Assembly: GCA_002633005.1 (NCBI GenBank)
Contig: NMRA01000366.1
Location: 60,222-124,221 of the forward strand
DNA: 64,000 bases
Reading direction: 5' to 3'
Source of the DNA: Phoronis australis
Lineage: Eukaryota; Animalia; Phoronida
Position 1 is the stretch's first letter. Each line of letters begins with the position of its first letter. Below the pieces are notes generated by a model. It did not search any database and was not told the DNA's origin. It saw only the letters and a program-made list of their open reading frames with translations. Position numbers and translations under genes: made by a program. Below, one piece after another: positions 1-64,000 of this stretch.

Positions 1-2
1 GG

Positions 3-31
<29 letters not shown>

Positions 32-34
<3 letters not shown>

Positions 35-134
35 AAACTTTGTGGAAGAGCAACATACTTGGCGAAATTTATTTCGCCAAGTAACAAACTTAGTGGAAGA
101 GCAACATACTTGGCGAAATTTATTTCGCCAAGTA
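32..134. repeat. 51-bp tandem duplication, each unit containing a perfect 13-bp hairpin; follows a poly(A) run
   Basis: Units start at 32 and 83. Each contains TACTTGGCGAAAT-tt-ATTTCGCCAAGTA. Resembles a Helitron/Helentron-type terminal hairpin. Confidence 0.85.
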
Positions 135-3100
135 AATAGCAAGGTGGCTAAACCGTTCTGTAATTAGAATTTTGATGCCGTAATATTTATTAGCAGTAAT
201 TTTTATTGTTAACAGAGTTAGCTGTCATAAAGGGAAAACATTATTTTGTCTAATTGTTAATCTTGTACTGTAACTGATCAGTCCATCGGGTTAACGCCGA
301 GGGAGCCAGACTGATGCTAGGACTTCATGTGCCAGCTTCAATTAATAACATTGATGGATAGGCAATGTTGCAAGGCCGGCTTAGTGTCTAGAATAGAGTG
401 ATCGCGGACAGTAGTTTGGTAGCAATGTCCAGCTTTTTTAACCATCATATCTTTTGTTTTTCCGATACAGACATTACACACTTAATCAGCTGGTCCTACC
501 CTGCTTACGTGAATGCTTTCAGGGTGCTTTGGCACATGAGTACGATATTACTGGGACGCGCATGATCCGTAAGAACCATTTCATGTCTCCTGGAATAAAG
601 AGCAGAAGGGGAGGGGTATTTTTAAACTGACTGACTGTTACTCAATGGTTAGTGAGTTGCCTACTTTTTCAGAGCTAAAATTCTGATGAAATTGGTGTTC
701 AAAAATACACAGGTTCTTTTAAGGAAGTCTCCGTTGTAGAAATTGGGGGTGGGTGCTTAAAAATAAAAATTTTGAAATTTTTGAGGAGGCACATGGACCA
801 ATGGATGAGTACTATATTAACGTATTTCCAATTTACCATCTTTTTTGTAGCATGTGATTTTACTGTGAGTAACCACGTCTTGCTATTTTCATGATCTTGT
901 CATCAAAATTGCCACCACTTTTGTGAACTACATCTAGACCTAGTTGTCTCGTTGTTCCGGGAATATTGACTGCTATGTACAATGCTACAATGAATAATTG
1001 ATTGTATCTCATGCCATTGACAGTCATCCAGACCAGGTAGAACATTGCTATGTTAATTTTTCCCTAATGACTATTGCAGTTGTGCCTGTCTTCGCAGCAG
1101 GTGTGTTAAGGTAGAAACATCAAGGTCTTCTCTCTTCATTTTCAGAATCTGAGACTAGCAGTTAATAAAAAGCCATGGTTTCACCGTTTTTGTTGGGAAT
1201 CATTACCTTTTTTTGAATGTGTTTCTATTCAATTTGAGACATTCTGCTTACTGTCAGAGTTGCGTTTGAACCTTTTTAGTCGGAATTAATACAAAATGAA
1301 GCAAAAAAGAACAATTCACATGCGCCCACCCAGGGGAGGCTCGGAGGGCATGAAGTGGGCTAAAAAGTCCACCTCGGAAGGAAAAAACTCCGAAAAAAGG
1401 CAGGAACTACCAAAATTTGGCAAAGGTACAATTCATTCTGAACATACCCCGTGAAACTTAGTAAAAGGTCCACATTCTCAAAAATTCGAGTCCCCCACTG
1501 TTTTAGGCTGGGTGCGTGCATGATTCATCAAATTGAAAGTGTGACTGTGACCAAGTTCTGTAGGTGTCAATATAGCAATGTTCTCTTGCTTTTCCTTTCT
1601 GATAACTGTGCCCAATGTCCATTTCGCCCGCCGGTCATGAATCACAGCCATTTGCCTGTTAGCTTGAACAATAGCGATTCAGTTATTTAGTGACTGAGGT
1701 CTAGTCGTTTTATTTGAAATCGAACTTGAAATATTTTTGACATTTATTGTTGTTGTAGCTTAATTGTCTATTACTGCTGGAGTACATTATGCTTCACGCA
1801 GGTGAGAGTCTCATCTGAATCTAGTCTTAATGACCTCTAAATTTCATCTGCATATTGGTTTGAGCATTTCTAGATTTCGGGTTCAGACTTGAACTTACAG
1901 CCTTAATGCTGGGGTCATCAAGTGCAAAATAGGTTTACACAATCTTCCGTGTAAACAAAGATAGATAAAGTTGTACACTGCTGCTTTGAATTCGTTATCA
2001 AGATGAAATGTCAAAAATATTTTCGAGTTCAATTTCAAGTAAAAAGATAAGACTACTGGCTCAGATGGCCAGTGTTTATGACGGGCAACCTGTTTAGATC
2101 GTTAGACTTTCGATTAAAGAATGATTAATTTTGACTCAAATCAACTAAAAATGTTCAAAAGATGTTCTAGAATAAATAACATATGCCAAATTAGCCAAAC
2201 ACACTTTCAAAAAGGTACGTGGAAATTCACCAATTTGGGACAGGGAAAAATTAACTTTTTGCATATGCCAAATTAACTGTTGACTGTTCCAAATTGGAAA
2301 TTTTTTACTGTTATTAGTTTTCTCTTTTAAAACTACTACAAATCTATGTTCTGTTAAATTAACTGAGTTTTGGTTTCAACCATTTTATACAGCTGTGTTC
2401 TCGGCTTGTTCCTTACACAGATGACGAATAATTTTTTGACTCATTGGGAAAACGTAACAGCCTAGATTGTTAGCCTACTGTAAAATGTTACCATTTGTGG
2501 ACTAAAAGAATTGCTAAGTTGCCATTTTATCATTTTTAAGGGCTTCTAACATTATTGTGAATGCCAATGATTTTCTGGGACATCATGGTAGGTATGATAC
2601 GGAACTTGAACGTAGAAAAACATTCATGAATTTTTATGAACGAAATGAGGAAATGAAATTTCACATTTCTGCCATATTGTGTCCAAAATTGGTGAGATTT
2701 TCCATAATACGGTACTTTTCCCCTTATTTAGCTCACAATATGGTTGACAAGTGAAATACAGTCTTGTCAAATTTATCTATAAAAAGAAATATTAAAATGT
2801 TTAGTCCATTAGTGGCATGGTATGTATTGTGTAGATGTCATAAACATCTTTTGGTAAATTTTCTATTATGTCCAGTCAGCCTTAAGTTTGTAAAATGGTT
2901 ATTTTAGCAATTAGTTTTGTGCAAGATAAGTGGACAGTTGCCATAGGAAACATTCTACATGCAACATTGTGAGGGCGCAAAAGTGTCGTTCTCTCGTCCA
3001 CATTGCTAATTCTGGCGAAGGCGGTCCAAGTAGATAGAGACGAAACACAATTTCTTTCATTCACGGACATTTTTAGACGTTGAATATTTTTGTTCGAATC

Positions 3101-4019
3101 ACTCGAGTATCCCGCTATTAATTATACTTTTGTATGAATGGACGTCGTCTGCACGTCTTTTACGTACGTTTTACTTAATCTCTTGTGATGGCTGTTATTC
3201 TTAATGGTGATTTGATTATCGATATGATTTTAAGTGTAATGAAGCAAAAGTTTTGACATTTAGATTGAGGAAGCATATTGTCTGAGGTAAGGAAGATGTG
3301 CTTATTGAGCAAGAACCCTAATAAATCTTGACAGGTTTTTTGCTCTAATTATGCTAACCAAATTGTCTTCCATGTGACAATGTGGCTAAATCGTCGAGGA
3401 TATTGTAGTTTTTTACGATTTATTTGATGATTTTCTTGAAATGTTTAAATTTTGTATGTAGTTTTTAATTAGGAACCGCTAATACCTTGCATAGCCAGTC
3501 CCGGACCACCTGTCTGGCCAGGTGCTTGGTTAAACTCTTGTGGCACTAAAACCAATTTGAAATAATAGACAACGTATTTGAAACGTCAGTGCTTCTTCAG
3601 CAAATTTGTCATGTCGTATTAAGTGCATTATGTCACAGTCGCTCTTAACCTTGGCATCATTATTTGCTGTAGAAAAGATTAAAGGGTTTTCCAAACAATT
3701 GATGTAGTGTAGCGACAATGTAATAATTTTGATTTGAACCATCATTTGAAACACCCTGTATGTCTTCATTATGGTGTACAAGCCACTGAGGCTATCATAC
3801 ATGTGTTAGTCCTAAGTTTTTTTCTAATTCTGAGTCATGGTCTGTTTGAACTGAACCTAATCAAACATTGGGTGGGGGTTGACTGGGATTTTTCCTCTGT
3901 TTTTAAATTAATGAACCACGTCCACTGAATCTGAGTCGGGAACAATCGGTAGTCACTTTTGTGCTCTCATCACGCTAGAGAACGGCAACATGGAAAGTCA
4001 GCTATTGTGCAGTGCAGTT

Positions 4020-4612
4020 TTCTTTTTTTAATGAATAAAACATTTATTAATTCAACCAATCAGTACATAGTTGTACAGCAAGATGAAATCTAGTCAAGTA
4101 CATCAAACAAATTACAAACATTATCGAACCCTATAAAATTTAGTTGCTAGGCAAAAAAAGACCACCTTGCCTGGAATCACTCAGGATCCAATTTATAATT
4201 GTAAATATTTTTTTCCGAGTTGTAGTAATCACATACCTCATGTAAAAATGACTGAAAATTTGGCTTAGCCTTTTTGCAGCCTTTGCCTGTATAAGTGAAA
4301 TTTCGCTAAGCAAAGAATTAAATTTACAACTTCTAAGCTGCTGGCTGGATCTCCAAACAAGGTGGTAGACATATTTAACTGCAGAGGGAAATCGCACTGA
4401 TTTATCATCCATTTTTTTAAAAAACTCCACAACTTCTGAACAAGTGAACATTACCAATACAAATGTGGAATTGTTTCTTCGTATTACTCACAGAAAGAAC
4501 ACAAAGACAATTCGCTAACACCTATTCTTTTTAAATTAAGAGTTTGTTTGTGGTTGATATGGAATTGAAACCATCTGAGTCTGACATCGGAAGTACAATA
4601 CCTGGGCAAAAG
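4020..4612 (-). mobile_element. Decayed 3' end of an L1/Tx1-like non-LTR retrotransposon (zf-RVT-type C-terminus)
   Basis: The minus strand reads LRWFQFHINHK..LKRIGVSELSLCSFCE*YEETIPHLYW*CSLVQKLW, a CxxC-H-C knuckle with two stops. A T-rich run near 4020-4030 on + fits a tail. Confidence 0.75.
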
Positions 4613-7600
4613 GAAGAGAGATGAATCTAGGACGTCTGAATTGTGCCTCAGAAGCCACTAACTCGGATGCATATATCTTAGATCCAGCCCTTATCGGATT
4701 TGGTATGGGATTTTGGCGAGCCTTAAGTGTTATGTATTAAGTTTTTAGTAACTCCGTGACGTCATTTCGATTGATTTTTGTCTCGTGCATGTACTACCAT
4801 CATTGCCACACCAGTTAATCAATCATTTGCCAGCATGGCCTAGCTGCACTTTTTAAATCTCCAGTTTCCTAGGTTACACCTAGCGCAACACCATCTGTTG
4901 CCTTTCGGTGGATTTTCACGCTGCTCCTCAATGAAAGTCGTTAACCAAATATGTCGCCAGTCAAAATACTTCTGCTGTAACATTGCAGGGTTTGATTATC
5001 ACGTTCTCACAATTAAACGCAGAATGTTGCCTCAGTTTTCCCCATACTCCCCCCTCCATGGTCCCCTCCCCCCAGTGTACTATGTTTGAACTCCAGTGAT
5101 CAATAACGCAGCTCAGCCTAGACAATTGACACACATGCCCTTGGAATTCAATGCTTTACTGTCAGCTACCTGCGGATAATCATGCTGTATGGATGTCTGT
5201 GTCTACTGCGTTTAATGACCGCTGGTTACAGTGTAGTATTGCTAATTAGAATGCAACACTAACTCGGTCCTTAGTGGTTGAAAGATGAATATTTTATGCT
5301 ATTTTCTCAAGCCGTTGGTTGGGTGTTCGTTGCAAGTTGAAAAGGGCCTTTTATCGCAAAAAAAAATTAAAGCCACTTTTTGTTATTATTCCTGAATCTC
5401 TGTCCAGCCAATCACTACGGTAACCACAAATTGCACCTGGGGCAACTTGGCGGACAATCATGTAAGTGGTGTCAAGGAATAGGTGCAGCGGCAAAATCAC
5501 TTCTTGCATGTCATTTTAGCATTTTTAGTATTACCAGCCTTGATACTGCAAAATGACGTGAGTTAAGAAAACAATAGTTTACGATATTTCCAGAAGTTTT
5601 TGGTTACTTCGCTTTATTTATTGTAAGTTAGTGATGATAATAAGAGAGAAAAGGAATTGAGTGTGAGGTTTGTTGACGGAATGAAAAGTAATGATTCATC
5701 AATGGGATATAATATCAGCCATTGCTTCATAGGTTGCCGGTTGTGTAGCTGTACACAGAGGTCGCTAGTGTGCCACGAGTGACGCAGGAGCTAATGTATC
5801 ATTCTCTGAGCATGTGCTGAGTGAGCTATCCTGTGGAACTATAGCATTGTAGAACACTGTCCGCACACAGTCACAAGTACGCAGTTTGCATAAGTTCTGA
5901 CTCACGTTTCACAGATTTTTCAACCAAAACTTGTTGCTGATATGGCCGTGATATTATAAAGTACGCCTCGTCGTTAGATGACGATGGAGTACTATTGGAG
6001 AGCGCTCTGCTTTATAATATGGGATTCAATGCAGTGAGATTTCCCAGCTTTATAAAACAATTCTTAGCGATTATCATGGCATCAATTTTTTATTGCAAAC
6101 TGGGAATTTGAAATGATTCACACAAAAAAGTCTAACATTTCATGTTGTCTGTTAATTAACGACAAAAAGTTATCGCTTGACTTGTCCCTGTCAGCTTCAC
6201 GCGTCTGTAGAAAAGTGAATACACTTTAATTTGTACCCTGACAACGCGAAAGAGTTGCATGTAGAATGTTTCTTTTTAGTTAAGCAAATACTTAACCTAC
6301 TTTATTATGAGGAGACAGATCCCAATAATTTGGTTAGCTTACATATTACTCCCCATTGGTTAAGAACTTACCATTGCAATGCAAAAAAGTATCCGAATTT
6401 GTTGAGATTACCTGTGTGTATGGTATTACATGCGTAATACTAATGGGTTTACAAAGTTCCAAGAGGCAGCTGCTGGTTATTGATGTCACTTGTTTGAAAT
6501 CCTACAACGTGAAGATATCCCAATATCTCGGTCAAATTTCTCGTTTGTGTATATGAGACCGAGCAATCATAGATTGACCACGGGCATCTAGCGAAGGAAG
6601 CGGTTCTGAATTAAAATGAGCATTGTAACGATACTTAACTCAACCATCGTTTTCAGTGGTGAAAGTTCGATCCGCAAACATTATCGCATTTTGCAGGTTT
6701 TCTATAAAAGTACCGCCTAAGTCTGTAATGGTTACAGTAAAATCGCACCAGTCTTGCACACAATCTAGCAGAGAAATGAAATCGCGTTACTAGTGTTAGA
6801 GGGGGAACTTCATTTTGAGAATCATTTTTTCCACTGAATAACGGACATTAGTTTGACGCGACTACTGTGGAATAATAAGTAGGGACCAAGATAATGCTGT
6901 ATAATTGTCAACTTTGCCACAGTTACCAGCTGATGATACTTTTTATATTGTGACCATTTAGATCAATGTTAAGAACTCTTTGGAAAATGAAAAGGGCAAT
7001 TTTGGTCGATTTTTTTCTAAAAATGTTGAGATTTCACGGCATATATTGCATATTACTTCTGTTTTCACTCGAAATTCAATGCTCAGGTCCCAAACTAGAG
7101 ACCCAACTGAATGTACACCACGAGGCCAGTTGTAGTCAATTTACGGCTAATTTGAAAACATTTGTGACATCCACTCACCAACATCGGTTTTATCAATAAT
7201 GTAACCAACACAATGATCCTTGACTAGGATAATCATTTTGTGTTATGACCAGTGTTATACCATCGTTAGTGTTTTTTGTAGTCATTGATGGTTTGAATAC
7301 AAATTGTTTTCAATTACAGTGTTATTGATTGAAACCAAATGCAAAAAAATAATGAGGTACAGGACTGAAGCTGCCATTGCGTTTTTAGCACTTTTGCTAG
7401 TAGCAAAAACGGTTACAGGTGTCACTTTTGTTGGCGCTTTGCTTGTGGTCGGAGTTACCCCAAAACTGATGGCGGTTTTTTGGAGTGAAGTGGAGCAAGG
7501 GCGCTTAGAAATAAAATTTTTGAGAGTACGTAGTCTCTTTCTGGAATAATGCGCAGGGTGCTCCATTGACTTTATATGCGAGAGTCCAAAAAACATCAAC

Positions 7601-8042
7601 AGATGTAGGCTATGTAGTAAGGCGGCTTACCGTCTGGAAGGGAGTGATAGTGTAATAGTTCAGTATTATGTCATGTCTTCTAAGGCATCATGCAAATGGT
7701 TCTGCATCAGAGAATTTACACATTTGCATAACTTAATGAAAATAAATTACGTGATCTCACGATACTTTAACTTTTTACCCCCTTGATTTCATTTTGTGGT
7801 CAGTTAGTACATGGTTTTGTGGTTATTTACATTTTATAATGTAGACAAAGCCAAAGGATCCTGTCACTCAATTGTATTTTATACTAAATATTTCTTATAT
7901 GAACCTATTTTTTCGTTACAATGCTTATGGCAAACACTAGAGCGAAAAAGGAAGTGCAAGTTAAACTTCGACATGTCATATTTAGAGTGCATTTAGCAAT
8001 ATCCGACCGTTAATATGACATTTGTTTTCTTCCTCTTCACAG

Positions 8043-8241
8043 GACTCTTCAAGAAGATTTGAAGAAGATTGAGGACAATGTTAAAAAGACGGAGGTCGTC
8101 ACCACCGATAACAGTGCTGTTTGCCAAATCTGTAACAAGACCAAGTTTGCCGACGGGGTGGGGCACGCCTGTCATTACTGCAAGCTGCGGTCTTGTGCCC
8201 GATGTGGCGGCAAGCTGGCTCTCAAGAATAACAATAAANAG
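8043..8241 (+). CDS. RIMS1/2: RIM exon: Rab-effector-type zinc finger, first three CxxC pairs (TLQEDLKKIED...CQICNKTKFADGVGHACHYCKLRSCARCGGKLALKNNNK)
   Basis: Acceptor ttcttcctcttcacAG (8041-8042), donor GTGGGT at 8242, phase 2->0. The sequence matches the RIM zinc finger. One ambiguous n at 8239. Confidence 0.95.
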
Positions 8242-11200
8242 GTGGGTGACGGTCGTTACACAGTACACCTGTGATTCGTTATTCACAACAGAAACTTATA
8301 AACTGTTCAGCGTAAGAGCTATTAAAGAAAGCATGTACGGCTTTTTAGCTGCCTTTACAAGACGTGGTAAAGTAAGCGGACACACTTCGGTTTGTGTAAA
8401 GACGCGGTATTCTTGAGACAACGCTGTTGTCTCATATCTACTCGGGTTCCCTTTACCTACAATTTGAGAAGAAAAACTGATGCTAGTGATGCGGGTGAAG
8501 ATTTGGGATTCCAAGCAAAACTTTGAATTATTTCGTTTTTGACTTGATTTTGTTTCACATCTGAGAAAGATCAGTCTCACCATACAACTCAGCAATTTAA
8601 AGCTACATTTCACCTTCATTTAGCTGACAATGATGGAGTTTATAAAGATTACCACGCTCATCCAGTCATCAGATTTTTTCCTTTGCTTACAGCTGTGGCA
8701 TCACCTGTATCAAACCGCATGAATCAACCATTGATATGGTGGTTTAAGATTGTATCAACAAACTTATGCCAACTTATCAAAAAGTCGTTGACCCCAGATA
8801 GGCGGTGACCTATCTCAGGACCTCTCCAGTCCTATCCAATTAAGAACAAAAACACTAAATGGCCATGTATGTGGAATGCTGGTCACCTATTATCTGTAAT
8901 AACTTGGGAGATTAGCTGGGCACACTGTTTGTTTAAGGTGGCTGAACAAGACTATTTACCAGGAAATGAATTACCATTAACTATCTTTAGCCAGTTCATC
9001 TGGTGATGAAATTATTAATTTTGGTGGTTTGATCAAGTAATAGTTGCTGCCCGCTTTGTTGCTACTGTTTGCAGTGCTAGAAATAGTACAAAATGTAAAT
9101 TATAACATTTACTTTGTAGATCCTTTGTTGATCAGTAATTTGTCAGTAACTTATCATGGTCTTGGAATGGCTTTGTATTGGGGCTTAGATTTGCCATGAC
9201 CACATTTTGTTCATTCATAAATGTTTGCCTTTGGCCTAACTGATACTTAAATTGCTTCTCAGTGGCCAGGAGATGCCTCAGGGACCGTACCAAAGCATCC
9301 GTCTGTCTGCTGTATCCTATGTTGATGGTCCACATGGGTCCACATTCTGAAACCCAACTCGTGCCTTTCAGATTCATCCGTCCTTCTCCAGGTCACCTTT
9401 GGTCTATCACACGAGGCCTTCCCAATAGAGTGGAGTAACATTAATACGAAACTTCAGCCAAAATCTCATGTGGCACATTAATTTTATTTCATGCATGTGG
9501 AACAGACAATTATTACATTGATGAGTTACAAAGTGTTGTTTTAGGACGACAAATTCTCATCAGGTACACTCGATTGAATTCGCTGGTTCAGCTGGGTCAA
9601 CCGACTAAGACATCTGATTGGTTCTCGATGACGATTTCCGGCTTACAAACCAATCAGATGTCTTAGCCGCTTGACCCATCAGAAGTGACAAAGTCATTCA
9701 AGTGCAGCCATTGAAAAGCCCAAATTCATCCCTTCTCTATAGTTTCGTGTCAAATATGCTATTTGATGAATGTAAGTGTGAGCTTGTTCTTAATTCGCTG
9801 TGTCCAAGAAGAAAGATCTTGCGTTACCGTGTGCTTAAATGATCTCTTAGTGAAATCGCAAGAAGCTTTACATTTGGGTGTAAAAAGCGTTATTACATGA
9901 CCACCAGTACTTTTATCCTTGGAGCGGCTAAAACACAGTAGGATAACTAGCCAACCCTGGAATATCACTTTTTATTTGTCTAAATGAAGCCGTTATCCCT
10001 GTTCATCCAGCTGCCTTTCTGTCCGGCGTTCATTACCACTCCATGGTTGTTTGTTAAATTTTCCAGGCATGTTGCTGTGATGACCGAATTTTCACTATGG
10101 TCTCTATTGTTGGCAGTTTCATTCTACTTTACGGTTTATATCTACTGAGTTCCTTGACGGTTTTTGCTTGAAATTTGGAACATAAATTCCTATTACGAAG
10201 ACAACATCAGCTTTCCGTTTTTGGGTAGATTCAACGTATTCTGCGAACATGGCTGCTAGTTTAATTTTCTTGCAGCTGTCTATTTTTGAAATCCACTTCC
10301 CTATTTGTCAAACTGCTTGAGGGATTGCTATGAAATATTGCAGGTGTTTCCTTTTTGATTTGAACACAGCTAATGTAATTTTTGAACAGGTCCTACCACT
10401 GTGACAACCTCTATTGGCCAATTCTTTATCCATGCCTCGATATCTGCCAAATTCGTAGATGGATCTTAATGAAATTTGGTGTATGTGTTCTGGTTGATAA
10501 AAGTACGGCTGACGTTGATTTTGTGAAAAATGCAACAACTGTGGCGTCGCCTTATGGCAATCTAGGCTTTCTTTTTGGATGTTTGACCTTCACCTTGATA
10601 TATATGAAACTCCTTGCGTGTTGTTCGTGGAACTCAGGAGATATACATTCATTAATGAGAATATTCCTACGCCAATTTTTGGACGACGTGCTTCTCACCC
10701 CTTAGATACTGTTTTAAGTTTACTATTATTGGTGGAATAATGGTCATCCGTCTGGGCCTGACATTGCTGCTATTCGCAATCTGACTGTCTACAAAATCCA
10801 TAACCTCTTTACCATGTAGACAAAGGGACCATACGATGACAGTGCATTAAAGCAGGTAAACATAATAATCTAATGAAACACTAAAATCAGTGAAAAGAAG
10901 CAGTAGTGACCTGTTCCGCAGAGAATTTGAATATGCTGAATATCAACTGTTCTACAGAGAATTTGAAGAAATGAACTCACGTTAGTCAGCAACCAAAACA
11001 GTTGAGTGTTAAATGAAATCTGTCTTCAAGAAGGACTTCTACCTGCGTTATATGAATATAATAAAACATATAGACTGATCCCTCAAGTCATACGGTAGGA
11101 GAGCTATGTTGACTTCAGTGCACATGACCTGCTACCACCTTTGTGATGTGTCCATTCCATATTTGAGTAATAGTCTCTAACAGGTGTCCTGCACTTTGAG

Positions 11201-14200
11201 AACTGGTTTTCCCTACTGAATAACAGACATCAAACTGGTTCTCAAAATCCAGTTCCCCTGTAAGTGCCCATTGCCCGTATTTCTATTTTCTCCACTCTCT
11301 GGGGTTATCTCACTTGACTATTTACTGGACCTAGTTTCTAGAAGGATGTCTCTGATTAGTTGTTGCTGTAAATATTGACCCCCTAGCATCCAGAAGTCAT
11401 GCTGTTTCAACATTTTCTCCTACTCAGCTTGAGAACATACTTGGCTTCATTTCCGAAGGCTTTAAATAGATCCTGTCATTTACCATACACCCACACTGCA
11501 GCTTAAGGGATGGCATCAGTGCTGCTAAAAATGTGTCTGTTAGTTATTACAAACAGATGTATCAAGTCCCAGATGTCGTTGACTATTACTGTGTTTTCTT
11601 GTTAATCATAAGTGCTGATTAAATCTGCTAATTATTTTTGATGTCATAGGGAAATATTCTTAGCATTGCATGTCTACTTTAAGTCCCTTGGTTGAATTCA
11701 GTTTGCACGAGGTGAGTGTGCCTAACCATTAGGGCCCCCATGGAAAGCAATGTGAACTGATGGGGTTACTCTCATTGTAATTATTACATTAATAAATGTG
11801 TGTTCTAATGCAGGCTGTACTTTACCCAGATAACCCTCATATTCATTTGATGGTTGAGGTTATGAAGGGCCCTTGGAATAATGGTCAAATTTGGTTTATG
11901 GGATTTATATGAAACTTATAGATACCTTGCATAATGAGCAGGTCTCCTAAACACAGTTAGGACTTGTTTCCAAACTTTCCACCTTTGCACGAGGGGCTAT
12001 TAAAAATAGGACTTTCATGACTTTTTGTGAAAAAATCAAAACCAAAATAATTCTTTAGAAAACTCTATAGAGCGTTTTTTGGGGGTTTCAGTCGGAACAA
12101 TTATATTTGAACAAAAGTTGGTCGTTTTATTGATACTGTTGTTTTGATATGGATGTAACTGCTTTTGCTAAATTTTACTAAAAAGACAAAGGCATGTTAT
12201 TAGCAGATTGGTATAAACTCAAAAATCAAATTCTACAAGCTTTATACTTTCAGAAAATGTATACTTTTACTGAGTTAAAATGTTTAATTTTGTTTAGATA
12301 CGTGGTTGAATACACCGAGACGATAAGGTCTGACATAACCTAAAGTCTTGGTTTTTGTTCCAAACCTAGTTTGACTTTAAATAAACTTGAAATATTAAAT
12401 GTGGAATAGGTTGGTATTTAATCTAGTACATGCAGTGGGTGCTTAATTAAAAATTTAAAAAGTAGAGGGTGGAGCTTGAAAAAAATACAAATATTGTCAA
12501 AAGTTAAGGAGGAGGGTGCTTACGGGAGCTTGGTGACAAAATCCAGTCGGGAATTGAAAACACCTAGAGTTACTTGTACACGTGTAATGAACGCGTCTGG
12601 CAATTGCAAGTGGCCTTTTTGGGTCGTTTCCGTCATTCTGCAAATTTGAATTTCTTATCTCAAAAACCCTTAGTCCAGATTTGACAATCTTGTGCATGAT
12701 GGCATTGTCTGTCGTGCCGGAGCACGCTCGTTTCCTTGTGCTACAGGAAATTGCCAGTGAAGTGCCAATAGTCCCTGCGGACCCTTGCAAATTATCGGTC
12801 GCTGTGCACACTGATGTTAGGTTTGCTCAGCGCCAACTAATTGACATCGAGGGATTACACGCGACGATAGGTGCACCGAACATTGCTGAGCGTGTCAAAC
12901 TCGGTTGCTTGATTTGCTAAGGGCCTTTGTTTATGGGACGTCTTAAGCCTCAGAAATGAACTTGTGGGCTGGCAATGTATGGCACACTGTGCAAAGCATA
13001 CCAAGTCGACTATCTTTTTGTTTCCTTCTAATCTACCGTACAAATGCCTTCATTGTAGGTGGCGACACTGGTTGCTTCGGCTTTCAATGCCATGTTTTGC
13101 AAACGTTTTAGCTGTCAGTTACTTCTTGGACCTTTTTCTTGGAGGACTTATAAGTTGGTTTTGGCTTATTAAGCGATACTTAGCAACAGCAACTCTACTG
13201 TCGTGGTCTCCATGTTCTACAACTCTCATTAGTCCTTAAACGCTGAGAGCAAATTTGAAAACAAAATTCTACTGAACTTGGAAGCTCGATTATCACTTGG
13301 GGGTGAGTTAAACGACAGCTGTGGGAAAAGACTACACGCAAACCGCGAGGGCCCATCTTCCAAAAGTGTATTTACTTGATTCTACTTTGATCTGTCAAGT
13401 AGGACACCAACAGTAGATTAGTGGTTGACAGAGTGGGGATTAGTTGAAATCGACAAATCAAGGTTTAGTATCCTTTTGAATTGAAGTGATATACAGTGCA
13501 AGGCAAAATTATTCAGACAATTAAGTTGCCTGGAATTTCCTGTCGTGACGGTTCAGAGCGGAAGCCGAATTCATGGTCAAAATAGTATTCTCTCATGACT
13601 GAAAGGAATTAACCGGAAACTTAGTCTGGTGGCTAAGCCATTTTGTTATTACAATTTTGTAGTCGTAATATTTGTAACCAGCCACTTTTGCTGTTTACGG
13701 AATTAGCCTCCATGATGCGGAAAACACTACTTTGTCTTGTAATGTATATCCTGAAGCCATACCGTATATCTTTTTTTACATTTTTCACCTTTGTTACAGC
13801 TCAAAGTGGCAAAGGTTATACAATTACATCTTGTACAATTACCTTCTGATGCAAGCGGATTGTGTCGTTATTCCTTCCGTGCTGAATGTCATTAGTAATC
13901 TGTTGAGTTGATGGCATCAAAATTCAATGCAACTCTCGTGAATTGTTCTCAGCGGATTGTTTGAACGAAGCGCTAGCAAATAGACGATGGTTGTCTGGGA
14001 GTTGCTAATTAGCGAATGGGTGTCACCCAGGCATACTTTAGAAAAAGGGTATACAAAACAGATCATGATATTTGTTTTACGCAGTTACTTGTATGTAACT
14101 CATCGCGTAGAAATAAATATGTTTGAATTTTTCCAAAACTTTGATGTCACTTGAAGCTATTCATGTTGGGAAGCTTGTATGTAAATCTCCAAAGAAGTTT

Positions 14201-17200
14201 TTACTGCCTTTTCAGAGACGAGTACAGGGGTTACAGTTAACGATTAAAGACTTCAAATATATTGGTGCATGGGACACGGTTGATGGTGACCCTGTGGTCA
14301 GAATTTTCTTGTAACCTTAAGAACTGCCTACGCAGTAGAAATGTTTTCCCAGCAACGGTTTTAAGTCGTTTTTAGCATGATAATGCAAATCAAATCTTTC
14401 AATAAGAATTTTTCTTGTTATACTTGAAGTACGGCTTCGTACTTTCAGCTCCGAACGAAAGTTTTATGTAAATCTTAAGCAAAAACCGCTGATCTTGAAA
14501 TTTATTTGCATATTTCCCAAGAAAGACCTGCGAAATCTTTTGAGTAGATCCCACTGCACACATCACCCTGTTTACTGGATGTTATTTGTGTCTTTTATCA
14601 TAATATCGCTAATGATAATTTTGCTGTTTAGCCAGTCAACAGCAACCAGTGTAATAGCTACTATTGATCAAATCCAACCTAATTGAATAATTTAATAGCA
14701 AGCTAGCCTAAAGTGTTTGCCAGGGATCTCTTGGGCCTAGTGTGTTGGCAGAGGGCTGTGGAATACTCTACGTCATTCAGCCACTGGTATTTTCAATAGA
14801 TCTGAAATTCATTCATGAAAATGTTGATCTGCCAGTTGTTGGCTGAGATCAATTATTGGGTCAGTAATCATGGTAATATTTGTTCTAAATAAAATGCTTA
14901 CAGTCTGCTTTAGTATTTGAAAATAGGACGAATGCCAAAAATGCTCTGTGTCGTTATCTTCAGAATCTAGAAAATTCAATTTCGGCTTGAATTATGATGT
15001 TCCAAATTTTAGAGACTCAAATTTTAGAGATTGCCCAAACTGGAGAATTTTTACCGTAACTTGTAAGACGGCAGATATGAATGCTGTTTATACACAAGAA
15101 ACAATTGTCAAGTTGCAAGTTGCTGCGGCGAGAGTTGCTCAACTTCATTTGGATGTACATGACATTAGATCGCATACCACATCAGCCCGAGACATTTACA
15201 CAAAGACTGTGTGCGTATTCCCTCATAAATAATTGCGAACATCCAAGCCACGTGGAATCACAGCGGATCACCTGTATCTACGTTTTGGCGCTAGTGTATC
15301 AGAAGTGATCTCTTCGATCTTTGCTCCAGTTTGTGTATAAACTGGAGCAACTGATAGAGTGCAACCAATGCTCTACCTCTCGAACCGGTGTCAAAAATGG
15401 CTGCCGCGGTGTTAACTTGCTCCGTGTCAGTCATGTTTATGCACACATTTGCTCCCGATCAGCTGTTCCGTGTTACTTGCTGTGTGTCAACTGCATCTTG
15501 TGTAAATGCAGCGTATGACTCCTTGATTGTTCCTTTTAGCCTTCTGATAAAATTCTTCAACTGAATGTGGTATACAATATGTAGAACAAAAGTTCCAATT
15601 CGTACCAATTTATATTTGCTGCATTCACATTCCTTATCAGGTTATGCGATGTCGAATATGTAACTCTTGGCTTGAGTTCATCCTCAGTATTTCTCATCCT
15701 ACTGTGAATTGTGTGCGTGTTTCAATATTTGCCTGGTCATTAGCGTTTACTAGTTTCACAGGTAGACGGAACTGTCTGCTTTTACACAATACATTATTGA
15801 GGGAGTGGTTTTGACTGCTACATAAATATTTGATGTAAAATTGACATCAGTTCCTGATGTGGCTAAATAATGATAGATCATTTCGAAATCCATTGGTTTT
15901 ATCCGTTGTGAACTGAACACCAACAGCTTTACAGATTTGATAGAGGCAGATCCTGGATTTTGGGAGAACCCGGGTATGGATTGAATAACAATAGGGGCTT
16001 GACAGTGTTAGGCAGATTCAAAATTTTGAAAGGATTGGGTTGTGGATTGAACAACAGCAATGGCTTGATGGATTTGATTGACGCTGATCCAAGATTTTGG
16101 GAGGGCCCTGGTATGGACAACAATGTCTTGACAGATATAGCAAAGACAGATCCAGGATTTTGGGACGGCACGCTTGTGTAATGAAATATACCACTGACAT
16201 AACAGATTTGACTGTGGCAGATCCAGGATATTGGGATGGCTGGAATTTGGGTTGGTGTGGTACATGGAATAGTAGGTGGGATGAAAATGACATCAACACA
16301 TGCTGAAGTTTGAGAGAATGCTTTGACCTCCCAACTGTTCCCCGTCATCTATTGCCAGTACAGATTCATTGCCTCTGTAGGTTCTTTGCCAATTACCAAC
16401 CCATGAAATTCTACTATTTTTTCAAATCGTCACCAATACTACTATAAGCACTGCAGATCATTTGTTGCCCGAGCATGTGGTACTGTACTTAAAGTATAAA
16501 AGTTACACTGTCTTGTAATGACTTCAGTATCCTTTTTCTACCAAAGCCATTCTGAAGGGTTCAACCAACTTAGCAGTCTATTGGTGCTTTGGTTCACCAA
16601 AGCTTTGCCAAAACTTCGCTTGCCTTTCTGACTTAAGACAGCGATATCAAAGTTATCACTAGATGGGGATTCAGTCATTGGAGTAGACACCAGACTGCAG
16701 TTCATTGGTATTCTCAAACCAATATTGAGAAGTGGGTTCGAGGCTAACTGAGATTGGTCTCCTGCCATTTACGAGTGTTTATGAAAGTGATCAGTGTCAT
16801 TCTTTATCAATGAGATATGCTTCCTTTTATTTATTTACGTGTGTCTATTGAGAGCGCCTTGGCTACGTTACAGTAACAAAGATCAGGTTTTGCGAGTCTT
16901 CCGTGATCATACATCGTCGCTACCTCTACTGCTAACTTAGGCAAAACTTCACTTTTAATGATCATTCCCATTACGCTGAAATTTTGGCCAGTACCGAATC
17001 TTCTCTTACCTTTTAAATGCTACTATTGTAGTGAAGTTGCGTTTGCTATTTAATCACTGGAGTTAAACTTTCCCACTTAACGAAACTTCGGTAAAAGCAG
17101 AGTTTCGCCTCAAATGAGAAAGCACCATGTGCTGACACTCATCAGGCACTGGGAGTTGGTAGGATTATTGGCCCAATAAGATGACGTCTAATTGACCTAT

Positions 17201-20200
17201 CGCAAGCTCCGTCTCCTGTGAAATGTCAACAAACAAACAAAAAGTTTTACCCGGCAACGTGTTATGTATCAGATAAAATGCGGGCTTGGAAACTAAGGTT
17301 TGTCAAGAATGCTGCGTTCTGATTGATCAGTTAAGCCGTCACTCAAAATCCTGGCGATGGATCAATTCGGGAAAATGTGTTGATCATTTGTCTCTCGATG
17401 ACGTGAAAAAAAGAATCACTACGTTTTGTTGGAGGCAGACGTTTCGGCCTGGTCCGCCAGGCCTTTGTCGATGACTGAAGTATTTCGCTGTTCGCTTGGT
17501 AAGGGGCATAACTGCACACCATGGTCCCAATTCTAAAGGGGGCACTGGGTTCTGATTTTGATGGACTCCTTGATTTTATGGGCATACCAGTTCTGTTCCT
17601 TGTCGATGATCTTGGCGGAGGCAAGAGAGACAGAATGTCCAGTGTCCAAAGTATCTTCACCTACAGCTAACGGTCTGTCGATTTTTTTGTGTTCTTTGAA
17701 TCTTCTTCCAAGTGATCTTTTGGGTTCCCCAATGTAATTAGGATCCTCACAGGTAGGCTGGTAAATGACACAAAATTGTGGTCAATTGTAAATCTGCCAC
17801 GGTGCCTTGGAGCTGGTTTGCTGCTAAGTGAGTGGTATATATTTTTAGCAGCTGTTGAGATCATGAGATTGAATATTTCGGATCAATACCTACTTATGAC
17901 AGATTATAATCATACTTAGCAAAACAATAAATTTGTGATTTGCTCAGCCTTTGCTGGTGTTCTGTCAAAATTTGTTTATTTGCCTCGATTTTTTTACTCA
18001 GGTGCCTCAACATTCAATGTAGACTGTTGCCAACTTCGCATCACCTGTGAAGGGCAGGACATACCCACCCCCACATATGGATTTTACCGTATTTGGCGTG
18101 TTGGTGTTATGCATAACATTGAGCCCTGCACAAGAAACTGTGTGACATTAGATTTGGAATGTTTGATTTTTGGCATTGTAAGCTCATTTGGATGCATGCA
18201 ACATATTTGTTAATTGCCTCTTTGCCAACAGCTCAAGAAAAATGGAAATGAAGAAGGTGTTCTTGGAATTTCACACTCTTATGCTTTATGTATGCTTAAT
18301 TTCTCTTTGCTAGCCTGTCATTTCGGCCACGCTTGGCTCAAAAGTAAGTCACCGTAGAGCCCTCGGTCCCTGTAATCCCATCCCTTAGTGCATGTAATCA
18401 AAGTTGGTCTTATAGTCTAAAAACTGCTATTTGTTTTGAGTGTTAGTGTCTTGTTTATTTTTAACCCCAACTTATTAGCAATTAGAGGTTCAGGTGGTGG
18501 TATTAGTGAGACTTATGTCTGTCTGGATAAGGGTAGTTTGAATAGAAAATTAACCTGGATGTTCGATCTAACCCCGTTATTGTGTGAAACCTTCAGTGTC
18601 AGCATCCCAGAAGTAGGTCAGTTATGTTGGGTTCTTATGGTCATTGGGTTGCATTCTTTCTTCAAGAGCAATAAATTTGTCACAAAGAAAGATTATTGTA
18701 ATCCAAGTTACATTGCAGTCTTTGATTGTTTTAAAGATACTCTGTCCGCTTTTTCAGATGAAATTGTGTAAAAAGAGTTTGATTACTAACCAATCTTAAG
18801 TTTAAACTGATTCCAAAATTCTGCTCGGTCAACCAAATCAAATGTTTTCGAAGTAACTGTAGTTGAATAATCCGATTTTGAACTTATTTTTTCAATTGGT
18901 GATGGTACACCATACAAATGAAGCACATTGATTTTAATGTTTGAATTACCAGTAAGTTCAGCAAACATGCGTGGCTGTAACTTGCAAAGTTTTCCTAATT
19001 TAGTTACGTCTGGACTCATTCTGTGTTTTAATCAAATAAAGGTGTGTCTTTAAAAAGAGCAACCTTGCTGTCCTTGAAAATCTCTAAACATTCTGGTTAC
19101 TTCGTAACAATAATTGTTTTGAGAGGTATTGTTATCAGATAATATTTTGTGGTTGGTCTTCCCCCTTGTTAAGCGGATTACGTGGCCACGCATTGTATGT
19201 TGTGTAGGTGATGAATTTGCTTGGTTTCAGTTCCAAGTAGATTTCTGCGTCTTAATTTTGCAGAAAATCAAATGTGAGGTCATGTAACAAAACAAACTTT
19301 TTGTGGTTTTTGACAAGTTTAACACTGCTGCTGTATTTCTCTACTCTGGTTATTGTATTTTATGGTCTTCAAAAGATTGAGACGGCTTGAAAATTATGCA
19401 TGTTCTTATGTTTCAATAATTGCACTTGATAATACTATATTTGGTATGCTAAGCGTGGGACGTTACTTGTATAATATATCGTAATCCACAAACAGGCTGT
19501 GCAAACGGAACAGCTTGTTGACCCAATTATTCAACTTGTGCAGTCTTATCAAAGCTTATGAAATTATGACTATTGTACATAACCAACGGTGCTCATTTAG
19601 TCAGCACATGTTCTAGTATCAGATGTTTTGCCACAAATCATGGACACGTGTGAAGAGTATTCAGTGCAAATTACCTGACTTGCATATGTGTTGAGTCCTG
19701 CTTAATAAATAAATGTATGTGTTGGATCTGATGTAAACGTTTAAATGAAAACATGCACATGCTTTCGGGGACCAAAAAACTTTTAACTAAGGTGACTGAA
19801 GTTTGAAGAGGTTTAACTAGGCAAGAATGAACTCCAACTCACTCCCTACAAGTACTTACAAGCGCCTTATCTTGCAACATCACAACAAAGCCTGAAACAC
19901 GCATGTGTCCCAACATAATTGTGAGAATAGTTGTGAGCCCGGTATGTGCAGTCCAGCCATAATTGTTCCCATATTAAGTACTACTCTTTAATGTGTTGTG
20001 GCTTGGTTTCATACTTGCTATGAAACTGGCAATATCAGTTTGAATTGACATCCTCCCGTTTACCGTTTCAGACTGTATGGGCGTGCAATTTGTGTCGGAA
20101 GAAGCAGCAGATTGCTGCCAAGACTGGACAATGGTATCATGGTGGTCAAGCGAAGCCGGTCGGACTGGACGTGGACGTTCTCTCTGGCAGTGAAACAGGG

Positions 20201-23200
20201 TCTAATAAGACTGACAATAGTCCGCTTAGCGAGTCAAAAATGCCAACGGACACTAACTTGCGGCGTGGCCCCGATGGGAGACCGATGTTTCAGCGAGCGG
20301 GGAGTCGAGAACTGCGGCGTCAGTACTCTACAGCGGGAGGAGAAAAATTAGGTCCTGATGACCATGTAGACAGGAGGAACTTAAATGGTGGTTCACCATC
20401 GTCAGAACGTGCTCGTTCGATGGAGAGGAGCCACCCGGGTCATGATCCGGCCCTGCGTCCGCGAGATCGTTCAATGCCCCCTGGTGGCTTCAGAAATGAA
20501 ACTGATACCAGTATGCGGCCAAGAGAAAGGTCAGTGCCACCTGGTGGACTTAGGGATGAGAGAGATGTGCCACCGGGTTATCGTGGTCGGCGACCTCCTG
20601 ACGGTCGTGGCAGACCTGATACACGTGATATGAGGGACAGAGGTCCTCCTGATAGGGTTGATATGAGGGACAGAGGTCCACCTGATAGAGGTGATATGAG
20701 GGACAGAGGTCCACTTGATAGGGGGGATGTGAGGGACAGGGGTGCTCCTGATCGTGTTGATACGAGAAACAGAGGTCCTGCTGACAGGGGTGATATGAGA
20801 GACAGGGGTCCTCCTGACAGGGCCGATATGCGAGACAGGGGTCTTGCTGACAGAAGTCCTCCTGTTAGAAGTCCTTCTGATAGAGGCCTGTCAGAAAGAC
20901 AAGGGCGACCTGATCAGAGAGATGGTCCCATGCCCCCTGATGGAAGGGGTATGAACTTGCCTCAAGAACTGAGAGGCTCGCGAGGGCGATTACCCAATGA
21001 TAGGTCAGAAAGGGGTGGAATGCTTCCAGACACAAGAAATAGTCCTCCTGGGAGGGAGAGTGTGGCAAACCGCGATATGAGGAGTGAGGGTCCAATTGGA
21101 CCTAACTCGAGGACTGGTCAGGATGGAGGGTCTCCGCAGGAGCCAAGGGGTCAGGAATTCAGGAGGGAGGCTCATGGTGATGGGCGCTCACGACTGCCGC
21201 ATTCGCCTTCCAGTGACTTAAGAGATCGTACTAATCCCAGTAACGAAAGACTGGATCCTAGAGGCGGGACTACCGGCTCTCTATCAGGATCAATTTCCGA
21301 CCTCCGACACAAGAGAGCTACCCAAGAAGAAGGGATTGACGGGCAGGGTCGGTTGGCGTCTGGACTAGGGGCTCCCGATGGTAGACCAGCAAGTGAGGCT
21401 AGAGAGGAGAAGTCTCCACCGGGTCCCCGACCAGAGCCTCGCGAACGATCTACAGAGAGGGGCAGGGAACGCCTGAGGGAGAAACCCCAGGATCATACCT
21501 CTGACAGGAGAGGGTAAGAGTGTGGTGTTGGTCACGAATTGTGGTCTGATTGATTGAAATTAATGTATCACATATGGGCAGAACTGCTTACTTCTACTGT
21601 TGTGTTAAATACATTCAGCTTTGTGTCTGAGGGATTGCGTGAAAACAACTGCACTGTGGTCTCTTTTGTTTTTTCTTGAATTAATTTTATTTGAATTAGA
21701 ATTAAGTGGTCAATATGTTATCGCTAGAGTGCAGCATGAAAGCGTTTCGATATTAGGCAAAAATCCAAGTACAAATTGGACAGAATAGACCAAAATATTG
21801 TAACAGATTTCTCACTGCACATCATAGTGCCCGACACAATGTCTGTCTTTTAAAAACGATGTTAAGTGAGCATTTTGTTATGATATTTTGTTCTATTCTG
21901 TCTGACTATTTTACCTATTAGCTTGATATTTGCCTGATATCAAAATGTCGTTTTACTCTAGCGTTGTTTTTGTTTCCTACTTCTGCTTTCTAATTTGGCC
22001 AAAAGCTAATTCATCTTAGTTTGCATATGGTATATACTGAGCAGTAAAAGTGAAATTGCGTTCTCAGATCCTTTTACGTTACTTCCAGTGATCAGGGCCG
22101 TAACAGGATGGTGGATGACGGTAAACGAGATGACCTGAGGAACAAAGAGCAAGTCAATGACATTGACCGCCGACGGGACGCATCAAGGGATCGCAGATCA
22201 GACAAGTCACCCCCCATGCAGCACAAAAAGGACAAATTGCCCACATGCAAGTCACCAGGGATCTCGCCGACCAATCACGTTGATCGGTCAATCACTGATA
22301 AGTACATTGATCAAAAGGAATCTCAGCGAATGGATGATCTGGACAATATCGACCGCCATTTGTCGGCAAAGCCTCCACCAGCTCCTAGATCTGAGCAAAT
22401 CTCTAACGATCACGTTCGACCTGATCGGGACTTAGGAAAATCTCAAAAGGGCGAGAACACGAACAGTTCTTCCAATATGCAACACTTAGATCCGAGCTCG
22501 GCGGTGACGCGCACGTCACGCAGCAGTAGACGCAGTAAAATGGAGACCATGCTGCGCAACGATTCTCTAAGCTCTGATCCGTCAGACTGCGTGCGCCCAC
22601 CGCCCCCTCGTCCCCATAAGCACAACCCTCGAAGTAAAAAGCTGCGGCAAGACTCGCTGAGCAGTTCAGAGGACGAGATACGATCAACTCCCGAGCATAC
22701 GAGTTGTGAAGATCAGGAAAGTGAAACTGTCAGTGAGAGAGGAATTGGTGAGTAACTCCAAGGTTAAGTGGTCAGCCCGTTTTGAGATTTTGTTTCCTTA
22801 AATGATGTTGGTATGCTCAATAGTGTCACAGTATATCTGTATTTGATTTGGGCGTCTAGAGTAGCAAATGCTAGTTAGAAGGAAAAATCTGATTCTGGTC
22901 AGCCAAAATTCACATTAAATTGAAGGTGTGCAAAATAGCCTGTAAAATCGTTATTAATTTGTTTGTATCCCCTCATCATCATTTACGTCTGGAATTTACA
23001 TACTGGGGTGATCGTCAGTGAGGCATTTTAATGAATCTTTGAGATTTTCAATATGCTACTCTCCCTGGCATCCATTAAAACTCCTTGTCCCTGGGGAACG
23101 AATTACAAATAACATGATGACATTTATGGATAAAACAACATATATGGCGCAGTAACTATTCTGTTGCTGATTAGCCTAAGTTACCATCGGATGTAAAGAT

Positions 23201-26200
23201 GTCTGTAACTACATATGTGTTAGTAATTGCTGGAGTCTTGTCATGCAGTCTATCGAAATTGATTTATCATTATTTGATGATTTCGTGTTTGTGAAGGTTT
23301 CCAATGTGTTCAGGCTTACAGATGGAGCTGATACAGGTTAAGCCAAATTGTGAAGACTGAAAATGGGTCGATACCGTTTTCCAAGTTGAATGCTTTGTCT
23401 GGAGTCGGTGGTGGCATTTATTTAGTATTTTTATGAGTTGATCTTATAAAGGTGTCACTGTCCGTATTGCTATTGTTTTACCCTGCTGTTGATTAGATAT
23501 GACAGACGGCAACTTTGGGTAAACAAATTGTGTGGTATTGATGGGCTGTGAGTAGTTGTTAATACCAACGCTTCACTTAAGCCATGAACTTTATTCAGAG
23601 CGTATAATCAACAAGGAAACCATGTGGGCAGATGGGCATAGCAGTCCTGGAATAGGAGCGTGGACCTACTTAAATTGTCACATGCCTGATGACATAACTC
23701 ACCAGAGCTGCTAGCAGAAACCTCCGCCTCGTTGCACAAACAGTCCCAAATAGGAACTCAACTTAGTTCCCTAAATCTTTTGCACATTTGTGTCTTTGTT
23801 TACTTACAAATAATGTTTTGCTCTATTGTTTAATCTTGATCATGAGTTCCTCTTTTACATATATGCTATTTTCTAGTAAATATTTGAAAATTGTGCACCT
23901 TATTTGTATAGTTTGTATAATATTTATAATTCAAGCTGGAGGTTACACTCAGTTAGTATCAAAGCTTCAAATAGATTGAGTGATGAAGACAAACTAGCAT
24001 TGGAAAGTTCAGTCAGTGTTTGCTTATACGTCCACAAAAGCGGTGAACAGTTCAGGAACATAGTTGAGTCGCTATTTGGGACTATTTCAATCGGGCACTG
24101 GAGCCTAAAAACACAACAGGAACTAGGCAAGTAACAGGAAATCCAGGTCTGTTTCGGGAATCATGGGCAGAATTTGACCAAATGGTTTCACTCCTCACAA
24201 CGAGGATTGTTGTTTTGTATAGATGAATCTATTCATGGTACGAAACAACGACAACTGCATGTTTTCTTGTTGATTATACGCCATTGGTTAAAAGCTTAGT
24301 GTGTGATTCCACCTCATTTGTACGATTTGGGAAGCAATGGCCAAAATTTAGGCCGCATTCCGTAAGGCAAGACATTGGCAAGACATTTGTGGTGAGAAAT
24401 GTAAACAGGAAATTTCTCCCATAGTTCAACATTACAGCCTCACTGTCCATTCACTTCAGTGGTGGCCATTTTGCTAGTCTACTCTTTTTAGACTTCAAGC
24501 TTTCTCACGAAACAGTGGCGTTTCACTCTTGTCATTTTGTGCGGTCTTGCTTGATCTCAACTATCTTGTAAGTAACTTGCTTTACGGAACGCAGCCCGGC
24601 CTGATGGCCTGTACGATGTACCCTGAACTTTGAAGAAGCCATTCTCTAGTGTGGCTTGTGATTTCAGCACAAACATACCGGGATCTCGGTGTTCCCGTTA
24701 CTGGCATCGATGCTTACGATGGAAACCTCCGAAAAGACGAGCTAATTGCTGCGAAAATTAAGCGCTTTCTTGCGGTGAGATTTCTCTGCTGACCAAGCCA
24801 CCAGCTGTGCTCTTGGTCATGTTTGCTTATTGCACTTTGGGTCCCCTTCCTTAAGGTCACGCAACCAAAAGATCTTGCCTGTAAAGAAGTATCGGTTTCT
24901 GAAATTCAGATAAATCATATTTTTGGTTGTTCTGTGCCGAGCATGGAGGTAGAGCCCTTGTTTGTTTACCTGAGCATCTTTCTTGTCCCTTCGCATGATT
25001 TGTTGTGCTATGTAAGTTGTTGGTGTTGATCCCAATTGTGGCATCTCTGCGAAGTCCAGTCGTATCCCTAGGTTTTTCTCATGATTGTTTTCCCCGTATG
25101 TGTCTGTGTTGTAAACGTCTCGAGATGACCAGATGGCCAGTACCAACAACTGACATGCATGCCCCTCCCCCAGTGTTTGTTATGAGTTCCCCTGGCTAGC
25201 ACCTTTAGGGGTCTATTTCCTTTCTAGGCGAGCTAGAAAGTTATGCGCGGCAGGGTGGTAGTACCAAACATGCCTCGCCCCTCTCCGCCGCCATCACCAG
25301 CGGCGGCGTGCGCGCCAAGAACTTTGTCCGATTCGGCCGCGGGCAGTCAACAGACGAGGACTGGGGTTGGTCTCAGATCAAGGATTCTGGGATTGACACG
25401 GGCTTGTCGGGAAGCAATCAGACCCTGAATCAAGAAGAGATGCTGAAGGTACAGTACCGACTGCCCCAGCATTGCTTTCTAGGTCTATCCTAGTGGTCTC
25501 CAGGGCATAGGGGTTGTCGCCAGTATCCATTGGGGCTGCTGTCGTTTGCTGTGCTCCCACTGTCTCTCACTCTGTTCCAATATTGTAGTGGTTATGTATT
25601 TTTGTGCGAGCTCACCGATGCGAGTTTGTAATTATGTTTTTTTAACCCTAGATGAGAAAAAGGTGGTGCTGTGGCCGTATGGCAATGCTTGATACAAAAA
25701 ACAGGCATGATATGTGAGGTCACGTCAGTACGATTTGCAACCTGCATTTTGTATTTGGCTGTAGACAACATCTGGAAACTGTTAGAAAAGGCAATTAAGT
25801 TAAAACTGGTGCAGCATTGTGACACTCCCAACACCTAATTTGAGTACCAATTTGAAAACTGTCACAAGTTTTTAGCAAGGTAGTTCAGTGTTTGTCTCCT
25901 CCAGAACAAGTTTTTTCCGTCTAGATTTTGGCCACGCCAGAGATCTGTAATTAACGGGAGGATGTACCCCAGTCGTCGGTGTAGCATTCAGTTAATTGTG
26001 GCCTTGTTTTAGTGCATAGGAGTCCGTCAAAGTGTTGTAACCAGCCTCCAATGGATACCGCGACTAAGTTATAGTCATTACCCCGTGTGATGTAGTTATC
26101 TTCTTAGTGATACCTATGTACGTTACATCAAGCTATATTTATTCCATCTACCTGCTTGCCTTCCTGCCCTTTGTTATTGTGTTGTTTTTACCCAGCTGCT

Positions 26201-29200
26201 CTCTATCCAGTATTTCCGCTGTTGTTGTTGAGCTTGACTTATTTTGCCCATAATTATTACCATGTTCCAGGACGAGGTGTACTGCGAAGATGGACTATGA
26301 CAAAACCTATTGTGATACGGCTATGCGACAGCTGTGTGCTGTCTATATTATAAATATTGAGGTCATTTATCAATTCTGTTTTATAACCTAAAAAACACTT
26401 TTTGATTCTTAATTTTCATTTTTTTTTTTTTATTTCCCTCTTTGGAACTGAGATTGGCCTGTTCATCAAAGTACATCTTTCTGTGTATAGAAAGCAAGTT
26501 GTGGTTTTCTATTACTCTGGTAGAATCTTCGCTGGTGGTGGTGGTAGTGGTAGTGGTATTGGGTCTTAGGTGCAGTTGTAGCGGTGCTTGTTATGGTGTA
26601 TGCTTGAGGCACATTTTGATTTCTGGAAATAGTTACATCATTCTGTGAATCATAAATGATATCTTTATCAATTTTCTTCATTATCTTGTGAAATGCCATT
26701 GGACATTTTTTTTTTTTACATCATACTTGTTCTCAGTCTTAAAAAGTTACAAAGATTTATAACTGTTGTCTTAATATTATCTTGTTTCAAATTGTTGTTT
26801 TTTTTTAACTTACTAAATTTGTTACAAAGTAGAGAATATTCACAATTAGGCCAACGATTCTAACTGTGAGTACATGTTGAATATTACATCTGACTTGTGT
26901 GTTTGTGTGGCCGTTGCAGCATCCTGTTACCTGGCAACAATCCGAGGATGGCTCCAAGACAATAGGTCACATGATCCTGAAAAAGGGCACGCAGGATGGT
27001 AGTGGAAAAGATTCGGGTGCTATTCTAGGTGAGAGAGAAATTGGTAAATATGAGTTGTGTTTTTTCTTCTTTCGATTCTTTTCTCCTCATTATATTAAGT
27101 TGTTAGTTACAATGTGTTGCCACTATTTTTTACAATGATTTGGCCTAAGCTGTGCTTTATACTTTACAATGATTTGGCCTAAGTTGTGCTTTATAAGTTA
27201 CAATTTATTGACATTATGCCCATATAGTTCCACCAGTATGCTTTGTTTGAATTGTGTCTCCAATTTTTTATTACACTCTGGTAAGTTGACTTCAGCAACT
27301 GCAGCTGATTTTCGACAACAGTGACATCTGATGCACTGATGTCTGACCAGTGACCACCTGAATAAGAATTGCAAGGCTGGCATGATATGACGTATTCTAA
27401 TTATTTAGTTAATTTGCGACTTCGTTTTTTCATTCACCACAGCGCAATCCGGCACTCTTATTTGTTCTGTCTATTTTTCAACCAGTTATTACAAACAGTC
27501 TGTCCCTGTGGCATGGTCTCAGTAGCGCAACTCATTGCTACCGTTCTTTAAATAGGTCTCAAAGTCATTGGCGGCAAGATGACGGAACACGGCAGGCTGG
27601 GAGCATTCATCACAAAGGTGAAGAAGGGTAGTATTGCTGACACAGTGGGGCATCTTAAAGCAGGTGAGTTGGAGCAATTGTTTGAGGTCCTTGCAGTTCT
27701 TTGTGATGGTGTGCTGGTTGTCTGCACAATACGGGTTGGGAAGTGACGATACCGGTATCGATTTGATCGTCACATTCAAGTGTGTGTAGTGTCGACTTGC
27801 AGTACATGCCGGAAATAAGTGGACAAGGCTCTGTGCCCCGACACGACTGGTCATTTCATCTCATCTTACTGATGTGGACTTTCACTTGCGCTCGTCTGTC
27901 AGAAGGAGAATTCTACTTGCGCTTGGCGGTCACGACAAGGACGACGGGGGAATTCTTTGTGACTGATTATTTTTGGTATATTCCGTACTCTGTCCCAATT
28001 TTAGTGTGACCATTCTCCATATTTTGCTACCACATTGTTACCGCCGTGAAACCTTCTGTTAGGAGGACTCTGTAATTCACAATCGTGAGTTCATCGTCCC
28101 CCATAAGACTCAAATGTAACTAAATTCATTTGTGTCGTGCATCTGAGAGCATTGCGTAGACTGGTTGATGTGGTCGATATGTATGATTGGCTTCTGTATT
28201 TGTGTGGGTCACAGAAGTGATAATAGAATGCTCTCAACTTGAAAGTGGTTGGTTAAAATATGTACACTCAATGATGATGATGAGTGACACCTGTCAATAA
28301 TTAGCTGATTGCCCGGGTTGTTTTTTTCCTGAAAAATACCGTTCATTAATTGCGCATTATTGTATTTGCACCTTCAGTATGTTTGAATATTTCTCAAATT
28401 ATTGTATGTTGCATAAATTATGAAATGATCTCTGGATCTATGTGTATGGTATGTTATAACAAAGGTCTGCAAAGCGGACTGCTTATCCAGATTATGGACA
28501 CTGTCGTTCTCCGCCGATCCATAGGTTCCGTTCTGTAACAAATCTGCTCTTGAATCATTAGGTGATGAAGTCTTAGAATGGAATGGACGATCTCTGAAAG
28601 GTGCCACATTTGAAGAGGTCTATGATATTATACTAGAATCAAAGCAAGAACCTCAAGTGGAGCTGATAGTGCAGCGAGATAACACTGTCAGGTAAGATGG
28701 GCATATGTGTTATGGGTCAACCCTGACGTGGATCCAGATGGTGTCCTGGGTCCGAACCCCTTCTCTCTGTCATGTTTTTGATTTAACTGCATTGGCGGAA
28801 GTGCAGGTAAACTATCAGACTTTCCTTTTGGTCATGACTCTGGGTCAGCACCCACAACCACAGTTACTAGTCAGAGGCGTTCCCAGTGAAAGCTCACCAT
28901 AACAATTGTTTTTTGATGTTTATGCGCCCACATTTTAATGTGGTCGCATATTGCCATCCTCTCTGTCTGATGTCCGCGGCTGTATCCCCAAAACCCATGA
29001 AGGATCTTCACGAATTGGGCCGATGTTTTCCGATGGAGGTGGCGACGAATGATGGTGGGTTTTGAATGAATCCGAATGCTTCTCAGCTCCCTAGTATTTT
29101 TTATTTTCCTCTGTGGCTTCTGAGTCCCTTGACAAGATTTTCGTATTTAGTGAGTAGGTTTATGTTAAGGAGACAATGATAATTCATCCTATTTTCAGAA

Positions 29201-32200
29201 AGATGTGACATGTTCTGCACCACCTATTGGCCATTGTTATTAGTAACAAGTCCACTTCTTTCTCTGACAACCTACTCGAAAGATCATTACTATATATAAC
29301 AACTGTCAGACGTGTTCTTGGTGAGAAGACCATTGCTGATTTTTTGACAAGCTCGACCGCATTGACGCTCCCTACTGTCCAATTTTGTTTTCTGTGTCTG
29401 CGAATATATCTCATTAAACCTCTTTGCTTACCTGTGACTGTGAGAATAAATGAATGATAATTTCGCACAGATCCGGCTACAGCTTTAACCTTTTGTACCA
29501 TAATTGTTACTTTTATTAAATTTTTATATTTGGCTCTAGACTTTATCTTCAGAACTCCTTGTCAAATTTCCATGGCATGTAGGTTGCTCCTGCGGAGATG
29601 ATGACATATTTCTGTTTTCAAATAGATTCAATGTATTTTGTACTGTCTAGTGGCTATTTTTATCATTTGCTAGTTGTGGCGTCTGCCTTTCAATGTGCCT
29701 AACTGCTCCAAGAAACATAATGAAAATTGGCAGATGTGCTCTTGCTGTGAAGACCATGGCTGACGCTGACTTTTGCACAGGTCCAACTACTGTGATGCCC
29801 CCTAGTGCCAATTTTTTGCATCCACAACTGTATCTATTAAACTGATTTTTGGGAAATATGACAAGTGTGTTCCTGTAAACATAGCAATTTAACAGATGAC
29901 AATTTCTGTCAGAAAGACCGCTGTACCTCGTAGTGGCAATTCCATTTTTACGTTGGCCTCTGTGTGTTCGGAGTTCCTGGATGTACTTTCATGCAATTTT
30001 GGCAGATATGTTTCTATTAAGGAGCATTCCCATTTTCAGATCTGTCTGATGTATTCTGTGTCACCAGTGATGACTTTTTGATACTAATAAACACCCCTAG
30101 AAGCATACTGTTTGCCGTGTAGCCGTGGGTGCTTTGCTCTGCTATTGTTGATACTAGTAACACTAAAGATTTTGAGTGGACTGTGCTTTATTTTCCCTTT
30201 GGTTCATAATCTATGAACCGAATCCAGATGAGGCCTGTCACATTCATATCCATCCATGTGGTCTCTCTGCATGTGCCACAACGTAGATCTGTTGTTGGGA
30301 TTTATTAGATAATTCCTACCAGCTTTCTTTGGAGTCACCACATCAGCCTCAATCATTGGAAATTATTTCCTGCATAATAACCATCTTGCCTTATTTTCAG
30401 TAACGATGTTGATGGTAAACACGCCTCCCACCATTCAAGGATCGACCCCAGAGGTAAAAAGAGTTGTCAATTCTTCTTGTGTTTACAGCTTGTCTGCGTT
30501 TATTTTGGTTGACGTCCATGTTGAAAACATTTTTGTTTCTTCAACATGTGATCTTACCTTACATGTCTAGATTATATTCAGACTTTTTGGTACAGCAAAG
30601 TTTCTTCAATTTTGAATAAAATGTTTTAGAAAAGAGAAATTTGGTTGGATCTCTCTAATAGAAAAACATGTCACTAAAATATTTAATTCCTTTGGATTTT
30701 TTTGTATTTCAAAACTGCCATCAAAGATATCTGAGTATTTTAAATGAAATATAATAAGCGTCTTCAATTTTGAAAATTCTGACGCATTCTGGCGATTATG
30801 TTGATTTAAATTTGAAGAAACTTACCTGTATTACTTTTCATGTAGTATTAAATTTTTATCAACTTTACCTTGATGTTGTTACGCTGTCTACTGTTCGAAA
30901 TAATTGGTTTATTACACGCATCTATTTCTCTATCAGTTTTGTGATTCGTTGATCTTCGTCTTAAGTTTGTTTTGCTCTTCCGCCTTATAATTTTTGCTGT
31001 TGTAATGCGGCATGTACATCCTCGCAGGGGCTCAAATGGTCTGTCATGGCTGAAGTGGTAAGTGTAGAGTTCTGTCATGGAAACCTCACTCATACAATAG
31101 CCTACATTAACCAGCTAACACTGTTTTTTCTCGTTCAACTAAACAGCACTATATAGCTCTAATGCTCGGTTGCATAAAACTCATTTATCATAAAGAGCCT
31201 CTGCACTCAATAGTGATAGTGTGTACCAGCACAACTAATACCGCTATTATGGTCAAATCTCGTGAATTTAGGACACAATGATTGGTGGACAGGTGGAAAT
31301 TTTATTGTCTCAATTTTTTATTAAATTGTTTACTGTACTGGAAGGAGCTGTTGACAGAAAAATAATATTTCGAAACAATGTAAGAAGTCTGGAAAAATGA
31401 AAAAAGTGGTTTTTGCAATTATTTTTGTCCGAAATTGGGGAGATTTTACCATACCTTAGGACATATATGTTCCACGAATGGTAGTCAAGTTTATGTTTGA
31501 TAATAGGGAACTCGAAATGCACTAGGTGGTGCTAGCGCAGCAAATGTCTTACTCATAGAAATACGTGCAGTCAAGTAGTCATGTTGGACCCTTATACCAC
31601 GAACACACTCGTGCTGTTGAACTAATTTCCACTCTCACTCTATTCAGATGTTGAAAAGAGGGACCCATTTGCGTTGGCACCACCTAGTGAGTATCAGGTT
31701 ACCCATTAATTTTGGAAATTTCGCGACTTGTACAGTCTTGACGAGTTAACATGTCTAGTTCAGTTTGGATCATAAAGCTGGCCAGTGTTGCTTGCTTAAC
31801 TGTTTCAGACTCGTTTTATCCTTATTGAATGTTTTGACATCCAAGGGAAACTTCACTGATTCTTTAATAATATTTTAAAACTGCCACGCAAGATCGCGTA
31901 CCTGAAGTTAAACTATTTGAAGTTTTATGCAATCTGGTCATTGAAGCTAATAAACTATGTTACTATATTCCTGTTATGCAGCCCTGCATGCATATAGACC
32001 ATGCATTGAATGGATCGCACCATATTCTATGAATATTATTTTTACACTTGTGTTTGCTATCTCAATATCTCCCCATAACCTTTATGTGAAGGAGCTCCCC
32101 TTAAACCATGCTTTGCTGTACGTACCAACTTGCTCTTTATTTCTACTTTCCCCTTATGCATCAAATCAATAAAATGTACTAAGCTATCAGTGCGGACTTG

Positions 32201-35200
32201 AAAATTTGTGCCATTGTGGCCTGGATTACAGCATTCTATTGGCTTTTATTAAACTGAAATATTCAAAGATTAGAAAAGATGTCCAGTCCTATGACTTCCT
32301 GAGGTGTTTGTTAACTTGTAAATGCTAGTTTTTCGTAGAGGCAACAGGATTAACACCCTGTTGTTATAAGAAAACAATTAGACCAATTCTATAGGGGTAA
32401 GTGACTTCTTTAATACAGTCTCTTTACATGACTTCAGGCAGTTACTGACTTGTTTGTTCTTTGTGATGACCACATGAATTAACCTAAACTTTTCCATAAA
32501 CAAATAACAACTCTGACTTGCATCTTGTTGTCAAAGCACGTCAAACTTGTGACTTTGATGGCTTTGTTCTGCTGGTACTCTGCAGTATTAATTGACTTAT
32601 ACCCAGTCTTGTATATGTGATGGATCCCTTGTCTTCATTTGCTTTAATAATAAGCCTTGTAGAATACGTAAATTGAATTATTTACCGCTCTCTCTCTAAT
32701 GTACAGACTCGCATTGCCTCCTCAGCTGAAAGATTTTCATTAATCATTGACTGTTTGTTGTAAAGCGACTTCCTCTATTAAGCCTATTATACCCGACTTG
32801 TTTTGAAACTGGTGCTCATTACGGTTGTTCTTCACTTATTCCGCTCTATGTAAATTAAATGTACTGTCTATTTTCTTGATAATTGGAGTGTGCCAAATAA
32901 ACTGAGTAATATACAGACTCCGTAGTTGGCGGGTGTGCAAATTTCGTGAGTAACTAAGCATTGCCAACTGGTCGTTTCTGAATTTAACGAAATGCGTCGT
33001 ACGGTTTGCCAATGTGATCCAATTAAGGGTAATTCAGTTACTATATCCTGTTCCAGTTTAAGAGTACTTTGTCAGTGAAACGCCCTTTTGAGCTTATGAT
33101 TATGAGTGACATGATGCTCGACCAGGTCACCCCGTTCACCACATGTAAACATTAGTATACGATGTACTGTACAAGTGGATGGATTAAGCGGTGAATATAC
33201 AGATAAAAAGCTACGTTTTACTAAAATTAATGACAGGGCTTTGCATTGACATTTTCCGAAGTGCAAAACTGACTGTGCAAATTAGGCGAGGCAAGAAACT
33301 CCCCCCAAGTAGCTTTGTGCAAATTAAGTGAGGTACGAAATATTATTTTTCAACATTTTTATGTGTACGAAATTACTTGAGTGTGCGAAGTAAGTAGATA
33401 ATTACTGTACTTGCAAGAAAAAGCACCCGTCCACATCAATTTCAGCTAGGCTCTCAACATTTCTTTTGAAAATCACCACAAAGACGCACAAGTAGGGTTT
33501 TAAATGCCGTTGCTTGTCCAGCGAGGTGTAAGTATCCGAGTGTATACAGTGCACAACCCTCCTTGCAAGCATGGCCGACACGGGTGCGAGCACTGGCATT
33601 CGCGTGGCTGCAGCACTGAAATCGGATTAAAAATGGTTTGGGTTGCCAGAGTAAAAAAATTTCGCATTCACTCATCTTGTGGATTTTTTGAATAAGTAGA
33701 CAACTAAAAATACCGCAGTACTACATTTAGTTTTCAAAACAACAGAGGACCAGAACTAATTTTGCTTGTGTGGCTTTTTAAGAAATCGCTTTGTTCAATC
33801 TTGTGTTACAAAATAAAGTATGAAATTCCTTTCATTTTGATAGGAGTTGTGCTGGGACAGATTCGGGTATGGTAAAAATAGGATATTCTGTATCAACTTG
33901 TTCGAGTTACAAGAATGCCATACATACAGCGTCTAGAATTTAAGATATTTGGTATAAGAAAAGAATGTAATGGAGATTGTATATTTTCATGAATCAAAAA
34001 ATTTTGTTTTTAGGATCTCTTTTTAACGCATGTACTTAACATCCGATATTGGCAGCCGCAATATCGTGAAAACACAAAGGCAGACCTAGTATCTGTAGAA
34101 ATACTTTCTTCTGCCATCTTTTGTCAGAGGCAAGACAACATTGAAGTTGAAAAGAATTAAGAATGCTGGCAAGCTTAGGCATGCTGACATACTTTGACAA
34201 AGTAAATTTAGTTGTTGCCCTCAATATGAACATAGAGGAGGCTGTGTGGCCTGGTGTGGTAAGTGTTCACTTCGGTTACTCGAGGTCCCGGGCTCGAGTC
34301 CCACTGGGCCTCACTGCTAGACCCTTGAGTCATTTTTCCAGCTCCTCAGCTTGGTTTTAACTAATACAAAAAAGGTTCCAGGTGACCAGTGAAACGGGCC
34401 CACATGCGCGGCCTGCGTACATCTGGTTAAACGTTTACCAAACCGTCTGCAATTATTTTTTTATAATTTTAAATATGAGCACTCATTGATGAACATTGCC
34501 AGATTAAATAGCCTCGTGCCAAACACACTGACTCTAAAAACTGTCGTTCATAATTGAATTTTCCTGGAAATGCAAAAGTACGTGACAGTCTTTTCCCTTG
34601 GTATTAATTGCTAACTTAATGCCTGGCCTCTCTTTTTGTTTAGCTCATTTCTGTGTGATGAATAATTTGTTCCTATTGATATTTGCTACAAACATCTAAA
34701 TCATTGCTATGCCTTAACTTGATCATTACATTGTAACGTATTTGGAAGTTGATATGTAATGTTTGCTTTCATTTTGTTTGCTTTCGTGTAGATTTCTGTC
34801 TCATACAATTGTCTATTATTTCTGCCAGCACAATGTGCCTAAATCATTCAGTGTGTTTCAATGAAAAAGCGTGTTGGATTATTTAGAGCTACGGTATATT
34901 AAATTGATTTCTTAACTGGACTTTATTTCTTGAATGAGACGGATTATCCGAGCTTTGTGATTTTGCTCATGTTTTTCATAGTAGCAGTATATTACTCATA
35001 GGATTTTGTTAGTAAGGCCAACGATTTTCGTGTTGTTGATTAAACTGCGATATCACGAATTTTCGCAATGGAATGCTTATTGCAATGGGTATTGAGCCGA
35101 GGGATCATGTTTGATATTTTTACATTTCTGTGATGTGTATGTGGTTAATGGCATTTATGTGAATCGTTTCAGATTCTGGCCAACAGAGGGAGTCTGTTCC

Positions 35201-38200
35201 TCCCAGTGTGACCATTACCTCACCGACGTCTCCCGGATTAGTACGTCGACATCCGTCACTACACGGTCAAATACAGGTAGTTTATTGTGGTTTACTGAAG
35301 TTAAACACTGTATATTATATTGTAGAAATGGAACAATTATGTAATAAATTGTGTCTTAATTAAAGGGATTTCATTTTTTATTGAGTTCTTTTTCTTATTG
35401 GGTTCTGTAAACTTCACTATGCTTCATTTTTTTCCCTTGTTCATTTTTGAAGCTACTCTGATTGGGTGTTGACAAAATTTGGCGTGGAGTTTTCTTGTTC
35501 GTTTGTTTGGCTGTTACGGGTCGCATTTCTGGTTGATATGTAATTTATACTCAATGTATAAATCATCAAAAGCTAGAGGTCTATTGGTTTTTATCAAAAT
35601 TAAGAAAAAAAAGCAAGATGTCTGAGTGGTGACAATTTTTTTCATATTTTTTGCTTTGCGGAGCCATGGCACAGCTATCCTGTGGAGATTTTCGTAAAAC
35701 TTTGTATTAGTAGATCTCGTCTAGGAGCTGATCCCTCTTTTTTGTTACAGCTTTACATTCTTGAGTTTTGAGATTTCTATTGACTGCTCTTTTATTGATT
35801 CCGTACTGTGCTTTCATTGGTTTACAATCTATGCTGTGTTTCTTAGTCAGTTATATGTAATCATCATTCATCTTCATCAACTGAAGCTCCGTTGTTGTCA
35901 TTGCTATCATCTTCTATTCAATTCCAACATTTTACCTCATCCCAAGCTTGCTGCAATCGTCTTTGCCTACATTTCGTGTTTGATTGACATGAAATTTGCA
36001 TGCGACTATTATTATAATAACTAGAGGCCTTTGGGTTCATATTAATTTCGAGATGGAGTTGCGATAGTCTCACTCTTTTAGCATCTCACTTAATGACAAG
36101 TACTGCTCTCTCGACTGCTTTCATCTACAATAGTTTCACATGAGCAGTTTATTTTTTCTGACAATTACTTTTTCTTCTGGCTTGGAATTTTCCTGTTTTA
36201 AGAGGATTTCCTCTTTTTTAGCCTGTAATACTGACTTTCCTGTTCATTCCACCGTTAATTTCACTTCATTCTCGGTCACGAGGGAAGTTTACTCTGAGGA
36301 TGAATTCAGCTTCCACCCAGCCGTCATGACGGGCAATTATGGGTCATTTTGTGTGAATATTTTCTGCTTCTACTGTACGTGTCTTGTGATTGCGTCGTTA
36401 TACATAGCATTTCTTCTCAGTGACTGCTTCACAGTGTCAGAACCACCCGTCAGCTTGCTAATTGGAAGGTTTTGTGCCGTGTTCATGCTGAAGTCATGCG
36501 TTGTCATTTTGTCCCTCCAGTTAAAGTTATGGTACGACAGTCAACAGTCGCAGCTGGTGGTCACCATATTGTCAGCCATCGAACTATCGCTTGTGGATGG
36601 CACCGCACCGAATCCTTTCTGCCAGCTGTTCTTGCTACCAGACCGAAGGTGAGTGACTGCTTTATCGTTTACGAACTTACTGTGACCCTGTCTTTCTCTT
36701 AAGATCCTGTTTACCTCTCATGTTTGTCATCGGTGTATTTAGTTGATGTGAAGCATATTTTGATTACATCCATTACGCTTCTTTTTTGTTGAAAGTATTA
36801 AATCCCAGGCCTGTTTGTCCACTACTGCTAGGTTGCTATCCCTACTTTTCCAGTGACAACGGAATGCGGCGAACGAAGACGCTATCCAAAACTAGTGAGC
36901 CCAACTTTAACCAAACGTTCATCTTTTCTCCGCTGTCCTCGCGAGAGTTCCATCGGAGGGCGCTAGAGGTGACCATGTTCCACTTCAACCAGAACGCCGC
37001 CACAGAATTTTTAGGCGAGGTATGATGACTAGTGGATGGTGTACCGTAAGCAGTGTGTGGTATTTAAACAGAATTTGGTCAGGAACACTTTCATGTGATT
37101 TGAAACGTTTTCAATTTGTTGTCATGAGTGTTAGAATGGGATTGGCGTACTTGCACTTCGATTTGTAACTAGAAACAATAAACATTTGACTTTTTTACGC
37201 ATAGACAAGAACATCATATTTGCTATGTACAGTGGATTACAAAAAATTACCCATTTACAGCAGACGTACGGCAACAACTCTCCAGTTTGGGACTATTTTT
37301 TTCAAGGTCGGAGCCTGTACCAAATTTTAGAAATAAGCAGAAATGGGCATCCCAAATTCAAGAATTACAATCATTCACCTTGATGCTACATGAAAACAAT
37401 GCGTTGATAGCTATTTTCTATGCCAAATCTATTTTCAGACTCTGTTGGTATAAAACTCAAATGTTTGACAGAAATGAGAATGCCAAAATTGCCCGTTTCC
37501 GTATCTTCAGAATTGAGAAAATTCAGTTTATACGCAATTTCAGTGTTCCAAATATAATGGAGATTTACCCTAACTCAAGAGTTTTTATCGTGACTCAAAC
37601 TTCTTCTGAGCCACCTGGTGGCAAGAAGAGGGATTATCCTATCATTCTCTGCTCTGTGACTTGCGTGCTGTCTGTTAAAGGGTTGTTTTCTGCCTCATAA
37701 CTCAGCTCTTCGTAATACCTACTCGTGACTGGAAATGGGCTGCTATCTTCCCTGTAGTTTGGGATTTGGACAATACACTTTCTCAACTCCTGTAGAGACT
37801 GACACAAATCATGCTTCAGTGTTGCTGCTGTGGCGCTCTGACCCGCTGAGATCCCACCCTCGTGTGGTAGTGGCATGTCTGCCTTAGTGCCGAGCACATG
37901 GTTTTAGGTGGCTATCAAAGTTTTCAAAAGTTGTCACCATGTGACTTAGCCTCTGCTAGCTAGACTTGAAAATGCAAAAAAAAAACATAAAAGCAATTCT
38001 TTTGTCTTTTTCATTTTTGGTAATTTATGCCAAAACTGGCCAGTACGGAAAATCTTCTATTAAGACGTATGTTGTATCTAAAATGTTGCATCTAAATTCG
38101 GTTTGATTGCTGAGCTCCTACCCAAAATCAAGTTCAATATTTAAAGCTGAACTTTTGCTTTTTCAATCGTTCAATTTCCAGTCGGTAAGTTTTCACCCAC

Positions 38201-41200
38201 CCGTATTTGTGTTGCGCCCTTGTTCGCGTTGCCATTATGAGTTGTGTTGAATCACGTGTGCTAGCTGTGCAGACGGCCATCTTGAAAGTAGTTCCCTTCA
38301 ACATGAACCTCCGATTGGTGTTTTTGCCATTCTGTGAAGTGGTGTTTCCGAGCAGTCCTTTTTTATAATGAACACAAGTGATGAGTCTAAAGATTGAATT
38401 TGCTAGCGTTCAGTAGTGACTTAGAGACTTTACCGGGCTTTCCAAAAACCTTAAAATTCTGAAAAAAAAACATTCTTGTTTCAAAATGGCATGACATTTT
38501 GATTGTGTTCTTTTCTCACCAAATCGTGGCCCTAGCCACAGACACCTGGATTTCTGTGTGTTTCCCCACGTCTTGTGTTCTGTGTGGTCTGCTGTGCTAG
38601 CACGCTGATGACTTAGCAATACACTACGCTTGTTTAGGCAGGTTTAGTGATCCTTATGGGCTTTAGTGCGTTGATATATGAACACACTACCTGCCTATTC
38701 TGTCAGTTAGATAGAACTATATTAGTGTGGCATGAACTTGTAGCTAGTCGCACAATAGGTGATGGGCGCATGGTATGGACCTTTTTACCATTAACCGCAA
38801 TTCGAGTGATGGTTTCGCCAGTTTGCTTTCATTGTCTTCTTATGTTTTCGGTGTTGTGGACTCGCAATGTCTGTCGGAGCTTCGGCTACTTACGACGCAG
38901 ACTTTTGCGCATGTGACACTGTATAGTCCAGTGTATTAGTTTCAGTTGCATGCAAGGTTAGATTAGTGAAATTAGCCAATCGGGTCTTGTCCCATCCAGG
39001 GTAGATCATTTTGCTTTGCATGCTCCTTAGAATACTTTCCCTGCTCTCCTTCTTCGTTTTGATGTCCGAAGCTGGGGGATGCCTACTGCACCAGGGACGG
39101 TTCCAGGATTTTTTAAGAGGGGAGTCAGATAAATGATTTTTTAAAAAGGAGCGTCCAAGTCAACAATTCTAGATATGACATCGCTAAAATCAAGGTCAAA
39201 ATGGGTATCCATACCTCCTCGACCAACTCCACTAAATCCGCCTATGCATGCTTCTTGTCCCATTTTCACGTGTTGCTATAGATTGCTGCCCACAGCAACA
39301 GTGTTAGCTTATTGCCTCTTCACTTTCTGTATCGCTTTTGAATAACAATAGGGAGCGCTTTCTGTAAACGCAAGGCTCTTGTCGCAAGAAATTTGGCCTG
39401 TGAAACAAATATTATTTTCACTATTGTTTTCTTCCATAATTCCTCATTGCAGTCTATCAAACCAATCCTTTCATTGACGACCAATATGCTAGTGTACGCC
39501 CATTAGGTCCCCTGCTTACTTGTAAAATACTTGTCTTTCTTTTGCGTAATATTAGGCGACTCGGTTTTCTTGCACGAAATTTGCGCTATGGAATGCAGCC
39601 CAATTCAGAGCTCAGTAGCGCTACCTGTATGGCTACGTGTCAAGCTTTGTCTGAATACGTGCAACGCATGAACACTGTTCTTCTGCCTTATGTGATTGAC
39701 CCCAATGACCTATCTGTTGATTTCTCTCAACCATTTCTACAGTGCTTATACTATATCCAGTCAGGGGGTCATAAATTAGGCATTGATTTCCAGTCACTGG
39801 CCTCTGCCTACTGGCCCTATTAATTAGTGCCGAGTTGTTACCTCACCGTCAAAGCGTACTCTGTGTTTGATCTAGCAGCATACCTGTAACATTCTCAGAG
39901 GTCTTTCCTGAGTGGGCTAGAAATCAATAAATATTATATCCAGCCAGAACCTGTCTGGTGTTAGTAACTGGTGTTTCCTACTAGGATTGTTAGACTGTGT
40001 GCTTTAGATGTTGGCTTCCTGACTCACCGTTCTTGTTTTATGGATATTTGGTTGACCGAGTTACCGAGCTATGCGCTGTCAGCGAGGAGCAGATACTGAG
40101 TAGTGATATATGAATGGTGCCTGCAATGGTGTACACCTTTTGAAGGTGCTGGGATTGATTTATCCAGTGCCCTCATCTTCCCACTAGCTTGTGAGGATTG
40201 ACTGGCGGATTATTGGGTGTGAATACTCGGGGCTCGCCTTGGGCAGGACAATGTTTTGTACTTCAGAGTAGTCCTAGCTAAGCGGTGTTTGTTTTGGAGT
40301 ATGGGTGTTTCGTTCTGTAGTTGTATTCGAAAATAGCTTGGCGAGAGGATCGAGGAATATAACTGGAGTAGGACTGAGTGTGCATTGGGTTAGCAGACAA
40401 TATTGTTGTTTCTTCTAACTGTTCTTGGGAAGCGTAGTTGAGAGAGATGTAAGTAAAAAGGATCGACACCCAAAGATGTTCTTTCATTGATTTTCAACAG
40501 TTTAGAAAAATGTTATTTGTCTCATCAAATCTCAGAAATAGTTGATGAAATTCATATGAAACTTCCATGTAATCTACTCCGTTATATGCATTGTTGTCCA
40601 AAAGTTTGTTTGGAATTTTTAAAACGTTTCACTTTTGCACAAGGGGCTATCGAAAAATAGGTCTTTTATGATATTTATGAAAAACTCGACAAAAGTTGCA
40701 TAATACGAAATGAGAATTTAGAAAAGTATTCAGCATTTTTGAGGTTGAATATTTATATCGATCAAACTAAGTGTGGTTTTGTTACGGATACTACTGTGTT
40801 GCTCTGAATGTATCTTTCCATCGCTTTATTTTACTAAAGGTCACTTGACTAGAGACTCTACTTTCAGGTAATCTATACTTTACTGATTAAATTTATATTT
40901 GGCAGTGTACACGGACTTGTCGATAATGTCCTTCATAACCTCTAACCTCGACTCAGTTTTTACAACAACTGTCATGGTTGCAACCTAGAATTTCTCCAAC
41001 ATATAAATTATTGATAGTTCGCTTCTCTTCCCACTCATTCCGAGAACAAATTACTATGTATATCATATATCTATATTATGAGTCAAGTGGTTTTTAGGCC
41101 TTAGGGGAGCCCTTCGTCGGTCTTGTTCTGCTCATCTCAGCTTGCGTGGAATCAAAAACAAATTGATGTTGATCATAAAAAATGCCTGTTGCTCTATACC

Positions 41201-44200
41201 GTCATTGACTGCGGTATGTATGAGTGACTGTGAATCAAACTTTAGACCTGAAGCAGTGTGGCCAGAATCTAATATCTTTATTCGAAATCAAACTCAAATT
41301 GTTAGCATTTTCCGTATTAGTAGTTTGGCTGGGACTCAAGATATGTGTCTATTATTCTGTGCTCGAGTGAAATGGTTTTAGTGGATGACTGTGTACGGTT
41401 TACTATTTTGCACGTGATGACCACAGCATTAAAGCCATAACATCGAGCTTGAACTCGGAATTTTGAGTTTTTACTCAAAATCTCAAGTTTTTACAAGAGT
41501 TCGTAGCTTGAATCTATTGGTCATCAAGTGAAAAATTGAGTTTCACAGTGGTTTTCGTAATCCGTTACTTAAAGCACAGAACAATAGGTGTTATCTTAAG
41601 TTCTCGCTAAGGAGGTCAGTAAATTGCAGACGTATTGTATAGTTTGATTTTAAGTAAAAAGATTAGATCCCACGCTTGATGTCGTATTTCTGCCAAATGG
41701 TTTAGGTTAGACACATGTGACTGAATACGCTTTGCTGGACTGATGTCACTGTTATTCAGACAAGAGTTTGCAAACGAGCTATTATGCTCTGAAAGTCAGA
41801 GTTTTTTCTTTTAGTTGGAAATCGTTTGCAATATTGATATGCAGTGTTTGATTATTTCAGAAGTTTTGGTGATGCCAAAATTATGAGAATGCTTCTTTAA
41901 TGTCCCAAATAGTGCTGATTGGGTCAAGCTGAGGTCGTGAACTTTAACCTCAAATGAGTCATGTTAGCGACTGAAAGTCTACGCGGACCTGTTGAAGCAG
42001 TGAAGGAATTCTATTCAGTCCGTGGTTAAATATTTTGTGATTGAAACGCATATTCACTGTTGGTGAACCAAAACAACTCATTTCAGTGGGAAACATGAAC
42101 CATAAGTCGGGCTTCAAAAATGGTGCAGCATGGGAATGTAGTGAAAAATGGATCTCTGATAAAAATCACTACACGTTTTAATACCTTATTGGTCAAGCTC
42201 TAGTGTTGTGAAATGAAGAGACCATTCATAAATGTTTACCAAATGCTTCCACCATATGGCAGCTGCTATGTAAAACTTGTCTTTAATAATCTCACGCAGG
42301 GTAGCTTTTTGCGTTCTGGTTGGTGTTCAGTTTACATTTAATGATAGTTTCGTCATTTGACACTTGAGTAGTAAGACTGTCAGTCACATGCAGAGTAATG
42401 AGTCTCTCCAGGGTATTGATCTGGAATCTCGAACTGGCTTCTTAGTTTATATACAGGGGCATCTTCAGTAACGCTAGTTGCGAGTAAATGCTAGTATGAC
42501 CATATAGTCCACTTGCAGTTCGTGGGAATATCTTTCAAACACTTGCACCATGGTCTTACAAAATTCACAAAATATTTACTGTTGTAGCCTATCCCTCATC
42601 GTCTCCGTGACAACGTGATCGTATCTTTAAGAAATTGGGTTTACCAATTTTCTCGTCACTGTATCCTTTTTCGTAAGCTGTATTTTTTTCTCATACCTCT
42701 CATGCCAAAGTTAACAATTCTGAAAAAAAACAAGATAGATGTAGACAAAGATACTTGAGGCCCTCTCAGTACACCTAGCTGTAAAAACAGTTCAGCCAAG
42801 TTTTAAATGCGTACTCTCCAAAGTGGCTGGAAACCAATGTTTGGTAAACACTGAGCATGCATAGTGTGTAACTGATGCCCCAACTAAATGCCAACTTGTA
42901 GAGCCAGGTTTCAAGCAATAATGAATTTCTATTTTTTCAAAGCCCCGAAACTGTAACTTGTTTAAGAAACAATATTCGAGGCCAAAATGGTAAGTTGTGT
43001 AATTGTTTTTCATGATGCCAATGCAAGTTTATAGTCATTTCAAGTAAGCGTTAATTCTTGGAAGTTTAAGACCAATACGTAGCTATAAGTCTGTCTTGTT
43101 GGTCGCTTATACTGTATAATTATGTGTATGGTATATCATCATTGAAATTCATTTTTCTTGCCCTGTTGGTCCTTAATTTCTAGCTGCTGTATGTGTTTCA
43201 TTGCTTAAAAGTCTTGCTGCGAAACCGTTTGAGCATTTTCCTGTGAGCTTTAGTAGTAGCTGTTTCTATAGAGTGTTGTATGATATATGGCCATTGCAGA
43301 AGTTGAACGTAGCCAAAATAGAACAAGGTGAATCTAGCACACTGCGCATTATACGTTAAACGCAATTCCTTCTCCAGTTAAAGAATGAATCGAAGATATA
43401 GTAAAAAGGGTGTCCTGTCCAAAATGGGAGACTCTTTATTGACTAGGTGGTGGTAGTAAACAAATCGTTCTCTTTTTAAATTTCTGAATTAAGAACCTAG
43501 TTCACCTTTTAGCAAAGAGGCATTCATGGTATAAGGGACCTGCATGACTACTTGAATGATCTGTTGGGATCATTTATGCTGTAGCACCACCTGGCGAATT
43601 TCGTGTACCTTATATTATCCTTGATCTCTGAGTTTTCTGTTTTTTTGATTCTTTACGACTTTTCTGTAAGGAGTACCAGATTGTGGTAAAACTGTTCACT
43701 CGTGCCTTTAGTGGTTACTGTCGTGCTGAGATTTGTACCAGCTTATGGTAATTGGTGGTTATTTCAGATTGTGATTGAAATGGCGTCGGCCCGGCTTAAC
43801 AGCGAACCCTACTGGTACACACTGCGTAGCCATGACGACAAGACGGCTCCCCTGCCAACTTCCTCGCCAGTTATCTCTCAGAGGAACGACCTAAACCGTC
43901 GCTACCTTTCATCGGGTCGCAAAGGTCAACGATTCAGCGACAGTGACGTATCGGAATACGATGAGTTTGGTGGTAAGAGACGCCATTGTAAGTGTCACCC
44001 TTCCCTTTTTTGTTTCGTTCCGAGTTCCGCTGCTAAAGGATACTAAACGCTGCTTGAGCCCTGAAACACCGGGTACCAGATAATTTATTCGGATTATTGA
44101 AGACCAATAGATTCTTAGTAGCACTTGTCAACCATCAAAAGTCTGGACAAATTAAAAACTTCTTAAACACTAACTTAACTATATCAGCAGGCATAACTAA

Positions 44201-47200
44201 TGCTTTGTGCGAGAAAATCAGTGGTTGAGATGCCTGTTTGATTTTGTGATTCCGAGAATTAATTTTTTTCGGTTGAATAATGCTTTAATTTTTGGGAGTT
44301 ACTTATTATGAAATAACAGTGTTTAATATCCTTTTAAAGTGCCACGCTGTGTGCCTGACTAGATTTGGAGTTATTCTAAAGTTTCATGATCATAAAGATA
44401 CTTGTCATGTTTGTGTGATATACATGAGAATGAAATCGTCTTACCAAAAAAAAAGTTTCGTCACCTTTTTGACTTTTTGTTGTCAATCGGCTAAATTGAG
44501 CAAAAGTCTACCTGAAACATTTCTTATCACAGGATTTGAGAGTTAAAAACTCAGTTGGATACCCAGAATATGTTGTTACACTTGTCAGAAAACTCAAGCC
44601 TAAGATCTTAAGTTTGTGTTTGAGATTTTGTTTATGAGTAACTGCTCAGGGTTACATGGCCTGAACTGGGTTCTTAAGTTTAGATTTTTGCTCAAAAAGC
44701 TTGAGTGATCATCCCCAGCTGTGTGTCCCAAAATCGTGGTTCATGTTCAGTACCTTAAGAGTTTGTTGTGCAGTTTTGGAGTTGAATTATCTTCAAGAAG
44801 TCGTACATGACGAATTGTTTTTCGTGTTTGAATAACTGTTGTTGACTTTCGTTATTCAGGTAACAATTGAGATTGAGCCTTAGTGAATATTATGGTAAAA
44901 AGTCTTTAATTTTGGGACAAAAATTATCTATTTTGTCACTTTCACTGTTCAAGGTTCGCTACATTGTTGCAAATTTTCAAAAATTTTTTTTTGTTTGGTG
45001 ACATGTACAAAGCAATTAGTAAACAACAAACTGTTAAACGCAGACTTACTTTTGTGTAGAAACTTGACCAAATGTAATGCTGCTTGTCAATTTATGTAAC
45101 TATGTTTATTTCAAGTATTCAAAACTTTAGGGCAGTTCCTATTTTACAGTCTGAGGCACATTTGCTTACATTTCTTTTTGCATTCAATTTGACAAACTCT
45201 TGCAAAATACATAAAAAATAAAACTGAAACCACCTTTGTCAGGATTTTTCATTTGACTGATACTTTTATTTTCTCTAAACTTTCAATATACTCATACTTA
45301 TCACATCCCCACATTTCATAGCTTTGTCCTAAACTGAAGAATTTTGCTTTACTGATTGCAACCTTATGGACTTTTGTAATGATTACTGAGGACAGAAAGG
45401 CAAATATCGGAATTAAGTAACTATTAAAAACGACTAATTGCCAACAAGTCTGGTCAAATTACCTTTATGTAAATTAAATGCATTTAGTTGTAAATAGACC
45501 TAGAATATTTTTGTGTGGTATTTATGACATTGTTATGTGTGTCCTCTGTAATTTCTGTGTTGTATTGTCAGCTGTGGTTTGTTAAAGGGGAAGGTTACCT
45601 TTTATGAAGGCGTTTTTGTCAATCTAGTATGTTTTGCTTATCCTATCGAAGGTATTTTGAACTTTTAATCAAATATCTATAAAATGAAATTATTGAAAAT
45701 TACAATCATCGTTGTAAGTGAGAAACTGTTGCCGTGTGAGCAAGGTGCACGATGCGAAGTCAACGGTGTGTGTCTGTTGGGCTGAATCACTGTTGCATTA
45801 GTTTTACCACCAGTAACCAGCATCATTGCTCAAGTCAAATTGCAAGTTGTTATGTACCAGCTTGGATTGAAATGAGCACTGAGTGACCAGGGCGTAAAAG
45901 CTACAGAGCACAGCTTGCTTGGTTTCGCAGACATTTCTTAGTTCAATTTCTACATCACATTTCTGTTTTTAGGAATTGTAAAAATCAACAAAAATGTTCA
46001 AAATTCTTTCAACAATAAGTGAAATATGTCAAATTGTCCGAAAAGTCATTAAAAAATAACTATTCCTCGATAATCGATTCCTTCCTCGTGTCTGTTGATG
46101 TTGTGGTTCAGAAATGGTTTTTAACTCTGGCAAGTTTTTGTTGCCTTTTTTGATATTGTCAAATTGTGTTGATTGCTTTTAAACAGTCGAGGTCTTCCCG
46201 TTCTGGAGAGTGCTCTTTGCTGTGTGTAAATTATGAAGTGTATTGAGTTAATTTCGAAGTAATAGATGTTTGTGGTCTCTGGTTTGCCAATATCATGCAA
46301 TTCCATTTGCTGATTATAAACTGAATTTTCGAGTGACAGTACTATGAATGATTTTAATACGATCTCTTTCTCACGTGTCTTCGGTCAGTATTTGTTGCTA
46401 TGTCAGCTCGCATTTTACGTTAAGGCATGCTTGCAGGGCCGGGAATGTTGGGTCAGGGGAACGGGACCAGTTTAAGCTCGTTAGGTAGCTCGGTCAGTCC
46501 TCCACCTTACCCCTACGATGACACATCACGTATGGGTGATCCCAGGCGGTCTCACATGAATGAGCTTCCGTCAGACAGACCGGGTACGTACAGTTGGTGT
46601 ATCCCATCACCCTCCACCCCACGTACTCACCCCTCACTCACCCACTCTTGCCCTGTTGTAGTGTAGCACAGAAATCATCGCTTGAAGATAAATGATTTGA
46701 ATGACTAATAACTATGGAAGTTGTCAACATTGTAGTCCTTTAGATTTTAAGTTATCATAATGATTGCATCTGTGGTTGGACTATTTGACCATGGGAAATA
46801 AGGTAATGATTATGTAATAGTGATATATGAGAAAAGGAACAGCATTTCACATATACTTGTCAATTCCCAAAAAGTCGTGACGACTTTGGAACCTTTATTA
46901 TTTTATTTCAGTTTTTATTGTGAAGTTGTAACTGTTGTGCGTTTTCATAATTTGTGTGAGTTTCACGTCCAACCGATATTCATTTGATGCTTTTTAACAA
47001 TTTTTATAATATCCTTTTCCGGAAGAAATCCGCTAGAATTTTAATGAATTTATTCGAATAACGTAACAGACCAGTTTTGAACCACTTTAAATTTTTCCTC
47101 CTACCGTGTGGCTTGGTTGCTCCTCAGGGGTTCTTGAACACAAGCGCTTAAACTTGAGCAGTGTCCTCGATACCCTATTAACTGTCCATTATAGCAGGAA

Positions 47201-50200
47201 TGCTACATTTTTGTTGAAAGTTTTTTACGTAATCTCTTTCCGTCTAACGTCAAGATTCCACCTTTTTATGTGCACAAGCATGGATTTTCGGGTTGACTTC
47301 ATTTCTTCTGTGTGCCTATTTTTATCCTGTGTTCCCGACTTGGAACCTATAAAAGGTGGCTCGTGTTTAAAATATTGGTTTGTCTTCTCACAGGCGAGGA
47401 TGAGTATTATGAAAGAACTCCATCATTCATCGCAGGTAGATTAACAACCTGCATGACTTTGTACTGGCATTGTTGTTCCGTCGAATACAGGATTAAATTA
47501 CCCAATGTTAGCTATGCTGAAGTGATACCTAGTCGTCTAGATGTGCTTCCCCATGCAGTGTACGGCAAAATCTCACCATGTTAGGACGCGATATGATGGA
47601 CAAAAGAAACTTTATTTTGTTCTATCATTTTTCAGTCCTATAATATACCTACCATCTGACATTGTAGGTGTGTTGGGAATTCCTGACAAAGTTAAAAACA
47701 GCTTATTTAAAATGACTTGTCCATACTAAAATAAAATAGACAAGGAATTGGGTTTCAAGCCACAAAAGTGGGGCCCCTTTATTAATGCGGATGGCCCACT
47801 CTTCGGCTGCCTTCGGATGGGGTTCACTATATTAATATAGGTGCCCGACTTTCTTGCCTATCTCATTTTAATAAGAATAAGTCATTTTAAATAATAAGCT
47901 GTTTAAAGCCTTTGAAAAATAAAACAAAAATCAGTTTTTGTAATATTTCTTTTATCAGAAATTGGTGTGATTTTATCGTAGTCACTTTAGGAGAGCACCA
48001 GGTCTGCTGTTGGTAGAATTCCCAGTAGTGCCATCCTTTGGCTTCATGTTTCAAGTCATGTTGTTTTCTCCATGTCGCTTGGAAGTCGAAATTTAAGCTT
48101 GTCGCACACTTCGTAACATGATGCATAGTTTGCAGTGATTTATGACTTGACTCAACAAAAATCCTTCAATACTACACATCAGTCTGTAATTTGAATGACG
48201 TTGCTCAGTTCAGTTAAATTTCACTAAGTTAGGATGCACTATCATGGACAATTGAATTTTTCAAATTTTTGTAATAAATCTTTCTAAATGAGTTCTTTTA
48301 TTATTACTGCTGTACTACAGCTATCACCAGACAATGTTTTGGGACATTGTTGGAAGAATTTGAAAAACGAAAAAAGGTCAATTGCACATCTGAAATTGCA
48401 CAAAAACTCCTTGCATGTTGTAATCTTAGTTGAGTCACATTGTGCAGTATGTAGTGTTCAGTCATTAGTCTGGAAGTCATGACAATCCAGATGAGTTTTG
48501 TCGACGTGCAATGTGCGGCAGGCTTAAGTTGCAGCCTGTCCTATCATAAGATGTGTTGTGCGTTTCGCATGAACACCATCCTTCGTAGCTACCGCGACTC
48601 TGCTCTAGCCAAGAAATGTCCCGAATCATTACTGAATACAATAATTTGATTTGCTCCAACGACCATTACTCTTTGAATTCGTGGATCTATGGACACTGGG
48701 CAATGGCCACTTAAGGGGTCCTGCATTTTGAGAACTAGCTTAACACCTGTTATCCAGTGGAGAAAACGGGTTCTCAAAATACCCGACCCGTGCAACTGGC
48801 TATTACTGGCAAATGTTCAAGAAGAGGTAGTCTGTTTATTCTCTGATATCGGTGTTGTTTCTGTGTGTTATAAAGCTCAGGTAACCGTTGTTTTATAAGA
48901 GGTTGCTAAGTAACAACTTTTTTGAGATAACCTTGAAGGATTATCTGTTGTCAGACATTATGGGTTTGGGAAATTTGCTGAAGGAACAAAATGACACAGT
49001 GAAAATAAGAATTCTGACCATGCCATGTTACCCTTAGGCTTCAAGATTCTGAATTCGTGGGTTGCGGGGTCTTTGTATAATCATGAATTATAAGTCACAG
49101 ATCATGCTTTCTCTAGTCTGTAGGAAAAGACTGACAACTCCTTCATTGTGAACCAGTATGAAACCCGCATGCACATGCCACGTAATTTGCTGGTATCATT
49201 AATATTGTGGTATTTTCCTACCTATAGTTACTGCCATGATATGATTTGTTATCTGGTGCGTTGGTAACCGGGTATCGCTTCCCTAGTGAGCGTGGTCAAG
49301 CCCTCAAGCTGCCCGCTCCCCCACCACCTCCCTCTAACCTTTACCACCAGTTACCAGTAGTAAAAACTCATTTGTCATTTGCAGCTCTAAAGTTTGTGAA
49401 TTTTGGTTTCCAACTGTTGTTGTTTGAGTTAGAATGGCATTAAGTGACACCTGACAAGCTCTTATAATTATGATGTACCTGAGGTCAAGTGGTCATATGT
49501 TGGTGACAGCTGTTTGGAAGGCGTTATCTAAAATTGAAGGTTACAGTTCGTTGTGCATTGACTTTTGCCATTGTAGTTATAATATCCAGAGTTATGCCCA
49601 TGTGTGACTTTACACCCTCCTCTCAATCTTCAACACCCAGTGGCATAGTCACGCGGGGGGGTGGAGGTGGTGCTTGAAAGGTAGGGCTGCCAACACACTT
49701 GACTTACGAGCTGAATCTGACATGTGAAGAACAGTTCATCATCATGCCCACATTAGAAATCAAAATGACACTGACAGTAAATCTCCTTTGATATCATAAT
49801 GACAAGAGGCAAAAAAGGATTAGCACCATAGCTGTGTACAGGTGTGATGCCAGTGCCTTATAGATGCGCTGCAGTGTGGATTAATACCTGCAGTGAATCA
49901 GAGGTGGCACTGTGGTATTTTGGGAGGTGGCTCAGCAACTTTCAGTTCCTTAAAGCTTTGGACAGATTTTTGTTGTTTTAGATTTCTTGCCCTACCAATA
50001 TTACCAATCATATACCAATGTTACCAACAATATACCAATATTACCAATGATATACCAATATTATCAACAATGTACCAATGTTACCAATGATATACAAATG
50101 TTACCAACAATATACCAATATTACCAATATTATACCCAGTAATACTTTGACAGCATAAGAAAACAGGCTTTAATCTCTCATAAGTTTGCAAAATGATAAC

Positions 50201-53200
50201 TGAAGTAGGCTTTTCCCACCATATTTTGCTGTCATGCGAACTAAGTCGTATTGAAGAGGGTTCTGAACAAAACACCATGAAAAGGCTCTCACAGTGATGT
50301 AGATCAAGTCAACAAGCCTAACCATTCATTACATTTCATACTTTATGACATTCGCGTGGTCAGAGTGATGCTCTAAACATATACCAGCAACCAATTTCAC
50401 TTGTATTACCGTTCAAGGTATACGTGTAAAGTGTCCTTCAAATGTAATTTTTGCTCCCAAAATACAACGTAATGTGATTATACACTTGGTACATTGTATT
50501 CATTCATTTGGTCAATTGTATGTGAAACAAGCCCCTGTGCATTAATCTGAATTGGGCTTATGTGCACCATGGATTTTTAAAAATTTCATTTGAAGGACTG
50601 TTCTCTGCTAAAAGTCCCACGCAGTGCTACTTAGCTCAAGCTGAAGTCGCAAGGTCAAATAAACTCACGTTTGCTGTAGTTAATCTAAAACCATTCATCT
50701 ATGGCTTTATTGCTAAATTGGAATACTAACTTCTGCATTAAAAACGAAACAAAGGCTTCCTATTCAATGTCAAAACATGGACCAAAAGGTGTCGCTGCAT
50801 GGGGCCTCGTTCCACACGGTTTCGAAATTAGACCAAGTCGAAATAGGGAACCTCAAACTGGAGTAAATCAAGTTGGCAGGCACTCAATATGGCCGCCAAC
50901 TGAAATTCTATTTTGCCCAATTTCTCCATAAAAATAGAAATTGAGGAAATGTTTGTATTGTGTAGATGTCATAAAACAACATTCCATCACTTGTAGCATG
51001 GCAACCAGTCTTGGAAAATTGGAAAAAGACATTTTTGGCAGTTCTTTTTGTGCAAAATAAATGTAGAATCACCGTAGATAGAGACGGACCAAAACCATGG
51101 GTTTTACTGCCAATTCTTGAATGAAAACTGTGGTTTTCATAAATATCACTGCTTGTGGCTTTAACATCCACTCGGTGTGTTTTAGTTTCTCAATTCAAAC
51201 GCCTGATGTGCGCATTAACCTGAATATGTAGCAATTGGTACTCAGGGTCCCGAATTCTGCTGTGGATTAAAATGCTATGCATTCTGTAACAGCCTGGTTA
51301 CAGTTTCTTTACCCATGGTCTGTTTTGTGAAAAGTGACAAAGGGTTCTTTTCACAATTAATAATTTTGGGTGTGTGAAATGAGAGTGTGCTACCTTTATA
51401 GCTTGGTATTTATATGAGACTGATAGGCATGCGCATGTAAACAATGAACTTTGTTATGAAAGTTGTGGTTGGTTGTTCCTCGAATTTATCCTTGAGCTAT
51501 CCACTAATACAGGAAACTATATCATAGTTGAGGGTATCCAGGTGAAGAAAAACGGCAAAAGGAGCTATCTGTAGAGGAATTCTACCAGGCATNCAATCCA
51601 CTTCACAATGAAACAGTCATGCACTGATTGCATGTTTTCTATCTGTGGTTTCTACTATGCTGATATTTGTCCCTAATGCCATACCTGTATTAAATATTAA
51701 CTTTCTAGTGATATGTTATCATTCTCCTATTGGTCATTTCAGCTGGCCACAACGACATTGATGCCCACAGAGGGGATTACAGACAAGATGGTCATCTTGA
51801 TGTGCCCGTTCAGCAACGCACGAGGTCATCTGGACACGACGACTCCCGAAATGACCCCAGAAATGATCCCAGAAATGACCCTAGGAATGACCCCCGAAAT
51901 GACCCCAGACATGAACCCCGACATGACCCTCGCAGTAGGTCAAGGTCACCAGGTCGTCAGGTTAACTCGCCTGAGAGGTCAATGTCCCCTCCTGAAATTC
52001 GGTATGCAATTCAGTCGCAAACGTTTTCCAATGAGCAATGGGGCCAAGGCCCCAGAGTTTAGCAGTGCCAGTTACTGGCTGTTTACTTACTGGCTGTGTG
52101 AGGACTATCTGTTAGATAGTCTAATAAGGTAGCTTAGGCATGGCCTGCTAACTTGAGATGTACACGATTTGTAGCGACTGTGCCCACTATGACTCCGTTG
52201 ATTTATAGAGAAGAATTTCTGCTTGTTACCTGAGAGTTGCATCATGTTGTAGTCATTCCCTGTTCCCATAGGGGTCAGGAGTGGTCCTACTATGAAGTGC
52301 ACAGTGCCCTGCTATTTCAAGTGTTAGTTGTGCTATGATGTTGAGATGACTCGTGATTTGCTTTGAAAGCAGTCAGAAAAGTATTCAGAAGAAATGATGC
52401 ATCATGATGGCCGAATAGCAGGATAATTAGTTTGAGCCTTTTTTCATGACCAAGAATGAAGCAGATTTAAGAGGAAATTTAGCCATTCTGTAATTATAAT
52501 TTTGTCGCCATCATGGTCAATGCCTGTAATTTTTGCTGTCTTGATGGGGAAACGGTCTTTTCCACGATTACTTTAAATTTGTTGCCATGATTATCCAATA
52601 TTTCTGACTTCCAATGTAGTCGAATGTTCATTGATGTTTACTTTCTATATTTGCTTTTCTTAAATTTAAAGCAATTTCCACATTTTGTCCCAGAATGAAA
52701 ATTATATTCTAAGTGTCCATCAAAGTTTTCATAAAAGTAAAATGAAAAAAGTACATTTGACTGTTTTTACTCCAATGAATGCTGTCACCATGGATTCAAG
52801 CCTTTACACTACATGTAAAATGCAAAGTAACCGTATTGCGGTAATTTTTATTGTGAAAAATTGCAAAATGTCTGAATCGCATGTCTGGGCCACCTTCCAG
52901 GGCTGATGTTCACAGTTCAGCTGTGCGTGTTCCGGGTCATCGCATTGGCGACAGTCCACACAACTCGCCATCTCCCAAAAGACGCCAATTACCCCAGGTG
53001 CCTGTCTCTGCTCAGCAGGCCAATCGGGACAGAGGTAGGTCAAAGTGTACGTGACCAGGGTCATGACCTTGCCTGGATACTTTTGACAGGTATCAGCGGT
53101 CTATATATATACATTTTTGTTCGTTTTTAAGCAAAATGTTCCACTAGCTTTTGGATGGAGGTGGGCATTACATATTGAATGGATTGTGGAGAAGTTGACT

Positions 53201-56200
53201 CGTCATGTCAGGCAGATTGCATTTTATGTCATTTCACTAAATGGCGAGACTGGGGGATATCTCATAATCCTCTACACTGGGATGCGCATGCATCAGTTTT
53301 CACATCCATAAAAGGGTCATTAATATCTGTCCTGAAATCACTTGTTGAAATTGATCGTATTCCAGTCGTAAGACTTGACAATTTCTGTGGAATAGTACAC
53401 ATAACTAGGACCGTTTTTTTAATGTACATGATATTGCGAAACAAGCCTTTAACTGCAGTGGGATTTCCACATCAAAATACAACTTAGTTTAAAGTACTGT
53501 ACTGGAAGAATGACAATTTATGCATTGAAGTAAGAGCTGAAGTCCTGTGTAAACAATCTAGGAATAAAGTATTATGTTGTATTCTCCTTTAAGTATTAAT
53601 ACTCGACCAGGTTGTTAAATTTTAAACATTTGTGCAAAATGTGGTGTTAGGCGCTGCATCTTGGACCAAGGTCGTGAGACTTGTCACCATTTCGAAAATA
53701 CGTCTATGTCCTTGTACTAGACTGGCCTTCACTCTTTGGGAATTGGGGAGGGGGTTGTAACCTACATGTCAGTTGTGTTTGAGGTGCATTATATGTCCTG
53801 CAGCACTGGAGGCCTACTTGTGTTTTAAATGGGGGGTTAATTGATGACACATCATTCAATCACTAGGCGAAAATATGAATCTGGTCTTCTGGAACATGGA
53901 GTTGATGTCCTAATAGATCAGTAGAGTCCCTATGAATTTTACTGGAATTTTGCTGTGTTGATTACCCTGTAGAAGGATGAAATCATTCCGCAGCCGAGAG
54001 AATAATTTTAAGTTGTTCCAGAAGACATTCAGTGGGCTGATAACTGCAGCGTGATTGGATGCTCTCGTCACAAAGAATTGCAAAAGGCTCACAATTTCAC
54101 CGTGGTTCATTTAGACACTGATTGTGGGTGTCACAATTGAACAATTTAGCATTCACCAGGGTTATTTTTTATTGATAAATGGGAATTTTTGCTCACCGAC
54201 AGGTGAAATTTTTACCCCGTACATTCGTTTCTGTGGACATAAAGTGGGGAAAAATGCTTAATCTGTGGTAGAATCACGGTTATTGTAAAATTTTGTAAAA
54301 ATCTAGGGCCTGTTTCGCGACCTTTTTAACTGGCTGTCACAAAATTAAATCTTTGTTTCATTAATTTTTTTTCTTCTGAGAATGAGTGTAACTAAATAAC
54401 CGCCGCACGAGTAAATCTGACTTTTCAACCAAAAAAGTATTTATTGTAAGTTCAATGTAGTGAAACAGGTGCCAGTATTACTCTTGGGATACACTCTGAC
54501 TCTCCTGTTTTCTATCTGCTGCTTTGCAGTTGAGGCTGTCGCGTCGTATTTAGCTGTGTGCAGTAGTAAGTAAACGGGAGTGAGGTGACGGGTCTAGCTA
54601 GCTTGCACAACAGACAAGTGACTATCAAGAGGACAATTTCTTGCCGTTGTACTGGTGGTAGCTCTTAAACGGACATTGCTGGCAAGAAAACCAATTTTTC
54701 AGAAATTAGTAGTAGCCTGGAAAGAAGGCCACTATCTCTGAAGTAGCACCCAAACACTGTTGTTCCGCCAAATATTGCATGTTAAGTATAAGATTAATAA
54801 GCACATTTAAATGCTAGACTCTAGCCTTAATTTCAGCAAATGCCCATTTGGCTGACAACTGCGAGAATTGGTGATTTGTAATAAAATCACAAAAGTGCAA
54901 CAATATTCTTTAAAAATTCTGCTCAAAGCTCATCCAACAGTGGCCTCAAAACTGTTTCTTGGCAGTAAAACTGATGATATACCCTTAAATACAGAGTAGT
55001 TGGGTTACCGCCAGAAGTTTAAAAAAATGCCTAGTCTGGACACAGTTCTTGGTGTGTCATCTAATATTAACTGGATAATGTACTTTTGTAGTGAAATGAA
55101 ACTTGTAAATGTACATTATGGGACTTTTGGTCTTGCTTGTCTGTTCAAAAGCGCAGGTGAACATAGTAGTGGCTGGGGTTTGCTTTGGAGTATGGGACTT
55201 TATTTCTATCGGGTTACAAGGAGGTACATGGATAGGGTGTGCATGTGTGTGTTTGTTGACGTGTGTCCATGATCACCATGGTGATTGGTTACTGTAGCGA
55301 TATAAAATACGAGCGTTTGGGTGTCATTTAGTATCTATTGGTTACAGTATCAGACCAAAGACTTCCAAATATGTATGATTTTGGCGAAGAAATGTTCGAC
55401 GATTATGAAGGTATCGGCTTGTTGTGTTTTTTTTCTCATCTCACTTTTTGATGTGCCTTTAATACGCACTCTTGTGACAGCAGTCATCTTGTTGACCTTT
55501 CAACTCAAGTGCTGGTATTATTTTCATTTTTCAACATTTCCGTTGTTCTTTGAGCTGTTTGAGACTCTCTGCATTTTGAAAGTGATCTTGGCATTTTATT
55601 TTGTTTTGAATATCATGCCTGTTCCTTATACTTGGCGTGTAGCACAGTAACGACTGCAATAAACACGTGAATTGAACGGCAAAACTTCGACGGTTCAGCA
55701 TGGTATGAACAGTTAACTTCAGTCTCATTGAAGTTATCAGCAGGGTCCACTACTATCCTAAATACAGCGCCACCTACAATTTACTTATGTGTCTGTTAAC
55801 TTCCTAAGCTGGAATGGTTCGAATAACTTGGCTGTTTACATCGTCGCTCCCCTCATACCGTAGTTAATAGTCTGAAAGGGCCTTATGATTCAGGTCACGC
55901 ACCCTTGGTCTTGTGATTCAATTTGTTTGTATCAATACTGTTTGGTAGAAACTTGAATAAGAGAATTTGGGGATAATCACGTCATCTACGTAAGTGATCT
56001 GTTAATTGAAGAGACAAACTTCAAGCTTTCCCATTTTTGTCTGTAAAATGATTAGGGTTAAGCAGAAGGTCCTAGACAGTAAAGTCTTCTTTCAGAGATA
56101 ACGAAGTTATAGTTATCCTGTTTGTGTTTTAATTTATTGTCAGTGTTTGTTGACTATTTATGTTAATGACAACACTGTCTTTGAAATTCAAGATCATTTT

Positions 56201-59200
56201 TGTTTCTTCCTAGTTGGTTTTGACTAGTTTTTTCAGTTATGGCTACAGTGTGACTTTGGCAGGTTTAGAAGAACGGTGTTTTCAATTCTAAGATTTTCAG
56301 CAGTGAAATTGTTTACGGTCAATGTAATCTCGCGAAATTTTAAACATATGAACAATTCATGGTTTGTTTCTTTTTCAACATGCTGGGTGTACATAAACTG
56401 GACAAGACTTGTTTTGTTATTGCACTCGTTTCTCATTCTCACTGCTATTGTTGTTATAATTTTTATGTCACACATGTCTCACTAAATGCACGGCCTGCTG
56501 AATGAACAATTTTGATGTCTGTGAGTGTATATTAAGCCCTGTTTGCATTGTATTGAAATTAAACACGGGACATTTTGTTCCTATTGTGTTTTGGGACATG
56601 TGCACTTGGAACAATGTTGTGGGAAACAATCTACATGACTTCCTGAAGTGGAGAAAACTAAAAAAGCACCAGCAGTGCCAAGTTGTTTCTGGAGAACTCG
56701 CGTTTACACTGGCATTCGTTGGTAGAACAAATTGATCTGGAACAATTCACCTCTTAAAGTGTAGCATACTGTTGTAAAGGTATGCCAGTGGTGTCCAGCT
56801 GTTATGGAACACACTGGGCACAAGTCGATCTGGAACGGTCTTCAATACTTCCTGAAGTAGAGCAGGACAACTTGTGTTCACACAGTCATTTCCACTGGAA
56901 ATAACCCGAATCCATTTCCAGTGTAATATTAAGCGAGTATTACATTCAGCTTGGCCAATCTCAGTCCGCAGTTGCAAAAGAGGCTAAATTTTCTGGTAGA
57001 GCAGAGGATTAACATGTATGCTTATTCAGTAAAACTACGGAGGTCCTCGAAATTCACTAGGTGGCGATAATGAAACGGCAAACCCCAAGTCGGGCTCGAT
57101 ATCCCTTGAAAGTCTGTGTGATGGTGGAGAGCTATTCTGTTCTCAATTTGTGCCAATAATAGCAAGAAAGTCTTTGCCTTGCCAGTGCCATCTAGTGGAC
57201 GTCATGTCTTTGATTACGTCATGTGATCTCCTGTACTTTCTCTTGCTCCTCTCAGTTTTCATTTTCTCTCTTAACAACTCAGCAACGATGTCAAGTCACT
57301 GTTATGAACCAATGGTTTGACTGGTATGGTTACCCAGTGTTCTGATCATTTGGTGCAAGACATTTGGGAATGTCCGTAGCATATTTAAAACTTGTTGTTC
57401 ATGACCATAATGCTTTGCAGTAACTGTTGCTTTATGTGGTGTCTTTTTTGGATATTGTTTTCCATTTTGAAGTCAATCTGTTTTATTTGGATATTAATAA
57501 AATGATATTTGGAATAAAGGTTGATTTAAAGTTCATACCAGTGTTGTCTTTGTTATTTTCAACTTTTTGTCATGAGAGGATAATTAACTTTACACGAGAA
57601 ATTTGTAATATGATTTGATAATTGTTTCCTTTCTAGTGACCAGGGACTTGGAAGAGAGAGCTCTTCAGATGAAGATGAAAATGAATTCCTACAGGGGCGG
57701 TGGCTCGGCAGGAGCCGTGTCTGATAATGAAACTGTGTACAACAGGGGGCGCAACCATGACCGCAGCGTGTCTTACGACAGGGCGTACACTCGCGGCCTG
57801 TCTCGCGAGCGCTACGATCATCGCCGCGATCCGAGAGATTACGACAGAGGCAGGGAATTTGGCAGGAGGAGGTCTCGCAGAGGTAGTTTGTTTGGTAATA
57901 GTCACGTGCAGGGGTCCTCCATATTGAGAAACTGTTTTATTCACTGAATAACAGGCATCAAACTGGTCTCGATATCCGGGACCACTTAAGTGTCTGTTGC
58001 AGTATTGCCTTACGGATACTGCGTAAATTGTATGGCCTCACTTTACTCACAAGTGCCTCCATTAAGTTCTGTCGGCATTCATTCTAGTGTAAGTTTCAAA
58101 TTTTTGTATCAGTGAACCAAGTTTTTGATTTGATCATTGAGAGTTCTGTCTTAGGTTACTGAAGTGTATAGGAAGGTGCTCTTATTTCAAATCAAATCAA
58201 GATATGCTAAGTTTTTGTGGTAAATGCCAGTTTGGTCACAAGTTTACTAATGAAAAAGACAAGAAAAAACTTTTTTTTCTCATGCCTGGTCTATAGGGGT
58301 ATTAAAAAAAAAAAAAAACAGTGCAGGTGGTCTGATGTCATTTGCGGTGCATCAGACGTGCGCAGGCCTCATGGTTGGGCCCATTGCACAAAACACCTGA
58401 GCAAAGGCACGAGACCCCAATTATGGCTCCTCGTGAAGAAAGTTTTCAAGTCTGCCAGTCTCCTTTAGGAAAACGGACAGACGTTTCCATTTGTTGCCAT
58501 GCACTATATGTTGTAGGCATGTAACAATGCCATCCAGTAGGTTGCTCCTTAGCCTATAAAAAGCTGGGCAAGACTCTACCAGGTGTTTAGGAGATTCTAC
58601 GTCAGTACCACACTCGGGACACACAGGGCTCCTCATATGCCCAGTAATGTGTCTGTGTCGGGCTAGGTTGCAGTGGCCCGTCAAAATTTGAATGACGTGT
58701 CTTATACCCAATCTATCTAGACTCAGAAGGCTTTTTGAACCTTTTGGTTCGATCAGGTGTATTATGTTCTGGAGTGTTTGCTTCGCTGTAACATGAATGC
58801 CATTAGATTCAGCCGTGGTTGCGTAGTATTATATGGTGTGAAATCAAGTCTGTAACCTCAGCGTTGTTTCCTCTGGTAATTTTTAGTCTTGTAGGACTTT
58901 ATCAACTAGTCCGTGCATTTAGCCATATATCTGCAAATTAAAACTCGGTAAAAGTTTGTATTTTCCAAAGCAGAAAGCCTGTGGATTTTCGTGTTTGTTT
59001 TTATACCAATCTGCCATGGGTTACGTCACATGACCAGGTATTTGAATGTTTATATCTTTAACCGGCATTGAAATATAGATGTACGGTTGGCAGGAAGTCC
59101 CGGGTTAGAGACTTGGTCGGGGCAGAAATCTTTGGACTTGTATTCATAAGGTCACGTGATGTGTCCAACAGGTGGCGTGCTGATCAGACTTACACATGTT

Positions 59201-60916
59201 TGTGGCAATTTATTTTAGTAAAATTTAGCAAAATGCAAGGTACATTCATAGCAAAAGAATGGCGCCAATATAATGACCAAATTTCATTTGATGTACATAT
59301 TCATTGGATGAAATTTCAGAAATGCTGCTGCATTTTTCTAAGTTATCATTTTTTTTTGCTTTATGCAACTTTTCATTGTCTTCCTTAAAATTGAAGAAGT
59401 CCTATATTTCTTTCTTAGCCCCTCTTGTAATAGCGGGTCTTTAAAAACAACAATTCTTAGCAGGGGGTTTGCGGGCAGTGCATAAAGCATATATCTGAAA
59501 GTTTTGTTTGAACAGGATCAGCCATTTCCAAGACATGATGTTCCGAATTTAGCCAAATTTAGACTTTTTCTAGGGTCTTGCATAACCTGAACGACTACTT
59601 GAGAACCTCATGATTTGTTTTATTGGATCTGCTGTAAACATCCGACGTGTGTGAGTCGCAGCAATTACAAGTGTGGGGCATTTCATGTGATAACACCGTT
59701 TTTCTGAAATAATGTTGTTTGTAGATTATATGGAGGATGACTATATCAGTGACGCGTCGGAGATGAGTGACATGTCAGTCAGTACGATGAGTGTGCGGTC
59801 TACCCAGTCAGAGAAGCCTCGCTCGAGAAAACTGAGGTTAGTGCTTTATCAACAGTTCGGACTTGCGTAGATATTGACTACAGAGTTTGAAAATTTGCTG
59901 AAGCTGATAGCAAAATTCCTTGTGTTATTTTGCCTAAAGGCTTTGAAATAGGAATCGCACTATGATACATTTTAATTTGGTTTTGAATCTGCAGAATCCT
60001 GGTATTTACTCCTTGGTTTTGCTTCAGTTTTGTATATCCAGAAGCCTGTGAAGTGAAAATTCCGATAAATGTATAAGTAAAACAGAGTTCATGAATACAA
60101 TATTATTGACGGATGGTTAAGGAATCCCTGAATACGCAACCAGTTCCAACTGTGTCATTTTACAACTGTCTTAGTTTACATTTTCATCCCCTCAATATTG
60201 TAATTGGTAAAAACCTCTAACATTTTTGCTTGTCTAGCAATCCAGTCCATGAGCATATAGCTTAAAGCAATGGCGGTGCTCGGGATTTACCTGGGGTTTG
60301 AATTGCTCTGTGCTGTGTAGTAGAAATTTAGTGTGTTAAGGAGTACAGGCGTTTAGAAACAGAGCAAAATAGACAATATTTGGTCTAGCTGGTTCACATT
60401 CATATGCTGTGGTTTTAGGTGAATGTGGTGTATCAAATATTTTGTCAGTGTTTTATCTTCTTGACTTGTTTACAATTTTGCAAATGCCACCTTATCACTA
60501 TGCCAGAGCTGACATCTATTTTTTCTAAGCTTTCAAACCTTTGTTCTAAGTGATTCATTAGTAAGAATCGTCGCCGATGATTACTTGTTGACCCGTTTGG
60601 CAGACTTGAACATTTTTCTGATCAGCGTGATCACGGAGTTGTCCGTGTTGTTTTTCCAGTGAGTTCACATCCAAGATGGAGAGTCGAGGCACGAGTGCGG
60701 CCAATCGGAGTCGCAGCGTGGGTCGGCACAGCCAGCTTGACCAACCACATCAGTCGCAGAGCCTGCCTCGGTACGAGGTTAACGATGGAAGCGTATCAGA
60801 CTCGGCTGCATCGGCCAGTGTTACCGAGGGACGACGGAAGAGTGTCGGGGTCAAGATGAAGTCACTCATGGGTCTAAGCAGACGCAGTGGGAGCGCACAG
60901 AATCTGGGCATGACAG
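8043..60916 (+). CDS. RIMS1/2: RIM / regulating synaptic membrane exocytosis protein (RIMS1/2, unc-10 ortholog), partial multi-exon gene; 5' and 3' ends not in window
   Basis: About 20 exons with AG/GT boundaries join in one frame. They give the RIM-specific motifs in the expected order: CQICNKTKFADGVGH..C..C zinc finger, KMETMLRNDSLSSD, HPVTWQ + PDZ (GLKVIGGK), C2A (LLPDRS..RRTKT), RQLPQVP, STQSEKPR, DGSVSDSA. Confidence 0.97.
9566..9705. mobile_element. Palindromic MITE-like hairpin element
   Basis: Arms 9593-9623 and 9648-9678 are inverted repeats matching at 29/31 positions. Weaker outer arms extend to about 9566 and 9705. Confidence 0.75.
11166..11280 (+). repeat. Dispersed ~115-bp partly palindromic repeat, copy 1 (others at 48694-48807 and 57895-58008)
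   Basis: Shared core ttgagaac..gtttt...actgaataacag.catcaaactggttctcaaaat seen by eye in three places. Confidence 0.7.
11975..12400 (+). repeat. Dispersed repeat, probably a DNA-transposon relic; second copy at ~40625-40960
   Basis: ttgcacgaggggctattaaaaataggactttcatga... at ~11985 matches ttgcacaaggggctatcgaaaaataggtcttttatga... at ~40635, with further collinear similarity. Boundaries are approximate. Confidence 0.6.
15935..16260 (+). repeat. Degenerate ~60-70-bp tandem array (about 5 units) built on a GCAGATCC(A/T)GGATTTTGGGA core
   Basis: The core recurs at ~15945, 16010, 16085, 16147 and 16217. This explains the overlapping spurious ORFs. Confidence 0.7.
20072..21513 (+). CDS. RIMS1/2: RIM exon: end of zinc finger (TVWACNLCRKKQQ), TGQWY Rab3-effector motif (SGAWF-like), long low-complexity R/D/P/G linker
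   Basis: Acceptor tttaccgtttcAG, donor GTAAGA at 21514, phase 0->2. It corresponds to the 490-aa ORF 20045..21517 and supplies the fourth CxxC pair. Confidence 0.95.
22089..22747 (+). CDS. RIMS1/2: RIM exon: linker with conserved QHLDPSSA / KMETMLRNDSLSSD / VRPPPPRPHK / SLSSSEDEIRSTPEHTSC blocks
   Basis: Acceptor ttacttccAG, donor GTGAGT at 22748, phase 2->1. Corresponds to ORF 22108..22755. The motifs are characteristic of RIM proteins. Confidence 0.95.
24351..24596. mobile_element. MITE-like element with ~21-bp terminal inverted repeats (PIF/Harbinger-like ends)
   Basis: GGCCGCATTCCGTAAGGCAAG and CTTGCTTTACGGAACGCAGCC are an 18/21 inverted match. Confidence 0.6.
24668..24774 (+). CDS. RIMS1/2: RIM mutually exclusive exon 'a' (AQTYRDLGVPVTGIDAYDGNLRKDELIAAKIKRFLA)
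   Basis: Acceptor gtgatttcAG, donor GTGAGA, 107 nt, phase 1->0. The open frame joins 22747 to the HPVTWQ exon at 26920. Too short to appear in the ORF track. Confidence 0.85.
25228..25448 (+). CDS. RIMS1/2: RIM mutually exclusive exon 'b' (GELESYARQ...KNFVRFGRGQSTDEDWGWSQIKDSGIDTGLSGSNQTLNQEEMLK)
   Basis: Acceptor tatttcctttctAG, donor GTACAG, 221 nt, phase 1->0. The W.WSQIKDSGIDT motif resembles the QIKDSGVDT segment found before the PDZ in vertebrate RIMS2. Confidence 0.85.
26920..27028 (+). CDS. RIMS1/2: RIM exon: PDZ N-terminal part (HPVTWQQSEDGSKTIGHMILKK...DSGAIL)
   Basis: Acceptor gttgcAG, donor GTGAGA, phase 0->1. Contains the hallmark HPVTWQ motif. Confidence 0.95.
27129..27195. 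repeat. 34-bp tandem duplication
   Basis: tttacaatgatttggcctaag(c/t)tgtgctttata occurs twice. Confidence 0.9.
27556..27663 (+). CDS. RIMS1/2: RIM exon: PDZ core (GLKVIGGKMTEHGRLGAFITKVKKGSIADTVGHLKA)
   Basis: Acceptor tttaaatAG, donor GTGAGT, phase 1->1. Near-canonical RIM PDZ sequence. Confidence 0.96.
28562..28691 (+). CDS. RIMS1/2: RIM exon: PDZ C-terminal part (GDEVLEWNGRSLKGATFEEVYDIILESKQEPQVELIVQR)
   Basis: Acceptor aatcattAG, donor GTAAGA, phase 1->2. Confidence 0.96.
28915..30150 (+). mobile_element. Degenerate Helentron-associated (HINE/DINE-like) element with internal decayed tandem repeats
   Basis: Starts with the tttatgcgccccaca...gtggtcgcatat subterminal hairpin, followed by a ctgtc/gtcc microsatellite-like stretch and recurring aaatttggcaga.atgt...atagattcaa motifs. 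Similar motifs occur at ~10040-10700. The class is inferred from architecture only. Confidence 0.4.
30401..30453 (+). CDS. RIMS1/2: RIM small exon, PDZ-C2A linker (SNDVDGKHASHHSRIDPR)
   Basis: Acceptor gccttattttcAG, donor GTAAAA, 53 nt, phase 2->1. An exon of this phase is required between 28691 and the downstream phase-1 exons. Confidence 0.8.
31648..31686 (+). CDS. RIMS1/2: RIM candidate symmetric microexon (DVEKRDPFALAPP)
   Basis: Branch-like actaat followed by ttccactctcactctattcAG, donor GTGAGT, 39 nt, phase 1->1, no stop. Confidence 0.65.
34235..34444 (+). mobile_element. tRNA-derived SINE
   Basis: A-box-like TGGCCTGGTGTGG at 34247, B-box-like GGCTCGAGTCCC at 34291, then a non-tRNA body ending in ggttaaacgtttaccaaacc. 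A similar 3' fragment lies near 3500-3535. Confidence 0.6.
35173..35276 (+). CDS. RIMS1/2: RIM exon preceding C2A (SGQQRESVPPSVTITSPTSPGLVRRHPSLHGQIQ)
   Basis: Acceptor cgtttcAG, donor GTAGTT, phase 1->0. The PSVTITSP.SPG motif matches the RIM pre-C2A segment. Confidence 0.9.
36521..36648 (+). CDS. RIMS1/2: RIM exon: C2A part 1 (LKLWYDSQQSQLVVTILSA...PNPFCQLFLLPDR)
   Basis: Acceptor ttttgtccctccAG, donor GTGAGT, phase 0->2. Confidence 0.95.
36854..37019 (+). CDS. RIMS1/2: RIM exon: C2A part 2 (SDNGMRRTKTLSKTSEPNFNQTFIF...EFLGE)
   Basis: Acceptor cttttccAG, donor GTATGA, phase 2->0. Confidence 0.95.
39092..39246. mobile_element. Short MITE-like element (CAGGG.CGG.TCCAGGATTTT ... AATCCGCCTATG ends)
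   Basis: Imperfect terminal inverted repeats. The left end resembles the core of the 15935-16260 array. Confidence 0.4.
43768..43972 (+). CDS. RIMS1/2: RIM exon: C2A end (IVIEMASARLNSEPYWYTLRSHD...FSDSDVSEYDEFG); alternative end at 43987
   Basis: Acceptor ttatttcAG. Two in-frame phase-1 donors: GTAAGA at 43973 and GTAAGT at 43988. Confidence 0.93.
46437..46583 (+). CDS. RIMS1/2: RIM exon (GPGMLGQGNGTSLSSLGSSVSPPP...PSDRP)
   Basis: Acceptor gcttgcAG, donor GTACGT, 147 nt, phase 1->1. Lies inside ORF 46427..46666. Confidence 0.85.
47394..47435 (+). CDS. RIMS1/2: RIM candidate symmetric microexon (GEDEYYERTPSFIA)
   Basis: Acceptor tttgtcttctcacAG, donor cag|GTAGAT, 42 nt, phase 1->1, no stop. 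Confidence 0.6.
48694..48807 (-). repeat. Dispersed ~115-bp repeat, copy 2 (inverted)
   Basis: Its reverse complement aligns with 11166-11280 and 57895-58008. Confidence 0.7.
49993..50139. repeat. Minisatellite with a TACCAA core (~9/11-nt alternating units)
   Basis: ttaccaa.aatataccaat. is repeated about 7 times. Confidence 0.9.
51743..52001 (+). CDS. RIMS1/2: RIM exon with (RNDP)n repeat and RSRSP motif
   Basis: Acceptor gtcatttcAG, donor GTATGC, phase 1->2. Lies inside ORF 51730..52062. Confidence 0.88.
52901..53034 (+). CDS. RIMS1/2: RIM exon carrying the RIM-BP SH3-binding motif (SPSPKRRQLPQVP); alternative start at 52916
   Basis: Acceptor caccttccAG (alternative cacAG 15 nt downstream), donor GTAGGT, phase 2->1. 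RQLPQ(L/V)P is the established RIM-BP ligand of RIMs. The ORF track does not show this frame. Confidence 0.9.
54530..54565 (+). CDS. RIMS1/2: RIM candidate symmetric microexon (VEAVASYLAVCS)
   Basis: Long pyrimidine tract tctcctgttttctatctgctgctttgcAG, consensus donor GTAAGT, 36 nt, phase 1->1 matching both flanking exons, no stop. Confidence 0.5.
57637..57882 (+). CDS. RIMS1/2: RIM exon (VTRDLEERALQMKMKM...SDNET...R/D/Y-rich)
   Basis: Acceptor gtttcctttctAG, donor GTAGTT (alternative GTAATA at 57895), phase 1->1. Lies inside ORF 57615..57947. Confidence 0.88.
57895..58008 (+). repeat. Dispersed ~115-bp repeat, copy 3, starting 12 nt after a RIM splice donor
   Basis: gtaatagtcacgtgcaggggtcc...actgaataacaggcatcaaactggt...cttaagtg aligns with copies 1 and 2. 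Confidence 0.7.
58304..58795 (-). mobile_element. 5'-truncated non-LTR retrotransposon (LOA/R1/I-group-like C-terminal CCHC region plus 3' UTR)
   Basis: ORF 58421..58711(-) reads IQILTGHCNLARHRHITGHMRSPVCPECGTDVESPKHLVESCPAF, the LTGH...CxxC..E..H...CP motif of RNase H-bearing LINEs. The frame stays open upstream to about 58790. Confidence 0.85.
59725..59836 (+). CDS. RIMS1/2: RIM exon, Ser-rich (DYMEDDYISDASEMSDMSVSTMSVRSTQSEKPRSRKL)
   Basis: Acceptor gttgtttgtAG, donor GTTAGT, phase 1->2. Matches the RIM SD.S...QSE(R/K)PR block. Confidence 0.9.
60660..60916 (+). CDS. RIMS1/2: RIM exon before the C2B region (SEFTSKMESR...NDGSVSDSA...RRKSVGVKMKSLMGLSRRSGSAQNL)
   Basis: Acceptor tgtttttccAG, donor GTAAAG, phase 2->1. 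DGS.SD.A and K..GLS..S.S motifs are typical of RIM. Confidence 0.92.
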
Positions 60917-61128
60917 GTAAAGTTGTTTGTTAGCGACTGTGGCATACTTCGAGTGTCTAGTATAAAGTGGGGATATGTAGTGACATCTGTAGTCAAGAAA
61001 ATCTGTTCAGTGGTTGTAGAACTGATTTCCAGCATGGACATTTAAAAGAAATGACGTAGGTGTATATTAAATAATAACTAATGATTAGAACTTTGAGAGA
61101 ATTTGTAAGTAATGAAACATGAAAGAGG

Positions 61129-61137
61129 AACAACAGC

Positions 61138-61181
<44 letters not shown>

Positions 61182-61182
61182 C
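61129..61182. repeat. (AAC)n microsatellite
   Basis: About 18 AAC units. These produce the spurious poly-Leu ORF 60993..61196(-). Confidence 0.97.
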
Positions 61183-61694
61183 GATTGCAGAAACATCTTG
61201 CTGACATTTATACCAAAACACGCATGTTTTAGTATTGCATTGGTTTAATATTGTTGCAAAAATACAAATTTGAGGATTAAGGTCATTCTATAGGTTACCA
61301 ACTCTTTTCAGAAAGCATCGTCTTTTTGGAGTTTGTGTTAGCTTTACCAAATAATGCTTGGACCAGCTGGTGTGCAGTAACCAGTTGTGTCCATTAAGAA
61401 ATTTTAAAAGTAACCAAGTCACAGCTCATGTCATAGCATCTGTTTATTATAGATTGGCATATTTACACATGTTTGGAAATATGGTATACTGCTCATTTTG
61501 CACAGGATAATGTCTGGTAGACACCATCTAAAATTTCAAATTATAAAGATTACCTTTACGGACAGCCCTTCTCACCACTCTTTGAACCCATTTGTTGAAA
61601 GAGATTTGTTTAGACTCAGCATCTTTCCAACATGACTACATTTTGTGAAAGAAACTCCCCTCCTCCCTTCTCCCCTCTCCCCTCCTCTCCCCTC

Positions 61695-62085
61695 NNNNNN
61701 NNNNNNNNNNNNNNNNNNNNNNNNNNNNNNNNNNNNNNNNNNNNNNNNNNNNNNNNNNNNNNNNNNNNNNNNNNNNNNNNNNNNNNNNNNNNNNNNNNNN
61801 NNNNNNNNNNNNNNNNNNNNNNNNNNNNNNNNNNNNNNNNNNNNNNNNNNNNNNNNNNNNNNNNNNNNNNNNNNNNNNNNNNNNNNNNNNNNNNNNNNNN
61901 NNNNNNNNNNNNNNNNNNNNNNNNNNNNNNNNNNNNNNNNNNNNNNNNNNNNNNNNNNNNNNNNNNNNNNNNNNNNNNNNNNNNNNNNNNNNNNNNNNNN
62001 NNNNNNNNNNNNNNNNNNNNNNNNNNNNNNNNNNNNNNNNNNNNNNNNNNNNNNNNNNNNNNNNNNNNNNNNNNNNNNNNNNNNN
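61695..62085. other. Assembly gap (N run) flanked by CT-rich low-complexity sequence
   Basis: About 390 n bases with (CCTCT)-rich flanks. Confidence 0.99.
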
Positions 62086-62204
62086 CCTCCCATTCCCTCT
62101 CTCCCAGATAATGAGTGAACACTGAATCATTTTAATAACATCGTGTGTAGTGGTGTTAAATTTCAATTAGGGACATCACAACTTTGTTATGACATGCTCA
62201 GAAT

Positions 62205-62355
62205 CATGAATATTTTTAAAATTTTTTTACTATATATGAGGTAATACATATTAAATATATTATACAATGGTTTTCATCGCATGAATATTTTTTAAATTCT
62301 TTTACTATATATGAGGTAATACATATTAAATATATTATACAATGGTTTTCATCGC
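62205..62355. repeat. ~75-bp tandem duplication
   Basis: catgaatattttt...tatacaatggttttcatcg occurs twice, nearly identical. Confidence 0.9.
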
Positions 62356-64000
62356 TCATGATTGAAAAATCTGGAACTTGTAGTAACAATCTGCTGCTTG
62401 TTCTGTTTTTTCAAAGGCCGACTATCTTCTAACTAGCAGTTGTAACTTTACCAAGTTGTCCTACAAGACAGCTAGACTCTGTGTAAAACTTTTTTGGTCT
62501 TCCCGATTAAATGATTGGAGCATCTGTGTAATAGTTTTGTATCAATGAAACTTTTTGACTTTTGTCCGTACTATAGAGGATGCTTTGCATTTTGAAGGTA
62601 GGTCTCGCGTTCATTTGTATTGCTCTGCGTTTGCTTGACCCCTTGGTTTCTCCAGAAGTTTCTTTCACTTTGATGCATAACCATCCACATGCGTGTAAAA
62701 GTCGTGGGTGTTTTTGTGCTTTAATAATTCTTTACCGTGAAATTGTGGCGTTGGTTTTTGATGAGTCCTCCTCTGTTTACCTTCTGCTGGGTCTGTTTCA
62801 TGAAGTGATTAAGACTTATGTCAGAAATTTGGCATAACGCTCCACACAAGTATTTCTGAAAAATAATTATAAATCTCACTAGTAGCACAAATACACAGTC
62901 TCTGAGAATGTGCCTAGAACTTAGTTACTGAGATCATTTGTATCAATTATTTCTAGGTTGTGATGTACTAATAATTTATGTGACTGTCAAAAGTTTTAAT
63001 TAGTAATTGTGAAGCGGGAACGAATTTTTTTGTCATAAGTTTCAGTCACTTTCATGAAACACTGTGGCCCCTTAAGTTTTTGATTTGGTTGATGTGATAT
63101 ATTTGTGTCAATTCAAGGCAAAGTCGTCCTGTGAAAAGAGTTTGTGTCATATTTAAACTGGTGATGCGTATTAAGATTTTCCTTGGGTGTCATGTTCTCA
63201 CATTCAAATTTGTCTCGTAATGAGTTTGGTTCGCTTGTTTGCAACGAGTTTGAATTTACAGGAAATTTAGAATCATCTCTCAAGCAAGACATGACATTTT
63301 CAGTGTATGTTTGGTACAGGTGTACTCATTCCAATGCTTAATTTACATAAAAACCCTCTTGGCCTATTAAGGCATGGATTTTCAAACATTTTCATAATCA
63401 TGATTCTTGTACTTTCTTCCCAGTTTGCATTTTCTATTGTGAAGAATGCTTGATGGATGAAACGGAAATATTTTTCTATCTTGAGAGCCATTTTTCCTTT
63501 TTGGTAGGTCAGCTTTCAGCAACTATGTCATGCCTCTCCAAAGGCACACGCACCTTTCCCCCTCAGGTGAGGGAGGGCGATGAAGTCTTATAAGTCTCTT
63601 TTCATGAAACAGGTGGCCCCATTGACTCACCAGTCTTCAGTTACTTAATAAGCTCTAATGGTAGTGAAGGATGTTTATTACTTCATAGATTGTGTATCAG
63701 ACATCCCCCATTGTGTTTGACATTCAGGGTAGTCCCCAGCCAGTGCCTGACACTTTTGTTAACAGCCAGGTACTGTGTGGAACCGGTAATTACTGGGCAA
63801 GCTTGGTACCTAGTCACTTAGTCTGCTTTTCAGGCGAAACTACTTGTTATGTGGTCTTTATTTTTCCAACCAGATCTGGCTGCAGGGTTATTACTATGGT
63901 TTCTAAAATGTGTAAATTCATTTGAGAAAATGAGTCCATTACTCTCTTGTCTGCTTGCCCTTGAAGCAGCTATTCCCTGTATATTATGTGCGTGTTTTAC

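Follow-up and report, generated by a model that had tools for sequence, protein, structure and literature searches.

How does the gene for RIM in the phoronid Phoronis australis connect its RNDSLSSD exon to its PDZ domain, when two unrelated exons lie between them and either fits the frame, and what would a choice between the two do to the protein? RIM is an active-zone scaffold of nerve terminals that governs vesicle priming and the abundance of calcium channels at release sites. What fixes its level at individual synapses is, to our knowledge, an unsettled question. The window analysed here is a stretch of 64,000 nucleotides. The two exons, termed a and b, are a real, used and ancient one-of-two pair of non-homologous exons.

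The plus strand of the window holds zinc finger, PDZ, C2A and C2B exons in RIM order, as located by tblastn with five RIM proteins, with the RNDSLSSD block and a PDZ bearing an HPVTWQ extension likewise in order. In tblastn the gene comes closest in identity to the RIMs of annelids, nemerteans and molluscs, which makes a spiralian host likely. Domain order and the RIM-type PDZ match together point to an ortholog of RIM-I (RIMS1/2, unc-10). The RIM PDZ begins with the exon at 26920, which matches PDB entry 1wfg (RIMS2) with an E-value of 2e-7 and also RIMS1 constructs, and the PDZ fold matches entries 2css, 1wfg and 1zub. The exons that frame the site are as follows.

22089..22747, + strand: upstream constitutive RIM exon (HLDPSS / RNDSLSSD / SE.G block) with a phase-1 donor; reads join 21513->22089 and 22747->25228
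26920..27028, + strand: PDZ exon 1 (HPVTWQ...), phase-0 acceptor; from sequence and PDB match
27556..27663, + strand: PDZ exon 2; from RIM tblastn and read mapping
28562..28680, + strand: PDZ exon 3, matched part only (3' end not mapped); from RIM tblastn and read mapping

The donor GT at 22748 follows a phase-1 G, leaving one codon base at 22747. Downstream of it lie the two alternative exons and the sites that bear on their joining.

24668..24774, + strand: alternative exon a, 107 nt, phase 1->0, 35 open codons; bounded by CAG and GTGAGA, two reads in run X3
25228..25448, + strand: alternative exon b, 221 nt, phase 1->0, 73 open codons; bounded by TAG and GTACAG, five junction reads
25234..25236, + strand: TAG, the third codon of an a+b join through the main acceptor of b; from sequence, and also present in loci L003 and L004
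25209..25254, + strand: cryptic phase-0 acceptors with first exon bases 25209, 25233 and 25254; AG sites in the frame of b

A first-pass annotation of this DNA had placed two phase 1->0 exons of 107 and 221 nt between the 22748 donor and the 26920 acceptor, and all of its coordinates are correct. As it also described from the sequence, each exon alone restores the frame, an a+b join reads Ala-Ser-stop and skipping both shifts the frame. The shifted frame runs into a stop within the 26920 exon. Read-through of the 22748 donor reaches a stop after one codon. The two exons are indeed unrelated, with no local alignment at E<=100 and cross-profile scores of 2.3 and -1.4 bits. The description of the pair as obligately exclusive holds for the main splice sites and fails as a general statement, given the in-frame cryptic acceptors and four automated models from other species that contain both exons. 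In particular, three AG sites (25209, 25233 and 25254) have phase 0 relative to b, and an a+b join through them could stay in frame; the reads, which are of low depth here, show no use of them. A crude splice-site filter applied to the intron recovers b only, not a, and shuffled introns average 0.29 such candidates. Sequence alone therefore makes a weak case, and the proof rests on RNA and conservation. A beta-type isoform starting from an internal promoter within exon a was also considered, and was ruled out because the frame of a contains no ATG.

The RNA comprises four runs carrying the same species label, three of raw reads (X1-X3, about 18-19% of each read) and one of contigs (X4). Junctions were listed when supported by at least three reads, and coverage was taken at 34-base resolution. 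Both exons are spliced in this species. The expected junction from the upstream exon to b, 22747->25228, is present with five reads in X3, and in a second mapping all three X3 reads at the acceptor of b have the upstream exon as their loose end. X1 coverage of the 3' half of b stops at its donor. Over exon a, the X3 depth is 2 exactly across 24668-24774 and 0 on both flanks, which corresponds to two reads spliced at both ends. The splice partners of a are deduced, because its junctions (22747->24668 and 24774->26920) fell under the three-read threshold, as did 25448->26920. None of five reads at the acceptor of b, a very small number, comes from a. The contig run has no alignment over 24500-25519. 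The proposition that only one exon is ever spliced is thus contradicted, with both exons in use at low depth and X3 alone clean for both.

The intron itself is represented in the RNA by one further feature.

22800..25200, + strand: sense-strand RNA upstream of b, seen in X1 and X2, with approximate ends; from read coverage

Sense coverage in these runs reaches 6-12x over 22870-24950, compared with 1-3x on the upstream exons and near 0 in other introns, and X2 has no reads on exon b or on the first PDZ exon. In extent this RNA corresponds to the intron that splicing to b takes out. No AATAAA was found by sequence scan in the intron, including near the end of the RNA, which could be a stable excised intron, a product of intronic polyadenylation or a separate transcript. 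Two of the three raw-read runs, X1 and X2, are dominated by unspliced RNA covering exon a.

The one-of-two choice is also apparent in the protein models of other species. The set comprised the best 120 of 7,995 matches of an upstream-exon search, together with cluster isoforms (among the members listed, at most 15 per cluster). Among the matches listed, 220 proteins of at least 300 residues contain the HPVxW junction: 80 have a only, 72 b only, three both, 59 a short mammalian segment and six none of these. The last six are two Lineus isoforms with an eight-residue third variant and four truncated models, none of which has a long b-like segment. Named isoform models among the matches listed number 85 and come from 17 species of molluscs and nemerteans; 42 have a, 41 have b, two have neither and none has both. 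The two exons occur as alternatives in at least nine of these 17 named spiralian species, and also in Owenia and Patella caerulea. The first-pass annotation had singled out the presence of both variants in one invertebrate gene; their retention stands, and the implied rarity does not, the arrangement being common among spiralians, with a Hyalella model containing both and RIMS2 having two alternatives of its own.

Both exons are joined in four automated models, namely Owenia P0038, Batillaria P0039, Hyalella P0253 and the 154-residue Bulinus P0280. In the first three a Val follows a, as read-through of the GT donor would give, and in the Bulinus model a joins b two residues in, at the position where the window has the cryptic GAG acceptor (25233). 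Among these models exclusion is the rule, yet it is not guaranteed by the sequence, because cryptic acceptors and a+b models exist.

Six genomic loci were fetched. In L003, L004 and L006 the order is a then b, with a in phase 1->0 and the b acceptor in phase 1, and the a+b join meets a stop at codon 3, 3 and 10, respectively. The intron between a and b measures 453 nt in the window, 466 nt in L003, 388 nt in L004 and 1,079 nt in L006. Of the remainder, L001 lacks b and has its exon a fused to the upstream exon, L002 contains a with no b match ahead of the PDZ exon, and L005 shows a only. No inverted repeat is shared among the five longest of each locus and no conserved pairing element was detected; a three-way alignment of the introns shows little conservation, and there is no Rfam match in 22700-26960. 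Because the a-b introns (388-1,079 nt) are too long for steric exclusion and no conserved pairing element was found in them, the reading frame, acting with nonsense-mediated decay, is the likely enforcer of exclusion.

The resemblance of exon b to vertebrate RIMS2 proposed in the first-pass annotation is borne out for the long form of the mammalian protein (52% identity over 44 residues, E-value 2e-8). A profile of b built from 11 spiralians scores 58.0 bits with b of the window, 55.5 with the hemichordate Saccoglossus, 49.8 with the long form of dolphin RIMS2 and 22.6 with the amphipod Hyalella, and for each of these four targets the score was reached by none of 500 shuffles. A word-indexed search with exon b alone returned one protein match. 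Homologs of b occupy the same junction in both protostomes and deuterostomes (Saccoglossus P0325, RIMS2 P0113, Hyalella P0253 and spiralians), and the Saccoglossus segment opens with GELESYA, as does exon b of the window. Exon b dates to the protostome-deuterostome ancestor, since its profile matches spiralians, Hyalella, Saccoglossus and mammalian RIMS2.

The first-pass annotation had likened exon a to what arthropod and nematode RIMs have at this junction, and the profile search agrees. A profile of a from 24 protostomes scores 29.6 bits with a of the window and 11.8 with the Hyalella stretch (0 of 500 shuffles), and a profile of exon a together with the PDZ start gathers 105 representatives. 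Segments resembling a are found at the junction in the spider Uloborus, the tick Rhipicephalus, Artemia, Heterorhabditis and the flatworm Macrostomum, and in all four full-length isoforms of Caenorhabditis elegans unc-10 that were seen. No named deuterostome with an a-like segment appeared among 20 proteins looked up, 19 of them from the 105 profile matches. A search with the exon-a region gave 15 candidates and 14 matches, the identified ones molluscan or annelid, and is uninformative on other phyla. Exon a dates at least to the protostome ancestor. In the Hyalella model (P0253) an a-like stretch is followed by b and then by the PDZ, and we infer that the ordered pair was already present in that ancestor. 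The suggestion of an ancient bilaterian switch is therefore upheld as to age, b being present in both protostomes and deuterostomes, and not as to the pair, a having been found in no named deuterostome among the proteins looked up.

Among the matches listed, 75 RIMS2 proteins of cetaceans and rodents divide into 59 with a short segment of 23 residues and 16 with a long b-like segment (cetacean P0113 among the b homologs), with none containing both; the long and short segments sit between identical flanks. Mammalian RIMS2, known here from protein models, thus resembles the window gene in having two alternatives between the same flanks that never occur together in these 75 proteins, the long one homologous to b. 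It differs in that the short form has no detectable similarity to exon a, of which it may be a diverged version or a replacement: mammalian RIMs contain b or a seemingly unrelated short segment, whereas the window gene contains a or b. The unc-10 isoforms and locus L001, by contrast, have the a-like segment only. Homology of the short form to exon a was tested by alignment and by profile and was not found, the a profile giving no match in the mammalian RIMS2 short form.

Exon b contains a conserved core and a second, less regular motif.

25383..25400, + strand: DSGIDT, the best-conserved stretch of b, which fits the beta-TrCP phosphodegron pattern; from motif tally and profile alignment
25326..25334, + strand: VRF triplet, part of an RVxF-type pattern in some homologs and not strict here; from alignment

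In spiralians b is approximately 50-116 residues long and, apart from the core, varies widely in sequence. The core fits the beta-TrCP phosphodegron pattern, which the first-pass annotation had missed; the consensus is given as DpSGXXpS in the accessible part of PMC13097077, and a DSGxxT degron is described for Bora in that of PMC2287288. The 75 b-bearing proteins among the matches listed have DSGIDT in 52 cases, DSGVDT in 17, DSGNDT in five and DSGIDS in one, a tally that is partly circular, because the b class was defined by the motif, and that shows variation rather than universality. In the resulting pattern, DSG(I/V/N)D(T/S), the free fourth position varies and D, S, G and the final S/T are constant, as in the degron. 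The K preceding the motif and the D within it are also invariant, and a degron alone would require neither. The pattern is not rare, since of 208 long RIM proteins (many of them redundant, among the matches listed) 38 have a DSGxx[ST] elsewhere than in b. In locus L003 exon b is clearly present but lacks DSGxDT, and in four gastropods a further D[S/T]Gxx[S/T] lies upstream. The motif is set in an acidic, serine-rich linker. Upstream of it, a match to an RVxF-type pattern, which we take to define PP1 docking, is present in Owenia, Saccoglossus, Hyalella, P0001, L003 and L004.

Exon a has a conserved core of a different kind.

24727..24774, + strand: conserved core of a (its final 16 codons), predicted to form an alpha-helix that continues into the N-terminal hairpin of the PDZ; from alignment and AlphaFold on the Owenia homolog

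The AlphaFold model used was that of the Owenia a+PDZ segment with an alignment of 60 sequences (mean pLDDT 81.8); a fold from five sequences (pLDDT 42.5) was discarded. The predicted helix comprises residues 17-34, with pLDDT of 77 for residues 21-30 and 85 for residues 31-40, and the variable first 15 residues have pLDDT below 50. Its hydrophobic moment is not above that of shuffled sequences (p = 0.33). The solved structures 2css (Z-score of 17.0 and r.m.s.d. of 2.4) and 1zub (Z-score of 15.3 and r.m.s.d. of 2.2) superpose only from model residue 33-35 onward, so the exons lie outside the known PDZ fold. Neither exon as a lone query matched a PDB chain.

The choice between a and b may constitute a splice switch for regulated turnover of RIM, a reading to which we assign slightly less than an even chance. 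Onto the observed splicing anatomy we would place a series of steps, each of which, from motif to degradation, we infer. The gene uses one of the two exons between the RNDSLSSD exon and the PDZ, and the choice would set the turnover of the protein. Exon b would add a putative beta-TrCP degron gated by phosphorylation; exon a would bring no degron but a predicted helix, which might pack on the PDZ or bind a partner. Kinases would phosphorylate both S/T positions of the motif within the acidic, serine-rich linker; SCF(beta-TrCP/Slimb) would then bind and ubiquitinate RIM-b, lowering its level at release sites, and RIM-a would escape the beta-TrCP route. The E3 ligase known for mammalian RIM1 is SCRAPPER/FBXL20, not beta-TrCP. 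An extended version, that a splice-controlled beta-TrCP degron has stood before the PDZ since the bilaterian ancestor, giving a degradable and a stable helix-capped RIM, and that RIMS2 keeps the switch with its short exon replaced, is tentative and on the whole doubtful. Against turnover are the b exon of L003 that lacks the motif, the invariant K and inner D, which may point to another partner, the commonness of DSGxx[ST] elsewhere in RIM, the circular element in the motif tally, the different ligase known for RIM1, the very low read depth with unspliced RNA dominating X1 and X2, and the four a+b models.

The first-pass annotation had instead proposed that the exons tune ligand binding by the PDZ (CaV2 versus ELKS), the helix of a packing on the domain and b leaving it bare. 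The core of a is nearly invariant across protostomes, adjoins the PDZ without a spacer and is predicted helical at a pLDDT of 77-85; moreover, splicing has a precedent in Aplysia, where a five-residue insert inside the RIM PDZ abolishes CaV2 binding (accessible text of PMC10657410). However, both exons end before the solved RIM PDZ folds begin, and the Aplysia construct, which starts at HPVTWQ, binds CaV2 without either exon (same source), so the proposal as made is unsupported. The shuffle-level hydrophobic moment also counts against packing, and why DSGxDT is the one part of b to be retained would be left unexplained. We consider PDZ tuning unlikely. Should b instead dock some different partner in place of beta-TrCP, under the control of phosphorylation (PP1 through RVxF, or a kinase or adaptor reading KDSGxDT), it would change the partners of RIM and not its lifetime. 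The RVxF-type matches in the six homologs listed above, the retention of that match in L003 alongside the loss of DSGxDT, and the invariance of K and the second D would all be accommodated, but a strict RVxF is absent from the window, from ten of the 11 spiralian b segments and from the mammalian long form; we rate this docking role as rather improbable.

It is also conceivable that in this species the main use of the region is a regulated form of non-productive processing (by retaining the intron, by intronic polyadenylation or through a stable excised intron), with the protein difference between a and b minor. The excess of intronic over upstream-exon coverage in X1 and X2, the lack of X2 reads on b and PDZ exon 1, and the stop one codon past the 22748 donor agree with such a role, as do Drosophila rim variants that share only the Rab3-binding domain (accessible text of PMC10494931). 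Nevertheless, the frames of both exons stay open and their protein sequences are conserved across phyla, the intron has no AATAAA and X3 splices both exons cleanly, which leaves this as a very improbable main function. Neither PDZ tuning nor alternative docking by b is exclusive of a turnover switch, and non-productive processing can coexist with all of them.

Duplicated exons that are used in a mutually exclusive way are familiar from Dscam, tropomyosin and CaV channels. The RIM pair is like these in its one-of-two choice, equal phases and conserved order. It is unlike them in that a and b are non-homologous and of different lengths, and in that neither docking/selector pairing nor a very short intron was found; it offers a clear example of an old one-of-two exon pair with no sign of exon duplication. 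The putative degron of b, in turn, shares with those of IkB-alpha, claspin and Bora the DSGxx[S/T] pattern, the acidic serine-rich setting and a variable x position, and departs from them in that the exon carrying it is alternative and belongs to a presynaptic scaffold, and in being lost in L003. The choice has been kept in molluscs, annelids and arthropods, and one arm of it in hemichordates and mammals, which marks a functional site in the linker.

The isoforms are already known in databases (RefSeq), and the cross-phylum homology and the degron reading were not found in the literature searched. That search covered titles and the starts of abstracts, most subscription papers being outside its scope, and yielded no account of the exon pair or of a beta-TrCP degron in RIM. 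In their accessible parts, PMC10494931 describes 14 fly rim variants and PMC7273530 the RIM alpha, beta and gamma promoters; the review PMC10169678 covers promoters and no such splice site, the RIM phylogeny PMC7456537 and its supplement contain nothing on this junction, three supplements of the RIM family study PMC9282427 contain no RIM junction sequence, and the text of PMC8797185 gives no whole-word match. The RIM gene-structure papers of Wang and Sudhof (2003) and Johnson et al. (2003) may already record the mammalian pair. The Aplysia insert is likewise a case of molluscan RIM splicing near the CaV2-binding site, although its five residues fall within the PDZ itself, an exon further downstream, and the Aplysia constructs exclude the a/b segment (accessible text of PMC10657410). 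The linker carrying a or b is routinely omitted from PDZ constructs; PDB entry 1wfg ('RIM2B') contains the tail of the RIMS2 long form.

The sequence at the junction between the upstream RNDSLSSD exon and the HPVTWQ start of the PDZ domain takes further forms in the RIM protein models of other species. In Lineus (P0164 and P0165), a third alternative of eight residues occupies the position of exons a and b, and several molluscs carry an additional small optional exon ahead of a or b. Three Macrostomum models (P0245, P0350 and P0351) have DSGFDT immediately N-terminal of an a-like segment, such that a single protein would combine the degron pattern with the predicted helix of a. Bradybaena has two RIM models on separate contigs, one with b and the other with a (P0034 and P0218), and the two forms are possibly split between paralogues.

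Two genomic RIM loci depart from the a/b arrangement. The locus L003 has a clear exon b (1028–1317; GELES, KIVRF) without DSGxDT, which reads as a loss of the motif and as an exception to the conservation of this putative degron. In the locus L001, the upstream exon and exon a are fused (1071–1355) and b is missing, marking a lineage in which, judged from sequence, the a form is fixed.

On the sense strand of the Phoronis window, RNA depth across 22800–25200 is several times that of the upstream exons in two of the read runs (X1 and X2), and not in X3. Both ends of this RNA match the intron removed in the exon-b form; a stable intron RNA, an intronic polyadenylation product and a separate transcript are candidate alternatives. 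The intron upstream of exon a contains short dispersed repeat elements:

23738–23792, intron, short dispersed repeat element
24033–24087, intron, short dispersed repeat element
24436–24477, intron, short dispersed repeat element

These elements pick up many reads that stem from other loci, with loose ends and on both strands. The first two are inverted relative to each other, with 75% complementarity over 55 nt. A 21-nt inverted repeat 5′ of exon a (23600–23620 and 24261–24281; 95% complementary, spacing 640 nt) has no counterpart among the five longest inverted repeats per locus in the other RIM loci compared.

Two further features lie upstream:

17533–17781, minus strand, ORF fragment
20024–21513, large RIM exon, with tandem units at 20531–20900

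The ORF fragment may be the GIY-YIG-type end of a retroelement, which it resembles. The large exon codes for approximately ten tandem DRGPPDRxDMR-like units, which skew the base composition.
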